Notes under the pieces: model-generated
What the model was told of the DNA's origin: nothing
Databases searched by the model: none
The model's input: the letters and a program-made list of their open reading frames with translations, nothing else
Assembly (NCBI GenBank): GCA_037310415.1
Contig: CP147780.1
Span: 1,952,001 to 2,016,000, forward strand
Reading direction: 5' to 3'
DNA: 64,000 nt
Source: Candidatus Atabeyarchaeum deiterrae
GTDB lineage: Archaea > Asgardarchaeota > Atabeyarchaeia > Atabeyarchaeales > Atabeyarchaeaceae
Made by a program: the position numbers and the translations under genes
Shown: positions 1 to 64,000 of the stretch, in pieces
Layout of the letters: each line of letters begins with the position of its first letter
How positions within the stretch are numbered: position 1 is the stretch's first letter

Positions 1-704
1 TCGACCTTCAATTCGCATTCTTTGAGAGGCAATTCGCTATCTACCTGCTTCGTCTTTGTCTCTAGAATTTCGTCGATTCCTGATGCTCTTTTCAGTATGC
101 CATTGAGTTCCGGTTCTGCGACCTTCAACATGTTCCTGTATTTCTCTATGAGCTGGTTCCATCCTCCTGCGCTCGCCTGTTCTCCTGATCTTGGCTCTGC
201 CAGCTCCTTAGTTCTGAGTTCTTTCGCCTTCACAAGTCGTTTCCTGACCATTTCGAATTTACTCTCGAAGGAATCGCCGACTTGCTTCAGTTCCTCGTCT
301 AGCTTGTCGAATTGGCCCTTCACTTCATCTTGCGGATTGCGGGTATTCTCTTCTGTGGAATTGGTGACCTGAGTTGTTTTGGTGAAGACCTGAATCTGCA
401 TTCCTTCATCTTGCTTTATTCTTTTCATCTGCCTCTGTCTTTCTCGTGCTATCCTCTCTGCTACCTTTTCCCCTGCAAATCTCAGTAGCTCGTCAGTGAT
501 CTTATCAGAAGGTTTCAGTTCTGCGATATACTTGTAGGAGACAGGCTTGCTAAATCTCATGCAGTCATTCTTCTTGCACAGAGCGACTACGCTTCCGGCT
601 TTCAACTCGAACTTCTCTGCCAGGTCGCATGAGGCACAACTTTGTGGAAGATCGAATAGTCTAACGCCGATCGGTTCTTTCCAGTCTCTTTCAGAATCAG
701 ACAT
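1..704 (-). CDS. hypothetical protein with N-terminal Cys4 motif and coiled-coil region; 3' end truncated by the window edge
   Basis: Translated by hand: ATG at 704 after GGAGGAGTGGG, reading MSDSERDWKEPIGVRLFDLPQSCASC...LCKKNDC followed by E/K-rich sequence, open to the window start. Absent from the ORF track. Confidence 0.75.
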   Translation of the reverse strand, partial: MSDSERDWKEPIGVRLFDLPQSCASCDLAEKFELKAGSVVALCKKNDCMRFSKPVSYKYIAELKPSDKITDELLRFAGEKVAERIARERQRQMKRIKQDEGMQIQVFTKTTQVTNSTEENTRNPQDEVKGQFDKLDEELKQVGDSFESKFEMVRKRLVKAKELRTKELAEPRSGEQASAGGWNQLIEKYRNMLKVAEPELNGILKRASGIDEILETKTKQVDSELPLKECELKV

Positions 705-979
705 TTATTTCCCACTCCTCCTACCGACTGTAGGAGAATCCTCGTTCCCTCATATGGGGATATGTTGCGAAATCCAGAAAAATCTTCCGATTGAAAATGC
801 CGAGCATGGCGGACGATAACGATCTGTTCCCATTTTGTCGTTCAGATTAGGAAATATACTAATAGGCGGGGGAGCGATCTTTAATTCGAAGGGGGACAGT
901 TCGGCGTTCAGCTTCTGAGTCAGCAGAACTTATATGATTTCTTAGACATAGTTTGAACTCAGAGGACGGAGGACTGTGA

Positions 980-1255
980 GTGAGCTTGAAGAGCTGTCCG
1001 AAATGCGGGGGCCTAATGGAGAAAAAAGGTAGGGGAACAGATCATAATCTGCGCGTCGAGGATCGAAGCGTGCTGAGGGTCACCCATGAAAGAAGGCTTG
1101 TAGTCAAAGCGATTCGACCATTGATGTACGTTTGCGGGAAGTGCGGATACTTAGAGTTCTACGTCCCAACAGGGTCCGGCAATGCAGCAAAGAAGGGAAA
1201 GAAAGGTGGTCTTGGCAAGAGGCTGACCCATGACGACAGCCAGTACTTCACCTGA
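980..1255 (+). CDS. small CPxCG zinc-ribbon protein
   Basis: CPKCGG...CGKCGY; GGAGG upstream of the GTG start. Confidence 0.7.
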   Translation: MSLKSCPKCGGLMEKKGRGTDHNLRVEDRSVLRVTHERRLVVKAIRPLMYVCGKCGYLEFYVPTGSGNAAKKGKKGGLGKRLTHDDSQYFT

Positions 1256-1495
1256 AGTGTCGGACTTCCGTCTGAAGCTACCTTCCGCTTAACCGGAAAA
1301 GCGCCAGTTTGCCAGTGTCCCCACACAGCATAACTCGTTCAGTTTAGGGGATCCGGTATTATCAAAGTTTTCAGTCAAGTTCCTGTTACAAGCAGATAGA
1401 TACAATAAGCTTTCAATATTAACATTACAACCAATAGATCCTGAACGGGATAAGGTCGTCCAAACATGATGGGACGCCCAATGTGAGGGATAGCG

Positions 1496-2809
1496 TTGAG
1501 AGGTAAGCGAATTGTTTTGATCGGTGCTGGAAGCGCTCAGTTCGGTATCGGCACGGTTGCCGATATTCTCATAAGCAAAGTGCTCAACGGGAGCACCATT
1601 GTTCTTCATGATATCAACCCGAACTCATTGGAAATGGTACGTCGAGCCTGTCAGATCGCGATAGACGAGACGAAAGCGGACTTCTCACTAGAGGCAACAA
1701 CCTCTCGTTCTGAGGCGCTTATGGGCGCCGACTTCGTCATCATATCTATTGAGGTTGGAGACAGGTTCAAACTCTGGGAGCAAGATTTCGAAATCCCACG
1801 CAAATATGGAAATAGACAAATATATGGGGAGAATGGTGGACCAGGAGGACTCTTCCACTCACTGAGAATTATCCCTCCGATGGTTGAGATTTGCGCGGAT
1901 ATCGAGAAGATCTGTCCCAGTGCATGGGTGTTCAACTTCAGCAACCCAATGAGCAGGGTCTGCCTAGCAGTCAAGAGAAAGTTTAGAAGCAGACTGAAGT
2001 TTGTCGGCCTTTGCCACGGAATATACAACTTGGTTCTATTCCTAACGCCAATGCTTAACACTCCTTTCGCGAACTTGGACATCAAAGCAGGCGGTTTAAA
2101 CCACTTTGGGGTACTCCTTGAAGCGACTTACAAGGACACCGGAAAGGATGCTTACCCCGACATAAGGAAGAAAGCGCCCGACTACCTCAAAAACGCCGTG
2201 AAGGTCAACTTTGTAAAGCAAATCATGAGGATCTACGGCTACTTGCCCTACGTTACTGATAGCCACTTCGGCGAATATGTTAACTGGTCATGGGAGTGGG
2301 TCGATGCAGACGGAATCAAGAGAGATTATGAGGACTACAAGCTGCAGTGCTCCGAGTCTAAGCGTGATCTCAAGAGAATAGTTGAGGGAAAGAAATACCT
2401 CAAGACTTGGCTTAAACCATCGGGCGAACGTGTAATCCCTATCATAGAGGGGATAATTACCGACTCGAAGCAATATGAGTTAGCAGCCAATCTGCCAAAC
2501 AGTGAAGGTATAATCGAAAACCTCCCGCGGGATGTCGTTGTTGAGTGTCCAGCGACAGTCGACAAGAACGGAGTTCATGGGATCAAACTCGGCGAACTAC
2601 CGAATGGAATTGCTGCATTGATGAATACGCAGGCATCGGTTCAAGATTTATCTGTTGAAGCAGCTCTCAGCGGATCCAGGGAGTTGGCTCTGCAAGCGCT
2701 ACTCGCCGACCCAGTAGTAGACAGCCTTAGCGGCGCTGAGAAAATGTTGGATGAAATCCTCCAACTTCAACGAGACCACTTGCCACTGTTTAACGGGCGG
2801 ACAAAATGA
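1496..2809 (+). CDS. family 4 glycoside hydrolase (NAD+-dependent alpha-galactosidase/glucosidase-like)
   Basis: IGAGS Rossmann motif, GENGGPGG, NFSNP, GLCH, GLNH. Confidence 0.92.
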   Translation: MRGKRIVLIGAGSAQFGIGTVADILISKVLNGSTIVLHDINPNSLEMVRRACQIAIDETKADFSLEATTSRSEALMGADFVIISIEVGDRFKLWEQDFEIPRKYGNRQIYGENGGPGGLFHSLRIIPPMVEICADIEKICPSAWVFNFSNPMSRVCLAVKRKFRSRLKFVGLCHGIYNLVLFLTPMLNTPFANLDIKAGGLNHFGVLLEATYKDTGKDAYPDIRKKAPDYLKNAVKVNFVKQIMRIYGYLPYVTDSHFGEYVNWSWEWVDADGIKRDYEDYKLQCSESKRDLKRIVEGKKYLKTWLKPSGERVIPIIEGIITDSKQYELAANLPNSEGIIENLPRDVVVECPATVDKNGVHGIKLGELPNGIAALMNTQASVQDLSVEAALSGSRELALQALLADPVVDSLSGAEKMLDEILQLQRDHLPLFNGRTK

Positions 2810-2987
2810 GTCGAGCCTTGACTAACGTGGGTTAGTATCCAGAAGAATAGAAGAAGGGTTCGACCTACTTCTCAATGACTCATTGTCTCTTTGCCTTTCT
2901 GCCATACAATTTCTCCAGCGCAGCAAAATCTGGGTCAATGTTCGTGGTGCCTACAGAGGGTAACTCACCTTGGGAATAAGGTAAGAC

Positions 2988-3383
2988 GTGAGCGAAGCGT
3001 TATTAGAGTCGACAACAACTGGTTTGATTATGGGTAATTCAAAACAAGTAGATGAGTTTGTGAAGAGTAGGGTTTTACCCCGATTTCATGGCATAGTGGC
3101 AATGATACGGGAGCTGATGCGTGATATGGCTCCAGACGCCAAGGAATTAATAAGTTATGGGATACCTGTGTGGAAACGCAACAAAATGCTTGCCGTAATC
3201 AGTCCCACCAAGAAAGATATTACATTCGCCTTCTCACGTGGCGCGGAATTTAAGGACAAATATGGTTTGCTGCAGGGTGTTGGCAAGGTATCAAAACATG
3301 TAAAGATCAAGAGTCTGGATGAAGTAAACAAAGAGGCGCTCAAATACTACATAAAACAAGCTTTGGAATTAGATGCTAAGTAG
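2988..3383 (+). CDS. DUF1801/YdhG-like protein (start possibly ATG 3030)
   Basis: ELISYGIPVW, FSRGAEFKDKYGLLQG.GK..KHVKI pattern. Confidence 0.8.
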   Translation: MSEALLESTTTGLIMGNSKQVDEFVKSRVLPRFHGIVAMIRELMRDMAPDAKELISYGIPVWKRNKMLAVISPTKKDITFAFSRGAEFKDKYGLLQGVGKVSKHVKIKSLDEVNKEALKYYIKQALELDAK

Positions 3384-3567
3384 GCTCCTTTATCGTCTCA
3401 ACAACGTGTTTTCTGAAACTCTGTTCACAAAAATGCGCAGGGGCAATTGCTTTATCACGGAGATTTCGTTCGCATGTCATTCTGCGCGGTGGCGATTAGG
3501 TGCAATTGTGAATTTTCGATGCTATTCAAAGTATTAGAAAAAAGAACAATATCCAGTTGGGTAGAAC

Positions 3568-4257
3568 TTGGAAGGTAGATGTATGATCTTTGCCCCCCAT
3601 CCCGATGACGAGATATTGGGATGCTTTGGAGCAATTATGTCTCATCCCAACAGGGAAGACGTGGCAGTGGTTTACATGACTTCTGGAGAGCGAGGAGACA
3701 GCTCCATATCGCCTCTCCTAGAAAAGGAGACGAGGGAGCAAGAAGCGAAAGAAGTCATGTCAGTTCTGGGAATCCGGAGGCACTATTTTCTGGGTCTCCC
3801 TGATGGAGGACTTGAGCACGATTCGCGCACAATGAATGTTGTTGCCGATGTTATTGCAAAAGATGATCCTGCCTATGTTTACGCTCCAAACGAAAGGGAG
3901 CCGCACAGAGATCATAAAAATGCGTACAAGGTCATAAGTGGGGCACTTCAATCTTTGGCATCAGATAGCAAGCATTTTGAGGCCAGATATTATGAGGTCT
4001 GGATGACTTTGGAGAAGTTCAACCTTGTTGTCGATATCTCATCTCTCGCTGAGACCAAGAGAAAAGTCATCAGGATGTATGAATCCCAACTGAAGCACAT
4101 TAGGTATGATGAAGAGATTCTCTCCTTAAACAGACATAGGGGAACCACAACCAAGAAAGGAAGCTACTGTGAAGTCTACGACTGTTACAGAATCTACTCG
4201 AAAAAGGCGCAGAGAATACGATTCAGGAAACAAGAGATCCTCGGCAATGTTCTGTGA
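3568..4257 (+). CDS. PIG-L/LmbE family deacetylase
   Basis: APHPDDE, TSGERG, R.QEA, H.DH, YESQ. Confidence 0.92.
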   Translation: MEGRCMIFAPHPDDEILGCFGAIMSHPNREDVAVVYMTSGERGDSSISPLLEKETREQEAKEVMSVLGIRRHYFLGLPDGGLEHDSRTMNVVADVIAKDDPAYVYAPNEREPHRDHKNAYKVISGALQSLASDSKHFEARYYEVWMTLEKFNLVVDISSLAETKRKVIRMYESQLKHIRYDEEILSLNRHRGTTTKKGSYCEVYDCYRIYSKKAQRIRFRKQEILGNVL

Positions 4258-4437
4258 CACTACCTGCCCTTGCGAGTGCAAAACCAGGTGAAATGGAGAG
4301 AGCACAAAGTTTCCTATATGGAACCAAAGTGGAAGCAGAATGTGCCATATGGTTGGCATAACGAGCCTCAATGTGCTCTAGCCCTTGATTTTTGAACTAA
4401 GATACTCACAACATTCGTTCGAAGCGCTCGGGTGCTT

Positions 4438-6633
4438 CTAGGGTGATACTTCCACCCAGATGGGTCCAGAGTAGGCGGTGCGACCATTTTGCCCAACTAC
4501 GCGAATGAGGTAGAAGTCAGCTCCTCCAGTGTTTAGCGTGCTCGGGTCTATCGGATTGTCACTGTACTGGTTTATGTAGTAATGCCCATCCCTTAGAACA
4601 CAGTTACCAATCCCGTAGGACGTACCTGTGACTGGAGCGGTGTCGAGGAACGTAAGGTTTGCCACCGGCCCGTTTATTGATATCTCCTTCAGCAGGTTAC
4701 CATTCTTGAAGATCTGGACAGAAGCCTGCCAGTCGGGTACCCAGTTGGGGGTAACCGACGCTGCATAGGGCCGTATGTTGGCTGCGGGGGCTCCGTCTTG
4801 CGCGATTACGACGCTTATTTCCCTAGCAAGAGACGCATTCGTTACCGTCAGCGTTGAGCCATCGCCGACACGCGTTCCATTGATAGTGAAGCTAATGTAA
4901 GGTCTTCCATGGTCGGAAGACGCATAGATCCGCTGGTTTTCTAGGCCGTCGAAAACTGAATTTCGGGTAAGGTTGAATGCGTAAACCGCTGTGATCCCTC
5001 CCGGGCAAGGCATAGAAATCCGGTTATGCCACGTAGTCCAAGGTCGTTGGTGACCTATGTAAGCATCAGTATGGGCGAGTGAGTGCCCTGGATGCCCGTC
5101 ATGCTCGTCAGCCGAAGCATACATGACCACTCGGTAACCCATCTTGAATGCATCCATGATGCAGGTTCCAGGCGTGTACACAGGCGGTGCATCGCCACAA
5201 GGACGGATGACAAATGGATCGCGTTGTTCGAACAAACTCTCTCCATGGACAGACGTGACCTCTGCGGTCTTGACGTACTTAGGGTTGATGTAGGTCCAGT
5301 CCTCTATGTATCCTAGCTTCGTTGTGTGGTGAGGTAGCGCTAGCGCCTGACAGCCGGTGGAGCCTGTGAAATCATCGAGAAGGTTCCAAAGTTCCTGTGT
5401 GGTGGGAATTGTCATGTACGAGATAATGGGGTTTCTGGGCAACTTGTCTCCGCTGAAGATGCATGTGTAGTGTCCTGTGCTTGTCTGAGTCCATTCAGTC
5501 CCTTGGAGTGCAACGAAGCTCCCAGGATCATAGACGAGATTCGTAACCCGTTCAGAGTAATCCAATGCGCCAAGCTCGAACAGCATGGTTTCACCATGAT
5601 CGGTCAGCGCATCATAGTCCAAGCAAGCCACATATCTTGCATAGTAGTAATGGTGCTCAGGTGTTCCTGTTCCGTCAGAGAGCGCTGAGTGGCCGTGGAC
5701 ATCCCCCCAGTAGATCTTGGGAACAGAACTTGAGAAATTGGCAACTAAGATGGGATTGCTCCAGTAGGTGTTTCGAGTAACAGAGTCATTCACGAGAAGA
5801 TAGTGGATTCCAGGAGTGTTTATCATAGCTGCGAATACGTGGAGTCCGTTGTCTCTCCCATCGCGGATCTCATACGCGATGTCGCTGCCGAAGGGCTGCC
5901 CAGTGAACATGTAGTCCCCAGGCAGGGTTGCATTCACCGAAGGGATTTGATTGAGCGTGGTGAGATTGAATGACCTTACGGAGAACTGGACAGTCCCCCA
6001 GTAGACCGCGCTTAGCCTCTCATAGGCATCCCATGCTTCGACAGTGACTGGAAAACTGGTACCAACGTCCACAGTAGAGGGTGAGTGGACCCAGAGCAGA
6101 CGAGGGTTATTGTCAAGCAATACTCCAGGGTTTATGCTGGCTGTGCACCAGACTACTGTCGGCACCAAGACGACCATCAAGGCGAGGGAAACCTTAGCAT
6201 ATCTCGGCATCTTCTTACCCAGCCTGCCAAACCACCCTGGTGCTGTGCCCTTCCGCGGGCTTCGCCTCTGCCAGAGCTTGAACACAGCAAACGTGGCGAG
6301 GTAGGCTACGATTATGCTAGGCCCGATCGTCATTGCCAAAAGGTTAGACGAAATGTTCGAGCCAACCGACGGATCACTTAGAACATTCAGCACAAGCGTA
6401 CTGATTCCAGCTGTCCACGCCAAAACAAATCCGCCAATTCTCCAAACGGTCCTCCGAAGGAAAATGAAGTAGAGTATCCCGATAGCCAGTCCAATGAAAC
6501 TTAAGAAGAAAAAGGTTGTAGTATAGAACCCATACACGAACGCAACTAGCAGGAGGATCTGGGACGTCCACCGCAGTCCTCTGTGACTTGGTGCAGGGAG
6601 CTTGGTTGACACTTTGTGCGAACCTCTGTGCAT
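4438..6633 (-). CDS. membrane-anchored DUF3604/PHP-like metallohydrolase, paralog 1
   Basis: N-terminal TM helices; WGDVHGHS, LTDH, GHY, PHH, DEHDGHPG; many N-x-S/T sequons. Confidence 0.8.
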   Translation of the reverse strand: MHRGSHKVSTKLPAPSHRGLRWTSQILLLVAFVYGFYTTTFFFLSFIGLAIGILYFIFLRRTVWRIGGFVLAWTAGISTLVLNVLSDPSVGSNISSNLLAMTIGPSIIVAYLATFAVFKLWQRRSPRKGTAPGWFGRLGKKMPRYAKVSLALMVVLVPTVVWCTASINPGVLLDNNPRLLWVHSPSTVDVGTSFPVTVEAWDAYERLSAVYWGTVQFSVRSFNLTTLNQIPSVNATLPGDYMFTGQPFGSDIAYEIRDGRDNGLHVFAAMINTPGIHYLLVNDSVTRNTYWSNPILVANFSSSVPKIYWGDVHGHSALSDGTGTPEHHYYYARYVACLDYDALTDHGETMLFELGALDYSERVTNLVYDPGSFVALQGTEWTQTSTGHYTCIFSGDKLPRNPIISYMTIPTTQELWNLLDDFTGSTGCQALALPHHTTKLGYIEDWTYINPKYVKTAEVTSVHGESLFEQRDPFVIRPCGDAPPVYTPGTCIMDAFKMGYRVVMYASADEHDGHPGHSLAHTDAYIGHQRPWTTWHNRISMPCPGGITAVYAFNLTRNSVFDGLENQRIYASSDHGRPYISFTINGTRVGDGSTLTVTNASLAREISVVIAQDGAPAANIRPYAASVTPNWVPDWQASVQIFKNGNLLKEISINGPVANLTFLDTAPVTGTSYGIGNCVLRDGHYYINQYSDNPIDPSTLNTGGADFYLIRVVGQNGRTAYSGPIWVEVSP

Positions 6634-6780
6634 TGTCTTGCTCTCAAATCGAACTAGTTCTCTTATAGTTTCTGTCTTTTATCTTTTTCCAAACGAATAT
6701 AGCGTGATATCGGCCCGGTATAGGCGCATCCTCGAAGGGATGGATGGGCTGTCTGCAGTCAATTGGATTCTACCCGTTCG

Positions 6781-7263
6781 TTATTGTTTCGCATAGTCAG
6801 GTTTGTAACTCGTTCTCGTCAGGTTGGAGCTGCCGGTCGCAACGAGTTTTCCTTCCATATCGTGTATTTCCGCCATTGCATGCAGAATTCTACGACCTTC
6901 ACGTACGATTTGTCCTTTGACTCGAACCCTGTCTCCCACTTTGACTCTTCCAAGATAGTCTACGTGAAAATCTACGCTTATCAGAAATCCTTCGTAACCC
7001 AAGGTCGCGCCTGCTATTCCGATTGTGTCATCCATCATAGCGCATTGCATTCCACCGTGCAGAAGTCCAGTGGGGTTAGCCATTTCGGGGCGGACTAAGA
7101 ATTCCAATTCGAGCTCTCCACGTTTGACGTCTATGATATTTCCATTCAGCCAACTTGAGAAGGGAGACCCAGGGAAAAGTTTCTCCCCCTTGGCCTTCAT
7201 CGTTTTTAGAAATCCTATCATCTGTTCGGATCTTCTTCTAATTCTCTCCTTCTCATCAGACAC
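6781..7263 (-). CDS. PaaI family hotdog-fold thioesterase
   Basis: NPTGLLHGG...DD motif. Confidence 0.9.
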   Translation of the reverse strand: MSDEKERIRRRSEQMIGFLKTMKAKGEKLFPGSPFSSWLNGNIIDVKRGELELEFLVRPEMANPTGLLHGGMQCAMMDDTIGIAGATLGYEGFLISVDFHVDYLGRVKVGDRVRVKGQIVREGRRILHAMAEIHDMEGKLVATGSSNLTRTSYKPDYAKQ

Positions 7264-7367
7264 AGTAAATCTCCTCTCTCATCCTTTTGTCTCATTTTCT
7301 GATACGAATGGGGAAATGAAGAGCCTCTGAAGAAGATAGAGTAACTTGTCCACTGAATTCGTCTTCC

Positions 7368-8678
7368 CTAACCCATGCTGCTTGATTCCTTCGGAAAGAT
7401 TGGAAACGTGATTCCTCCCACCGGGAATATCAACACGCCGGCCTTGTTTCCCACTATGTCCCTGACTTGCGCTATCGCGTCACTGATCTTGGGGTAGTTC
7501 CTTATGTACATACTACCCGCCTGTTGGTCTGTCACTCCCGGAGAAGAGAGAACCACGTTATTACTCCTTAGTACTGAGACCCACAGGTACGAGTTACACC
7601 ATTCTTCTATGGGAACATTCAATGTTTCAATCAGCTTCGCAACATCTGCATCCTTTAGCCCGCGAACAAACTTGATGAAGTCCTCGGATTTCATGATCGG
7701 TTTCGGCAACGTTACTGTGCCAGCGCCTTCTGGGCAGGGTGAGATGCATAGAATCGTCCCGTTTTCCTTTGTGGCTTGCATTGTGTTTATTATTGACTTA
7801 CCTGACTGCCTAATGTCTATGTCTAACGGAAAAGCGCTTGTGATTACGATGTCTGCGCGAGCAGGAACGTCAACGCCATATATTTCGGACGCTACTTTGA
7901 CGCCTTCTCTGTGTGCTAAAATAGGATCGCCTGCAACGACCTTCACGATCTCCTTCTTATCGTTTAGAACCGTGTTCACTATGAAATCTAAGCCGCAGAT
8001 TTTTCCAGCTTCTTCTAGGTCCTTTCTAACAGGGTTCTCCTCAGGCGAAACACCTATCTGTGACCTAGGCTTTGTGACGAGTTTGTGGTTTGACATGATC
8101 GTATTTATGCCAGTTATTCCTGGCAGAACAGCTTTGTGTCCGCCACCGAAACCAGCAAAAACATGCGGTTCAATTGTCCCAAGAGCTATCTTCAGGTCAG
8201 CCTCATAGTATTCTCTATTGACAGCGATGGGTGTTCCGAAGGATGTCTTGCCTAGTTCAATGAGATCGTTTTGCAGGTCAGAGTTTATTGCCCGTATTCT
8301 TGGTATAATGTTCCTTCCAAGTCGTGCCTCCATATCCAAGGCTTCAAGTTTTCTGTGAATCGCGCAGCCGAATATCACAAACATCTTTTCAGTGTTTGCT
8401 CCCGCACCAAGTAATTCATCAAGCAGCTTTGGCATTATTTTGCTGATCGGGGTCGGTCTACTTATGTCATCGACTATTATGGCTATCTTTTTGTTCCTCG
8501 TAACTAGTTCGGATAGTCTCTTGGATCCGATTGGCCGCTCAATAGACATCTTGATTTCCTTCTCCTCGTCTGGGACCTTTGATGCAGGCTTTGGTGCCGC
8601 AGACTTCAAGATTTCCCATCCTTTCGGTAGGTCAAAGCCTATCTTGCTGCTGCCGAAAGGGACTTCGCATCGCACCAT
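7368..8678 (-). CDS. LarA-family (nickel-pincer) 2-hydroxyacid racemase/epimerase homolog
   Basis: DDISRPTP, EPHVFAGFGGGHK.VLPG, NH, NPVR.D, CPEG. Confidence 0.88.
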   Translation of the reverse strand: MVRCEVPFGSSKIGFDLPKGWEILKSAAPKPASKVPDEEKEIKMSIERPIGSKRLSELVTRNKKIAIIVDDISRPTPISKIMPKLLDELLGAGANTEKMFVIFGCAIHRKLEALDMEARLGRNIIPRIRAINSDLQNDLIELGKTSFGTPIAVNREYYEADLKIALGTIEPHVFAGFGGGHKAVLPGITGINTIMSNHKLVTKPRSQIGVSPEENPVRKDLEEAGKICGLDFIVNTVLNDKKEIVKVVAGDPILAHREGVKVASEIYGVDVPARADIVITSAFPLDIDIRQSGKSIINTMQATKENGTILCISPCPEGAGTVTLPKPIMKSEDFIKFVRGLKDADVAKLIETLNVPIEEWCNSYLWVSVLRSNNVVLSSPGVTDQQAGSMYIRNYPKISDAIAQVRDIVGNKAGVLIFPVGGITFPIFPKESSSMG

Positions 8679-8716
8679 TTACGGGTCACCAGCATGCTCC
8701 AGAAGCAAATAGAGTT

Positions 8717-9415
8717 TCATGGGAGTGGGACTTCTTTCTCGAGTTCCGAGAAGTCCTTTCTACCCTTCTTAACCTGTTCAAACCACCAAGAGTCTGCCTT
8801 AGCCAGCTCCTTGGCTTTCTTGATTATTCTCTCTGCATGTTCGGGTGGGATTACAACAACGCCATTTTGATCTCCGAATACCATGTCGTTGGGCCGGACC
8901 GTTTGTCCACCACACTTTACGACTGTCTGTAGCTCGGTTATTTTCATTCTTCCCCTGATGGATGTTGCGACTCGTCCTCTGGCCCACATTGGAAACCTGA
9001 GTTCGACGACTTGAGCTATGTCTCTCACGGCACCATCAACCACAGCGCCAACGACACCTTTCTGTATCAACATTGATGAGGTGACTTGGCCAAGTAGCCC
9101 CGCTGGCATCACGTCAGAGGAGTCAATGACAATGAAGTGTCCTGGTACTATCTTGTCGGCGAGCTTAAGAATGTCCATGACCATCTGCTCTCGAAATACT
9201 TCACCCCGCTCAAGCGGAGCGAACTTTAGTGTTGCAGCGATGCCGGCTGTCTTCGCTCCAGGCCAGACTTCTTGGATCCCTTGATCCATCAACATAGGTT
9301 TGATCCCTAGAGTATCACAGGCATCGCAAATCGCGGGTACATATAGCTTCTTTAGTTCCTCCAAAAGAGACTTGTTAATTGAGGGCTGGACGGTTGAATC
9401 AAACTTGACGGACAA
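8717..9415 (-). CDS. RraA-like / HMG-CHA-type class II aldolase
   Basis: ICDACD, GAVVDGAVRD, GDQNGVVVIP. Confidence 0.88.
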   Translation of the reverse strand: MSVKFDSTVQPSINKSLLEELKKLYVPAICDACDTLGIKPMLMDQGIQEVWPGAKTAGIAATLKFAPLERGEVFREQMVMDILKLADKIVPGHFIVIDSSDVMPAGLLGQVTSSMLIQKGVVGAVVDGAVRDIAQVVELRFPMWARGRVATSIRGRMKITELQTVVKCGGQTVRPNDMVFGDQNGVVVIPPEHAERIIKKAKELAKADSWWFEQVKKGRKDFSELEKEVPLP

Positions 9416-9468
9416 AGGCTATTCTACCCTCCTTGGTGAGGACAATAACTCTGCGTTATCTCCTTTAT

Positions 9469-11376
9469 TTAGATGAGGTTAGCAACTTGCTTTGCTGCTT
9501 CATCTAACCCCAGTTCCACTAGCTTCTTGGGTGTTGGTATGCCGTTGCTGTTCCAGCCGCGGCAACCATAGTACTCATCAAGCATTCTCTCGACGTCAGA
9601 AACTTTGCCTGCTGCTGGTCCCTCTTTCTTTGGCTCCATTAGCCTCTTTGGAAGCCTGTCATCTTTTCTTCGGATACCACACAGAACGTTGAAACATCGC
9701 TCGAGATTGGTTATGCGCTCGCCTACTTTCATGAGGTCGGATACCTTCGTTTCATGACCGGTCAGCAATGTATAGTGCTCTGCGAGGGTCGTTAGAACTG
9801 GCTTGGGCCATCTCTCGCTTGGAGTAGTTGCAGGGTGATGACATATCCCAATACTGTTGGCTATCTCGGCGATGTCTTGTCCTAATGCAACCAGTTTAGG
9901 CTTTCCTTCATACGAGAAGTGAGAGGTCCCCTTCTTATAGTCAGTCACTTCAGGGTAACTTACTGCCCAGTATAAGCAAATATCCTCAACCCTTGAGTGC
10001 AGGTGGCATGCTCCTCTGTTCACCACTGCGTACTGCAGCGCTAATCCAACTTCTGCTCTTGGGTCATGCATTGAGGCTTCTAGCCCTTTCACGTCAGTTG
10101 TAAGACTCTCTGCGCCTCTTCCTATGATATTTGCCGCTCTCCTTGAACCTTCTGCTAAGACCGCCCCGAAACCGCTTCTGTGAGCGATTTTTCCTATCAT
10201 CTCTATTACCGATTCAGCGTTGCCCCAAGTCAACTCAATTCCATATGTGTCGGTTTCACTTATTATCCCGCGTTCATAACCTTCCATGGCAAAGGCTATG
10301 GCAGAGCCGCACGTGATCGTGTCGACCCCATACTCGTCACACAGTTGGTTGCATTTACAGATAGCTTCGATCGGAGTGAGCAGGCACATCGTTCCGAAGG
10401 CTCCTATGGTTTCATACTCCGGTCCCCTCACATTCTCTCCCACAGCGAACGGTCCCTCCTTCACAGTAACTGCTCTCCTGCAACCCAATGGGCAATTATA
10501 GCAGTACTCAACATTTGTGGTAATCTTTTTCAGAGCCTCAAGATCCACGCGCCTAAGATCCTTCCATTTCCCAAGGGAGAAGTTTTTAATCGCTAGACTA
10601 CCAAAGCTGTCTGCTACAGGGATTACTGCGGCGGTTCCATAATCGTGAAAGAAGGCCGTAGAACTGACTCTCTTACTGAGGACGTCATCCCTTACTGCTT
10701 TGAATATCTCGAGTGCGCTTTCATTGAATTTCTCTGAAGCTACCGGCACATGCTTGTCTCCTCTCACGGCTATCGCTTTAAGGTTCTTGGAACCCATGAC
10801 GGCGCCCATGCCTGTTCTCCCAGCAGCGCATCCTTTGTCATTAATTATGCTAGCATATCTTACCAGGTTCTCACCGGCGGGACCAATACATGCAACCCTC
10901 AATTTCTTGTCTCCAACATCACTTCGTATGGCATCCTGAGTTTCGGTTGTAGTTCTGCCCCAGACATCCTTGGCATCGGCAATCCTGTTCTCATTGTTTG
11001 TGATGTACAGGTAGACTGGCGTCTGAGCTTTTCCTTCGATTATTATCCCATCGTGCCCCGTAAATCTGAGTTCTGGCCCCCAAAAGCCTGATGCCGTCGC
11101 ATGACCCCATATGCCGGTTAGTGGTGACTTCGATGCTACGGCGTACCTGTTACCGGCTGGGAAACTTGTTCCACAAAATGGTCCTGCTGCAAAGATCAAC
11201 TTGTTCTCCTTAGATAGCGGATCAACATCCCATCCTATCTCGTCGTAAACGTAGTGCGCAGCAAACCCACTCCCACCTATGAACTTCAGAGCAAAATCAT
11301 CTTTGATCGGCTCGTCGGTTATCTTCCGAGCTGACAAGTCTACTCGGAGCATCTTTCCAAAATAGCCGCCTTTCAT
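9469..11376 (-). CDS. aor: tungsten-dependent aldehyde:ferredoxin oxidoreductase
   Basis: KSPLTG, AAGRTGMGAVMGSKNLKA, CYNCPLGC, PEYET, YGVDTI, DPRA, RGACH. Confidence 0.93.
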   Translation of the reverse strand: MKGGYFGKMLRVDLSARKITDEPIKDDFALKFIGGSGFAAHYVYDEIGWDVDPLSKENKLIFAAGPFCGTSFPAGNRYAVASKSPLTGIWGHATASGFWGPELRFTGHDGIIIEGKAQTPVYLYITNNENRIADAKDVWGRTTTETQDAIRSDVGDKKLRVACIGPAGENLVRYASIINDKGCAAGRTGMGAVMGSKNLKAIAVRGDKHVPVASEKFNESALEIFKAVRDDVLSKRVSSTAFFHDYGTAAVIPVADSFGSLAIKNFSLGKWKDLRRVDLEALKKITTNVEYCYNCPLGCRRAVTVKEGPFAVGENVRGPEYETIGAFGTMCLLTPIEAICKCNQLCDEYGVDTITCGSAIAFAMEGYERGIISETDTYGIELTWGNAESVIEMIGKIAHRSGFGAVLAEGSRRAANIIGRGAESLTTDVKGLEASMHDPRAEVGLALQYAVVNRGACHLHSRVEDICLYWAVSYPEVTDYKKGTSHFSYEGKPKLVALGQDIAEIANSIGICHHPATTPSERWPKPVLTTLAEHYTLLTGHETKVSDLMKVGERITNLERCFNVLCGIRRKDDRLPKRLMEPKKEGPAAGKVSDVERMLDEYYGCRGWNSNGIPTPKKLVELGLDEAAKQVANLI

Positions 11377-11571
11377 CAGACTACTTTCCTCCTGTTCTCA
11401 AATGAGTCTTTGTTTAGGTTACTTCCTCCGAATATAAAAGCAACCGCCTCTAGCTTCTGACCCCGTCGCATCAACTGATTCCGATGGAACGGTAAGTTGA
11501 GCACTAGGCAATGGTAACCTATATTAGTCTCCTCAAAACATACCGAGCGGACTAGGAGGAGACAGGAAGGG

Positions 11572-12981
11572 TTGTCAAAAGATAAATCAAAGAAAACTAA
11601 GGAATTAAGTATACCTGGCAGAGGACGAACAAACGCAATCATGAACCTCGCCAACATCACCGACGCCGCTGATGGACAGATTTTTCCCGCAGTCTACAAG
11701 AACGTGCAAGATGAATTCGCCGCTAGAACTCCATCGCAAACATTGGGCTTCGCATCGCTCGGCTTAATCACAGCGTCGAGATCAATTCTCCAGTCAGTTT
11801 CGACACCATTGTGGGGATGGTGGAGCGACAGGCACTCAAGGAAGAAGATTCTTGCAATCGGGTGCTGGTTCTGGGCAATATTCACTATGTTGACGGCACT
11901 GTCAGTAGGATACGTTGACATGCTATTGTGGCGAACTGTAACAGGGATCGGCCTCGCCGCAATTATCCCAACTACAGGCTCGCTAGTCACGGACTACTTT
12001 TCGCCCGAAAAGAGAGGCAGAGCCTTCGGAGTGCTGGGTCTTACGGGAGGAATGGGAGCCTTAATTGGCACCCTCTTCATGACGTTGTCGATACCCGAGG
12101 ATCCGCACGTATTGATCTACGGCATGGTCGGTTGGAGGTTCGGCTTCATCGTCGTGGCGATAGCAACTGTAATCATTGGAGTGCTCGTGTGGGCACTCGT
12201 GAAGGACCCGCTGCGTGGTGGACTTGAACCTGAGTTAACGAAGATCCTGACTGCACAGAAGGCAGAGAGGTACAAGGTAAAACGCTCAGACTACATTAAG
12301 ATCCTAAAGAAAAGAACGTTCGTCATGATAATGCTTCAAGGAGTTGCTGGAACCATCCCCTGGTCAGGATCGATCCTATGGATGATAGCATGGTTCGAAA
12401 TCATTGGATTCTCAGCTCCCGTTGCTGGAATAATGTTCCTATTCCTAGCCATAGGCGGCTCCACAGGAGTCGCTTTTGGAGGCTGGATTGGAGACAGAGC
12501 AGCAAGATGGCGTCCAAACAGTGGCAGAATCATCGTGGCGCAGATATCAGTTCTTACAGGTATAATCCTAAGTTTCGTGATCTTCATGTTGATTCCAAGA
12601 ACCACCGATTCGTTCTCCCTCTACACTCTCTTTGGGTTCATTATGGGTCTACTCATAACTTGGGCTGGCCCAGCAAACAACGCAATATTCAGCGAAATCT
12701 TCGAGCCCGAGATTAGAGGCTCGGTCTTCTCAGTCGATCGCGTATTCGAAGGCTCAGTCGGGGCAGCGGGAACACTATTGGTCGGTCTCTTTGCAGACTA
12801 CCTTCTAACTAGCGGAGCTCCCAATGCAGCGACCGCACTGGGCAACTCGATGTTTGCGATCGCTGTGATTCCATGGATTGCCTGCCTGATCTTATACTCA
12901 CTAGTATACAAGAGTTATCCAAAGGACAAGGCAACGCTCAGACAGACTATGGAAAACAGAAGAAAGGAACTGGAGAAATAG
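11572..12981 (+). CDS. MFS transporter (spinster-like)
   Basis: About 12 hydrophobic segments; G..SDRHSRK motif A; WR in the N-terminal half; GWIGDR repeat. Confidence 0.92.
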   Translation: MSKDKSKKTKELSIPGRGRTNAIMNLANITDAADGQIFPAVYKNVQDEFAARTPSQTLGFASLGLITASRSILQSVSTPLWGWWSDRHSRKKILAIGCWFWAIFTMLTALSVGYVDMLLWRTVTGIGLAAIIPTTGSLVTDYFSPEKRGRAFGVLGLTGGMGALIGTLFMTLSIPEDPHVLIYGMVGWRFGFIVVAIATVIIGVLVWALVKDPLRGGLEPELTKILTAQKAERYKVKRSDYIKILKKRTFVMIMLQGVAGTIPWSGSILWMIAWFEIIGFSAPVAGIMFLFLAIGGSTGVAFGGWIGDRAARWRPNSGRIIVAQISVLTGIILSFVIFMLIPRTTDSFSLYTLFGFIMGLLITWAGPANNAIFSEIFEPEIRGSVFSVDRVFEGSVGAAGTLLVGLFADYLLTSGAPNAATALGNSMFAIAVIPWIACLILYSLVYKSYPKDKATLRQTMENRRKELEK

Positions 12982-13042
12982 GACACGACAGTAACTCGGT
13001 TCCACATCTTTCTTTTTTTGTGCATGCAAGCGTCCGCTCGTC

Positions 13043-13714
13043 TCAACCTTCAAACAAAGCCCTTATGTGTCTAACACCTTCCACTGCATTTGCCGCATAA
13101 TCGTCTGCACCTAGTGCTTTTGCAAGTTCCATGTTCAGTGATGCGCCACCAGCAATAATCTTGACCTTGTCTCGGAGGCCTGCATCCCTCAGAGCCTTGT
13201 CGACTGAAGATATCTCATTTACTGTCGTGCTGAGCAGAGTGCTCAGAGCCACAACCCTAGCGCTTGACTCTCTCACGGCTTGAACTATCTTCTCCTTGTC
13301 ACAATCGACCCCTAAATCAATGATGTTGAACCCTGTCGACATCAACACCGAAATCAAAATGCTTTTTCCGATATCGTGACTGTCTCCTTTCACAGTTGCC
13401 ACGACGATTGTCTCATTCCTGCCTGCCTCTCCAGACTTTAGGTGTGGTGTGAGTACGGCGACGGCTTCCTTCATCGCCTCGCCTGCTGAGACAAGTTCGA
13501 CGAGGAAGTATTCCATTGTTTCGTATAGGCGTCCCACTTCATTCATACCTGCCGAGAGGGCCGTAAGGATGTCCTGGGGATTAGCGCCTGCATCAAGTTC
13601 TGCTTGGACTGCACTACCGATATGGTCGACGTTCAGTTCGACAAGCATCTTAGTTATCTTCTCTAGCGTCACTTGAAGACACTTCCTGTCCCATGAAGGT
13701 CTCCCGATAACCAC
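13043..13714 (-). CDS. corrinoid (B12-binding) methyl-carrier protein, MttC/MtaC-like (start probably near 13672)
   Basis: GMNEVGRLYE cap domain, GDSHDIGK, LSTLL, IAGGA. Confidence 0.92.
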   Translation of the reverse strand: MVIGRPSWDRKCLQVTLEKITKMLVELNVDHIGSAVQAELDAGANPQDILTALSAGMNEVGRLYETMEYFLVELVSAGEAMKEAVAVLTPHLKSGEAGRNETIVVATVKGDSHDIGKSILISVLMSTGFNIIDLGVDCDKEKIVQAVRESSARVVALSTLLSTTVNEISSVDKALRDAGLRDKVKIIAGGASLNMELAKALGADDYAANAVEGVRHIRALFEG

Positions 13715-13770
13715 ATACTTTATCTTTACGATATCTGCATACTACTTCCCCAGATTCATACCTAAGAGGT

Positions 13771-16500
13771 TTGCTTTCCGAGAAGTCACGGACACAGGAA
13801 GTGGATGCGATGACGAAATCTGAGAAACCCTTCGGTTCAGGCTACTTTGGTGAGTGGATTGAGGATGAATTCGGGCTACCAGCATATCGCTACACCTGCA
13901 ATCAGATTAACGATCCGAAAGCAGCAACCCCGATGAATGAAACTTGGCGTATTAAAACTGATCACGTTCATCAGGTTGGAAATGACAGGCTCGTGGGCGT
14001 CGCGTCCAACTATGGACACGTACAGGTTCGACAAGACGAGGGCAGCCCCAAGTTCCTAAATGATTACGACCCAGATCACCTGCAATTTGCGGGTGGATTT
14101 GGCTACCTAACAGATGGAACGAACACGCTGAGTACATATTACCCAGGGAACGCGGAGTCATTCGACCGCATATTTGGAGTTGGATACTATAGAAAGACTG
14201 TAAAGGGAAACGGCCTAGTAGCCGATCAAATCATCTTTGCCCCTTATGGCGACGACCCCTTGCTCATCTCCCAAGTGACAGTAAAGAACGAACGGGAAGA
14301 ACCCACTGATCTGATATGGATTGAGTACTGGGGCTGCCAAATCTACCAATTCTCATACAAGTCTACGATGATGTCAGTTGCCACAAAACGACCTCCAATG
14401 GAGTCTCGGCGAAGACTCGGCAGGCGTTTTGAACACGAGATTAGCACGATTCTAAAGAACCACGTGCTGGTCGACAAGAAGCGTTTCACAAACCGTGACC
14501 AGGCTGACGAGCAAACTTGGAAGCTTCTCAACCAATACTTGGCTACCCCAGCTGGAAAAGCGCTCACTGGTGGACCAGTAGAGTCGCCGGTCAAAGAGGC
14601 GGTTCTTGAAGACTTGTCTCCTCCAACAGTCTTCCTTGCATCCTTGGATGCACCCTTCGATGGCTTTGCTGTCGATGCCTCGTCCTTCTTCGGGAAAGGT
14701 GGTGTGAAGGCCCCTGACGGTCTGAAGAAGCCCTTAAGTCAGCATGCTGCGACTCCAAACGCCGAGAAGGGATTGTTCATCGAGCGTAAGCTTCACTTGA
14801 ACTCCAGAGAAAGCAAGACAATGTGCTTCGCTTTTGGGTATCAGCCTGAGGGACCCGAGCTTCACACACTCCTACTCAAGTACGAGCACGACTCGGCAGG
14901 TCTGCTTCGCCATTCGAGCGAACGCTGGAAGAGTGACCGAATCAAGCTTGAACTGGAGGACGACCGCTGGGTCGATCGTGAGCTCACGTGGCACAATTAC
15001 TACCTTAGAAGCAATCTCACATTTGACAGCTTCTTCAAAGAACATATCCTATCCCAAGGCCACGTCTACCAGTATATTATAGGGTTTCAAGGAGCCGCCC
15101 GCGACCCTCTTCAGCATGCCTTGCCGTTCGTCTACAGTGAACCAGAGATCGTCAAGAATATTATCCGATACACTCTAAAAACTGTGACTCCTGAAGGGAG
15201 AATCCCCTATGGCATCGCGGGTAGCGGAATGTACATGCCGGCGCCATTCAAGCCGAGCGATCAAGAAATGTGGATGCTCTGGTTGGCAAGCGAGTATGTT
15301 CTGGCGACGCGAGACCTGAAGTTTCTGAATGAGGAGGTTCCAACTTATCCACTGTACGGTCCAAAAGCAGGGCGGGCGCGAGTAAAAGATCTTCTGCAAC
15401 TCTGTTACCGACACTTGGCTGAACACATTGGGACTGGGAAACATGGGCTGCAGCGTTTGAGCAACGGTGATTGGAATGATGCCGTGGTTGTCGGTTTCGT
15501 CCCAGAGAAGCAGCGAGACGCCGTCGCAGAAGTTGGAGAGAGCGTTCTAAACGCAGCGATGGCAAGCTACGCTCTAGAAATCTATTCCCGACTGCTAAGC
15601 TATGCCGGAGAGGCGAAGTTGTCAATTGATTCTCAGAAACGTGCGCAGGCACAACGTGAAGTAGTGCGTTCTCAGTGGACTGGAAAATGGTTCAAGCGCG
15701 CGTGGCTCACCGAAGAACTTGGATGGATTGGCGTTGAAGAAATGTGGCTAGAACCACAACCCTGGGCTATTATAGGCAGAGCAGCCGACGCAAGACAAGC
15801 GAAAACGCTAGTACGATCCATCGACGATGCTGTACGAAAACCATCAAAAACAGGAGCCATCATTCTCAATAAACCAGTCAAAAACATGCAAGGAGCTCCT
15901 GGTACCGGCACAAATGCAGGTATTTGGCCATCAATAAACGGCACACTCATATGGGCTTTGGCGCTTGTGGACCGCGATCTAGCATGGGACGAATGGAAGA
16001 AGAACACGCTCGCAATGCACGCCGAAGCATACCCCGACGTATGGTACGGCATTTGGAGCGGACCCGATACATATAACTCAGAATTCTCCAAGACTCCAGG
16101 CCAGGTGGACGTGGAATTGCTGGGCGTGAAATGGACTGACTTTCCAGTGATGAACATGCATCCACATGCATGGCCTCTTTACACGATTGCGAAGCTTATG
16201 GGCGTGGAATTCTCAGTTCAAGGCGTTGATCTTGCGCCATCCCTGCCGAAAGGTAAATTCAGATTCGCTTCACAGCTCCTCGACCTTGAGAAATCAGCTA
16301 CGGGGTACTCGGGCAAGTACGCTCCAAAGCTCAAGGGAACATGGACCATAACGCTCAAACTCGACCAAAAGGAACTTCAGCGAATCTCCAAGTTAGAGAT
16401 AAATGGGACGGGCGGAAAGTTTGTTCGCGAAGGCGACCGCATCGTTTTTCATGGAGAAAGTGAACCCGACAAGCCGCTAAGGTGGGTTCTGGAATATTGA
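13771..16500 (+). CDS. GH94-like glycoside phosphorylase/hydrolase
   Basis: ARDPLQH, GDWND catalytic motif, GESVLNA, W.GKWF.RA, N.GIWP. Confidence 0.75.
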   Translation: MLSEKSRTQEVDAMTKSEKPFGSGYFGEWIEDEFGLPAYRYTCNQINDPKAATPMNETWRIKTDHVHQVGNDRLVGVASNYGHVQVRQDEGSPKFLNDYDPDHLQFAGGFGYLTDGTNTLSTYYPGNAESFDRIFGVGYYRKTVKGNGLVADQIIFAPYGDDPLLISQVTVKNEREEPTDLIWIEYWGCQIYQFSYKSTMMSVATKRPPMESRRRLGRRFEHEISTILKNHVLVDKKRFTNRDQADEQTWKLLNQYLATPAGKALTGGPVESPVKEAVLEDLSPPTVFLASLDAPFDGFAVDASSFFGKGGVKAPDGLKKPLSQHAATPNAEKGLFIERKLHLNSRESKTMCFAFGYQPEGPELHTLLLKYEHDSAGLLRHSSERWKSDRIKLELEDDRWVDRELTWHNYYLRSNLTFDSFFKEHILSQGHVYQYIIGFQGAARDPLQHALPFVYSEPEIVKNIIRYTLKTVTPEGRIPYGIAGSGMYMPAPFKPSDQEMWMLWLASEYVLATRDLKFLNEEVPTYPLYGPKAGRARVKDLLQLCYRHLAEHIGTGKHGLQRLSNGDWNDAVVVGFVPEKQRDAVAEVGESVLNAAMASYALEIYSRLLSYAGEAKLSIDSQKRAQAQREVVRSQWTGKWFKRAWLTEELGWIGVEEMWLEPQPWAIIGRAADARQAKTLVRSIDDAVRKPSKTGAIILNKPVKNMQGAPGTGTNAGIWPSINGTLIWALALVDRDLAWDEWKKNTLAMHAEAYPDVWYGIWSGPDTYNSEFSKTPGQVDVELLGVKWTDFPVMNMHPHAWPLYTIAKLMGVEFSVQGVDLAPSLPKGKFRFASQLLDLEKSATGYSGKYAPKLKGTWTITLKLDQKELQRISKLEINGTGGKFVREGDRIVFHGESEPDKPLRWVLEY

Positions 16501-17540
16501 ATTCACGGGATCTCACACTATCTGCTATCGAAGGGGTTCCTGAGAGAGTCCCATTTAACCCATTCATCATGCACCTCGCCGCGACCACTGAGGGGATCAA
16601 CTACAGTCAAGTCTACTGTCGGGACGCGCAGGCGCTTGCTGAAGCGCACATCAAATGTGCAAAGACCTTCGGGATTGACCATGTTAACGTCTCCACAGAC
16701 GCTTACAGGGAAGCCAGCGCTTGGGGAGTTGAGGTCAATTTCTCAGGTCATACTCCAGTTGCATCAAAACAACTAAGTCTTCAAGACTTCGACTCGCTCG
16801 ACAAACCTGATCTCAATGCCGATCAACGAGTTCAGAACCGTGTTGAAGCTGTGAAGCTGCTCGACGCCAAAGTTGGTCATGAGCAGTGCATCGTCGGATG
16901 GATAGAAGCGCCTTTCGCCGAGATCTGTTGCCTCTTCGGCATGATGGAGGTGCTGAAACTAGGACGGAGGTCAGATTGGAATAGTCTGGTCAAAGCACTT
17001 ATGAAACGTATTCTCCCCGTTCAACTTGAGTTCGCTAAGATGCAGATCGAAGCAGGGGCAGACATCATTGGAGCTGGCGACTCTGCCGTCTCCCAAATAG
17101 GTCCCAAGAGATACGGAGAAGCTTGCCTCGAAACTACTCAGGAGCTTTTCCGATCAATTGGAAAGCATGTGCCGGTTCTCTATCATGCGTGCGGAGACAA
17201 CTCAGGCGTAGACAAGGAGGGGCACGATATGCTGAAGCTCCTTGCAAGCTCCGGGGCCTCCATCTTGGATTTAGATTTTCAAGTCAGCCTAGCGAAGGCG
17301 AAAAGTAAGATTGGTGACAGAATATGCATTAGAGGAAACGCAAATACCAGCCTCCTCGGAAATCGGATGTATGGGACCGAGGAAGTCGCCCACGAATTCA
17401 CTCAGACAATAGAAGCTGGAAAACCAAACGGGCGATACATGTTCGCGGCAGGCTGCGAATGGCCGTGGGAACCTCTCGATGTCGTAGCAAGAAACCTAGG
17501 TATCGCCAAGGTCCTCAATGACAGACTGGGGAGATATTGA
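16482..17540 (+). CDS. URO-D/MtaA-CmuA family methyltransferase-like protein (likely TTG start 16497, overlapping the upstream stop)
   Basis: PERVP, EAPF, GADIIGAGD, YHACG, GN, AAGCE. Confidence 0.88.
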   Translation: MGSGILNSRDLTLSAIEGVPERVPFNPFIMHLAATTEGINYSQVYCRDAQALAEAHIKCAKTFGIDHVNVSTDAYREASAWGVEVNFSGHTPVASKQLSLQDFDSLDKPDLNADQRVQNRVEAVKLLDAKVGHEQCIVGWIEAPFAEICCLFGMMEVLKLGRRSDWNSLVKALMKRILPVQLEFAKMQIEAGADIIGAGDSAVSQIGPKRYGEACLETTQELFRSIGKHVPVLYHACGDNSGVDKEGHDMLKLLASSGASILDLDFQVSLAKAKSKIGDRICIRGNANTSLLGNRMYGTEEVAHEFTQTIEAGKPNGRYMFAAGCEWPWEPLDVVARNLGIAKVLNDRLGRY

Positions 17541-18716
17541 ATGAACTCTAGAGAACGAGTCATGGCTTCATTGAATCACCAAGAACCCGACATGATCCCT
17601 ATTGACCTCGGAGGAAACCAATCGGCTATTCACATTAATGCTTACAAGAATCTCCTGAATTATCTAAAGATTGAGGACGGGAATATTCGATACTGTGACT
17701 TTATTCAGCAAATCGCGTATCCATGCGAAGAGTTGTTGAAGCGCTTCGACGTTGACATACGGTGGTTGCGCCCACCGGCTTCACTTCTCCCTGAAGACTA
17801 CATTCCTCAGGTTGAGGGGAAATATCGGGGAATCTTCGATCAGTTCGGCGTATTCTGGGGAGACAGCGCTGAGAAGGACGTTAAGGATATTCTCTTCTAC
17901 GATCCATGCATCCACCCACTCAGCGACGCGAAGACCGTCCAAGAAATAAGGGAGTATAATTGGCCAGACGGCGCAGACAAGAAACCGCTCAGAGGACTGC
18001 GCGAACAAGCCAGATGGTTGAGAGAGAATACTACCTACGCTATTGCCGCGCCCCCGTTGGGTTGCATCTATGAATACGCAACTTTCCTATTCGGGTTCAA
18101 AACGGCGCTAAAACACCTACGGATAAACCCTGAACTCATCGTCGCCGCAATGGAAGAACTTGAGAAATACTGGACAGCCTATGCAACCACATACCTAAAT
18201 GAAGTCAAATTCGGCAACCAACACTATGTCGACGTCGTCGCAATCAACGGAGATTTAGCTGTGCAAAGTGGTCCGATCATGAATGTAGAGAAGGTCTACT
18301 CGCGATTCATTAAGCCTATAGAACACCGCTTTGCACTAAGGATACACGAACTTGCCAAGGTCAAGATCAGCTATCATTGTTGTGGGTCGATAGTCCAGTT
18401 CATACCACACTTCTCGGAGATTGGATACGACGCGGTAAACCCAGTGCAGGTTACTGCTTATGACATGGAGCCCTGCAGCCTGAAAAAGCGGTTCGGAGGG
18501 ATTATCACCTTCTGGGGGGGACTATGTGATACACAGCACACGCTTCCCTTTGGTTCTCCTGAGCAAATCCGTAATGAGGTGTCTCACAACATCACCTGCT
18601 TCAAAACTGGTGGAGGATACATTGCGTCAAATATCCACAACATGACCGCCGAGGTACCACCTCAAAACATAGCTGCAATGCTTCTTGCTGCAAGAGAATT
18701 GAGGCACTGTGACTAG
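17541..18716 (+). CDS. URO-D/MtaA family methyltransferase-like protein
   Basis: MNSRERV..SLNHQEPD, GDL..Q, HCCG, NPVQ, FWGG.CDTQ..LP.G, H.M. Confidence 0.9.
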   Translation: MNSRERVMASLNHQEPDMIPIDLGGNQSAIHINAYKNLLNYLKIEDGNIRYCDFIQQIAYPCEELLKRFDVDIRWLRPPASLLPEDYIPQVEGKYRGIFDQFGVFWGDSAEKDVKDILFYDPCIHPLSDAKTVQEIREYNWPDGADKKPLRGLREQARWLRENTTYAIAAPPLGCIYEYATFLFGFKTALKHLRINPELIVAAMEELEKYWTAYATTYLNEVKFGNQHYVDVVAINGDLAVQSGPIMNVEKVYSRFIKPIEHRFALRIHELAKVKISYHCCGSIVQFIPHFSEIGYDAVNPVQVTAYDMEPCSLKKRFGGIITFWGGLCDTQHTLPFGSPEQIRNEVSHNITCFKTGGGYIASNIHNMTAEVPPQNIAAMLLAARELRHCD

Positions 18717-18719
18717 TAA

Positions 18720-18790
18720 TTGGCAGCCTCAAGAACAAGTGCGGTGCTCAGTGAATTCGGCGAAACCCTTGAAATTCTTGAGTTCGAGAC
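18720..18790 (+). pseudogene. 5' remnant resembling a Zn-dependent alcohol dehydrogenase N-terminus
   Basis: LAASRTSAVLSEFGETLEILEFE starts 4 nt after the URO-D stop; similarity is lost afterwards. Confidence 0.4.
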
Positions 18791-19021
18791 TCGATGTCGA
18801 GAAAAGAATAATCAAAGGAAAGCACAAGAAGTCATAGACAGCTGCCCACTGGGATCCTTTCTGGAAAAGCTTTTTACAAAATGTCCCTATTTCTTACATA
18901 GCATTCTTGTAGTTGAATTTCTCTCAGCCACGTTGTTCGCAGGCAAGGTCTGCGTCGCGTTGGTGTTGACCATTAGGAGAGAACATGAGCTATATCAAAT
19001 TCAAGGAGACGATGGGATCAA

Positions 19022-20464
19022 ATGACCTCGCTAGTTAGAAAGCAAGTCTATGACTATATTGATGAAAACCTCCCCGAACACCTAAAACGCCTGCAAGAAC
19101 TCGTTAGGCAGCCATCAATCTCAATGGAAAACAAAGGAATAAGAGAATGCGCAGAACTTGTGAAGGCATATTTCCAAGAGATCGGCTGCAACGAGACTTC
19201 AATTGTGGAAACCTCTCTGCACCCCGTAGTATACGGCGAATATGATGCGGGAGCCGACAAAACTGTCATTGTATACATGATGTACGATACAATGCCAGTG
19301 GAGGAACCCGGGTGGATAGTTGCGCCGCTAGATGGAAAGATCACTGACTTCGAATCATTTGGCAAATGCCTCGTTGCCAGGGGATCCTACAACACTAAGG
19401 GTCCCCTCGCTGCATTCATCAATGCATGTAGATCTATCAGGGAAGCAGACAAGGAGCTGCCAGTCAACCTGAAATTTGTTGCTGAAGGAGAAGAGGAACT
19501 CGGCAGCAAGCATCTACCTCAATTCATCGAGAAGTACAAACGCAAGCTTCAGGCGAGCGACGTAGTTTTCTTTCCAAGCACGGATCAAGACGGAAGCGGC
19601 AAGATCATAAACCAACTCGGGGTAAAAGGCATAATCTACTTCGAACTTGAACTTGACGGCAAGAGCTGGGGCTTCGGACCTACGGAGTGCGACATACATG
19701 GAAGCCACAAGGCCTGGGTGGACAGCCCAACGTGGAGGATGATAAATGCGCTAAGCTCAATGACGACACCCGACGGCAACAAGGTCCTCATAGAAGGATT
19801 CTACGATAACGTGATCCCTCCAAGTTCAGACGACTTGGAATTAGTACAGAAACTAACTAAGACATTTGATGAAAAGCCAATGAAGGAGATGCTCAGCGTC
19901 AAGAAATTCATAGACGACTCTCGGGGAAAAGAAGCGCTTCTAAAGTACCTGTATACCCCGTCGCTGAATATCAACGGAATATGGTCAGGTTACACGGGAC
20001 CTGGGACAAAGACAGTCCTCCCATGGAAGATAACCGCGAAAGTCGATGTCAGGCTTATCCCCAACATGACTGTGAAAGAGGTGCTACCGAAGATCAGAAG
20101 ACACCTTGACAAACATGGATTCAAGGAAATAAGAATAGTCGAACTTGAAGAAGGATACGGATGGGCGAAAACAAGCGTGAGACATCCAGCTGCGCAAGCG
20201 CTGATAAAAGCATACAAGGATTTCAACTATCCACTGGAAATCTGGCCGCATATAGCCGGAAGCGTCCCATTCAGCATGTTCAACCGCGAGCCTCTCAATT
20301 TGCCATTCATCATGGGCGGAGTCGGGCACGGAGGGAGATCACACTCTCCAAACGAATACTTGGTGGTAGAAGAAGGAGGAAAGGTCGGAGGATTGGCAAC
20401 CCTGGAGAAGTCCTATGCTGCAATCCTCTACAGCCTGGCTGAGATGAAAAGACCTGCACGATAG
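19022..20464 (+). CDS. M20/M25/M40 family metallopeptidase (dipeptidase-like)
   Basis: YDTMP, ARG...TKG, EGEEELGS, IHGS, HSPNE. Confidence 0.92.
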   Translation: MTSLVRKQVYDYIDENLPEHLKRLQELVRQPSISMENKGIRECAELVKAYFQEIGCNETSIVETSLHPVVYGEYDAGADKTVIVYMMYDTMPVEEPGWIVAPLDGKITDFESFGKCLVARGSYNTKGPLAAFINACRSIREADKELPVNLKFVAEGEEELGSKHLPQFIEKYKRKLQASDVVFFPSTDQDGSGKIINQLGVKGIIYFELELDGKSWGFGPTECDIHGSHKAWVDSPTWRMINALSSMTTPDGNKVLIEGFYDNVIPPSSDDLELVQKLTKTFDEKPMKEMLSVKKFIDDSRGKEALLKYLYTPSLNINGIWSGYTGPGTKTVLPWKITAKVDVRLIPNMTVKEVLPKIRRHLDKHGFKEIRIVELEEGYGWAKTSVRHPAAQALIKAYKDFNYPLEIWPHIAGSVPFSMFNREPLNLPFIMGGVGHGGRSHSPNEYLVVEEGGKVGGLATLEKSYAAILYSLAEMKRPAR

Positions 20465-20614
20465 GAGAAGTTACGACCTCGCTTATTCCAGATCGATGTC
20501 TCAGCCCGACAATTGATGGGGGGCGCGATTATGCCATTTCATTTTATTCTCATAACGGTTATGAATGAGTCGATTTTCTTGATTCATCTCGAGAAGGTCT
20601 CTTATCGTTTCTTC

Positions 20615-22042
20615 CTACACAGATCTGGATCTGCGACGTACCCTGTCATGACGGTTCACTCTGACTGGTTTGACGACACGCTTGCTTCTCGCATGTTTCA
20701 AGGCTAGGCAGACATCTAGGAGCACGGCTACAGCTACCATAACCACGCATAAAATGACGGTCACGCCTGTCATATCTGGGCCTGGTTGTGCATTGGGCTG
20801 TGTCTTCTCAGGGAGTGGACCTTCACTCATAACTGAAGGATAGATGAAGTTGGGCAAGATGTAGAACGATGGATCGGGTCCATCATGAAAAGAGTCGGCT
20901 GTGAATATGACTACAAGGTCATAGCGTGAAACGACAAATATATGTTGACCTCCGTACCCGCTGGCGAAGTAGCAGTGGATCGAAGGATATGTCCACCACT
21001 GATATCCATACCCAAAGCTATCGGGTACATTGGGATTTGTCAGTGCTTGACGAAGCGACGTGTTTGTTGACTCTGCCACCCAACTAGCAGAAACGATTTC
21101 CTTGCCGTCCCATGTGCCGTTGTTCAGCATCAAATATCCTACTCTGGTCATGTCGCGAGGAGTCATATATAGCCCGCCCTGTGTCTGGTAGTAGCCACCT
21201 GGAGCTGTATCCCATCTAACATATCCTACTCCAATCGGGTCAAAGAGGAACTTGCGTGCGAAGGACTCTACAGTATAGTTAGAGACCTGATGGATAATTA
21301 CTCCAAGCAGAAAAGAAGCGCCAGAGCAGTAGACCCATTTCTGACCGGGTTGACATTCCATAGGAGTATCAAGAACATACTGAGCCCAATTTGCGCTTCT
21401 ATACATCGCGCCGAGTGAGTTCCACGGGTCTTCGATGGGCAGCGTCCATTCATCCCAAGCTAGTCCTGTGGTCATTGTGAGCAAGTGTCGGAGTGTCATG
21501 TTCTGCTTGAGTGAATCGAGATTCGTGATCCGCCAACTAGGGAAGAAATCTACGACCTTCTGGCTAATGTTCTTTATGAATCCTTTGTCTATAGCGATTC
21601 CTATGAGAATTGAAGCGATACTCTTCGCTGCGGACTGTAGGTGATGGCATAGCTTGTAGTGATAACCGTCCAAATATGCCTCGCACACCACATATCCGTG
21701 ACGGACGATGATAAACGAGTCCGTTGGATAGATGTTATCGTTAATATATGCAATCGCATTGTCAAGATAAAGTGAATTCATTCCCTGTCTTTCTGGCGTG
21801 GAACTCTGCCAGCTCTCTGTTGGCCAGTACTCCCGTGAAACAGCACCGTACTGGATCGGGCTACTACCTGTGAAGCCCCCTGCTTCGATTCCAGCGACTG
21901 CTACTATCGCCGCAGCAGACGTGAGGACTAAAGCAGCGAGGAATAAAGAGAGAATTGCCCTCCTCGATCTGCTCGAACACTGGTTCACAGTAATCTCCTC
22001 AAAGCAGGATAGCCTTTTCGGGTCGTGCTTCACCAATATCAC
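20615..22042 (-). CDS. membrane-anchored serine hydrolase, beta-lactamase/class C fold
   Basis: SAAK (SxxK), HLLTMTTG, PG..W.YCS, YGYQWW, ASGYGGQ; N-terminal signal and C-terminal TM. Confidence 0.88.
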   Translation of the reverse strand: MILVKHDPKRLSCFEEITVNQCSSRSRRAILSLFLAALVLTSAAAIVAVAGIEAGGFTGSSPIQYGAVSREYWPTESWQSSTPERQGMNSLYLDNAIAYINDNIYPTDSFIIVRHGYVVCEAYLDGYHYKLCHHLQSAAKSIASILIGIAIDKGFIKNISQKVVDFFPSWRITNLDSLKQNMTLRHLLTMTTGLAWDEWTLPIEDPWNSLGAMYRSANWAQYVLDTPMECQPGQKWVYCSGASFLLGVIIHQVSNYTVESFARKFLFDPIGVGYVRWDTAPGGYYQTQGGLYMTPRDMTRVGYLMLNNGTWDGKEIVSASWVAESTNTSLRQALTNPNVPDSFGYGYQWWTYPSIHCYFASGYGGQHIFVVSRYDLVVIFTADSFHDGPDPSFYILPNFIYPSVMSEGPLPEKTQPNAQPGPDMTGVTVILCVVMVAVAVLLDVCLALKHARSKRVVKPVRVNRHDRVRRRSRSV

Positions 22043-22398
22043 GATTCTGCAGCAGCGGGCATTTAACCCTTGTCTCTGATATTATGTAATATTGAGGTTC
22101 TAATGCGTCGATGTCCCAGCTTTTTCTTGATACTAGGTAATATTCTTGCGTTAGGATTGCAGAAGAAGCATGTCGAATAATGTGTCTACCTCTTATGCGA
22201 TGCAAAACACAGCACAATAGTCTGGTTTGACGCTCGGAAAAAGCCCACTAATAATGCAGCTCTCAGCTCATTTCTACATTGCACGACAGATTGACATAGA
22301 TTCTGCATCGATTGTCTGTCAAAAAAGGACAAAGCAGGGCTTAAAACCCTTGAGTTTGTAAATAGAGTTGACAATGCAGAAGGATCGGTGACTGGGAA

Positions 22399-22929
22399 TT
22401 GAGCCGAGTCAATCATATTTGGATCAAACGAAGCTACGAGAATTGTAGCGGTTGCAGAAGATGCGAGATTGCTTGTGCGCTTTCTCATGAAGGAAAGACA
22501 TGGCCTGAAGCTTCGAGAATAAGAGTCTTCATGTATGTCCCAGGAGTCGAGATTCCCCACTTATGCTTTCAATGCGAGGATTACCCTTGTGTCCAAGCAT
22601 GTCCAGAAGAGGCACTGTCCGTAAACACCGGGACTGGAGCAGTGAATGTAGACAACTCAAAGTGCACCGCATGCGCCACATGCATTGAGGCGTGCCCCGG
22701 ACACGTTCCGCACATGCATCCAAAAGAAAACCACATAGTTATCTGCGACCTATGCGATGGAAAACCAAAGTGTGCTGAAGCATGCCAAGCAGGCCGATGG
22801 AACACGCTGAAGATTGTTCAAAGGGACAAAAAGGTTTCCTACAAGGCGCTAGCAAAGACGCCAGATGAGCTCACACATGAAGTGGCGAAGCAGGTGCTGG
22901 GCGAAGAAATTACCAAGGAGGTCCTGTAA
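22399..22929 (+). CDS. 4Fe-4S polyferredoxin subunit associated with AOR
   Basis: CSGCRRCEIAC, CFQC...CVQACP, CTACATCIEACP, CDLC...CAEAC. Confidence 0.92.
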   Translation: MSRVNHIWIKRSYENCSGCRRCEIACALSHEGKTWPEASRIRVFMYVPGVEIPHLCFQCEDYPCVQACPEEALSVNTGTGAVNVDNSKCTACATCIEACPGHVPHMHPKENHIVICDLCDGKPKCAEACQAGRWNTLKIVQRDKKVSYKALAKTPDELTHEVAKQVLGEEITKEVL

Positions 22930-22931
22930 CA

Positions 22932-24797
22932 ATGAGGGGCTACGCAGGGAGATATCTGGAAATAGACTTATCCAGCGGGAGTAGCAAGGAAGCAACATTT
23001 CCAGATCAAGTTCTGAAGGATTACATCGGCGGAAGAGGGTTAGCCACCAAAATCCTATGGGACAGGCTTGGCAGAAAGTGGGAAACGGTAGATCCATTCA
23101 GTCCAGAAAACATACTCCTTGTCATGACAGGTCCCCTGACTGGATATGTTCCGGGAACAAAAGTCTGCGTCGCTGGAAAATCGCCTCAGAGTAACGGAGT
23201 AATAGGCTCAACGGTGGCTGGCGAATTCGGAGTAGAGCTAAAATGCGCTGGCTGCGATGGTCTCATAATAACTGGGAAAGCCGAGAAGCCAAGCTACATT
23301 TTCATATGTGATAACCATGTCGAAATCAAAGACGCCTCCCAAATATGGGGCAAGAAGGGAAGGGAAACCTATCGTTTCCTAGTCAAAAAGTCAGTTGAAG
23401 ACATCAAAGCTATTAGGCCAAATCATGGCGAAGTAAAGGAGCCTGCAATTCTCTATGCGGGACCAGCGGGAGAGAACATGACTAGGGTTGCAGCAGTAAT
23501 GTCAAAGTACGCCCATGCCGCAGGCTACGGTGGGTATGGCGGAGTCATGGGATCTAAAAACCTTAAAGCAGTAGTTGCCAAGGGCTTCGGCCCACTGCCA
23601 GACATAGAATCAAAGGAAAAAGTTCAGCAAATGTATCAAGACTTTTCGAAAAGGAATTTCCAAATCGAAGGATTCAGGCGCTATGGAACTGGAAGTGGAG
23701 GGTATACAACTGGAGCCGACATGAGTTCTGAGCCAGTCAGAAACTGGCAGGAAGAATGGCACAACGAGAAGAGCTATAAGGGTGAAGAATTCGACAAGCA
23801 CTGGGTCAAGAAATACTGGGGGGACTTCGGCTGTCCAGTCACGTGCTTGAAGCTTGCAGTACTGAAAGGAGGCAAATTCAAAGGAGCAGTGTGCGACAAT
23901 CCAGACTATGAACTTGAAGCTTTCCTGGGGGCAAACCTCGGAATATTCGATCCAGAACAAGATATCTACTTGTCATATTTGGTCAATGAACTCGGACTAT
24001 GTGGGATTCAAGGCGGGTCAGCGCTAGGATTCGCAGCGGATCTTTACCAAAGGGGAATACTAACCGAGGAAGATCTTGATGGAATAGATCTAAAATGGGG
24101 AAACGTCAAAGCCTTCGAAACCCTAGCGGAGAAAGTAGCTCTAAGACAAGGAATCGGCGACACGTTAGCTGAAGGTGTCTACAGAGCGGCTCTGAAGCTT
24201 GGCAAAAAGAAAGGTATAGACCTAATGAAATATGCGGTTCACTCGAAGGGCGTATCCATAGGAGCGCATGGAATCAGAAGTGGACATGACTTCCTCGCAA
24301 AGAATATTGGCTACGCGGTCTCGGTTCAAGGCGGAGATCACACATCATCCACCAACCTTCCACTCGACGACAGCGAACTGTCCACGATATTCGCGGACTC
24401 ATCCACCTACTGCTTCTTCACAACATTCGGAATCGAAGACAAAGAACTATTCAAGTTATATGAAGCGGTAACCGGATGGAAACTACCAGACTCGGAATGG
24501 TACAAGAAGAAAGCCTTAAGGATATTACACCTGCAAAGAACCATGCTCCTACTGGGCGGTCCAGACGCGAAATGGAAACCTAAAGTTGATGATGACAACC
24601 CTCCGAGATTCTGGGAGCCACTGCCCTCAGGACCATACAAAGGAAAAACCGTGAACCGAAAGAAGTTTGAAGAAGACAGACTCAAATATTACAGGGCGGT
24701 TGGCTGGGACAAGAACGGTGTACCAAGACTCGCAGTGCTAAAAAGGCTGGGCTTGGAGAACGTGGAAGCGAAGCTCAAGAACATACGTCGCGACTAA
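22932..24797 (+). CDS. aldehyde:ferredoxin oxidoreductase family tungstoenzyme (divergent subtype)
   Basis: KSPQS, AAGYGGYGGVMGSKNLKA, PDYE, GGDH; Fe-S loop reads WGDFGCPVTC. Confidence 0.9.
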   Translation: MRGYAGRYLEIDLSSGSSKEATFPDQVLKDYIGGRGLATKILWDRLGRKWETVDPFSPENILLVMTGPLTGYVPGTKVCVAGKSPQSNGVIGSTVAGEFGVELKCAGCDGLIITGKAEKPSYIFICDNHVEIKDASQIWGKKGRETYRFLVKKSVEDIKAIRPNHGEVKEPAILYAGPAGENMTRVAAVMSKYAHAAGYGGYGGVMGSKNLKAVVAKGFGPLPDIESKEKVQQMYQDFSKRNFQIEGFRRYGTGSGGYTTGADMSSEPVRNWQEEWHNEKSYKGEEFDKHWVKKYWGDFGCPVTCLKLAVLKGGKFKGAVCDNPDYELEAFLGANLGIFDPEQDIYLSYLVNELGLCGIQGGSALGFAADLYQRGILTEEDLDGIDLKWGNVKAFETLAEKVALRQGIGDTLAEGVYRAALKLGKKKGIDLMKYAVHSKGVSIGAHGIRSGHDFLAKNIGYAVSVQGGDHTSSTNLPLDDSELSTIFADSSTYCFFTTFGIEDKELFKLYEAVTGWKLPDSEWYKKKALRILHLQRTMLLLGGPDAKWKPKVDDDNPPRFWEPLPSGPYKGKTVNRKKFEEDRLKYYRAVGWDKNGVPRLAVLKRLGLENVEAKLKNIRRD

Positions 24798-25056
24798 CAG
24801 TTACGGTTTGAAGAACTATGGTGAGATGCTTCTTGAGGACAGTGACCAAAAAGTAGGTCGGTGCTCGACACGGTATTAGGATGGTATCGGAAGTAATTCC
24901 GACGTGGCGGCGCAAGTCAAATCGAGCCGAGGATTCATCTAATTCCTTCAGGAGGTTCGTCGCTTGCGAAGACCATAGTCTCGGCGAAACGTATTCATGC
25001 ATAGCTCTATGTTTAACTAGTCGTCTCGCAACTAACTACCGAGGGGAACAATCTAA

Positions 25057-26433
25057 TTGACTGACCTGATCGCACATGGGGGAAAGCGATTGGACCAACC
25101 AACCTTGACGGGCCTCAAGGCTTGTGGCATAAGTCAGATTGCTCTAGCGACTTCCGCAGCCGTTTCCTCCATAGCGTACCGTGTGGTCGTGCTATCGAGT
25201 CCCCCAGCATACGACTACGCCACGATTCTTCTGCCTGTGGGAATCGCCACCTCCATAATCTTCCTAATCTTCGCAGCAGCACAGACAGTTTCCGCAAGTA
25301 TGATGCGTCGAGTTCTAGAAGATTATAGAGTAGGAGTTTACGGCGGCATATCCGGCACGGTGGTCGGTGTAACAGGCTTGGTGTACAGTGTGCTCGCAAT
25401 CCTTGGAGTGACTACAACCACCATTCACTCCCCCTCTGGAGACTACTCTATTCCAAACATCCTCGGCGTAGCTTTGCCTATTGTCTATAATGCATCTTTG
25501 GCTCTGACATTGGTCTTAATGGGCATGTTCTTTATCAGTAGTCGAAGACAATTTTCAAGGGGAGAACTCTGGCTAATTACGGGAGCAATCTATATCCTCG
25601 AGGGCGCGTCACAACTCGGGTTCTCTTCCAGCCCCTTCATCTCCCTTTACTACTACCTACCCACCGGTCTAATTCTAAGTGGCGTTCTCGGTGCAACATG
25701 TCTGCTAGCAGGCACTTGGCACCAGATAAAAGGTCAGAGCAGCGAGGTGAGAAAAAGGGTGAACGGTTCACCCGTAGATCTATGGGTTGAAGGGCTGGGG
25801 CGACGCGAACTCTCCTTAGGCGCGCTCAGTCAGATTCTTCTCGCAGTCTCCTTGGGAGCATCGCTTATCCCATTCGCAGCATCGGTACTCATAGGGGGTT
25901 CAACTCATTACTTCCAGAGCGCTGCGCCCGCGGGTCTTGCAGGCTCCATGATTCTTCTCATGTCATCGGTTTTACTCTGGATTTCCATGAGGAGAATAGC
26001 GCGGAGAACCAGAGGCGGAAGAAACAAACTGGGTTATGCTAGCGTTTACATAGAACTGGCAGCCGCCATCACTGGAGCTTTCTACTACGGACTGACTATA
26101 TTGGAGGTCACAATAACAACTGATGTTTTTGGCACTAATTCGGATCTTAATTTACCAGGTGTTGCAATGTTCTTTGCATACTTGGGGCTATTAGGGACAT
26201 TCCTACTCATCATCGGCGCTTTCTTTTTGGTGAACGCGAAGCATTCTCTGCATAGCGATTTCTGGATCGCTTCCGGCTTGTCCTACATGATCATCGGGTC
26301 CCTGCAGTTCCTGCAATATAACGCGTCAAACATGTCGTACAATGCGGCGGGAATTATCATTGCCGGACTACTTGGAGCAGCGATCTTTATATTGGAAAAA
26401 GGGTTGGGCGAGCGCGATGGCGTATCTGAGTAA
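25057..26433 (+). CDS. polytopic membrane protein of unknown function with an internal duplication
   Basis: About 12 TM segments in two homologous halves. Confidence 0.7.
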   Translation: MTDLIAHGGKRLDQPTLTGLKACGISQIALATSAAVSSIAYRVVVLSSPPAYDYATILLPVGIATSIIFLIFAAAQTVSASMMRRVLEDYRVGVYGGISGTVVGVTGLVYSVLAILGVTTTTIHSPSGDYSIPNILGVALPIVYNASLALTLVLMGMFFISSRRQFSRGELWLITGAIYILEGASQLGFSSSPFISLYYYLPTGLILSGVLGATCLLAGTWHQIKGQSSEVRKRVNGSPVDLWVEGLGRRELSLGALSQILLAVSLGASLIPFAASVLIGGSTHYFQSAAPAGLAGSMILLMSSVLLWISMRRIARRTRGGRNKLGYASVYIELAAAITGAFYYGLTILEVTITTDVFGTNSDLNLPGVAMFFAYLGLLGTFLLIIGAFFLVNAKHSLHSDFWIASGLSYMIIGSLQFLQYNASNMSYNAAGIIIAGLLGAAIFILEKGLGERDGVSE

Positions 26434-26489
26434 GCGTTGACTAATTTGACAATGTATTGATTTCAGAATCTCTACTCGCCACGGTTTTT

Positions 26490-27218
26490 TCAGTCAATCC
26501 CCTTGTTTCCATATCGATTATGGTGGGTGAACCCTTCTATGTCGCGGCGCACCCTCATGTATCTAGCTGGCGCAGAGATGGTATATCCCAGTCGGCTAGT
26601 GTAGGCGATCTTCATGTATTCGGGGATGTTCAGAATCTGTCTTACCTCTTTCTCTATGGGTTTGGCGCTAAAGACACTCAATATCTGAAGGCTAATTCCC
26701 AAGGAGTGGGCCATGAGCCACATGTTCTCCATAACGCAACCCAAACTCATAATACCCAAAACATCCCCTTCCGAAGCAGGTGCCCTCTTCCTGGAATCAT
26801 GAATAAGAATCAACAGCATCGGACTACCCCTGATTGATTGGTTCAATAGCGAAGGGGCGCTTTCGCGAACGACCTCATCCAGTTTAGCAGGATTTCTCCA
26901 TGACGGCGGAAACATTGTGCCAAGTATTCCAACTTTCTTCCTCAGCAACTCCTCTTCGGAGAGCGTGAGCTGCTCATAGTTCTCACGAAGAAACTCGGCC
27001 GAAATACGAGACTTAATGTTTCCTATCTTTTCGAGAAGCTCTTTGTCATCAACGACGAGGATCTCGAAGTTCTGCATGTTATGAGCCGTTGGTGCCCACC
27101 TCCCTGCTTCCAAGACCTTCCTCAGATCCTCCTTATCGACAGGGCGATTCGGATCAAAGGGAACCCTGGTGGATTGTCTTTGTTGCATGAGTTTCAAGAC
27201 ATCACTCAAATTGATCAT
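26490..27218 (-). CDS. nitroreductase family protein
   Basis: RQSTR.PF, APTAHNMQ, GC..ENMWL.AHSLG; start set at MINLSD to avoid overlap with the upstream gene. Confidence 0.88.
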   Translation of the reverse strand: MINLSDVLKLMQQRQSTRVPFDPNRPVDKEDLRKVLEAGRWAPTAHNMQNFEILVVDDKELLEKIGNIKSRISAEFLRENYEQLTLSEEELLRKKVGILGTMFPPSWRNPAKLDEVVRESAPSLLNQSIRGSPMLLILIHDSRKRAPASEGDVLGIMSLGCVMENMWLMAHSLGISLQILSVFSAKPIEKEVRQILNIPEYMKIAYTSRLGYTISAPARYMRVRRDIEGFTHHNRYGNKGID

Positions 27219-27274
27219 CTCCGTCTTCGAAAACACTAAGTATCCTGGGCATGTAACGGAAAAAGTGTTTCTCT

Positions 27275-27988
27275 CTATCTCTTCAGAGTCTTTCTGAAGA
27301 ACGCCACAGTTCTGTTCCATGCGTCTTTTGCTGCTTCGGTTCTATAGCTCTCTCTAGTATCATTGAAGAAGGCGTGAGGCGCTCCCGGATAGACCTTTAT
27401 ATCGAATTTCTTTCCGTATTTGGTCAGCGCTGCCCTTAGCGCGTCAATATCAGCCTTAGTTAAGCCAGGGTCAGCTCCGCCATAGTTACCGAGAATTGGG
27501 CAAGAAAGGTTCTTCACAGAATCCAATGGTGTTGGGTTTCTCCCATAGAATATTACAGCTGCAGCTAATTCCTTGCTATGTAAGGCCAGGGATAGGGAAA
27601 GCCACCCACCCATACAGAATCCGATGGAACCGATCCGATCAGGATTGACAAAGTCTAATGTCTTCAGGTAAGCGACAGCCGCCTTCAAGTCTCCCAAGAT
27701 CTTTTCTTCAGACAACTCTTGTCGGATCTTGAATCCATCTTCTATTCTTGATGCTGTTTTGCCTTCGAATAGATCAACTGCGAGGGCTGCATATCCCTCT
27801 TTGGCAAACCTCTCTGCGACGTCCTCGATATGCCTTACAAGACCCCAAACCTCATGGATGACGATCACACCGGGGAACTTGTCAGCGCCCTTTGGTCTAA
27901 CTAGATATCCCTTGGTGTTCTTAGCCTTGTTTCCACCAGGAAACTCCACACGACTCATGGTAATTTCTCTAGCTTGCCCCGCTTCCAT
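27275..27988 (-). CDS. dienelactone hydrolase family protein
   Basis: HEVWG, GFCMGG, YPGAPHAF. Confidence 0.93.
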   Translation of the reverse strand: MEAGQAREITMSRVEFPGGNKAKNTKGYLVRPKGADKFPGVIVIHEVWGLVRHIEDVAERFAKEGYAALAVDLFEGKTASRIEDGFKIRQELSEEKILGDLKAAVAYLKTLDFVNPDRIGSIGFCMGGWLSLSLALHSKELAAAVIFYGRNPTPLDSVKNLSCPILGNYGGADPGLTKADIDALRAALTKYGKKFDIKVYPGAPHAFFNDTRESYRTEAAKDAWNRTVAFFRKTLKR

Positions 27989-28075
27989 ATAGACGCCTCA
28001 ACCTTAGCAATTCCTCACCTTACCTAAAAACTGTTATGTAGGAGACGAGAAAATAGCCATGTATGGTGGGCTCAC

Positions 28076-28426
28076 ATGAGTAAAAACCTTGACTTTTCAA
28101 AGATCTACGAAGTAGTAGCATGTTTGAATGATTACTATGCAGAAACCCTCAGAGAAGGAACATCTTTGAAGAATAGTATCGACGAGATAGAGGAGCATCT
28201 TGCTGAAAGAGGTTCAGGTGCTGACTTTGGGAAGAATAGGGGTCTGGCAGCGAAACGGTTGGACTTGGTTGTTGACAATCTGATACTGGCAAACGGTAAA
28301 TTGAATGACCTAAGAGAATCGTGTAAGAGAGTTGAAGAGCTAATGACTTCTTTCCTATGCTATTCTCTATCCAGATTTAGAGGAGAGAAGGTCAAGACTG
28401 ACGGTTCTGGAGAACCTCCAGCATAG
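28076..28426 (+). CDS. hypothetical helical/coiled-coil protein
   Basis: ATG after GGTGGG; heptad-like composition. Confidence 0.6.
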   Translation: MSKNLDFSKIYEVVACLNDYYAETLREGTSLKNSIDEIEEHLAERGSGADFGKNRGLAAKRLDLVVDNLILANGKLNDLRESCKRVEELMTSFLCYSLSRFRGEKVKTDGSGEPPA

Positions 28427-28483
28427 AGAGAAGGATATATATCTTAGCAGGGTCTATTTCAGAAAAAAAACGAGGTGTGAAAA

Positions 28484-28738
28484 ATGACCATGACACAAAC
28501 AAGGGCGCGTCCTGCCAGAACTTATGGCACTCTTGGTCTCATGAGCTCAATTTTCAGCTTACTTCTCTTGGCAGACGTATTTGGACCGGTGGCTATTATT
28601 CTCGGAGCCTACACGTGGCGAAAGGAACCAGAAAGCTCATTTGGGCTGACCGTCCTGATTCTTGGAATAGTATGCATGCTTGTGGGGATATACTTCACAG
28701 CCTTCCCAGATCTGATTGACCTCATATTCGGGTACTGA
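28484..28738 (+). CDS. small 2-3 TM membrane protein (DUF4190-like)
   Basis: FGPVAIILG motif; GAGGTG site upstream; T-rich tract downstream. Confidence 0.7.
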   Translation: MTMTQTRARPARTYGTLGLMSSIFSLLLLADVFGPVAIILGAYTWRKEPESSFGLTVLILGIVCMLVGIYFTAFPDLIDLIFGY

Positions 28739-28864
28739 TGCTTTCCGCTTTTCTTTTTCAGCGAAGCGTGAATACGAAGTCTTCCTTTATACCTGGGGAC
28801 GGATATAGATTGGAAAACCGATCCAGCAGTCAGTTCTGCAGAGCCTGCGGATCGTAGTATCGAT

Positions 28865-29515
28865 TTGTGTGAGGTGAGATTGATGCGCTATGAAGATATC
28901 TTAGAATACGTTCAAGGATTAGTGGGAACAGGTGACGATATCCTCGCAGGGACCAGCGAACGATCAGATGAACTCAGAGACTCCGGGGTTTTCCAAATAG
29001 ACCAAAGCAGTGGACGACTCCTAGAATTGCTCGCAAGGATAAGATCGCCAAAACGAGTACTGGAGATTGGCTCAGGAGCTGGTTACAGTGCATTGTGGTT
29101 AATGAAAGGAATGCCACCAGACGGGACGTTGGATGCGATCGAGCTGGACCCGAAAGTCGCACAAGCGTTAGGGGCTACGATAGAGCGGGCTGGACTTGGA
29201 GGGCGGATCAGAATCCACCAAGGTCGAGCCCTTGACTTATTATCAAAGATGAAGGTAACCTACGACATGGTTTTCATTGACGCAAACAAAGACGAGTACC
29301 CCAGCTACTTGGAGCAGGCGCTTCGACTTACGGCACCTGGAAGCGTAATCCTGGCTCATAACATGTTCATGAGTATTGGCACGGTTAATGGAAAAAGGTC
29401 GCGCAGGCAAAAAGGGATTACTGAATACACGAGGCGCATATTCAATGATCACAGACTCTCCAGTTTGGTCGTGCCCTTGGGAGATGGAATGGCACTTAGC
29501 TACAGAGTCAGATGA
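28865..29515 (+). CDS. class I SAM-dependent O-methyltransferase (COMT/CCoAOMT-like)
   Basis: VLEIGSGAGYS, DMVFIDANK..Y, PLGDG. Confidence 0.92.
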   Translation: MCEVRLMRYEDILEYVQGLVGTGDDILAGTSERSDELRDSGVFQIDQSSGRLLELLARIRSPKRVLEIGSGAGYSALWLMKGMPPDGTLDAIELDPKVAQALGATIERAGLGGRIRIHQGRALDLLSKMKVTYDMVFIDANKDEYPSYLEQALRLTAPGSVILAHNMFMSIGTVNGKRSRRQKGITEYTRRIFNDHRLSSLVVPLGDGMALSYRVR

Positions 29516-29516
29516 T

Positions 29517-30020
29517 TCAGGGTTTATCTTTCCAAGAGACTGAAAGCCACCACATACCCCAATAGTCATCAAAATAGGGGCACACTGCGTCGTGAAGCAT
29601 ATCAGTGCCTTTCTTGATGCGCTTTTCACTTCTCCACCACTTTATTCCCAACTTGTCAAGGACTGAGTGAAGCGTCTCATGCAATTCGATGTCAATCAGC
29701 TTCCGTATAAACGTCCTTTTCGACGAGCTTTTCGCGTAGATGCTCTTAATGTAGACTGTCACCTTCTCATAGCTGGCAACTCCGAGCGTTCTCCTGCAGT
29801 TCCGCAAGGAAAAATCATATGTAGTTTCGATGTCAGCCTTCTCCGGCCTGTCACGCCAGATAAGCTGTTGCTTTCGATGGCAATGGTCAGAGCTCAGGAA
29901 TCCTCTGCGCATCGCTTCTTGCCTTCGTGGGCAGGCGCGAAGAGAGGAATGCGGGCAGCGCACACATACAGCAGGATCCTCAGGCTCGATCAAAACCATG
30001 TGAACCACGGCCAGAACCAA
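29517..30020 (-). CDS. hypothetical protein with Cys-rich N-terminus and HExxH zincin-like motif
   Basis: CVRC...C...HCH; IELHETLH followed by a Glu. Confidence 0.5.
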   Translation of the reverse strand: MVLAVVHMVLIEPEDPAVCVRCPHSSLRACPRRQEAMRRGFLSSDHCHRKQQLIWRDRPEKADIETTYDFSLRNCRRTLGVASYEKVTVYIKSIYAKSSSKRTFIRKLIDIELHETLHSVLDKLGIKWWRSEKRIKKGTDMLHDAVCPYFDDYWGMWWLSVSWKDKP

Positions 30021-30153
30021 GACTCATGACAGCCCGAACAACTGATCAAGTTCGTTTCATGCGTTTCTTCTTTGTATTTGAGGTCACACGATAAAACACT
30101 TGCGGCTCCATCCACTCTGGTTAAAAACGGTCACTAGCATTATGACAATCTGG

Positions 30154-30930
30154 TCAAGCGGAAGCCAGGTATAGGATGGAAAGAAGGGATTGATGCGGTT
30201 CGTATAGAACCATCTTCTCGTGTACCAATAGGTAACCCTTCCTAATCATACTCTTCAGTACTTTCTTTCTTAGTTGCTCCGAGTGGACTTCCACGATTAT
30301 TCTTGGTCTTAACCGTGATATTGTGTGGCTCGCTCCCTTTAAAATCCGGTTTTCGAAGCCTTCAGCGTCGATTTTCACGAGGTCGATCTTCGCCAGATTG
30401 TATTTCTTCACTAGGGCATCCAAAGTTCTCGCAGGTACTTTCACGGTCGACTCGAGTGACCCCTTCTTGGAATGCGCGAACCCAGAATCTCTCTCGATGT
30501 TCATCGTCAGCTCAGCATGTCTGTCAGACAGTGCGCAATTTACCGGGGTTACCCTCTTCTGCAACTTGTTAAGGCGTATGTTCTTCGACAGAACTCCAAA
30601 AGGTTCCTTGCTTGGTTCGACAGCTATCACTCTTGCCTTATAGTAACTTCCAACGATAATAGACCAGTCCCCTATGTTCGCTCCAACATCAATCACTACA
30701 TCATCTTCCTTTGGTAAGAAGTCTCGTCGTTCGCCGTAGTCATTTTGGAAGACTCCTGGAGGGAAGAAACCAGTTCGAGAGTACTTCACCCTGAATACGC
30801 GTTCAACCAATCTTAACCTTCTGGCTGCTGCTCTCGCGCGATACTCCTGAAAGAAATGGTATCGCATCAATTTCCTGAAATACCCGCTGGAGAGAAGGAA
30901 CTCGACGACTGGATCCAACAACGTCGACAT
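30154..30930 (-). CDS. FkbM family methyltransferase
   Basis: IDVGANIG, AVEP, KIDAEGFE..ILKGA, P.IIVE. Confidence 0.92.
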   Translation of the reverse strand: MSTLLDPVVEFLLSSGYFRKLMRYHFFQEYRARAAARRLRLVERVFRVKYSRTGFFPPGVFQNDYGERRDFLPKEDDVVIDVGANIGDWSIIVGSYYKARVIAVEPSKEPFGVLSKNIRLNKLQKRVTPVNCALSDRHAELTMNIERDSGFAHSKKGSLESTVKVPARTLDALVKKYNLAKIDLVKIDAEGFENRILKGASHTISRLRPRIIVEVHSEQLRKKVLKSMIRKGYLLVHEKMVLYEPHQSLLSILYLASA

Positions 30931-31157
30931 GGTGAGTTTTATCTTTCTCGTGTTCAGCTCGAATTTGAAGTAGTAGATCCAAGCGCGAATTCGACGTGTT
31001 AACCCCGAGGGTGATGCCCTCCTTTCATATCAGATTGACGCGAACTCGTGTAGAGCAACCACACTATAAAACGCTTGCGGCTCACCACCGAAGCTTGGAG
31101 GTCCTGAGCATTGTCTCCTACTGGTGCGCGTAAGGTAATACCCGGAGATGATAGTTG

Positions 31158-32069
31158 CTACGACGTAGATCTCTCTACATAGGCAACTAGTGCGACAGTA
31201 ACAAGCATAATGACTTCGGCATCATGCTGCGAGAAGCGTCCACTTAAGAGAGGATGATGAGCATCTGACGTGGATTCATTCGCTCTTTGGTATAGCCTGG
31301 TCAACCACTCCATTGCCGTAGAGGTTGTTTCCGCTATCCATTCGTATTCCTTCCCGCCTTGGATACCTGCCTGGAATTTTGGCAGGGCGTTCTTTATCGT
31401 CTCAATCACGGTTTGGCACTGCTCAACGCATTCATCATAAGCGCCATTGGCGAAGTAAGTCTCAGCAAGTCTTAGCCCCTCAATTGGTGTCGCAAGCTCC
31501 GTCCAGACGGCTTCTGTCTGAACTGAAGCCTCAGGTGATCTCATCTTTCCTTGGCGCAGAGACGGCAAGACCTTATTCTCCCAGTAGGGCTGGGGAATAT
31601 CCAGTGAGAGTTTAGCAGATGAGATCTCAAAGTCCTCCAACGCATCCTTCTGTCTTTGACGAACGTCGTATTGGTAAGAAGGCACTTCTGCATATAATCC
31701 GACAAGAAAATGGAAATCTAGCGTTATCTTCAGGTCGCTTTCGCGGCTTGCCTCGATCTTCCCAAGAGCATATGGATCCACGTGAAACTCTGATGCATAG
31801 GTCATCAGTTGATTAGGGTGCCGCACCTGGAACGGATCATAGGACACTTTCGAGTCGGCAATTCTCACACCACTTTCCCGCAGAAATAGGGAACACTGTG
31901 CACGCAGTATGATAAAGGATCGTTCTCCTCGATCGAACGGACTAAGATCGAGTGTCGCGGGGACGATCAGTTTTGAATGTTCAGGGCTGTCTTCTACCCT
32001 AATCTCCGTTGACTCCACATGAATCGTGCCAACCAAGCGGGATCTTATTTTAAGTTCTATATCAGGCAT
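31158..32069 (-). CDS. hypothetical protein: beta-rich N-terminal domain plus HEPN/Abi-like helical C-terminal domain
   Basis: LRLAETYF..GAYDECVEQC..VIE...SDAHH...DAEVIM; start set at MPDIEL. Confidence 0.55.
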   Translation of the reverse strand: MPDIELKIRSRLVGTIHVESTEIRVEDSPEHSKLIVPATLDLSPFDRGERSFIILRAQCSLFLRESGVRIADSKVSYDPFQVRHPNQLMTYASEFHVDPYALGKIEASRESDLKITLDFHFLVGLYAEVPSYQYDVRQRQKDALEDFEISSAKLSLDIPQPYWENKVLPSLRQGKMRSPEASVQTEAVWTELATPIEGLRLAETYFANGAYDECVEQCQTVIETIKNALPKFQAGIQGGKEYEWIAETTSTAMEWLTRLYQRANESTSDAHHPLLSGRFSQHDAEVIMLVTVALVAYVERSTS

Positions 32070-32446
32070 CCCCAGCCACCCTAACCATTCCTCTAAGCAA
32101 CGTATGCGCAAACAATGCAGAATGCACCTCCAGCGCACAGATTGCTTTTCTGACCATAATGTGCCCTCTCCAAGCTATCAAGTCGCTTAGAAACAGTGTT
32201 CCTTTTTCTAGGTGGTATTGCTATTTAATCCTATCTGTATGCAATAGCAGATACGAACTCATGCAGTGCTGCCTCTTATGAAGCAACATACACATGGCGG
32301 GTTAGGAGCGCTTCTTTTGTTGCGTCATGTGATTCCCGTAAAGTAAAACATGTTCTTCGGAAGCAAGTCAAAAAGTTTTGACTAAGATCCCATCCACTCG
32401 CTAGCTTAAATACAATCGGTAGATAGTAATCAGCTTGTGAAAAACG

Positions 32447-32941
32447 TTGGCTCAAGAAACAAAAACCAGACCAGCGACGGAGGGCTTGGAAGAATCTGTC
32501 TTCAAGACGCTTAGCAGCCAGAAGAGACGTGACATTATACGTCTGCTGGGAGAAAAGACTGAGGCAACTTTCACCGAGATTAAGCACTCAACTGGAGAAG
32601 ATAGCCCTTCCCTCTCTTACCACTTAGGTACACTTGACAAACTCATCATGCAAAACAAGGGAATGTACAGGTTGTCAGAGTTAGGGCAGGAAGCTCACAA
32701 GCTGATGGACAAAATAGTCTCGTCGGCAACAAGCACGTCCCTGATCGGGTCTGCAAGGAAGACGGTCGCTACAATGATAATTGCTAACGCCATTCTTTGG
32801 GCTGCTGCACTATTCACCGTTTCAGCATTTGAAGGTAGGATCAGTAGTATGACGCTCTACAGTTTCTCGGCGCTTTGGTTCGTCAGCAACATTGCACTCT
32901 ACTCATTATCAAAAAGGCTCGAATGGGGCGGTGCAAGCTAG
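32447..32941 (+). CDS. ArsR-like winged-HTH regulator with two C-terminal TM helices
   Basis: FKTLS...RR.II..L, TFTEI, LSYHL..L, YRLSELG. Confidence 0.82.
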   Translation: MAQETKTRPATEGLEESVFKTLSSQKRRDIIRLLGEKTEATFTEIKHSTGEDSPSLSYHLGTLDKLIMQNKGMYRLSELGQEAHKLMDKIVSSATSTSLIGSARKTVATMIIANAILWAAALFTVSAFEGRISSMTLYSFSALWFVSNIALYSLSKRLEWGGAS

Positions 32942-33046
32942 CCTACAATCAATGCGCACCGAAGGATATCGTAGAACTCCAACAGGGTCTTTCCTTGGCA
33001 TCTAGAGGCGTTCACCTTGAATCAAGATTACTGTGTTTTGTCAATT

Positions 33047-33967
33047 CTACGTGATCTTTATCACGACTTTGCCTCGCGCTTTTCCTTGTTGCTGATAGTC
33101 GAGCGCCTCTCGCGCCTGCTCCAAAGGGAATGTTCTGTAGACATGCACTTTGACAGCGCCTTTCTCAACGAGTTCAGTTAGCTTGCTCAATCTTTCGTTG
33201 TTGGCTTGGGTGAATTGTCCTATCGCCTTTACTTCATAGCGTTTCATCAGTTCTGAATTGGGCTGCTCTAACATAGAAACGATTATGCCGCCTTTCTTGA
33301 GCACCTTGTAAGACCTTGTGTATGTATCGCCACCCACAGTGTCATATACTGCGTCGTAGTCGTGTATTAGATCCTCGAAGGACTGTTTCTTGTAGTCCAT
33401 GATTTCGTCTGCCCCCAGCTTTTTGACGTACTTCTTGTCTTTGTCACTCGCTGTCGTCGCCACATGTGCTCCAAGGTGTTTGGCGAGTTGGATCGCCATT
33501 GTTCCGATGCCACCCGCGCCACCGTGGATAAGAATTTGCTTGCCCTTGGTGATGCCTATGTGCTCGGTCAAGGCTTGAAGAGCACTTACGCCTGTAAGGG
33601 GCAATGCCGCTGCTTCAATATGATGGATATTCTTCGGTTTGCGCGCTGTCACTTTCGCATCTGCAGAAATGAACTCGGCAAATGAACCAGTGCCACGTCC
33701 ATATACTTCGTCGTCTTTTTTGAAGGCTGTGACGCCTGCTCCTACTTCCTCCACAACTCCCGAGAAATCTCCTCCCAAAGTCGCTGGAAACTGCAGAGGT
33801 GACATCTTCGCCATGAATCCTTGACGGATCTTCCAGTCAACGGGATTAACTCCAGCTGCACACACTTCGACTAGCAATCTGCCTGCAGATGCAGTTGGCT
33901 TTGGCGCACTCCTGTTAATTTCCACAACTTCGCTGCCACCATACTTACTAATTTGCGCGGCTTTCAA
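33047..33967 (-). CDS. NADPH:quinone oxidoreductase-like MDR protein
   Basis: AAGVNPVDWK, LGGDFSG, IHGGAGGIG, GKVVI. Confidence 0.92.
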   Translation of the reverse strand: MKAAQISKYGGSEVVEINRSAPKPTASAGRLLVEVCAAGVNPVDWKIRQGFMAKMSPLQFPATLGGDFSGVVEEVGAGVTAFKKDDEVYGRGTGSFAEFISADAKVTARKPKNIHHIEAAALPLTGVSALQALTEHIGITKGKQILIHGGAGGIGTMAIQLAKHLGAHVATTASDKDKKYVKKLGADEIMDYKKQSFEDLIHDYDAVYDTVGGDTYTRSYKVLKKGGIIVSMLEQPNSELMKRYEVKAIGQFTQANNERLSKLTELVEKGAVKVHVYRTFPLEQAREALDYQQQGKARGKVVIKIT

Positions 33968-34087
33968 GCCTGTAACCTCCTCGCTCTTCAGAAGTGAGCA
34001 TCTTAGTCTTAAATAACTTGCCGCCCCGGTTTCGATCTAATCATACTTCCTCTGTAGCCTTATGGCTTACCAAGACACAGCGAGAGC

Positions 34088-34167
34088 CCACCACTTTGCC
34101 TGGCTAATCTCTTCTTATCCTTTTCAGACATGAACTTCATTTTCATGCGTCACTCCCTCGAATTCAT
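34088..34167 (-). pseudogene. degenerate copy of the 5' end of the DUF2769 gene at 43971-44297
   Basis: atgaattcg...atgaagttcatgtctgaaaaggataagaa.gagattagccaggcaaag matches the start of that gene, with an in-frame TGA and a 1-nt deletion. Confidence 0.7.
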
Positions 34168-34369
34168 CCGTCAACCTCCCTTCACTCATGTATCTGTCGC
34201 TCATCCGTATAAGTGTGTTCAAGGCTCAAGATCCTGTTACCACGTTTCAACTTAGTTCTTTCGGTAAATTGCCATATCATGAAGTGGTTCCAATAAGATT
34301 ATTACCAGCATCGGGACAGATCCCGCTTCCAGAGAGCAGACTAGGTAAAGGAGGAGATGAGATCCCAAA

Positions 34370-35185
34370 ATGCCTTATGCAGCACTAAAAGATGGAAGCA
34401 GAATGTGGTATATTGAGAAGGGCAAAGGAATGCCCATCGTTTTCACTCATGGTTGGCTTGGAAGCTCCTGGCTGTACGAGAAACAAGTCGATTATTTTGG
34501 ACAGTTCTACCATGCTATGGCGTTCGACCACCTTGGACACGGGAAGAGCGATAAACCCGACAGCGCGTCCTACAAGCTCCCTGACCTCGCGGCTTACCTC
34601 GACTACGCCGTGAACCAGACACTCAAAGATGAGAGGTTTATCTTAGTGGGACACAGCATGGGTGGAATGATAGCCCAGATATACGCCACCAACCCCAAGT
34701 TCGCCAAACGACTCAAGGGACTCGTGCTAATGTCCACCGCGCCGAAGCTCAAGAACCCTGGCTTGGACGAATATGTCAAGAACCTCAAAAACGGTAAGAT
34801 GAAACTCACAGACAGATCGCTTATCGAAACAGTGTTGGTAGCCCTTTGCTTCCAGACCAAATACGCGAAAACACACAAGGACATTGTAAAGGAATTCGTT
34901 GACCTAACAATGCGGAACAAGGAGCAAGTCGGGCTCGCAACCATGTACAGCATCGTGGACGACTACAACGTGGAAAACCAGCTAGGAAAGATCACTGTCC
35001 CAACCCTGATAGTAACAGGGGACAAAGACGTCTTCATTCCCCCAGACGCTTCCAAACTGTTGCACGAGAAGATCAAAGGATCTGAACTCAAGGTGCTGAC
35101 GCCCGACATTGGTCACATGGTAGAATTCGAGGCAACTGAACAGTTGCACAAAACCCTGATGGATTTCCTAAAGAAGCTGAGCTAG
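34370..35185 (+). CDS. alpha/beta hydrolase
   Basis: HGW, GHGKS, GHSMGG, GDKD, GH. Confidence 0.93.
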   Translation: MPYAALKDGSRMWYIEKGKGMPIVFTHGWLGSSWLYEKQVDYFGQFYHAMAFDHLGHGKSDKPDSASYKLPDLAAYLDYAVNQTLKDERFILVGHSMGGMIAQIYATNPKFAKRLKGLVLMSTAPKLKNPGLDEYVKNLKNGKMKLTDRSLIETVLVALCFQTKYAKTHKDIVKEFVDLTMRNKEQVGLATMYSIVDDYNVENQLGKITVPTLIVTGDKDVFIPPDASKLLHEKIKGSELKVLTPDIGHMVEFEATEQLHKTLMDFLKKLS

Positions 35186-35233
35186 CCGAGGCACACCCAA
35201 TCCGTGGGAAACGAATAGAAGGGGAACGCACAT

Positions 35234-36109
35234 TTGAGAGTGCTCGTCACCGGTGTGTGTGGATATATAGGGAGTAACTTGGTTGCGCGGTTGCTGAAAA
35301 AGAGATACCAGGTGCGTGGGCTCGACCTCTCTACAGACGTAAATAGAAAAGTCGCAGAAAACCTCCAACCGGAGGAGCTCCTATGGGGAGACGTGACCGA
35401 TGCAAACATGGTTAAGAAGGCAGTCGATGACGATGTCGAAGCCGTTGTTCACCTCGCCTACATACTTCCTCCCTCTTCGGAAACTAAGCCCGAACTAGCT
35501 CAGAAAGTCAACATCAATGGGACCCGAAACGTGGTGAAAGCCGTCCAAGCAAGTGGCAAGAAGCCCAAGCTCATTTTCACGTCTTCAACCGCTGTCTTCG
35601 GCATGACAGCTGACGAAAAGCCTCCAATCAGGCCCGACCACCCTGTGAAGGCAACAAACAACTACTCTCGTTACAAAATTCAATGCGAACAAATGATCAA
35701 GGAATCCAATGTAAGGTACACCATTCTGAGACTTGCGGCCGTCCTACCATTAGAGCCCAGCCCGGAAAGCATATCGATCAGCAACTCGATGCCCCCAAGC
35801 GGTAGAATGGAGTTTCTACACTATCAAGACGCGTGCACAGCGATCTTAAACTGTCTCGCGGAGAAAAAGACTGACAACCGAGTCTACACGATTGGGGGCG
35901 GAAAGAAGAACCAAATGCTTATCAAAGACATGATGACGAGAATGTCTGCCGCGTTGGGCATGCCAGAACCTGATTGGAGTCAATTTGGCAAGAAACCATA
36001 CTACTTGGACTGGTACGACACAACCGAATCACAGAGGATACTCAAATACCAGAAAAGAACATTCGACGGATTCATCGAAGAATTCAAGAAGAAACTAGGA
36101 GTATCCTAG
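35234..36109 (+). CDS. NAD-dependent epimerase/dehydratase (extended SDR)
   Basis: TGVCGYIG, HLA, N..GT, TSS.AVFG, YSRYK. Confidence 0.92.
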   Translation: MRVLVTGVCGYIGSNLVARLLKKRYQVRGLDLSTDVNRKVAENLQPEELLWGDVTDANMVKKAVDDDVEAVVHLAYILPPSSETKPELAQKVNINGTRNVVKAVQASGKKPKLIFTSSTAVFGMTADEKPPIRPDHPVKATNNYSRYKIQCEQMIKESNVRYTILRLAAVLPLEPSPESISISNSMPPSGRMEFLHYQDACTAILNCLAEKKTDNRVYTIGGGKKNQMLIKDMMTRMSAALGMPEPDWSQFGKKPYYLDWYDTTESQRILKYQKRTFDGFIEEFKKKLGVS

Positions 36110-36159
36110 GGCCCAACCATATTACTATTCCATGTCCCCGCTGTCTGTCCGACTGCAGG

Positions 36160-36864
36160 CTAGGAAGTCGTGAAGTATCTGATTATGCAGCGCGGTTTGT
36201 ATGACTCCAGCAAGTCGTAATCATATTCGAAGCCTGTTGCCACTTTGAAGAACTGGCACAGCGATGAACCCAAGTCACACTGAGTCCGTCCATTTGGTCT
36301 TCTCAGCAGCCCTTCTTCGAAAGCTTGCTTGCATCCATCCAAGTAGAAGCAGCTAGGTATGATGAAGTCCACTCCTTCATATTCATTCTTTCTGTAGCCG
36401 AATTCGCTGGGGCTGAGCTTCATCATAACCGACGCTTTGCGAAGATCTGACACAATCCTGTCAAAGTCTATGACCTTCCTACCCGTGTCTTGAGTCTTAG
36501 CGAAGTTTCTTTGCCAACCCATGTCTCCAACTCGGCTTAGAGCCCCCTTGCCTTGCAGGTCGCTTTCCACCTTGTGCTGGGCGTACATTACGGCGCAATA
36601 AGGAGTTGGATACTTGTCCATCTTCGAAAGTAAGTATTTTGCCATCTGATCTGAGGTTTTGACCTCTTCTGTCGGCCTTTCTCCAATCCTATGAGCTATG
36701 AACTCGACTGCGCTCGACACAACTCTTGTGGTGAAAACGGTGCCAAACACTTTTTCTTGCGCTTTTATCCCGTCTGTTTGCGCCTGTACCAAAGCCTTTG
36801 CGTCGGGCAACTTGTAGGGCGCTTTCTCGAACATTCTGAAGCCAGAACTCTCATCGCTCAGCAA
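36160..36864 (-). CDS. hypothetical protein with V4R/MetOD-like Cys-containing C-terminal domain
   Basis: IPSCFYLDGC...CDLG...C...RCIIRY. Confidence 0.55.
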   Translation of the reverse strand: MLSDESSGFRMFEKAPYKLPDAKALVQAQTDGIKAQEKVFGTVFTTRVVSSAVEFIAHRIGERPTEEVKTSDQMAKYLLSKMDKYPTPYCAVMYAQHKVESDLQGKGALSRVGDMGWQRNFAKTQDTGRKVIDFDRIVSDLRKASVMMKLSPSEFGYRKNEYEGVDFIIPSCFYLDGCKQAFEEGLLRRPNGRTQCDLGSSLCQFFKVATGFEYDYDLLESYKPRCIIRYFTTS

Positions 36865-37240
36865 TCTGTCTCACCTATTCCCCTACCAAGACCTGGCGTC
36901 ATCGCCTGCAGCACATCGCATCGACTTTCGGCATGCCTCGCCAGCTGGCAGCTTCTTTGTCTCACGTGGGTGACATTTCTCTAGCCGAGCGCAGCTTTAT
37001 GAAGCATACTGATCATCTGCGAGCATCGCAAAAAGAAGGTCCCACCGAGCAGGACGCAAGACAAGAGGGAAGGTGCTGGCGCAAACTCTTTGACGGTGAT
37101 TCGAAGGATTCCGCGAAATCCAATCTGGGAAAGCCTTTCAGGCGGTCTCTTCTCCACGTACATCACTCTCAAGTGGGGCCGATTTTCTGGGAGCGAGTCG
37201 TACAGAAGTTGCGAAACCGATTGACAGATACCCGCACCGC

Positions 37241-37254
37241 TAAAGGTTTATTAG
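37241..37254 (+). promoter_or_regulatory. putative archaeal BRE/TATA promoter of the vWA-PP2C-kinase operon
   Basis: TAAAGG-TTTATTAG, with the TATA-like octamer ending 34 nt upstream of the vWA1 ATG. Confidence 0.55.
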
Positions 37255-37287
37255 CAAGATTCACTACCTTCTCAACGCAATAGCTAA

Positions 37288-38109
37288 ATGAGGTGGTATG
37301 TCTTGGCTCAAGGAGGACCTAAGGAAGCGCTAGCTGGTACTCCAGGGTTGTTTCAGTTGGTAGTGTTTGTCTTGGACGGTTCGGCAAGCATGACCTGGGA
37401 AGGAACCTCAGGTAAGAGAAAAGCCGATGAAGTTTACGATGCAATAGACGCAACGATAAAGTTTTTCAAGACTCAGAAAGACCCCAACCTGAAAGCAGCC
37501 GCACGTTCCATTCTTGTGCAGATGATTGCATTTTCCTCAGATCAACAGGTCAAAGTAATCCTTGACGACTTCACCGCGATAGGTGACGTTGATGTCGACG
37601 ACATAAAACCCCCCTCAGACTACTGGTCTCCACCTGATGGCACCTGCATTCATGGCGCCCTCAGCAGGGCTCAGGAAGAGACGACCAAGTTTGTCCAAGC
37701 CAAAGGTCTCGACATAAGCAGGCTACAGAGACCGACGATTCTATTGCTGACCGACGGATGTGAGAACTTCGACCAAAACAGGCTCCTTGAGATAGCGGAG
37801 GAAATCAAGGCCAAGAAATGGTACCTCGCTGTCGTACAGTACGGAAAGGTTGGCGCAACTGGCCCAGACCCAAATGAAGCTCAAGTGTGCCCTGAGGTCT
37901 TGAAGTCGATCGCAACTTCCATCGAAGGACCTGACTACGATAGAGTGAAGAAGAAGATGGACAAATACTTCAAGAGCACAGAGGAAGATGTCTCAAAGGT
38001 ATTCCTTCACAAAAAACTGTACACCGAGGCCTTGGATGAAAAAGCAGCCAGAATTTTCTTCATCGGTGGCACCACAATATCGTACCTGTCGGGCAGCAAA
38101 GTCGCATAG
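37288..38109 (+). CDS. TerY-like vWA protein 1 (start possibly TTG 37303)
   Basis: MIDAS VLDGSASM, GT, RPTILLLTDG. Confidence 0.85.
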   Translation: MRWYVLAQGGPKEALAGTPGLFQLVVFVLDGSASMTWEGTSGKRKADEVYDAIDATIKFFKTQKDPNLKAAARSILVQMIAFSSDQQVKVILDDFTAIGDVDVDDIKPPSDYWSPPDGTCIHGALSRAQEETTKFVQAKGLDISRLQRPTILLLTDGCENFDQNRLLEIAEEIKAKKWYLAVVQYGKVGATGPDPNEAQVCPEVLKSIATSIEGPDYDRVKKKMDKYFKSTEEDVSKVFLHKKLYTEALDEKAARIFFIGGTTISYLSGSKVA

Positions 38110-38144
38110 ACGGTGTCCTCTTCTGATTCGTCGGGGGAATAGCA

Positions 38145-39539
38145 TTGAAACGTGAGGATGTCTCGTACAACACAGTCTCCACGAAGGAAGTTGGCAACAA
38201 TCTGGTCTTGCTGTACTGTTCTATCTTAAACGATGCCCACGGTGACGACTACGGTGACGTGTTTTCTTCCGATTTTGTGTCAGGCGTCGCCATTGCCGAC
38301 GGCGTTACGGGAACTGAACAAGGCAGCATTGCCTCGCGCATTGCAGTTGAGGAATCATTAAGTCTCATAAAGTCTCTGGATACTATGAGAAAGCAGGACG
38401 TAAATAGAAACATACAAGCTGCGTTCTCTGTAATGGTCAAACGTCTGCCGGAGCTTATCAAGAAGAAAATGGGCTCAAAGATAACTAGTTCAGGTACTAC
38501 ATTGGCTGTTGCGATCACGGACTTGACGAGGCTCTACGTGTTTAACATCGGTGACTCCGACATATTCCTATACCCGTTTGTCAAGGACTACTCAAGCATA
38601 GCCTCACCCGACTACATGAAACTGTCTGCTGGCTTCTCAGGTGGACCAGTTCTACTGCATTCGGTCTCAGATAGTGGGCTTGAAGGCCGCGTTGATCATG
38701 TTGAGTTAGCAGTGCCGATGGATGGCTTTGCGCTCCTGCTTGGTACGGACGGGGCAGACCTCAAGAACAAGGTTGCGAGCCTGTTTGAGAACCTAAGTGC
38801 AGTTTTCAATCAATATCAAAGAAGTCACGGGTCAGGAAAGGAAATGATGTCTGAGGCGATTCATGGGGTACTCACTTCGTACTTGAAGAAGGAGAAGGCG
38901 AAGGACGATGACGGAACAGTCGCCGTCATGACGCTTCTGCCAAAGAGAAGTGAGGACTACTTTAGGGGGTACGTGTCCGTCGCCCGTAGCACGAAACAAT
39001 CGGCCAAGCTTGAACTGCAAGGCAGTAGCGTGCCCGTTGAGGTTCGAGACCTATTTCAGGAACTGACAATCGACACAGTCCCGGACCCAGCCTTTGAGGG
39101 TCATCTGGAGATACGAATTCTTGACAAGATACCGGGACTGAAAGGAATCAGAATGTACAAGTCGTTCGACATTTCAACAAGGGGAAATGGAAGTTACAAA
39201 CTAAAGAACCTGAAAATTGTCTTCAAAGTCGAACAAGAATGGCTAACCAAAATCAACGTCGACACCTCACATGTGAAAGTATTCGGAATTGATGGAGGTT
39301 CCAAACAAGTCGGAGCAACAATGGTCGGCCAGAAAGGCAAGTACTACTTATACTCGGCGGACTTGAAGAACAAGGGAAAACACGCGATAGGGGTCTCCGA
39401 AAGTGACATGAAGGAGACTAAGCCCAAGGAAGAGCCTAGCCAAACGGCTGAAACGAAAAAGCCCCAAGAATCTCCCAACAAGAACGTTGGAAAGAGTAGA
39501 GACCCAAGAGGTTCGTCACAGGAAAAAGGATCATTATAG
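38145..39539 (+). CDS. PP2C-family Ser/Thr phosphatase fused to a PGF-pre-PGF-like domain and a charged tail
   Basis: AIADGVTG, GTT, NIGDS, LLLGTDG, DDDGT; C-terminal FKVEQEWL...V.V...YYLYSA. Confidence 0.82.
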   Translation: MKREDVSYNTVSTKEVGNNLVLLYCSILNDAHGDDYGDVFSSDFVSGVAIADGVTGTEQGSIASRIAVEESLSLIKSLDTMRKQDVNRNIQAAFSVMVKRLPELIKKKMGSKITSSGTTLAVAITDLTRLYVFNIGDSDIFLYPFVKDYSSIASPDYMKLSAGFSGGPVLLHSVSDSGLEGRVDHVELAVPMDGFALLLGTDGADLKNKVASLFENLSAVFNQYQRSHGSGKEMMSEAIHGVLTSYLKKEKAKDDDGTVAVMTLLPKRSEDYFRGYVSVARSTKQSAKLELQGSSVPVEVRDLFQELTIDTVPDPAFEGHLEIRILDKIPGLKGIRMYKSFDISTRGNGSYKLKNLKIVFKVEQEWLTKINVDTSHVKVFGIDGGSKQVGATMVGQKGKYYLYSADLKNKGKHAIGVSESDMKETKPKEEPSQTAETKKPQESPNKNVGKSRDPRGSSQEKGSL

Positions 39540-39572
39540 ACAGAAGAAACTGACTAGAGGATCGTGAAATAG

Positions 39573-40598
39573 ACGCCACACCTGGTCGTAAGTGGACTAG
39601 TACATGATTGGGCTTTCGATGTTGAGCCCTTGAACGTTGTCTCTGCAAATGACATGTACGTGGCGTTGGATAAGAAACATATCATCAAGATAGTGGACAC
39701 GGAATACATAACTCACTTCAGAGGGATATCCAACTACTTCAACCCAAGGCTCACAAGGATCAAGAATAACGTCATAACCATTGCTCAATCCAAAGGTTTT
39801 GATGTGGACTGCTTTCGGGGGGCAGTGAATTCGTGGGAGAAAGCGTTTCCCATAGATTATGGTCCTGCCCGACTAGATGGCGCGAGAAAAGATGCTGGAA
39901 TAGTCAGCAACTTCCTCTCTGGTCATACCCTAAGCAGGTCACTCGCAGCAGGCCTGAAGCTTGGCAAAGATGAAGTAAAGAACATCATCAGGAAGCTCCT
40001 CTACGAAGTAGCGATTATTCACATGAATGATATCGTACACATGGATCTTACGCCTGGAAACATTATTCTCGCCGAAAACAAACGCGACATATACATAATA
40101 GATTGGGACATAGCGCAGATAAGTGACTCCGATATAACTCAAATGATGATCTCATTTCCCGCCGAAACAATGATTCCCCTACCACCCGGCTTCGACCCTG
40201 GGAAAACTCGGAGAGCGCCAAACACGTTCTTCGACATCTGGTATCTTCCTGTGGACATACTAGCAATAATAGCCACATTCGATCGAGATATGAACAAGCT
40301 CTTCGGCGGCGAAATTCCGTCTCCAATGTTCTTTGTTGATTTTCCAACACCAGAAAAACTGCTCGAACTCAGACAATTGCTACAGAATGACAAAAAATCA
40401 AGGAAAAGATGGCCCCCAGACTATGACAAGTTGAAGGGCTATAGATTCTTCCGAAAAGAGGTCAAACGAGACCATCTAGATCATTTCAATGAGTATGTTA
40501 GTAGGTATCTCGACCCTGAGCTATTCCACCACGTTTATCTGGATGCCGCTGATGGTAAGAAGCATCCTACTGCTGATGGTCTTAACAGATTTATCTGA
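39573..40598 (+). CDS. atypical Ser/Thr protein kinase 1 (track start TTG 39630; homology extends to ACG 39573)
   Basis: IIKIVD, HMDLTPGNIIL, IIDWD, FDIWY. Confidence 0.82.
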   Translation, partial: TPHLVVSGLVHDWAFDVEPLNVVSANDMYVALDKKHIIKIVDTEYITHFRGISNYFNPRLTRIKNNVITIAQSKGFDVDCFRGAVNSWEKAFPIDYGPARLDGARKDAGIVSNFLSGHTLSRSLAAGLKLGKDEVKNIIRKLLYEVAIIHMNDIVHMDLTPGNIILAENKRDIYIIDWDIAQISDSDITQMMISFPAETMIPLPPGFDPGKTRRAPNTFFDIWYLPVDILAIIATFDRDMNKLFGGEIPSPMFFVDFPTPEKLLELRQLLQNDKKSRKRWPPDYDKLKGYRFFRKEVKRDHLDHFNEYVSRYLDPELFHHVYLDAADGKKHPTADGLNRFI

Positions 40599-40687
40599 AA
40601 GGAATCGTCAATTCGAAATTCGAACTCATGTGATCAATGTTGACTCAAACCATGTTTCCAACACACAAAAGGTAGGAGTGTGATTTA

Positions 40688-41545
40688 TTGCCCGAAGAGG
40701 TCAAAAACGTCCCATCAGAAGTTAAGAATGTCTCGACAGAAGAGAGAAACGTATCTGCTGTGCCGCCACCAACTCGATCATTGGTTCAATTGGTTGTCTT
40801 TGTTCTGGACGGATCAAAAAGCATGGACTGGAGCATTAACAACAAATCAAAATCCAATATGGTCAAGGAAACACTGAGAAGCATTGTGCGCTATTTCAAG
40901 GACGAAGAACACTGGAAAAAAGAGACCGATACACGCGGCCCTGGAGAAAACATTTTCGTTCAAGTCATAGCATTCGACACGGAAGTTGTAAAGTACTTCG
41001 ATGACTTCGTGAGAATGATCGAGTTACCTGAAGATGCAGTACTATCGCCAACAGAGAAGATTAGGAAGACACTGAAGCGAACCAACAAAGGAACCACTAT
41101 CTCAGTCGGATTGCGCTCAGCCTGGGACTCAATTGGAGACTTCATCAGGAAACGGGAACTCGACATAAACAGAATCTACAGGCCAACAATCATTCTATTG
41201 AGTGACGGATGCACGAACAAAAGCGACCGACAACCACTGCTGGAACTATCCGAAGAATTACTGAAGTTGTACCAGATCTTCGTGATCGAGTTTGGCGAAT
41301 CGGGGCAACAGCCAGAGACTGCCGACTTCCATCGCCAGTCCTGCCCAGAGATATTGGCGAAAGTAGCGAGTCCCTTGGATCCAGGATTGCTTCAGAAGAT
41401 CAAGAGAGTCGGTCAGAGAGTTGACTCAGTGGTAAAAGTAGAGGAGCTCTTCCAAGGCAACAGAGGATACATAAGAACCCTGAATGAAAAGCATCTGCGC
41501 GTTATCTTCATAACCATGACGACACTCGCGATGGTGAAGAAGTAG
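40688..41545 (+). CDS. TerY-like vWA protein 2
   Basis: VLDGSKSM, KGTT, YRPTIILLSDG; GGAGTG site upstream. Confidence 0.85.
   Translation: MPEEVKNVPSEVKNVSTEERNVSAVPPPTRSLVQLVVFVLDGSKSMDWSINNKSKSNMVKETLRSIVRYFKDEEHWKKETDTRGPGENIFVQVIAFDTEVVKYFDDFVRMIELPEDAVLSPTEKIRKTLKRTNKGTTISVGLRSAWDSIGDFIRKRELDINRIYRPTIILLSDGCTNKSDRQPLLELSEELLKLYQIFVIEFGESGQQPETADFHRQSCPEILAKVASPLDPGLLQKIKRVGQRVDSVVKVEELFQGNRGYIRTLNEKHLRVIFITMTTLAMVKK
40691..40753 (+). repeat. three imperfect 21-bp coding tandem repeats (PEEVKNV/PSEVKNV/STEERNV)
   Basis: Visible in both DNA and protein at the vWA2 N-terminus. Confidence 0.75.
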
Positions 41546-41651
41546 AGGACAAGAAGGTGCCTCACGAAAGTCGACGAGAGAGATGTCTCGCAAAGCAAAT
41601 ACACTGAAACTATTTGATAAATGATCCTGACCCACCGTGATAGTGATAGAC

Positions 41652-42701
41652 ATGACTCGATTGCTAGTGCAGGGGATACAAGAGCAAAGATCCTTTGACG
41701 TTAAGCCACTATCCGTGGACTCGACTTACCCTATCTATGTCACAAATGATGAGAAATACGTAATAAAAATAGTTGATGCTAGTCCCATCGACCATTTTGC
41801 CAAGTTGTTCCACTATTTCCATGAGCGGTTTGAAGACGTCAAGAAACATATGACGATAGATGCTCGGAAAAAAGGCTATCCAGTGAACACGATTGACTGC
41901 CTCGGATATGCACTAACATCCATGTGGAGAGCATTCCCTTTTGACTTTGGAAAAGCATCACTCGGCAGTGACAAGAAAGTCGGTTGGGGAATAATCAGCA
42001 ACTACCTTGACGGCATTCAGTTGAACAAAGGTCTAGAGCTTGATCTCAGCCTCGATGTTGAGGATGTGAAGCGCACCATCAGGAGATTACTTTGCGAAGT
42101 CGCCGTAATTCATGCCATCGGAATTGTCCACATGGACATCACGCCACCAAACATCATTCTAAACGCTAATCAAAGAGAGGCCTATATTGTCGACTGGGAT
42201 TTGGCACAGATAAGCGGGTCTGAACTCTTAACGGTGACCGTCGCTTATCCATATGAACAATCCATCCCGCTCCCACCAGGATTCGACCCAAGATTTGCCG
42301 ATGCTACACCTCACACCTTCTTTGACGTATGGTATCTTCCCGTCGACATACTAAACATCATAGCAATCTTCGACCAAGACATGAGACAACTGTTCGGCGG
42401 AAATAGACCATATCCCATGTTTTTCATCAAGTTTCCAACGATAGACAAACTCCGAGGGTTGAAAGCCCATCTCAAGAAAAAGAAGTCTAGAGAAACATGG
42501 CCCCCAGACTATGACGCCGTGAAGGACTACGAGTACTACGATGAGAATGTCACAAAAGAACATCTAGATCGGTTCCGAGAAACACTCAGCAAGTACGTAG
42601 ACCCAGCGCTATTCTACGGAGTCTACTTAGATGCCCTCGACGATCGAAAGCGTCTCAGCGCAATCGACCTCCTAAACCTTCTAGCGGACAATCCGCGCTA
42701 G
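41652..42701 (+). CDS. atypical Ser/Thr protein kinase 2, paralog of kinase 1 (track start GTG 41637)
   Basis: VIKIVD, HMDITPPNIIL, IVDWD, FDVWY. Confidence 0.85.
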   Translation: MTRLLVQGIQEQRSFDVKPLSVDSTYPIYVTNDEKYVIKIVDASPIDHFAKLFHYFHERFEDVKKHMTIDARKKGYPVNTIDCLGYALTSMWRAFPFDFGKASLGSDKKVGWGIISNYLDGIQLNKGLELDLSLDVEDVKRTIRRLLCEVAVIHAIGIVHMDITPPNIILNANQREAYIVDWDLAQISGSELLTVTVAYPYEQSIPLPPGFDPRFADATPHTFFDVWYLPVDILNIIAIFDQDMRQLFGGNRPYPMFFIKFPTIDKLRGLKAHLKKKKSRETWPPDYDAVKDYEYYDENVTKEHLDRFRETLSKYVDPALFYGVYLDALDDRKRLSAIDLLNLLADNPR

Positions 42702-42808
42702 CCAACTCGGTTGAATTTCCCAGAAGTAAGACTAATACCACACTTCCACTTATTCAGCTGCTATCGCAACCTAGGCGAGCTCCACCCGCATGCAAAAGGC
42801 GAAACACC

Positions 42809-43597
42809 TTGCTACAACCAATCAGACCCAAACTTGCTATTATCCAGCCAGTTGTTTTCGTTCTAGACGGGTCAGTAAGCATGGACTGGCATGTGGGCGC
42901 AAAGAGCAAGTCCAACTTGGTGAGAGACACACTGAGGTTTATCGTCAACTACTTCAAGAGTGGAGAACGAAGCAAAAGGGAAGGCGACTTCTCGGGAGAT
43001 TACATATACATCCAAATAATCGCATTTGACGTCCAACCAGTGAAGTATTTTGATGATTTTGTCAGAATATCTGACTTGAATGAAGATGAAATACCGTCCC
43101 CTACTGACAAGATAAGGAGTACGTTGAAACGATCCAATAAGGGGACACTCATCTCACTGGGATTGCAGTCAGCCAGAGAATCAATAGAATCCTTCATCAT
43201 CAAGAATGAACTCGATTTGAGGCAGATCTACAAGACGGCGATAATCTTGCTGAGCGATGGTTGCACAAACAAGGAAGACGTCAAGCGGTTGGAAGATATT
43301 TCGAAGGAGATTAACGCACTGTACAACGTTTTTGTTATCGAATTCGGCGAACCCACTTTCATAGCAGGCTCAAGTAGATTCCATCGTCACTCATGCCCAG
43401 AAACTCTGCAAAAAGTGGCTAGTCAAGTCAACTCTGAGCTTCGTCGAAAATACCGTAATGTCGCGCGACGGTTCGAGTTGGCAGTAAATGTGGACGAGTT
43501 TTTCATAAACGACAGACTATACATCAGGACCCTAGATGAAAAGCATCTGCCAGTGATCTTCATTACCATGTCGACCATCAAGAAAGTCATAAGTTGA
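42809..43597 (+). CDS. TerY-like vWA protein 3, close paralog of vWA2
   Basis: VLDGSVSM, KGTL, IILLSDG. Confidence 0.85.
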   Translation: MLQPIRPKLAIIQPVVFVLDGSVSMDWHVGAKSKSNLVRDTLRFIVNYFKSGERSKREGDFSGDYIYIQIIAFDVQPVKYFDDFVRISDLNEDEIPSPTDKIRSTLKRSNKGTLISLGLQSARESIESFIIKNELDLRQIYKTAIILLSDGCTNKEDVKRLEDISKEINALYNVFVIEFGEPTFIAGSSRFHRHSCPETLQKVASQVNSELRRKYRNVARRFELAVNVDEFFINDRLYIRTLDEKHLPVIFITMSTIKKVIS

Positions 43598-43645
43598 CGG
43601 GCGAAAGAGCGCACATGGTGGGTTGGGGAAGGCGAGTGGCAAGTA

Positions 43646-43810
43646 ATGACGGGTATCAGCAAACGTTCCATAGAGAAAGCTAAACTCGACATCAACTACC
43701 TCAAGAGGCAAGCAACCAAGGACAAGGTCAACTCAAAACTTGGGAGACTGCTGGGTTCCATCGAGGAACCACACGCGAAACGGAGACCTTTCCACGAACC
43801 GCAAACCTGA
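43646..43810 (+). CDS. possible 54-aa basic hypothetical protein
   Basis: Translated by hand: MTGISKRSIEKAKLDINYLKRQ...PQT*; co-oriented after vWA3. Confidence 0.3.
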   Translation: MTGISKRSIEKAKLDINYLKRQATKDKVNSKLGRLLGSIEEPHAKRRPFHEPQT

Positions 43811-43970
43811 GTGAGAAAAGGCTTCAAACTGGAAGACAGATACTTGCGACCTCTTTGCTGTCAACGATTAACCTCCGACTCCTAACCCAAAAACAACAAT
43901 GGTCGGAGGGCACTCACACAGGTGGCCAGCGGTTTCGACTCTCCGTCGATCATACTCTCCTAGGAGACAA

Positions 43971-44297
43971 TCACTTGAGTCCCCCAAGAAGCGTATCAAA
44001 CATCTGTTGAGTTCTTGTGGCTTTAATGCAGCAATACTCATCTCTTGAACCCGCTTGAACTGCTACCGGACAGCTTCTGCAGACGCATCCCTTCTCGTTT
44101 TTGATTTTCGTGCTTCTTACGTTAATTGCGCAAAAGTTCTCCCGATCCTCACCCGTTCCCTTGTACGTGGGACATCTAGGACAGTCGCACGTCACACCAT
44201 TTTGCCCGGGCGGATTCCATGGCTTTGCCTGAATAATCTTTTTCTTATCTTTTTCAGACATGGGCTTCATGTTCCCGCGTTCCTCCGCCGAATTCAT
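43971..44297 (-). CDS. DUF2769-like Cys-rich (Fe-S/Zn) protein
   Basis: CDCPRCPTY...FC...GCVCRSCPV...YCC. Confidence 0.8.
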   Translation of the reverse strand: MNSAEERGNMKPMSEKDKKKIIQAKPWNPPGQNGVTCDCPRCPTYKGTGEDRENFCAINVRSTKIKNEKGCVCRSCPVAVQAGSRDEYCCIKATRTQQMFDTLLGGLK

Positions 44298-44657
44298 CAG
44301 TAATCACATCCAAGAAGCAGACTGATCCCTTATCGCGCCTCAAATTCTATCACTATCCCTTCTTCTTCATCAAAGCGGTCTTTCCCTTGATATCGTATTT
44401 ATAGGTTTCCGTACGACGCATTCCCAAGAGAAGAGAAATGAGAGTAGCCTGTCGAATCTCATCGTGTTCCGATTTTCTTGAACGATGCTTTGCTCACCCT
44501 TTCCGTCGATGATTGCTTCTGTGAGAATTTGGGCGAACAATCGATGGGCCCTGTTCCAAACTCGTTGACTTCACAGTCCTTTTGCCTGCGAACGCTCCTA
44601 GAAACTTTATTATGCGAGCACAACACAAACCTGCACACACTGTCTTTCAATACTAAA

Positions 44658-45395
44658 ATGTGGATTACACCTGGAAAGGAGTTGGAACGCTTGAGAATAA
44701 AACGCATAGTCGATATGACCAAGATTATAGACACGAAGGACCCCAACTGGCAGAAAGATGAACAATGGGGAGCCCAAGAACGAGACAAGCTGATCAAAGT
44801 CGACCCCTATATATACGTCCCAGACCGCTGCCTCGTAGAAGACATAACCATGTGGAGCCACCTGGGAACTCACATCGAGTCACCCTACCACCAGTACCTG
44901 CTGAAGGGTGGCAAGTCCATCGGTGAACTACCCGTCGACACGTTCGCAGGTGAGGGCATCGTCATCAACATGAGCTACATTGGCATGGAGGAAGACATGG
45001 ACAAGGTAAGGGAAAGGGCAGAAAGGATGGGAGTCACCGGAAAACTCATAACGGAAGACGACATGAAGCCCCTGGACAAGAAGATAAAGAAAGGCGACAT
45101 AGTTTTCTTCTACACTGACTGGGAGATACCCGACATTCCCCTCATCGGAAGCGGTGCAGCCCACTGGCTCGTGGACAAAGGCGTCAAGTGCGTCGGAGTC
45201 TCAGAACAGGGCATAATAATGTCATTCGGAGGACACTCGACACTTCTCGAGAATGGAATTCCGATGGTCGAAGACTACATCAACTGTGATCAAGTTGTGG
45301 ACAAGCGACTATTCCTCGTCTGCGCCCCCCTGAGGATCATTGGGCTCGGCGCCACGCCATGCAGGGCCTTTGCAATCGAGTTCGAAGAGAAGTAA
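44658..45395 (+). CDS. cyclase/kynurenine formamidase family metal hydrolase (start uncertain, 44658-44691)
   Basis: HLGTHIESPYH, GD.V..YT.W, H..LL..GI..VE, PL.I.G..ATPCRA. Confidence 0.88.
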   Translation: MWITPGKELERLRIKRIVDMTKIIDTKDPNWQKDEQWGAQERDKLIKVDPYIYVPDRCLVEDITMWSHLGTHIESPYHQYLLKGGKSIGELPVDTFAGEGIVINMSYIGMEEDMDKVRERAERMGVTGKLITEDDMKPLDKKIKKGDIVFFYTDWEIPDIPLIGSGAAHWLVDKGVKCVGVSEQGIIMSFGGHSTLLENGIPMVEDYINCDQVVDKRLFLVCAPLRIIGLGATPCRAFAIEFEEK

Positions 45396-45425
45396 AGACA
45401 TTCACAGATTCGCGACTTGCCAAAT

Positions 45426-45633
45426 GGATCGAAGTTGCCTCTCCTGATAGCCTGAGTATAGGTCAAATGTGAAAAGAGCGCGCTCGGCGTCAACACAAGA
45501 TTGGCGCGCGCCCACAAGCGGAGGCAACGATGCCGGAGTTAGGTCTCATGATCAGCGGTGGACGCCGAGGAGATGAGCCTCGGGCTAGAGGGCGTAGAGT
45601 TAACCCTCCACCACCACAAGCATTAGGTTGGTG
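45426..45633. ncRNA. candidate structured RNA element (unassigned)
   Basis: GC-rich intergenic stretch with nested stems: 45434-41/45521-28, 45487-93/45501-07, 45565-70/45578-83, 45588-92/45604-08, 45557-60/45609-12. Confidence 0.35.
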
Positions 45634-45771
45634 ACGACAAACTAGGAAGCGCTGACAATCATGTTAACGAAGTCAGTGATGTTGACAAAGCAAATGTTTC
45701 CTAGGAACTCTACACAAAGATAATAATGAAGACAGATCAATAGTCTTGTCGTGTGGAGGAGATACTGACCG

Positions 45772-45957
45772 TTGAGGCGAACTCGAGTGTCGCGCTCGAA
45801 ATCGGCGCACAACAAGGAACAGGAGTTGCTGCAGGAGGCCATAATGCTCCGCGCAATAGGTCCAGCCGAGTCTCTGAGGATCGTATCTGAGTTGACCGAC
45901 TTTGCAATCAAGATGAACAAGGTGACTGAAAATAGTGCAGAAGAAAAGAACCATTGA
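45772..45957 (+). CDS. small putative antitoxin/partner of the downstream nucleotidyltransferase
   Basis: 61 aa, LRAIGPAESLRIVSEL; overlaps the next gene. Confidence 0.5.
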   Translation: MRRTRVSRSKSAHNKEQELLQEAIMLRAIGPAESLRIVSELTDFAIKMNKVTENSAEEKNH

Positions 45958-46525
45958 AGACTTGGTGAAGGAACTTGCAGTGACTCTAAGCCAGCTCGGA
46001 ATGGATTACGCGATTGTCGGTGGAATCGCAGCGACCAGTTGGGGAAATGTGAGGACAACACTGGACATCGACGTCGTCATGAATATCAAAGTTGAAGATG
46101 CACCAGGTCTAGCTAGTGCACTAAGGGAACGGGGCTTCTCACTTACAGAGAACGACATTATAATGGCTCTCAAAGAGAAGTCACACTTCACCGCGCATGA
46201 CGAAAAGTCACTTCTCCGTATCGACGCAAAGGGAGCATATGGGCAGAGAGAGCTTGAAACCTTACGCACCAAGAGGAAGATCCTCATCGAAGAGACTGAG
46301 ATCTACCTGGCATCTCCTGAAGATATGATCGCCAACAAACTTCTCTCGGGAAGCGAACAGGACATACGGGACGCTGAAGGCATGTACGCTAGGCAATTCC
46401 AGCACATTGACATGAATGGTCTGAGGAGCGCTGCAAGGAAGTTAGGCGTGTCGGCGCAGCTGAACAAGATGGAGAACAGAATCAGAAAAAGGATAAACGA
46501 TCTGTCCTCCAAGCGCCGAGCATGA
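45935..46525 (+). CDS. DUF6036/AbiEii-like nucleotidyltransferase
   Basis: VGGIA...WG..RTT.DIDV, SPED.IA.KL, D..DA. Confidence 0.85.
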   Translation: MQKKRTIEDLVKELAVTLSQLGMDYAIVGGIAATSWGNVRTTLDIDVVMNIKVEDAPGLASALRERGFSLTENDIIMALKEKSHFTAHDEKSLLRIDAKGAYGQRELETLRTKRKILIEETEIYLASPEDMIANKLLSGSEQDIRDAEGMYARQFQHIDMNGLRSAARKLGVSAQLNKMENRIRKRINDLSSKRRA

Positions 46526-46578
46526 CAAGAAGCGAAACTTACATGCACGGAAGACGTAACCCCTAACAGCGAAGGAAC

Positions 46579-46758
46579 TTGTTAACACGAGACAAGCATT
46601 ATACGTTGATGAGGATCAGTGAAAAACAAAGGGCTTCTGTCAACAAGACTCAACTCATGAGAGAGACCCTCACCCGATATATGGAAAGCTCAACTGCCCG
46701 TATGAACTTCTTGCGGCGCGCACAGAAGGAAGTGCCGGTACATGACACGATGATCTAG
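46579..46758 (+). pseudogene. possible ribbon-helix-helix protein or relic
   Basis: Translated by hand: LTRDKHYTLMRISEKQRASVNKTQLMRETLTRYME. Confidence 0.3.
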
Positions 46759-47019
46759 GCAATTACTTCCTGAAGCCGCAAGACAGGCAACCCAGGAAGA
46801 GACACCTGTCACCGTAACAGGTGAAGTACTAAGGACCATTAGACTCCTCAACTTCACGTCGGCTGTCGGCACCTAGCGAGATCGATTCTCGGTATCGATC
46901 ACAATCGGTAAATAAAAAGATCACAATACGGTGAAGCATCAATAGCTGAAAAGTGATGAGAAACATGAGAAAAAGCGAATCTCTTAGGATTTCCTCGCTA
47001 CTACAACACAACTGCACCG

Positions 47020-47409
47020 ATGTACAGAAATGTCGCGATATCCTCAGACGCATCAGGGATCGTCTGCGGCAATTATGCAACTCCTGATAGCACGAGCACT
47101 GTCCTGTTCTTTTCTAAAACTCTGGGATTCGTCGGGAACTGCACTGTCGGCCGAGGAATAGGCGGGTCACCGGGTGACAGTGGTCTCAGCGTGGGAATCT
47201 CTGGCAATGGCACCATCTCAGCCTATGGCGGAGCAGGGGCCAAGATCTTCGTGTTTCGATACAACATTCTCCAAGCACCTTCGACACCTGACAGTTCATG
47301 GGTCATCATCGTCATCGTGGCGATAGTCGGGATAGGCGCAGTTTTGGCGATAGTCGCTGCAGTTTTGATGATGAAGAGAGGCGGCAAGGGCACGAGTCGC
47401 AGAAAGTGA
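47020..47409 (+). pseudogene. C-terminal fragment of a surface (beta-propeller-like) protein with TM anchor
   Basis: VAISSDA / VGISGNG strands, C-terminal TM and basic tail, no signal peptide. Confidence 0.5.
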
Positions 47410-47633
47410 GTGAAGAACTGAGCAGACACAGGTCACACCTTACCTGAGAAACTTGACAAACACCCTTCCTTCTTTTTCTTGGACGCCGAAGAGCCTCCGA
47501 GCGATATCTGACATTAATAGAGCATCTCATACATACCACCAAAACATCTTCGGAATCGGTTTTCCCGCTTGAACGAAGACCTTAAGTGCATCAGAACCAT
47601 CTTGGCTCGTAGAATTATCTGAAGGTAAGAAAT

Positions 47634-47987
47634 ATGGGAAATGCTATAGTTCATTTTGAAATACCTGTAACTGACCTGGAAAAGGCAAAGACCTTCTATT
47701 CTAAGTTGTTCGGATGGAAAGTTGATCTAATGCCAGAAGCCAACTACGCTCTTTTCGACACGGGCACACCGCCCAACGGAGGCTTCAACAAGGTCGCCAA
47801 AATAGGAACCGGCGGATGCATGATGTACATTCACGCTGACGACATCGAAAAGAAACTCAAAGAGATTGAGAAAGCCGGTGGCAAGACTGTAATGAAAAAG
47901 ACGGAGATTCCACAGTTTGGCTGGAATGCATCATTCAAAGATATCTTCGGCAACGTCTTAGGCCTATTCACACCAACTATGAAATAG
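47634..47987 (+). CDS. VOC/glyoxalase family protein
   Basis: IVHFEI...D.EKA..FY..LFGW, FKD..GN..GL. Confidence 0.92.
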   Translation: MGNAIVHFEIPVTDLEKAKTFYSKLFGWKVDLMPEANYALFDTGTPPNGGFNKVAKIGTGGCMMYIHADDIEKKLKEIEKAGGKTVMKKTEIPQFGWNASFKDIFGNVLGLFTPTMK

Positions 47988-48173
47988 AGCCCTCACAAAA
48001 CCAACTATGAGAAAAAGTCAGAGATCTGCCCTTCCAGTCGCGGCAGCGATCGTGCAACCTTCTGGCAGAGTGTTTGGTATACATCTACAACGCTGACGTA
48101 TACATTTATTGGAAGAGTCAGCCCCTTCTTGCTGATCTCATAAGCAGGAACAGAGGAAGGAACTTCTCCAACC

Positions 48174-48725
48174 CTATCTCCTGATCTTTCTTATCAGCTT
48201 CATCATCTCTCTCATGTAAGCTGGGAGATCCATAGGATACCGAGAAGTGACCAAATTGCCATCCACTACGACTTCAGCGTCCACGTACTCCGCCCCCGCT
48301 TTCTTGATCTCGTCTGGTACACCATCTCCCCAGAAGCCTGTTGCCTTTCTGCCCTTGAGTAAGCCCGCAGAGATGAGTGTGTATGGTCCGTGGCAGATTG
48401 CGCAGACTGGCTTGTGCTTGGCAAAGAAAGCCTTAGCTATTGCTTGGGCTTTGGGACTCTTTCGAACTGTTGTTGGCGCTCCAACGGGTGAGCCTCCAGG
48501 GAGTAAGAGAATATCGTAGTCGTCTGGGTTGATGTCGTCAAACGTCATGTTCACATTCAGACGATAGCCGTTTTCGCCCTCGATTTCTCCCTTGGTGGGC
48601 GCTGCGATGTCCACGCCTACTCCTTCTTCAATCAAGCGGAAATATGGGAAGAAAAGCTCCATGTCCTCGAACTTGTCTGCAGTTAGGATAACTGCTCTAA
48701 TCTCTTTGCTGCTTTCTTTCGGCAT
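48174..48725 (-). CDS. pfpI: PfpI/DJ-1 family protease/deglycase
   Basis: FEDME, LPGG, AICHGP, VVVDGNLVTSR.P.DL. Confidence 0.92.
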   Translation of the reverse strand: MPKESSKEIRAVILTADKFEDMELFFPYFRLIEEGVGVDIAAPTKGEIEGENGYRLNVNMTFDDINPDDYDILLLPGGSPVGAPTTVRKSPKAQAIAKAFFAKHKPVCAICHGPYTLISAGLLKGRKATGFWGDGVPDEIKKAGAEYVDAEVVVDGNLVTSRYPMDLPAYMREMMKLIRKIRR

Positions 48726-48988
48726 GGTTTATCATACTCGCTTGAATGCTAATATGAGAACGGACTGTCCGCTAAAGTAAGTCCCTGCGTTTTGACCTAT
48801 TATAACTATTGTATGTCACTTCGGCTACCCTCAGGAAGCGGACCTAGTTTCTCTCCGCCAAATAGTACCTACTAACAATTGACAAACCCAGAAAAGGGGA
48901 AATTGCAGAAAATAGGTGCACCATTCTCCTCCTGCTCTGCAATAAGGGAAAGTCAAGAAGCTCAGCCTTTTTGGTCGACAATTGTTTA

Positions 48989-49987
48989 TCAGAGAATCCT
49001 CTTGGCAATGCGAAGAGCAAGAAGAGTGATCCACCTCGAGGGTCTCTCCTTTTGCCCGAAGTCGAAATTGGACCACATCTTGATAATTGATTCCGGTGTG
49101 AACCTTCCCTGTTCGTCTTGTTTTCTCAGGAGCAGGTCTAGCATCTCCGATTCTTTAAGCCTCTTTCTTGCGTAGTCGAATTGCGATAGCACATCCATGA
49201 ACTTGAGGATCTTGTAGTCAGTGAACGGGTACTTCAATTTCTCCCAGTCCTTCTCGATCCCGCTATCATGACCCGCATACTTCACCTTCCCCCTATTCGT
49301 CCAGCATTGAAAGAGAAAGTCAACGCTTTTCTTTGCCATTTCACTGTTTCTCAGGTTTGGGTTTTGAGCCAGCGCTCCAAGTGCGAATATAGTGGCGAAA
49401 GCACAGCTTGGTTCACCCTCTCTAGGTGCTCCGACTTGCCCCGTATCTTTGCACCAGTATCCTCCGTCGATTCGCTGTCTCCTTATGAGGTAGTCATAAG
49501 CGTTCTTCAGCCTGAGGTCTTCGAGCAGGCCCAGTTTTGCCAAAGCTTCGACGATAATAGCTGAATGGCAATCACCTGGCTTTGATGGCGGATCCCAACC
49601 GAAGCCCCCCGAATCGAGCTGCGTTGAAAACACGTACTCGCAGGCTTTCGCGATTCGCTCGTCTCCTACTGTGAAGCCAAAGTCCGCTAGCACCGGAAGC
49701 AGCCAAAACGTAGTGTCCTTTCTTGGCCACCATGTGTGAATGTCTTTCGGTTTCCCCCAATAGCCGTCTTTGTTCATTTTGCGGAATATCAACCTTACAT
49801 GCGGGTGGTCGGACACGGCCGCCAGAGCGGCTGCAACTGTTCTGTCGTCGTCGCTTTTGCCGATTACGTCCTTCAACACACGGTATGCTACCCACGGTTC
49901 TCCAGTTAGTAGCCACTCCTCGAGGTCAACTTCCGCTGTTCTCTTTGTGCCTGATCCCGCCAATCTTTCCAAAGCTCCAACTTGCAC
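48989..49987 (-). CDS. prenyltransferase/squalene cyclase repeat (alpha/alpha toroid) protein
   Basis: Q..SGGF, Q..DGGY, Q...GRF repeats; L.YP..., SRWIT. Confidence 0.75.
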   Translation of the reverse strand: MQVGALERLAGSGTKRTAEVDLEEWLLTGEPWVAYRVLKDVIGKSDDDRTVAAALAAVSDHPHVRLIFRKMNKDGYWGKPKDIHTWWPRKDTTFWLLPVLADFGFTVGDERIAKACEYVFSTQLDSGGFGWDPPSKPGDCHSAIIVEALAKLGLLEDLRLKNAYDYLIRRQRIDGGYWCKDTGQVGAPREGEPSCAFATIFALGALAQNPNLRNSEMAKKSVDFLFQCWTNRGKVKYAGHDSGIEKDWEKLKYPFTDYKILKFMDVLSQFDYARKRLKESEMLDLLLRKQDEQGRFTPESIIKMWSNFDFGQKERPSRWITLLALRIAKRIL

Positions 49988-50249
49988 ACATTATGGATAT
50001 TAGGTTCTTGAACATTGCGTTAATTCATTCGCCCATGCCTGCTGTGTACCCTATCAGCAAGGGAGTTCGCGACAACGAGCAACTGTCGCCAAGCTAGACT
50101 AAGAAGGCAAAACGCCAAGTAGATGTCAACGCTATGATAGGAACATGAGAAATGAAAAGCTCTATATAATGCAATATCCTATCCAGAGGTTGAGCGGGAA
50201 ACGCGAAGGCTTTTCGAGAGTCAAACACCGCTCCCCCGGGGTGAGGAAG

Positions 50250-50534
50250 ATGAAGAGGGAAGAAGTTTATAAGAAAATCGCGCAAGAACTCAGGAATCTC
50301 GGCGCAACAAAAATAGCAGTATTCGGCTCCTATGCGAGAGGCGAAGAAAAACCGAACAGCGACATAGACGTTCTTGTCGAATTCTCAAATAGGAAAAGTC
50401 TCCTAGAACTTGTGAGGATAGAGAGAGAACTATCTGAGACTCTCGGAATAAAAGTGGATCTATTGACGGAGAAGTCGATCAGCCCGTACCTCATCGATTC
50501 GATAAAGGAGGAGATGGAGGTAATCTACAGTTGA
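50250..50534 (+). CDS. mntA: minimal nucleotidyltransferase (MNT) antitoxin
   Basis: FGSYARGE....SDIDVLVEF, KVDL. Confidence 0.9.
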   Translation: MKREEVYKKIAQELRNLGATKIAVFGSYARGEEKPNSDIDVLVEFSNRKSLLELVRIERELSETLGIKVDLLTEKSISPYLIDSIKEEMEVIYS

Positions 50535-50887
50535 AGAAAGACGACACATTCTACCTGAGACACATACTCGACGCCATATCTAGAATCGAAGAATACTCTC
50601 ATAGAATTGTGTATAAGGACTTCAAAGACAACCACCTCGTCCAAGACGGGATTATCAGACAGATCGAGATAATTGGCGAAGCCACAAAGAAACTCTCCAA
50701 ACAAACAAGAGAGAAAAGCCCTGCAATACCTTGGAATGATATGGCAGGGATGAGGGACAAGCTGATACACGACTATTTCGGTGTAGACACCGACGCCGTC
50801 TGGGACACCGTTGAGAAAGACATCCCATCGCTCAAGAGCAAGTTGAAGAACATCATCGAAACGAAGGGAAAACAAAAGCCCCCGTGA
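50531..50887 (+). CDS. hepT: DUF86/HepT HEPN RNase toxin
   Basis: IIGEA, GMRDKLIHDYFG (RxxxxHxY); 4-nt overlap with the MNT gene. Confidence 0.9.
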   Translation: MKKDDTFYLRHILDAISRIEEYSHRIVYKDFKDNHLVQDGIIRQIEIIGEATKKLSKQTREKSPAIPWNDMAGMRDKLIHDYFGVDTDAVWDTVEKDIPSLKSKLKNIIETKGKQKPP

Positions 50888-51241
50888 AACTTACAGCAAT
50901 AGATCACTGGCGCGAGCGAGTTGCCTGACTTCGACCCTCGCTTTCCGACTTTTCTGAGAGATTTTCGAGTTTTCTGATGAACCAGCGCTCAAATCAAACA
51001 GTAAAGCATACTCGGCGACACCAATAAAAGACCTCTCCGACAAGTTCAACGAAAACACACCCACTAGTATTATAGATAAACTCAGAAGAATGGTACGAGC
51101 GAAGGCAACATGATAGCAAACAAGAACTTACACCTCTTTCTCAGTCTCAGCATAAGAAACGATGTCGAATTCAACAAATCCGAGTATGCTTGTGAGAAGA
51201 GTAAGCACATTGTCGAAGAAGACCGCGGGAGTTGAAACCCC

Positions 51242-52138
51242 TTGATGGATCAAATTGCAGACAACGTGTTCCTGATCCGAGGAAGGAATAATGGCAGATT
51301 CCCATTCTCACATTCCGTCGTTGTCACCTGCAAGGATGGCGGTGCCGTGCTTATAGACACAGGGTGCGGGATAGATCTCCTGAACGAGATCAAAGCACGA
51401 TTCGATGTCCAATATGTAGTCAACTCACATACTCACCCGGACCACTCAGCCGGAAACTGGGTGCTCGGCGAAAGCAAGGTCAAAGCTATCTACGTTCCAG
51501 AGGAAGGATTCGAAACAAGCGGCAACATTAAGGTACTGTCCGAAAGGTTTGCGGAGCCAGGTCCGTTGGCAGAGTTTTGGACAAAGTTTGTTGTGAACAC
51601 GATGGGTATGAAAGACTGCAGACCTACTGATAGCTTCAGTGACCGTAGGCCGCTTGAGCTTGGGGGAACAACTCTTGTACCCGTTCACACTCCGGGACAC
51701 ACAGTGGATCATTACTGTATCTATGAACCGGAGAAAAGGATCCTGTTCTCGTTTGACTTTGATCTAACGCCCTTTGGCCCCTGGTACGGTCACCGAGAAT
51801 CTAGTATACCTCAGTTCAAGAAGTCGATCGAGAAACTCAAGAAAATCGACGCAAGGATATTGGTCTCAAGCCATGCAGAACCAGTCAGAACCAACATTAG
51901 AGCGCAGCTGGACGAATTCTCCGCCAAGTTCAACGAACGAGAAGAGAAGATAATAAGTCTGGCTAGAGGCGACGGTAAAACTATCAGCCAACTTGTGGAC
52001 GCATCTCCGATATACGGAAAGTACCCGTACGCCGAACCACTCTTACGTTACTGGGAGGAGAACATGATCAGAAAACATTTGGAGGATCTGGTTCATCAGG
52101 GCAGAGTGACGCAGAAAGATGACATAATCATCAGTTGA
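51242..52138 (+). CDS. MBL-fold metallohydrolase with C-terminal wHTH
   Basis: IDTG, SHTHPDH, TPGHT, D, SH. Confidence 0.9.
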   Translation: MMDQIADNVFLIRGRNNGRFPFSHSVVVTCKDGGAVLIDTGCGIDLLNEIKARFDVQYVVNSHTHPDHSAGNWVLGESKVKAIYVPEEGFETSGNIKVLSERFAEPGPLAEFWTKFVVNTMGMKDCRPTDSFSDRRPLELGGTTLVPVHTPGHTVDHYCIYEPEKRILFSFDFDLTPFGPWYGHRESSIPQFKKSIEKLKKIDARILVSSHAEPVRTNIRAQLDEFSAKFNEREEKIISLARGDGKTISQLVDASPIYGKYPYAEPLLRYWEENMIRKHLEDLVHQGRVTQKDDIIIS

Positions 52139-52316
52139 CTCGACAATGCCGCCTTGAACGTATGGCGATCAGTGTCTCCACTGGGGTAGACTATTTCACC
52201 AGCGTTCTCAGCATTTCTTCCGAGATACCCAGCCCCAGCTGAAAGAGCCTTCGGGCAATCAAGATAAGCCAGATCTGCGCAAGCGGTTCCATTACTCCAC
52301 TCCTCTGCGCTGAACA

Positions 52317-52706
52317 TCATTTCTCACTCACTGTCTCATATTCTATGGCATTTCCCTCTCGGTTGTAGACTGCTATCCGCTCCTCTGAATTGTATGGATA
52401 AGCCGCAATGACCATTATTATACCATAGAAGTTGTTTAGGTCTCCGACCGACGGTTGAAGAACTCCAGAAGGGTGGGAATGCGCCGTTCCCACAATGGAT
52501 AAATCAATTGGAAGCATTCGCGGAGAGAAGTTCGAGAAACTATGCCCATGAATGGCGAGGGGAGGTACAACAATCTCATTTACATAGATCTTGGTCTTAT
52601 CCGTCGACCCCCTCAGGAGGAGAATCCCCTCCCTAGGATGCTGGATCTTTGCGTAGGCCAGAATGCCACCAATGACCGAGCGGCTGATCACAAGATGCTT
52701 CGCCAT
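52317..52706 (-). CDS. JAB/MPN+ (JAMM) metalloprotease
   Basis: PRE...LLRG, HSHPSG...PS.GD. Confidence 0.9.
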   Translation of the reverse strand: MAKHLVISRSVIGGILAYAKIQHPREGILLLRGSTDKTKIYVNEIVVPPLAIHGHSFSNFSPRMLPIDLSIVGTAHSHPSGVLQPSVGDLNNFYGIIMVIAAYPYNSEERIAVYNREGNAIEYETVSEK

Positions 52707-52847
52707 TTACACCACGCAACCAACAGACCCAAGACACTCAAATACAGATCTCTTGCCTCAACTTCCCTCATAAGACGTGCTTGGTTCTTCCAGAATTCTC
52801 CGCAGCATGTCGTCGTCGGTAAGCAAGTGATCGGAGCCTAAGGAGAA

Positions 52848-53267
52848 TTATCGCAAGTACTTTCTCACAAATTCGGTTGGGCTCAATGACTGGATCTCGC
52901 TCCCTTTCCTAAGCATGTCGTCTTTTGTCACAAAGCATTCTGCGCCGACAATTTCTGCTGAGGCGAGGATAATTGCATCAGGAAGCTTCATCTTCTGATC
53001 AGCGCGCAACCTAGCAGCTCTATCGGCAACTTGAAGATCTACCAGCGAGACTTGCCAGCTTTGAGTAACATGTGTGAGGAAGTCTTCTGCTTCTTTTTCT
53101 TCCTTGTTCTTGTAGAATCCCACTAGAGTCTCGGCAATGACAATCGATGAGACTACTCCTTCTATTTCTTTGTCATCGACCGCGTCGAGTATCTTTTCGC
53201 ATTGATGTGCGTCAGCTTCAGTATTCTTTACAGCGATGAATACACTTGTATCGATGCAGACCTTCAT
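52848..53267 (-). CDS. vapC: PIN-domain VapC toxin
   Basis: IDTSVF, E, LPDAII.ASA, TKD. Confidence 0.9.
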   Translation of the reverse strand: MKVCIDTSVFIAVKNTEADAHQCEKILDAVDDKEIEGVVSSIVIAETLVGFYKNKEEKEAEDFLTHVTQSWQVSLVDLQVADRAARLRADQKMKLPDAIILASAEIVGAECFVTKDDMLRKGSEIQSLSPTEFVRKYLR

Positions 53268-53488
53268 TCCCAGTCATCTCTGAGTCTTCTCTGGAACTCG
53301 ACGCTTGGCTCCACTGGTTTACCAGCCTTAAGAATGTCCTTCATTTTTCGCCCTATGATTCTCTCAACGACCAATTTGCCGGCAACCATCTTGAAAACTA
53401 TTGTATCCCCAGGTCTTATCTTGAGCTTATCCCTTATTTCCTTAGGTATTACAACCTGGCCTTTTTCACTGACCTTAGCCGCTATCAT
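53264..53488 (-). CDS. AbrB/MazE/SpoVT-type antitoxin
   Basis: KVSEKGQVVIPKEIR..L.I.PGD; ATGA overlap with the PIN gene. Confidence 0.9.
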   Translation of the reverse strand: MIAAKVSEKGQVVIPKEIRDKLKIRPGDTIVFKMVAGKLVVERIIGRKMKDILKAGKPVEPSVEFQRRLRDDWE

Positions 53489-53722
53489 ACATTATGGTTG
53501 GATTTTCTTACATATAAGTCTTACCAACAGAACCTTGCCTGATACTTGAAGATGAAACAGTAGAATTAGGTAGACTCCCAAGCTCCATGACTAGCATCCA
53601 TGAGAATAATTTGGAGAACGCGATTGTAAGTGTACAGCTCTCAAGAGATAGGATAAGAAGAATAGCACGCTCTCAACCACTAGATGTTGTTGCCGAACTT
53701 AAGAACTCAAGGCGGGTGGCGC

Positions 53723-53762
53723 CGCAATTCTTCCGCCCTTTGAAAAGGGCGGTCTCCTTGCG
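53723..53762. mobile_element. solo IS200/IS605-like terminal palindrome (no transposase)
   Basis: CGCAAttcttCCGCCCTTtgaaAAGGGCGGtctccTTGCG nested hairpin. Confidence 0.5.
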
Positions 53763-53807
53763 ACGGTTTCTATGAAAATGATGTGGGAGACTTGGGGACG
53801 AAAGCTG

Positions 53808-56009
53808 CTACGAGGATACCTCAACCCAGATCGGCCCCGCATACGCGGTTCGACCATTATCTCCAACTACGCGCAATAGGTAAAAGTCTGCGCCAGAAGT
53901 GCTCAGCGTGTTTGGATCTATTGGGTTGTCGCTGTAACTGTTTATGTAGTACTTTCCGTCCACCTGAATACAGTTCCCAACGCCATAAGATGTGCCCGTG
54001 ATAGGAGTAGCATCGATTAACGTTACGTTTGCCACAGGTGTACTCACTGGGATTCGGGCTAGGAGGTTGCCGTTCTTGAAGATCTCGATGTTTGCCCGCC
54101 AGTCGGGCACCCAATTAGTCGTTACTGATGCTGCTTGGGGGCGCTTGTTCGCCGCGGGTGCTCCATCCTGCGCAATTATCACGTTTATCTGTCTTGCAGT
54201 TGAGGCGTTAGCCACCTTCAGTGTGGAGCCATCACCCACGCGCGTCCCATTAATCGTGAAACTGATAAAAGGTCGCCCATAGTCGGAGGATGCATAGATC
54301 CTCTGATTCTCCAAACCAGCAAATACTGAACCTCGCGTAAGGTTCAAGGCGTACACCGCCGTTATCCCGCTAGGATACGGCATGCCGCCGCGAATATTCC
54401 AAGTCGTCCAAGGCCTCTGGTGACCTATATAGGCATTCGTGTGGCTCAGCGAGTGCCCTGGATGGCCATCGTGGTTATCACCTGAAGCGTACACCGTCAT
54501 CCTATACCCCATCTTGAAGGCATCTATGACGCAGCTCCCCGGAGTGTACGCGGGCGGCGGATCGACGCAACCCCTATAATTAAAGGGATCACGCTGCTCA
54601 AACAGACACTCACCATGAACAGATGTGACTTCCACGATCTTGACGTACTTCGCATTAACGTAAGTCCAGTCCTGTATGTAATCTTCCTCCGTCGTATGAT
54701 GGGGAAGCGCCAGTGCGCGACAACCAGTTGAATTCGTGAAGGCGTCGAGAGCGTTCCAAAGTTGCTGAGGCTCAGGAATCACCATGTAAGAGAGAACAGG
54801 ATCCTTGATGAGCTTATCTCCACTGAAAATACACGTATAGTGCCCCGTACTAGTCTGAGTCCATTCGATTCCCTGCAACGCAACGAAGCTACCAGGATCA
54901 TACGCCAAGTTCGTCGCCCGCTCCGAGTGATCCATAGCTCCAAGCAGAGCCCCAAATCCAAGATTCATAACTTCGCCATGATCCGTCAGCGCACAATAGT
55001 CCAAGCAGGCAACGTATCTTGCATAGTAGTAGTTGTGTTCCGGTGATCCACTTCCATCGGAAAGCTCCGAGTGGCTGTGGATATCGCCCCAATAGATCAT
55101 GGGATCCTCAGCTGAAAAGTTGCCGATAATAATAGGGTTACTCCAATAGGTGTTCTGCGTAATAGAGTCATTAACTAGAAGATAGTGGATGCCTGGAGTA
55201 TCTATCCTCGCAGTGAAAACATGGAGCCCGTTATCTCTTCCATCACGAATCTCATACGCCATGTCGCTACCAAAATCCTGCCCAGAAAAGGTGTAGGCGC
55301 TCGGCAAGCCTGCGTTGACCGAAGAGAGCAGCTCGAATGTCGTAAGATTATACGACCTCACTGAGAACTGAACCGTCCCCTTGTAGACCGCACTCAGACG
55401 TTCATATGAATCCCATGTCTCAACTGCCACACTAAAATCTGAGCCTACGTTCACTGTTGTGGGCGCATGAACCCATAGCAACCGAGGGTTATTGTCAAAG
55501 GCTACTCCGAGGTTCACACTTACACCGCCCCAGAAAATCGCCGGAACAATGACGATTGCAAGCGCAAGTGACACCTTCGCATACTTTGGCATCCGTTTGG
55601 CAAATGTATCATATCTCACCAGCCGCCTTGGCCTACGAGTTCTCTTTCTACCCCAGATTCTCCATATGGCGAATACAACAGTGTATGCAATCATGGTGCC
55701 AGGTCCAATGATGATCGCGAAATACGAGGTCGAATAACTTGGACCCCCAAATACGCTGAGGGTATTAAGATAAGACATGGTATTCAAGATGAAGGTACTA
55801 ACGCCCGACGCCCAGGCCAAGACAAGCCCATGGATCCTCCACGCGGAACCCCTGAACAAAACAAAGTAAAGGATACCTATTAACAACCCAATGAAGCTGA
55901 AGAAGAAAGAAGCCGTCAAATAAACTCCAAACACGAAAACAACGAAGCGGAGTACCCTCAGCGCGGTTCTCACAAAATGATAACCGTCTTCTGGCGAGTG
56001 CGCTACCAA
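53808..56009 (-). CDS. membrane-anchored DUF3604/PHP-like metallohydrolase, paralog 2
   Basis: WGDIHSHS, LTDH, PHH, DNHDGHPG; long stretches identical to 4438-6633. Confidence 0.82.
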   Translation of the reverse strand: MVAHSPEDGYHFVRTALRVLRFVVFVFGVYLTASFFFSFIGLLIGILYFVLFRGSAWRIHGLVLAWASGVSTFILNTMSYLNTLSVFGGPSYSTSYFAIIIGPGTMIAYTVVFAIWRIWGRKRTRRPRRLVRYDTFAKRMPKYAKVSLALAIVIVPAIFWGGVSVNLGVAFDNNPRLLWVHAPTTVNVGSDFSVAVETWDSYERLSAVYKGTVQFSVRSYNLTTFELLSSVNAGLPSAYTFSGQDFGSDMAYEIRDGRDNGLHVFTARIDTPGIHYLLVNDSITQNTYWSNPIIIGNFSAEDPMIYWGDIHSHSELSDGSGSPEHNYYYARYVACLDYCALTDHGEVMNLGFGALLGAMDHSERATNLAYDPGSFVALQGIEWTQTSTGHYTCIFSGDKLIKDPVLSYMVIPEPQQLWNALDAFTNSTGCRALALPHHTTEEDYIQDWTYVNAKYVKIVEVTSVHGECLFEQRDPFNYRGCVDPPPAYTPGSCVIDAFKMGYRMTVYASGDNHDGHPGHSLSHTNAYIGHQRPWTTWNIRGGMPYPSGITAVYALNLTRGSVFAGLENQRIYASSDYGRPFISFTINGTRVGDGSTLKVANASTARQINVIIAQDGAPAANKRPQAASVTTNWVPDWRANIEIFKNGNLLARIPVSTPVANVTLIDATPITGTSYGVGNCIQVDGKYYINSYSDNPIDPNTLSTSGADFYLLRVVGDNGRTAYAGPIWVEVSS

Positions 56010-56324
56010 CGATTGCAGACTCCAGTTCCACCAGATCCCATAGCTAGGCGTGAGCTCTCTTGGCGCTTCCTATTAATCCTTTCGCTGTGAACTTATGAAG
56101 AGATCAGGTATCTCGGTGAATTCTACATACCTTCTACCCAAGAGGCAAGAGCATGTCCTGCAATCGCGCAGGAAATCAAGGACTTTGCTATCAAGGAGCT
56201 GGGGGTCAAGGAGGAGGATCACCAGTGATTCCCTGCGACCATTAAACTGGGTGGATACCAACCAGAATCGAAAGCCCTACTGCGGGCTCCTACGTAAGAG
56301 AATACGACAGCCAAGTTTTCCTAT

Positions 56325-56678
56325 CTAGAATCGATTGCCCAGACCGTTTAAGATACCCTCGATTGGCAGTTTGAGAGCGGGTATATCCTCGTTTGCCGCC
56401 TTCCACAAGATCTCCAAATCGATACCGAAATACTCATGAATCAGCTTATCTCTCATGCCTGCCATCTTCCTCCACGGAACCTCGCGATGCTTGTCTCTTA
56501 TCGCCCTAGGTACCCTCTTGGAGGCCTCCCCTATTACCTCAATGCTTCTGACCACAGCGTTCACTGTTTTCCTGTCATCCCTGAAATGATCGTAGCTGAG
56601 ACCTCTGATGAAAACCTCTACCTCATTGATCGCGTCAAGAATATCCTTCAGGTAATCCCGAAAGTCACGCGTCCTCAT
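56325..56678 (-). CDS. hepT: DUF86/HepT HEPN RNase toxin
   Basis: VIGEA, GMRDKLIHEYFG. Confidence 0.9.
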   Translation of the reverse strand: MRTRDFRDYLKDILDAINEVEVFIRGLSYDHFRDDRKTVNAVVRSIEVIGEASKRVPRAIRDKHREVPWRKMAGMRDKLIHEYFGIDLEILWKAANEDIPALKLPIEGILNGLGNRF

Positions 56679-56968
56679 ACATAAACGACTTCTTTTCTTA
56701 TGTATTCGCCAATAAATGGCTTAAGAGCCTTCTTTGAAACGAGGTCAACCTTTCTCCCCAGCAGGCTCGAGAGGTACTCCTCCAAATCCATGAATTCAAA
56801 GAGACCTATCGGCTCCTCGAACTCTACCAATATGTCGATGTCGCTCCCCTTCTTGTGCTCTCCCCTCACAAAGGAGCCAAAAACTCCTATCTGCTTCACC
56901 TTGAACTTTACCCTCAGTTCTTCTCTATGCGCCCTCAGCGCCACCTTGATTTTCTCAACATTCATCAT
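56675..56968 (-). CDS. mntA: MNT antitoxin
   Basis: FGSFVRGE....SDIDILVEF, KVDLV. Confidence 0.9.
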   Translation of the reverse strand: MMNVEKIKVALRAHREELRVKFKVKQIGVFGSFVRGEHKKGSDIDILVEFEEPIGLFEFMDLEEYLSSLLGRKVDLVSKKALKPFIGEYIRKEVVYV

Positions 56969-57315
56969 GGTGTATCGACAATATGACAACAAATTTAAGT
57001 CTTTTCTAGGGGAGACACTTGGAAGGCATCAGGGACATGCTCACCCAGCCGACCACCATTTCTGTTGAGGCCCCTGCATTGTCCAAAAAGCATCAGGTAA
57101 GACTGTGGTCTTACATTTCATGCGACTATGAAGTCAGAACATGACCCAAACAAGCACAAGCGAGATAGAAGCCACATTGTGAAGGTCGACAGAGACGCAT
57201 TACTGTGGGAGCCCAAAGAGTTCAAACTACCGCCTTTCTCACTCTACCGCAATTTGGGCAACATAGGCAATTCCACTGAACAACGAGAGGCATCGTGCTG
57301 CGCTGCGACTTCTGC

Positions 57316-57510
57316 TCAGGTTCTTCCCCCGAATTTCCTTGCTTCTCTCAGTACGGTTCTCAAGTCCAGAGCCTTGCCCTTATTCCTAAGCTCCTTCGTA
57401 GCATCACCAATCTTTGGGGTTATAGCTTCAAGATAGAGAAGATATTCATCTCTACTGAGCTCACTTCTTAGGATATCCAGAGCCTTTCTCATGACAGCTT
57501 CCGCCGACAT
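57316..57510 (-). CDS. small helical protein resembling PIN-associated antitoxins, without an adjacent PIN toxin
   Basis: RKALDIL..EL...EY..YL......GDATKELR. Confidence 0.5.
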   Translation of the reverse strand: MSAEAVMRKALDILRSELSRDEYLLYLEAITPKIGDATKELRNKGKALDLRTVLREARKFGGRT

Positions 57511-57551
57511 GGCGCTATTCACCTTCGAACCCCCTTCAAGGGGTTGGTAGC

Positions 57552-57764
57552 TCACCCTTGTGAATGTGACTTGAGCGTTCTGGATTTGAAACCTGTTATC
57601 GTTATACCAACCACTTCGTGATCTGAGATTCGGTATACGACTCCATCTCCGACCTCAATGCTGTCCTTGGCTTCCCTGGGCTTTCCGAAGCTCATGTACA
57701 GCACATCAGCCTCCTCATCATAGTCCAAGTCAACCTTCTCAAGACTCACTGCGGCTTTCTCCAC
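57552..57764 (-). CDS. DUF2283 antitoxin-like protein
   Basis: YDEEADVLY.SF, VVGITI. Confidence 0.85.
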   Translation of the reverse strand: MEKAAVSLEKVDLDYDEEADVLYMSFGKPREAKDSIEVGDGVVYRISDHEVVGITITGFKSRTLKSHSQG

Positions 57765-58039
57765 ATCACTTCACCTTTGACTTTCCCAATATTAGAAGTA
57801 AAGTAGGCAGTTATAATAATCCTTTCGTTGCCACGTTCATCATAAACAACTACAAGATACTTCCGCCCAATATGAAGATCTGAATAGAACCTCAGCGCCT
57901 TGAACTCGCCCCTAGATCCCCTTACGATCAGGTCAGGTTTCTCAACAGCTTCAAGTATCCTATTCGCGTAGGGGGCGACCTCTGGATGTCTCAAAACAAT
58001 ATGCTCAAGGACTCTCTTGTTAAGCTTGCTCCTCGTCAC
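57746..58039 (-). CDS. RelE/DUF4258-like putative toxin
   Basis: HI..RHPE, PD.I..G, KYLVVVY, IITAY; overlaps the DUF2283 gene. Confidence 0.75.
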   Translation of the reverse strand: MTRSKLNKRVLEHIVLRHPEVAPYANRILEAVEKPDLIVRGSRGEFKALRFYSDLHIGRKYLVVVYDERGNERIIITAYFTSNIGKVKGEVMWRKPQ

Positions 58040-58187
58040 TCAGCAATCCACCGCTTCGCTTTACATCTGCCAAGAATCTTCTATCAAAGAGATTTAAACT
58101 TGCCTGGGAGTCAAATCCTCTGCAAAGTGCACGGAGCTTTGATTCTTCCTCCCCACCTCATATCTTACTCATCAATGAACAAATAAC

Positions 58188-58714
58188 ATGGTTGAGTTTA
58201 TGGAGAAATAGAAGACTCGCTGAAATCAACGTATGGAGACAAGTGGAAGCAAGCACTACTCCTACACATGCTTATTGGAGTAGGACGAATCATCGCGGAA
58301 AAAATCGAATGGATAGAATGTACATTCGGACGGACAGACACTGACGATGACAATCACAAAGAGCAACAGAAAGCGGAACCCGACTCGATCAATCTACTGG
58401 AGCAGAACCCACTGGGATATGTATGAACAAAAAACAGCAGGATCGCCGACATACTGAGGTTCAACCTCTACTGGATCCCTAAGCTGAGCTTCGGACATGA
58501 CACCTATCAGAACTTTTCAAATGTAGGCGACCTAGTCAAGTCGATGGGCGCTCACGCCCTCCAGACGCTTCAGGAAAAGAAGGGCAATTTCCCCCGTTTC
58601 GCCGAAGCCTTGATGAAGCAGGCATGGCGGAAGACAAAAGACACAATAAAGCGGGGAATACAGATAGTTGTCAGATGGCTCTACTTAATATCAGGATCTT
58701 ACAGCCACAGATAG
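58188..58714 (+). pseudogene. interrupted hypothetical reading frame
   Basis: Frame 58196-58714 is protein-like apart from one in-frame TGA at 58424-58426; the nearest upstream ATG (58188) is out of frame. Confidence 0.45.
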
Positions 58715-59014
58715 ACTGCTAGCGGCACAGAACCGATGGATCTGCACGAAGCCGTTCTACGTGGGCCTCCCGATAGATTTAGGACTGGAATACTGACTCA
58801 ACATAAGTACCAGCGAAATGGATACCAGCAGGTGCGCGTTGTTGAGAGAACTCATGTCTGCAACCCTCGGCGCCTTCAGTTAACCATGATGTGTGGCTAC
58901 TCAGGCTCTTCTGAGCGGGCACAGTACGCGGCGAGAACACGAAAGACTGGCCAGAGATGTTCGCAAAGATTAAATACGAGAAGCTAGAGACACAATGCCA
59001 CAAATCAGGCATAC

Positions 59015-62000
59015 TTGGGAGAGAGGAACGAGGGAGATCAATTGCAGCAAAAGAGAGTACTATACACCCTATTTGTGGCAATTACGATACTCGTTGGAAT
59101 AGCTTCCCCATTCGGGAATAGCGCATTCATAACGCCTGCGTCAGCGCAGGACGAAACAGGGAACATAGTCATTCATGTCGTTGACTCGGTTAACAACCCT
59201 ATCAGCGCCGCAAGCGTCGTCTCCATCGCAGAGCCAACTGGTCAATCTCCTTTGAGTAGATTGACTGACCAAAACGGAATCGCCGAGTTTCTAGGTGTAA
59301 CGCCTGGCGACTACAGGTTCGAGATCTTCAAGGATGGCTACTACTACTCATATGAACCTCTGAGAGTTGAAGCTCTACAAACGACCTATAAGACAGTTGG
59401 ACTTGACATGTTCACTGGCTATGGCCCGCATGCGAGCGAAATCGTCTTCAACGAATACCCTGATTCCTATGCACAATATCAAGCAATGAAGGACGGTTTG
59501 GTAGACACAATGACCTGGCAAATACCATCCGACCTCATACCTGACGCGATACAGCGACAGACTGACGGGCAATTCAAACTATCAATGCAACCAAGCCCGA
59601 CTATCGTTCAAATCGCGATAAACTGCCTCCCGGCAAGATATCCACTGAACCAAGTCGGCTTCAGAAAGGCCCTCGCTCACCTGGTCGACAAAGACTCAAT
59701 CGTCGCGACAGGTTTGGGCGGATACGGCTATGTACTCAACAACCTTGTCCCCTCAGCTTACTTGGGAGTCTGGTCAAACCCTAGCGTAAGGACGTATGCT
59801 TACAGCTTGTCGGAGGCAAACAGGACACTATACGACTATGGCTTCTACTACACAGCTCAAGCTAACAGCTTCCCGCTTACGGGAGGGGTCTGGAAAGACA
59901 AAAACGGGGTTGACATTCGTTCAATAGAACTGCTCAGCCGAATAGACATTCTGGCTAGGAAGTTCGCTGCTGAACAACTGGGGCAGGCATTGGACGAGCT
60001 AGACATCTCTCACACCCTGCGATTGCTAACCCGGGACGATTTCAGGCATGTTGCATACGAGGCACCTTGGGACGACACTGATCTTGTCTTCGGCGGCTGG
60101 GGGACATCGCCTGATCCAACGTACCTTTGGAGCTTCTTCAACAGTAGATCTGACCCCTATTACAACTACGTATTTTGGAACAACTCCACCTACGATTACT
60201 GGTCAGACCTCATGATGAAATCCAGTAATTACACCGAAGTTCTAACAGCTTGCTACAAATGTCAGGAGTTGCTTGCAGACGGTGTGCCGTACATTCCACT
60301 ATACAATCAGCTATCAGTTGGTGCGGGTTCAGTCGACTGGGATGGGTGGATCGACGCCATTAACCCTTGCAGTGACGTCGGCATAGCGAACTTCTACAGT
60401 TTCATCGAAGTTCACCCAATTGGGGCGACCGTCGGAGGATCACTGAGAATTGGGTTGCATGCGCCGTTAACTTCTCTCAACTATTTCGGACTGCACACTT
60501 ATAGCACGGACTTCTATGTATTTGATCTCATATACGAACCCCTTACGCGTCCTGACCCTTACACTTCAGTCTGGCAACCGTGGATGGCTGAGAGCTACAA
60601 GATAGAGACCTTTGACTTGAATCCAAGCGAACAGGGCTTGAAGATAACTTTCGTACTGAGGGACAACTTGAAGTGGCACGATGGCGAAAAGGTAAACTCG
60701 ACCGACGTCAAGACCACATTCGAATTGTTCAACTCGACTGGGTGGATCAACACCCTTCATAACGTCACCACCCCCGACGACAGGACCGCCATCGTATACC
60801 TGAAGACGGCATCATTCTTTGCTTTTAGTTCGATAGCTTGGCTGCCCATTCTTCCGAATCACATCTGGTCAGACTACGCGGCAGATCCTAACATCTGGAA
60901 CTTGGACGTTGAGCAACTCGGCATGCTGGTCGGTTCGGGTCCATACGTGTTCGAGGAGCATTCTACTGGCAACTATGTGAGGCTGAAAGCCTTTGCCGAC
61001 TACGTCAGGCCGCCAGTGTCATGGTCTGAGCCCATGTACACCCCCATTGGATCTGGCATCGAGGTCAGTGACCCAGTGACAAACATCGCGGTGACCTTTG
61101 ATCAAGTTACTGAGAGTGGAACAACTCTAGTTACTACTAGCGAGATGGGCCCAGGACCGCCGCTAGAATTCCAGGTCACTAGCACTTACTACCACATCAT
61201 GACAGACGCGAGTTACACTGATGCGATTACGATAGCAATCCCCTACAATGAAAGCAGAATCCAAGGCGACGAAGAGAGCCTAAGACTGATGCACTGGGAC
61301 CAAAGCATGGCAACGTGGGTTGATGTGACGAGCGGAAGAGACACTACTAACAACATAATCTATGGAACCGTCACAAGTCTCTCAATATTCGCCTTGATGG
61401 CTGACGTCGTGCCACCAACTACTGAATTGACCATCGGGACGCACTACTCTGACCCCTCAGGAAGAACTTACGTCACATCAAGCACAGACTTGACACTTGT
61501 GGCTGGCGATCAAGGCTCAGGCGTGCGAAACACATACTACCGCATAAACAGTGGTGATTGGATACCGTATGCAGGTGCCTTCCATTTGGTCGGTTCAGAT
61601 GGGACTTACACAATAAGCTACTACAGCACTGACGTTGCGGGCAACAACGAGACAGCGAAATCCACAACCCTGACACTGACAAGCATTAACGTTGACTCGT
61701 ACATATCAAAAGGAGACTCTAACCGGATAAGCTATTTCGACGTTGTCTTCTCTAAGGACAAGTCATCGGGTTACAGGCTCGTTTCGACCAACCCAGGGGA
61801 ATTCTTCTACAACTTTGAAGTCACCAACAACTGGCCCATCCCAGCTCGAACGATGGCAATCAACCTAGCTATACCGAGTGCATTCGCGATGAAAGGCGCA
61901 AACCCAATACAGGTATACCTTAACGGCAACGACATAACCGGCTACTGCACAATCACGGGCACCACGATAACAATCGCAAACGTTCCTGCTGGCGGCACGG

Positions 62001-62413
62001 TTCATGTAAGGGTTCACTTGGACTACGCCTTGAAAGGAACCATCTATCCGTCTCTTGACAGTTTCGCGATGAGGGGCTACGCCTTCCATACAAGCGTCAC
62101 TGGATCAGGCGACCTCATAGGAACACACGCTTCTACAACTGACCTAATTGCTCACCAGAAGAAGACCACAGCGATAGCTGGCTTCGTAACTGATGCCAAT
62201 GGCAATGGTGTCCAAGGCTTGACAGTGCAATTGTTTGATTCGATTGGGAACTTAATACAGACGACAGTCACAGATGAAAACGGATTCTACTACTTCATAG
62301 ACATTCAGGCTGGAAGCTACACCGTCAAGGTCACAGATAGTGGTGCAACATATATTCAGAGTGTCATCGCAATAGACCGTGAATTAATGGGATTAGATTT
62401 CGGGATTCAATAG
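59015..62413 (+). CDS. multidomain secreted protein: circularly permuted family-5 ABC solute-binding domain flanked by carboxypeptidase-regulatory/Ig-like modules
   Basis: Signal peptide; FRKALAHLVDK, PYIPLY, LRDNLKWHDG...DV, GSGPY; YYSTDVAGN; TDENGFY.F..I.AGSY. Confidence 0.85.
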   Translation: MGERNEGDQLQQKRVLYTLFVAITILVGIASPFGNSAFITPASAQDETGNIVIHVVDSVNNPISAASVVSIAEPTGQSPLSRLTDQNGIAEFLGVTPGDYRFEIFKDGYYYSYEPLRVEALQTTYKTVGLDMFTGYGPHASEIVFNEYPDSYAQYQAMKDGLVDTMTWQIPSDLIPDAIQRQTDGQFKLSMQPSPTIVQIAINCLPARYPLNQVGFRKALAHLVDKDSIVATGLGGYGYVLNNLVPSAYLGVWSNPSVRTYAYSLSEANRTLYDYGFYYTAQANSFPLTGGVWKDKNGVDIRSIELLSRIDILARKFAAEQLGQALDELDISHTLRLLTRDDFRHVAYEAPWDDTDLVFGGWGTSPDPTYLWSFFNSRSDPYYNYVFWNNSTYDYWSDLMMKSSNYTEVLTACYKCQELLADGVPYIPLYNQLSVGAGSVDWDGWIDAINPCSDVGIANFYSFIEVHPIGATVGGSLRIGLHAPLTSLNYFGLHTYSTDFYVFDLIYEPLTRPDPYTSVWQPWMAESYKIETFDLNPSEQGLKITFVLRDNLKWHDGEKVNSTDVKTTFELFNSTGWINTLHNVTTPDDRTAIVYLKTASFFAFSSIAWLPILPNHIWSDYAADPNIWNLDVEQLGMLVGSGPYVFEEHSTGNYVRLKAFADYVRPPVSWSEPMYTPIGSGIEVSDPVTNIAVTFDQVTESGTTLVTTSEMGPGPPLEFQVTSTYYHIMTDASYTDAITIAIPYNESRIQGDEESLRLMHWDQSMATWVDVTSGRDTTNNIIYGTVTSLSIFALMADVVPPTTELTIGTHYSDPSGRTYVTSSTDLTLVAGDQGSGVRNTYYRINSGDWIPYAGAFHLVGSDGTYTISYYSTDVAGNNETAKSTTLTLTSINVDSYISKGDSNRISYFDVVFSKDKSSGYRLVSTNPGEFFYNFEVTNNWPIPARTMAINLAIPSAFAMKGANPIQVYLNGNDITGYCTITGTTITIANVPAGGTVHVRVHLDYALKGTIYPSLDSFAMRGYAFHTSVTGSGDLIGTHASTTDLIAHQKKTTAIAGFVTDANGNGVQGLTVQLFDSIGNLIQTTVTDENGFYYFIDIQAGSYTVKVTDSGATYIQSVIAIDRELMGLDFGIQ

Positions 62414-62432
62414 GCTAAGGTTTCTGCACAAT

Positions 62433-62447
62433 CCCCCCTCTTTTTTT
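62433..62447 (+). terminator. pyrimidine/oligo-T archaeal terminator
   Basis: CCCCCCTCTTTTTTT about 20 nt after the stop codon. Confidence 0.55.
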
Positions 62448-62638
62448 CAAGGCAGAACCGAGTCTTTTTCTCAGATGATACTTGTCACCATGGGGGTTTT
62501 GCTCGCTCATCGTCGTCGAGGCCCGCGCAAACGTGCACATAACTCGGCTTATGTGCAGTTCCAAAGAGTGACTCTTTGGTGTCGACTTATGGCTGTTTTG
62601 TAGCAACGTTATGTTGCAATTAGATGTAGACGTGGGGG

Positions 62639-62699
62639 CTATATAAAGTCATACGTTTTACATGATTTTTGAGAGTGAGCTCACCTTACGGGGTGGGCT
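62639..62699 (+). promoter_or_regulatory. TATA box and 5' hairpin upstream of 62727
   Basis: CTATATAAAG, then AGCTCACC-ttacgg-GGTGGGCT about 30 nt downstream. Confidence 0.5.
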
Positions 62700-62726
62700 A
62701 CCTGACAAACAAGGGAGTGTGTCTGA

Positions 62727-63635
62727 ATGGACAAAAGACTAGCTTTGCTTCTGGTTGCGTTGGTTTCCTTCGGGGTTGTTGTGACCGGAATGGGAGTTCT
62801 TACCCCTGCTCAGGCTCTTGACCCGACTTTTAGTTGCACGGCTACGCCTAACAAGGCCATGTATGTATACGGTGAATCTGCCACGGTCGCCATAACGTTA
62901 ACGTATAACTACGTGGCGGCTGCCAAATACCTGAACATAAGGCCATACTTGAATGACGTTGTCCAGTCTACCTCTTGGGGACAGTTCAAGGTCGTGGCGG
63001 GGAGTGCTGGATATACGAACAGCTCTACTAAGACAATGCCGGTGAATGCTACTAAGTTCTTTGGCACTCGAACGTATGTGTTGAAGTTCATAGAAAACAC
63101 GACGAACTTCGTAATAGCTTCGGTGAGCTTCGTGATAACGGTGTCGAGCGCGGGCTATACTTTGAGTGTTGGCATGGTGTACACGGATAGCGACGGTGAC
63201 AAGGTGCTGGATGCGAATGAACCAATCCAGTATACTGCATACCTCACTTACTCGTATCTCAACGTCTCAAAATCCGTTGCGTGGGCGATAAGTATCGATG
63301 GTGGCGCATACCTCACTTTCGACAACGACACGATCGTAGGGAGTAACACAATCAACAGTCTGTATTCCAACACGTTCTCGGTAGACGGGAAGCATGCGGT
63401 AGACTTCAAGGTATATGACAGTCTCGGCGTTTCCTTAGCGACTCAGCACCTAGACGTTGTGGTCGGTGGTGTTGCTGCAGGTAGCTGGATAGACTACCTT
63501 GTGGAGAATCCGCTGTTAATCGTTGCTATTGTTGGCGTTGTTCTGGTTGTGCTTGTTGCTGCTATTGCATTGCGTAGGCCTAAGGGTAGCTCTTCACGGC
63601 GGTTCGGGCGGTGGCGACGTAAGTATAGAGGGTAG
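62727..63635 (+). CDS. cell-surface protein: signal peptide, two Ig-like domains, C-terminal TM and Arg-rich tail
   Basis: Hydrophobic N-terminus ending AQA; DSDGDKVLDANE Ca-binding-like loop; tail RRFGRWRRKYRG. Confidence 0.8.
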   Translation: MDKRLALLLVALVSFGVVVTGMGVLTPAQALDPTFSCTATPNKAMYVYGESATVAITLTYNYVAAAKYLNIRPYLNDVVQSTSWGQFKVVAGSAGYTNSSTKTMPVNATKFFGTRTYVLKFIENTTNFVIASVSFVITVSSAGYTLSVGMVYTDSDGDKVLDANEPIQYTAYLTYSYLNVSKSVAWAISIDGGAYLTFDNDTIVGSNTINSLYSNTFSVDGKHAVDFKVYDSLGVSLATQHLDVVVGGVAAGSWIDYLVENPLLIVAIVGVVLVVLVAAIALRRPKGSSSRRFGRWRRKYRG

Positions 63636-63692
63636 GCGTTGGGAACAGGGCTAACTTCTCCCTCATTTTTTCTAATAGGAGCTGGTGAAACT

Positions 63693-64000
63693 ATGGGGCG
63701 CGGTGTAATCGTCGTTGTGTTCATACTTGTCTTGGCTGCTGGTGGTATGTTCGTAAGCAACTACAAGGGTGAAGCTACGGCTACGGTGTCTGCAAGTGGT
63801 AGTGTTGTGAATGGCAATGAGGAACTTGGTTTCACGTTGTCCGGAGATCAAACGTGGCTCGCTTGTTGGGCTTTCGGTGCAAAGTGGCTCGTGAACGGTC
63901 AAGAGCGTCTTACTGCTGGATACTCGTATTCGTTGGATGTCAGCGGTCAGAACTTGGTTCAGGGTAGTGTTGTTGAGACGGTGACATTCAAAGCTGCTAA
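63693..64000 (+). CDS. secreted or membrane-anchored hypothetical protein (truncated by the window edge)
   Basis: Translated by hand: MGRGVIVVVFILVLAAGG..., open to the end; GGAG/GGTGA upstream. Confidence 0.75.
   Translation, partial: MGRGVIVVVFILVLAAGGMFVSNYKGEATATVSASGSVVNGNEELGFTLSGDQTWLACWAFGAKWLVNGQERLTAGYSYSLDVSGQNLVQGSVVETVTFKAA

Follow-up and report, generated by a model that had tools for sequence, protein, structure and literature searches.

A candidate phosphorylation switch in Njordarchaeota-type Asgard archaea, apparently enlarged by duplication within the lineage

Small gene sets that combine a von Willebrand A (vWA) protein, a PP2C phosphatase and a protein kinase have been described in bacteria as TerY-P triads. 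Gao et al. (2020), according to two summaries (PMC7699616 and PMC11090510), showed that such triads guard E. coli against infection by T7-like phages. One of these summaries presents a ZnR/OB tail as the defining feature of the TerY-P kinases (PMC11090510). An archaeal precedent is found in the archaellum network of Sulfolobus, in which, according to published outlines, the vWA protein ArnB and its partner ArnA are phosphorylated by eukaryote-like kinases, reset by a phosphatase, and switched between loose and tight complexes (PMC6509490, PMC12852372, PMC7472852).

The window, a stretch of 64,000 nucleotides from Candidatus Atabeyarchaeum deiterrae, holds an array of related composition. Six forward-strand open reading frames between 37288 and 43597 encode, in order, vWA1, PP2C, kinase 1, vWA2, kinase 2 and vWA3, with intergenic gaps of 35–107 nt. 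Every gene has a Pfam match exceeding the gathering score (VWA or VWA_2, PP2C_2 or Pkinase), and coordinates and domains agree with the six co-oriented genes recognized in the first-pass annotation. The intact MIDAS motifs that it described are likewise confirmed, as are the active sites, by residues that do not vary: those of the MIDAS (DxSxS, GT, DG) are unchanged across all six aligned vWA sequences, and the kinase residues K, HxD, N and DxD are unvaried in 22 relatives. No effector domain or nuclease gene is encoded within the array. A TA-rich region had been placed just after it; none is present, GC content being 0.45–0.54 in downstream 400-bp windows versus 0.43–0.51 within the array.

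The first gene, vWA1 (37288–38109; 273 aa; Pfam VWA_2 and VWA above cut-off), is the most conserved of the array, with 89–90% identity to its orthologues at dS >1.4 and invariant MIDAS residues D30, S32, S34, T119 and D156. The phosphatase (38145–39539; 464 aa; PP2C_2, E 3.8e-12) is the sole PP2C_2 protein encoded in the whole 2.76-Mb genome, and consists of a PP2C domain (residues ~1–265), a conserved β-rich domain (~268–422) and a short charged tail. Its metal-binding aspartates and the motifs GDD, DGxxG, GDS, TDG and DDDGT are invariant. The tail is ~135 aa shorter than in the 553–599-aa orthologues, which carry a longer coiled coil there. As a lead only, a low-confidence model of the β domain weakly resembles the folds of ZU5, GAIN and FIIND (Z 7.4–9.3).

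Kinase 1 (39564–40598; Pkinase above cut-off) is a Hanks-type Ser/Thr kinase with an unusual 5′ end. The GTG start used by its orthologues lies at 39564, and is followed in the window by AAA and an in-frame TAG (39570–39572), the third codon in the frame read by the orthologues, and then by 19 conserved sense codons (39573–39629). The first canonical start is the TTG at 39630, from which the protein counts 322 aa. Because the codons 5′ of this TTG differ from those of a related locus, LC30, by six synonymous changes and one non-synonymous change, they are probably translated. Numbered from the TTG, K20, H137-x-D139, N144 and D158-W-D160 are invariant. The next gene, vWA2 (40688–41545; 285 aa; VWA_2 above cut-off), has an intact MIDAS and an N-terminal extension rich in Ser and Thr; its orthologues carry the JGI name YegL. 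Kinase 2 (41637–42701; 354 aa; Pkinase above cut-off) is a paralogue of kinase 1 in which K44, H165-x-D167, N172 and D186-W-D188 are invariant. Its AlphaFold2 model (pLDDT 89.6, pTM 0.90) depicts a complete two-lobed protein-kinase fold that has no extra domain, and fold searches return kinases with Z up to 17.7 (8yhf_A, rmsd 3.5, 257 residues aligned), covering residues 4–354. The last gene, vWA3 (42809–43597; 262 aa; VWA above cut-off), is 78–89% identical to 16 orthologues, and in its N-terminal peptide, residues 2–12, L2, P4, I5, P7, L9, A10 and I11 are invariant.

Comparison of the paralogues bears out the tandem duplication of a kinase+vWA unit suggested at first pass. The two kinases are ~50% identical and share the segments IPLPPGFDP, TFFDxWYLPVDIL and WPPDYD, all of which are found in the alignment; vWA2 is closer to vWA3 (56%) than to vWA1 (34%), as had been noted. 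Direct repeats 2052–2091 nt apart delimit the duplicated unit at the DNA level. In trees that use proteins of single-copy triads as the outgroup, the Njordarchaeota vWA proteins form one clade (support 93/94), with vWA1 (100/98) opposite vWA2+vWA3 (89/97), and the kinases form another (100/99) that contains kinase 1 (97/100) and kinase 2 (81/90). The trees thus place both duplications, that separating vWA1 from vWA2/3 and then that of the kinase+vWA unit, within the lineage, after its split from single-copy vWA–kinase–PP2C triads. By the same sequence comparisons, both are older than the divergence of the sampled carriers.

The complete six-gene order occurs at five loci, the window and four metagenomic loci (L004, L010, L011 and L066) with differing flanks, and partial arrays are present at L005, L069 and G002/LC30; the synteny expected elsewhere is therefore observed. 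Gene order is constant in all carriers seen, over dS >2. For the unsaturated pair L004 and L010, dN/dS is 0.008 for vWA1, 0.058 for PP2C, 0.032 for kinase 1, 0.027 for vWA2, 0.071 for kinase 2 and 0.042 for vWA3; ranges are 0.03–0.05 for kinase 1, 0.02–0.06 for vWA2, 0.05–0.10 for kinase 2 and 0.04–0.07 for vWA3. Such values indicate strong purifying selection on all six genes, and the extra kinase–vWA copies, for which neutral evolution had been considered, are not neutral (dN/dS 0.03–0.07). Outside these loci the family is rare. Word-index searches of 15 billion proteins yield ~20 kinase clusters, and HMMER, run exhaustively against 1.84 billion representatives, yields one at E<1e-30; the clusters whose source is named are from Njordarchaeota. 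One closed genome of the same family, G001, lacks the array, and it was not found in ~300 other Asgard genomes, where no PP2C relative occurs in a vWA/kinase context. On this sampling it is an accessory element restricted to one small Asgard family. Its nearest relatives are single vWA–kinase–PP2C triads, whose three proteins are homologous over their full length (vWA 22–28%, PP2C 25%, kinase 24–26% identity).

A BRE/TATA-like motif, AAAGGTTTATTAG (37242–37254, + strand), lies ~35–45 nt upstream of the vWA1 start codon, and the pattern AAAG(A/G)TTTATT(T/A) precedes vWA1 at equal distance in L004, L010 and L011; a promoter function can be inferred from this sequence reading. The first-pass annotation had assigned one TATA-like box to all six genes. 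The box itself is upheld by its conservation at the three other loci, but a single promoter is doubtful. A second conserved motif, AAG(A/G)CTAATA(C/G), stands 70–80 nt upstream of vWA3 (42728–42738, + strand) and recurs in L004, L010 and also L011, and may be a second promoter. Moreover, foreign genes in relatives split vWA2 from kinase 2 or kinase 2 from vWA3, with the downstream genes retained; in L011, three such genes stand between kinase 2 and vWA3. Five contigs of a wetland metatranscriptome fall inside the array at ≥99% identity, one of them reaching from the stop codon of vWA2 to a point 8 nt short of the kinase 2 start. These assembled contigs, from one small library with possible DNA content and without transcript ends, suggest that the array is expressed.

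The proposal that each kinase is gated by its own vWA protein finds support in one pair, kinase 2 and vWA3, the sole pair tested. Their predicted complex scored 0.76, as against 0.00 for the best of three controls; among solved complexes 58 of 80 attain that mark, and among mismatched pairs 2 of 110, counts that apply roughly, the prediction having used its own alignments. Runs agreed in at least 81% of contacts, with a partner pLDDT of at least 77. The model, whose score expresses confidence and is not a measurement, supports binding of kinase 2 to vWA3 through the vWA N-terminal peptide, docked on the kinase C-lobe. Since tests of this kind are frequently passed by close paralogues as well, the support is for binding and not for specificity of the pair. 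Paralogue-specific residues occupy 10 of 46 interface positions on the kinase versus 30 of 294 elsewhere, a marginal difference (Fisher p 0.045).

A mechanism may be proposed in which each kinase would form a heterodimer with the vWA protein encoded right after it. The peptide ahead of the first vWA strand would run over the C-lobe of the kinase next to its activation segment, placed as a docking element or pseudosubstrate would be, leaving the MIDAS face free for an acidic or phosphorylated ligand. The docking peptide of vWA3 is devoid of Ser and Thr; equivalent places hold Thr in vWA1 and vWA2, and also Ser in vWA2, so that these two proteins could be substrates. Both channels would be reset by the one PP2C, which is tightly linked to vWA1 and has β-sandwich and coiled-coil modules of its own. 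Because no effector domain is encoded, the output would most likely be phosphorylation of other proteins by both kinases. On balance, it seems somewhat probable that Njordarchaeota-type Asgard archaea possess in this array a lineage-specific and self-contained phosphorylation switch, enlarged by in-lineage duplication. This judgement takes anatomy, evolutionary history and switch-type mechanism jointly; biological role is weighed apart from it.

The extra kinase and vWA copies might instead be superfluous remnants of a recent duplication, or the array an annotation artefact whose genes have no joint function. The in-frame TAG in kinase 1, the coiled coil lost from PP2C and the gaps between genes could be read in this way, yet all six genes have their own orthologue in every carrier at dN/dS of at most 0.1, catalytic and MIDAS residues do not vary, the duplication predates carriers separated by dS >2, and even the codons past the TAG evolve as coding sequence. 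Such a reading is highly improbable, close to refuted by the selection data. If the array is the switch proposed above, there is nearly an even chance that it senses stress or invaders in biological conflict, against which stand the very low dN/dS, the long-stable order, the lack of an effector or nuclease gene or a significant PADLOC system hit, and the metabolic flanks. A true antivirus system, the archaeal equivalent of TerY-P, would go further: a vWA protein or the accessory domains of PP2C would sense infection, released kinases would phosphorylate viral or host proteins and stop the infection or the cell, and two kinase–vWA channels would widen the range of triggers. The protection ascribed to TerY-P triads of the same composition (PMC7699616, PMC11090510) favors this idea, as do the patchy distribution, including absence from G001, and the varying flanks. 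Moreover, one single-copy triad adjoins a GmrSD type IV restriction gene and an HD protein, and another an IS transposase; a few kb downstream, both the window and L066 carry TnpB and toxin-antitoxin-like genes (DUF6036, MNT, PIN); and a HEPN-domain protein is encoded upstream in L004 and L010. But the HEPN homologue of this genome is far from the array, whose nearest neighbors in the window encode an alcohol dehydrogenase, an alpha/beta hydrolase, an epimerase and a cyclase; dN/dS of 0.008–0.07 and an order fixed over dS >2 are unusual for fast-turnover defence genes; and the PADLOC models and kinase tails, discussed below, fit poorly. We regard a true antivirus system as less likely than not, and the defence role put forward in the first-pass annotation as a hypothesis.

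It is also possible, though appreciably short of an even chance, that the switch regulates a normal cell process, in the manner of the Sulfolobus archaellum network, where published outlines supply an archaeal precedent for vWA proteins as phosphorylation-controlled adaptors (PMC6509490, PMC12852372, PMC7472852). Very strong purifying selection, chiefly on vWA1 (dN/dS 0.008), and a composition fixed in all carriers are consistent with such a role, and the environmental RNA contigs suggest expression without known infection. Small Arf/Ras GTPase genes lie 0.5–2 kb downstream of the array in five related loci, and elsewhere among Asgard archaea a Ras GTPase gene adjoins the closest PP2C relatives; in this genome, however, which has ~18 such GTPase genes, the GTPase neighbor is ~58 kb away, and the adjacency may reflect nothing more than shared synteny. 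Neither an FHA partner nor a target gene is linked to the array, and its absence from G001, a closed genome of its own family, and from other Asgard families argues against housekeeping and means that it cannot serve a core process.

The first-pass annotation had likened the array to TerY-P, and in composition and order the likeness stands: both have a vWA/MIDAS adaptor, a PP2C phosphatase and a Hanks-type Ser/Thr kinase, in the order vWA–PP2C–kinase. Unlike those of TerY-P, however, the array kinases have no zinc-ribbon or OB tail. Nor does comparison with PADLOC support the assignment. The TerY model matches vWA1 alone, weakly and in part (E 7.7e-4), the STK_OB and phosphatase models match none of the array proteins, and a system search of the array gives no significant hit. 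Membership in TerY-P was rejected on the unmatched STK_OB and phosphatase models, the weak TerY match and the missing tail. Judged by its sequences, the array looks like an enlarged, divergent cousin of TerY-P that belongs to a separate and much rarer family.

The array occupies 37288-43597 on the forward strand, and its six open reading frames, read from the sequence, encode proteins whose Pfam matches lie over the gathering score. In gene order these are vWA1 (273 aa), a PP2C phosphatase (464 aa; PP2C_2, E 3.8e-12), kinase 1 (322 aa counted from the first canonical start; Pkinase), vWA2 (285 aa), kinase 2 (354 aa; Pkinase) and vWA3 (262 aa), each vWA protein matching a vWA domain model. Alignments reveal that the MIDAS elements DGSxS, GT and DG are unchanged in all three vWA proteins and their orthologues, and that the metal-binding motifs of the phosphatase (GDD, ADGVTG, GDS, TDG and DDDGT), catalytic aspartates included, are invariant among its orthologues. 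The PP2C gene begins 35 nt past vWA1 in the window, and the gap measures 29-35 nt in all loci.

Both kinases display the features of two-lobed Hanks-type enzymes. The catalytic lysine, the HxD...N loop and the Mg-binding aspartate are kept, and they are invariant in 22 of 22 relatives (K44, H165, D167, N172 and D186 in kinase 2 numbering). On reading of the sequences, HRD is replaced by HMD and DFG by DWD, and the glycine-rich loop is degenerate; the Pkinase match exceeds the cut-off but is confined to the catalytic-loop region. The fold was modelled for kinase 2 with AlphaFold2 (pLDDT 89.6, pTM 0.90), giving one complete two-lobed kinase domain, residues 4 to 354, without an extra domain. VIA-align comparison of this model with eukaryotic kinases yielded Z scores of 15-17.7 (8yhf_A: Z 17.7, rmsd 3.5, 257 residues aligned), and the top Foldseek matches were CK2, CDK and GSK3 (E ~1e-7, TM 0.43-0.52); neither fold search singled out one kinase subfamily. 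WPPxYD, PLPPGFDP and DWD motifs in the kinases, encoded alongside homologous vWA and PP2C proteins, characterize what is here called the Njord-type 'WPPxYD' kinase/vWA/PP2C module, a family defined in the present analysis. Its kinases form a compact family of bare kinase domains and should be tractable.

Four sequences have AAA TAG right after the orthologous start codon of kinase 1, a GTG that lies at 39564 in the window: the window itself, the partial array at metagenomic locus L005, contig L035 of the Asgard MAG LC30, and the MAG assembly G002, which is identical to L035 in this region. Nineteen conserved sense codons then lead to the first canonical start, a TTG at 39630. Because the window and LC30 differ across these codons by six synonymous changes and one non-synonymous change, the stretch is probably translated. 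It encodes the first two strands of the N-lobe, and the TAG position is Arg, Pro, Glu or Thr in other relatives. Such translation, for which the segment TPHLVVSGLVHDW would be diagnostic, would require either initiation at a near-cognate codon (ACG) or read-through of the stop. Insertion of pyrrolysine at the TAG was considered and set aside: the genome has no PylS over the cut-off, and aragorn recovered no CUA tRNA, a weak test because the program recovers few tRNAs in this genome. Only ~24 were found in the whole genome even with introns allowed, which suggests that it holds many atypical or intron-bearing tRNA genes.

The phosphatase carries more than its catalytic core. Residues 268-422 (38946-39410) form a conserved beta-rich domain that follows the core, and in relatives (553-599 aa) there is also a coiled coil of ~180 aa, of which ~135 aa are deleted in the window's genome; the deletion is seen on comparing 39411-39539 with L004:7240-7762, and the final ~25 residues are kept. 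A PDB sequence search with the PP2C profile found coiled-coil proteins only, matched in this tail. The model of the phosphatase, built from five sequences, is poorly folded (pLDDT 43). Since it is of low confidence, the weak resemblance of residues 268-422 to the beta-sandwiches of ZU5, GAIN and FIIND (Z 7.4-9.3) is a lead only, as is a PGF-pre-PGF match under its threshold (25.1 bits against a cut-off of 28). Autoproteolytic ZU5/GAIN sites have a Ser/Thr nucleophile, which on reading of the sequence is missing from the conserved GHLE of this domain; a Protein Atlas feature search with the domain gave uninformative scores of at most 0.88.

Duplication within the array can be read at several levels. 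Kinases 1 and 2 are ~50% identical, and vWA2 shares 56% identity with vWA3 and 34% with vWA1. Direct DNA repeats spaced 2052-2091 nt apart link the two kinase genes to each other and vWA2 to vWA3; the duplicated unit was therefore one kinase and the vWA gene after it. In the 2.76-Mb single-contig genome, the three vWA proteins, two kinases and PP2C of the array are the sole members of their families. In trees rooted on the proteins of single-copy triads, the vWA proteins of the array family form one clade (93/94), with vWA1 (100/98) opposite vWA2 plus vWA3 (89/97), and the kinases form another (100/99), containing kinase 1 (97/100) and kinase 2 (81/90). Every array position has its own orthologue in each carrier, and on this phylogenetic reading both duplications predate the divergence of the carriers and postdate the split from the single-copy triads. 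The array is a natural experiment in which a kinase and its vWA protein were duplicated jointly and long retained.

Retention is also evident in the rates of substitution. For the unsaturated pair L004/L010 (dS 0.6-0.9, NG86), dN/dS is 0.008 for vWA1, 0.058 for PP2C, 0.032 for kinase 1, 0.027 for vWA2, 0.071 for kinase 2 and 0.042 for vWA3; in the remaining computable pairs it is at most 0.10, so the duplicated unit is not decaying.

The first-pass annotation had placed all six genes behind one promoter. A BRE/TATA-like motif, AAAG(A/G)TTTATT, does lie ~35-45 nt ahead of vWA1 (37242-37254, forward strand) and is conserved among loci as a putative promoter. A single promoter is nevertheless doubtful, because a second conserved motif and putative promoter, AAG(A/G)CTAATA (42728-42738, forward strand), precedes vWA3 by 70-80 nt and stays with that gene in L011 despite a three-gene insertion. 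Five contigs from a small wetland metatranscriptome (run X8) match within the array at 99% identity or more. Two fall in PP2C, vWA1 and kinase 2 have one apiece, and the fifth covers the end of vWA2 and the spacer to 8 nt ahead of kinase 2. These assembled contigs, from one library that possibly contains DNA, are compatible with expression of the array and with transcription running on from vWA2 into kinase 2; the lack of contigs for kinase 1 and vWA3 in this library is uninformative, as it is tiny. Nothing from RNA run X13 aligned with the array.

Array DNA occurs in freshwater-sediment and wetland metagenomes, and the sources name the homologues 'Candidatus Njordarchaeota archaeon' and 'Promethearchaeati archaeon isolate LC30'. 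Complete six-gene arrays in unchanged order are found at four further loci (L004, L010, L011 and L066), and partial ones at L005, L069 and in G002/LC30. Insertions of foreign genes have left the genes beyond them in place. In L066 an IS605-type TnpB separates vWA2 from kinase 2 (4956-6200); in L011 (8687-9891) and L069 (1300-2504) three genes, for an ArsR-type HTH protein, AHSA1 and a glyoxalase, separate kinase 2 from vWA3. When 1.84 billion representative proteins were searched exhaustively with HMMER, one cluster scored E < 1e-30. Among 185,579 species representatives, the kinase profile retrieved the LC30 MAG and unrelated kinases only, and single-copy vWA-kinase-PP2C triads were not found. 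The closed genome G001, of the same family as the window's and 96% complete, has no kinase or vWA of the array family. Related PP2Cs among 301 sampled genomes of the phylum were restricted to the window's family and one other, where they flank a Ras GTPase with neither a vWA nor a kinase gene. In that other Asgard family the closest PP2C relatives form a tight PP2C-Ras-PP2C operon with a 4-nt overlap (L046:8973-11333, genome G267), an arrangement that hints at phosphatase control of small GTPases.

The upstream flanks differ among loci: the window has metabolic genes there, L004 and L010 a 965-aa protein with a HEPN domain, and L011 a KaiC-like ATPase. On the downstream side, several loci have in common a HAD hydrolase, a HIT protein and Arf/Ras GTPases. 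A functional link with the HEPN protein was rejected, its homologue lying far from the array in the window's genome. A link with the GTPases is weakly supported, because tblastn finds ~18 Arf/Ras-family genes in that genome and the orthologue of the array-neighbouring one is ~58 kb away. In G001 the homologue of the open reading frame at 32447-32941 adjoins the HAD gene found after the array in L004. This is no more than a hint that the array was lost from, or is absent at, that site, the genomes being too rearranged for clean alignment of the sites. In the window, toxin-antitoxin-like genes lie downstream of the array at 45935-46525, 50145-50887 and 52848-53267, interspersed with genes for detoxification (glyoxalase, DJ-1 and metallo-beta-lactamase). 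They comprise a DUF6036 nucleotidyltransferase, a second nucleotidyltransferase, of MNT type and overlapped by a partner ORF, and a PIN nuclease.

A direct repeat, 82% identical between 34112-34171 and 44242-44301, encloses 10.1 kb including the array. The left repeat region (34085-34231) is an ~88-bp fragment of the 5' end of a DUF2769 gene followed by a promoter region like that of the DUF2769 gene in G001. The right copy belongs to an intact DUF2769 gene (43971-44297, reverse strand), of which it forms the 5' end and which has a different upstream region. The layout resembles either an integrated circle or the scar of a rearrangement.

Complex prediction with kinase 2 and vWA3, each given as an alignment, supports binding between the two. 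The pair scored 0.76, against 0.00 for the best of three controls; this mark is reached by 58 of 80 solved complexes and by 2 of 110 mismatched pairs, a calibration that is rough here since custom alignments were used. Model runs agreed in at least 81% of contacts, with partner pLDDT of at least 77. The predicted interface comprises residues 2-12, 52-65 and 133-139 of vWA3 and residues 204-212, 251-271 and 300-313 of kinase 2, and the MIDAS residues lie outside it. Residues 2-12 of vWA3, LQPIRPKLAII, are invariant in 16 orthologues, and residues 204-212 of kinase 2 lie between DWD and PPGFDP, that is, in the activation/P+1 region. The contact of a vWA N-terminal peptide with the kinase C-lobe is a specific prediction that can be tested.

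In the alignment, the positions of vWA3 K8 and A10 are Thr and Ser in vWA2, and the K8 position is Thr in vWA1. Given these replacements, vWA3 may serve as a docking or pseudosubstrate partner that cannot be phosphorylated, and vWA1 and vWA2 could be substrates. Residues fixed within but differing between the kinase paralogues make up 10 of 46 interface positions and 30 of 294 elsewhere (p 0.045), a weak agreement with what pair-specific recognition would predict. A tentative and rather doubtful extension is that the array represents a previously undescribed phospho-switch family separate from TerY-P, in which the N-terminal peptide of a MIDAS-bearing vWA protein, as a pseudosubstrate or docking clamp, would hold and gate a bare eukaryote-like kinase, and in which one Asgard lineage would run two channels with one phosphatase. 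If true, a concrete structural role would for the first time be assigned to the vWA partner in a vWA-kinase-PP2C system of any kind, TerY-P among them.

Modules that combine vWA, PP2C and kinase proteins are widespread. To our knowledge, nobody knows the task of the vWA protein in them or what triggers the switch. For the array, a role as a conflict/defence or stress-sensing switch stands slightly ahead of one in cell regulation. Its precedent is TerY-P, one vWA-PP2C-kinase form of which is described as protecting E. coli from T7-like phages (PMC7699616, PMC11090510). The variable flanks, the presence or absence of the array inside one family, the GmrSD and IS contexts of its nearest relatives, and toxin-antitoxin-like genes and a TnpB a few kb off also favor this role; the TA-rich region placed after the array by the first-pass annotation is not there. 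Cell regulation, which comes slightly behind, is favored by the very low dN/dS, the fixed composition and the metabolic neighbours, and has its own precedent in the ArnA/ArnB system of Sulfolobus, as described.

With the array, the Asgard archaea gain a signalling system that is specific to one lineage. The eukaryote-like kinases and small GTPases of this group attract interest in connection with how eukaryotic signalling arose. What is claimed here is modest, because the parts are of known kinds.

The first-pass annotation had described the array as a TerY-P-like system. TerY-P is described as combining a TerY-like vWA protein and a PP2C with a Ser/Thr kinase that carries a fused zinc ribbon or, in the anti-phage form, an OB fold; Anantharaman, Iyer and Aravind (2012) are credited with the hypothesis, and Gao et al. 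(2020) with the stand-alone anti-phage system (PMC11090510, PMC7699616). The likeness in composition holds: a vWA protein with intact MIDAS, a PP2C gene next to a vWA gene and a Hanks-type Ser/Thr kinase are present in the array, and its first three genes are likewise ordered vWA-PP2C-kinase. Membership, by the tests applied, does not. Both kinases (322-354 aa) lack a C-terminal zinc ribbon or OB fold and any cysteine cluster; there are two kinases and three vWA proteins; the PP2C bears an additional beta domain and coiled coil; and the host is an Asgard archaeon. PADLOC, run on the six proteins and their triad relatives, gave generic kinase matches and a single weak TerY match, to vWA1 (E 7.7e-4 across 34 residues) and not to vWA2 or vWA3; its STK_OB and phosphatase models did not match the array proteins. 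NCBIfam gave nothing specific for these proteins and no match for the vWA proteins, a PDB sequence search with the vWA profile found no match, and vWA1 had none among 72,556 plasmids by tblastn. Evidence on whether the vWA proteins belong to the TerY/YegL family is mixed, as JGI calls the orthologues of vWA2 and vWA3 YegL. At the loci examined, the array showed no link to ter genes or CoCoNuT/McrBC systems.

The E. coli K-12 cluster of yegL (vWA), pphC/yegK (PP2C) and yegI (kinase) has the same three domain types, and its vWA-PP2C adjacency and order are those of the array. It holds one copy of each gene, in contrast to the duplicated kinase and vWA genes of the array, and YegI is a 648-aa protein with a long tail, whereas the array kinases are bare. 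Comparison by hhalign gave probabilities of 5.5% for YegL, 1% for PphC and 31% for YegI, similarity at motif level only, with single-sequence templates limiting the comparison.

Two further systems resemble the array as they are described. In Sulfolobus acidocaldarius, eukaryote-like Ser/Thr kinases and a phosphatase set the state of the ArnA/ArnB vWA-protein complex (PMC6509490, PMC5300886, PMC12852372), an archaeal parallel in vWA protein, kinases and phosphatase; its vWA partner is described as an FHA protein, its phosphatase as PP2A and not PP2C, and its kinases ArnC/ArnD as encoded at other genome sites. In the actinobacterial GAP1-N2 GTPase systems, genes for a kinase and a PP2C, both active, and for a standalone vWA protein are reported to be neighbours, as they are in the array, and it has been proposed that complex assembly is regulated through vWA-peptide contacts (Kaur, Burroughs, Iyer and Aravind 2020, PMC7159879).

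The nearest relatives of all three protein types are rare single-copy vWA-kinase-PP2C triads from metagenomes (kinases P0085 at L013/L014, P0202 at L049 and P0204 at L050/L051). Homology to the array family is full-length, at 24-26% identity for the kinases, 22-28% for the vWA proteins and 25% for the PP2Cs, and the kinases have WPPxYD, HxDLxPxN and DxD motifs in common. The triads differ in gene order, in having a single copy of each gene, and in the PP2C extension, which is N-terminal in the triads but C-terminal in the array. Two triad loci continue with a conserved fourth gene of 278 aa; one locus adjoins GmrSD and an HD protein, and another adjoins an IS. Since the kinase tail, PADLOC and the E. 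coli comparisons disagree with TerY-P, and these unnamed triads are much closer, we treat the array as a new variant, TerY-P-like in outline, that belongs to a distinct sequence family with doubled kinase-vWA units.
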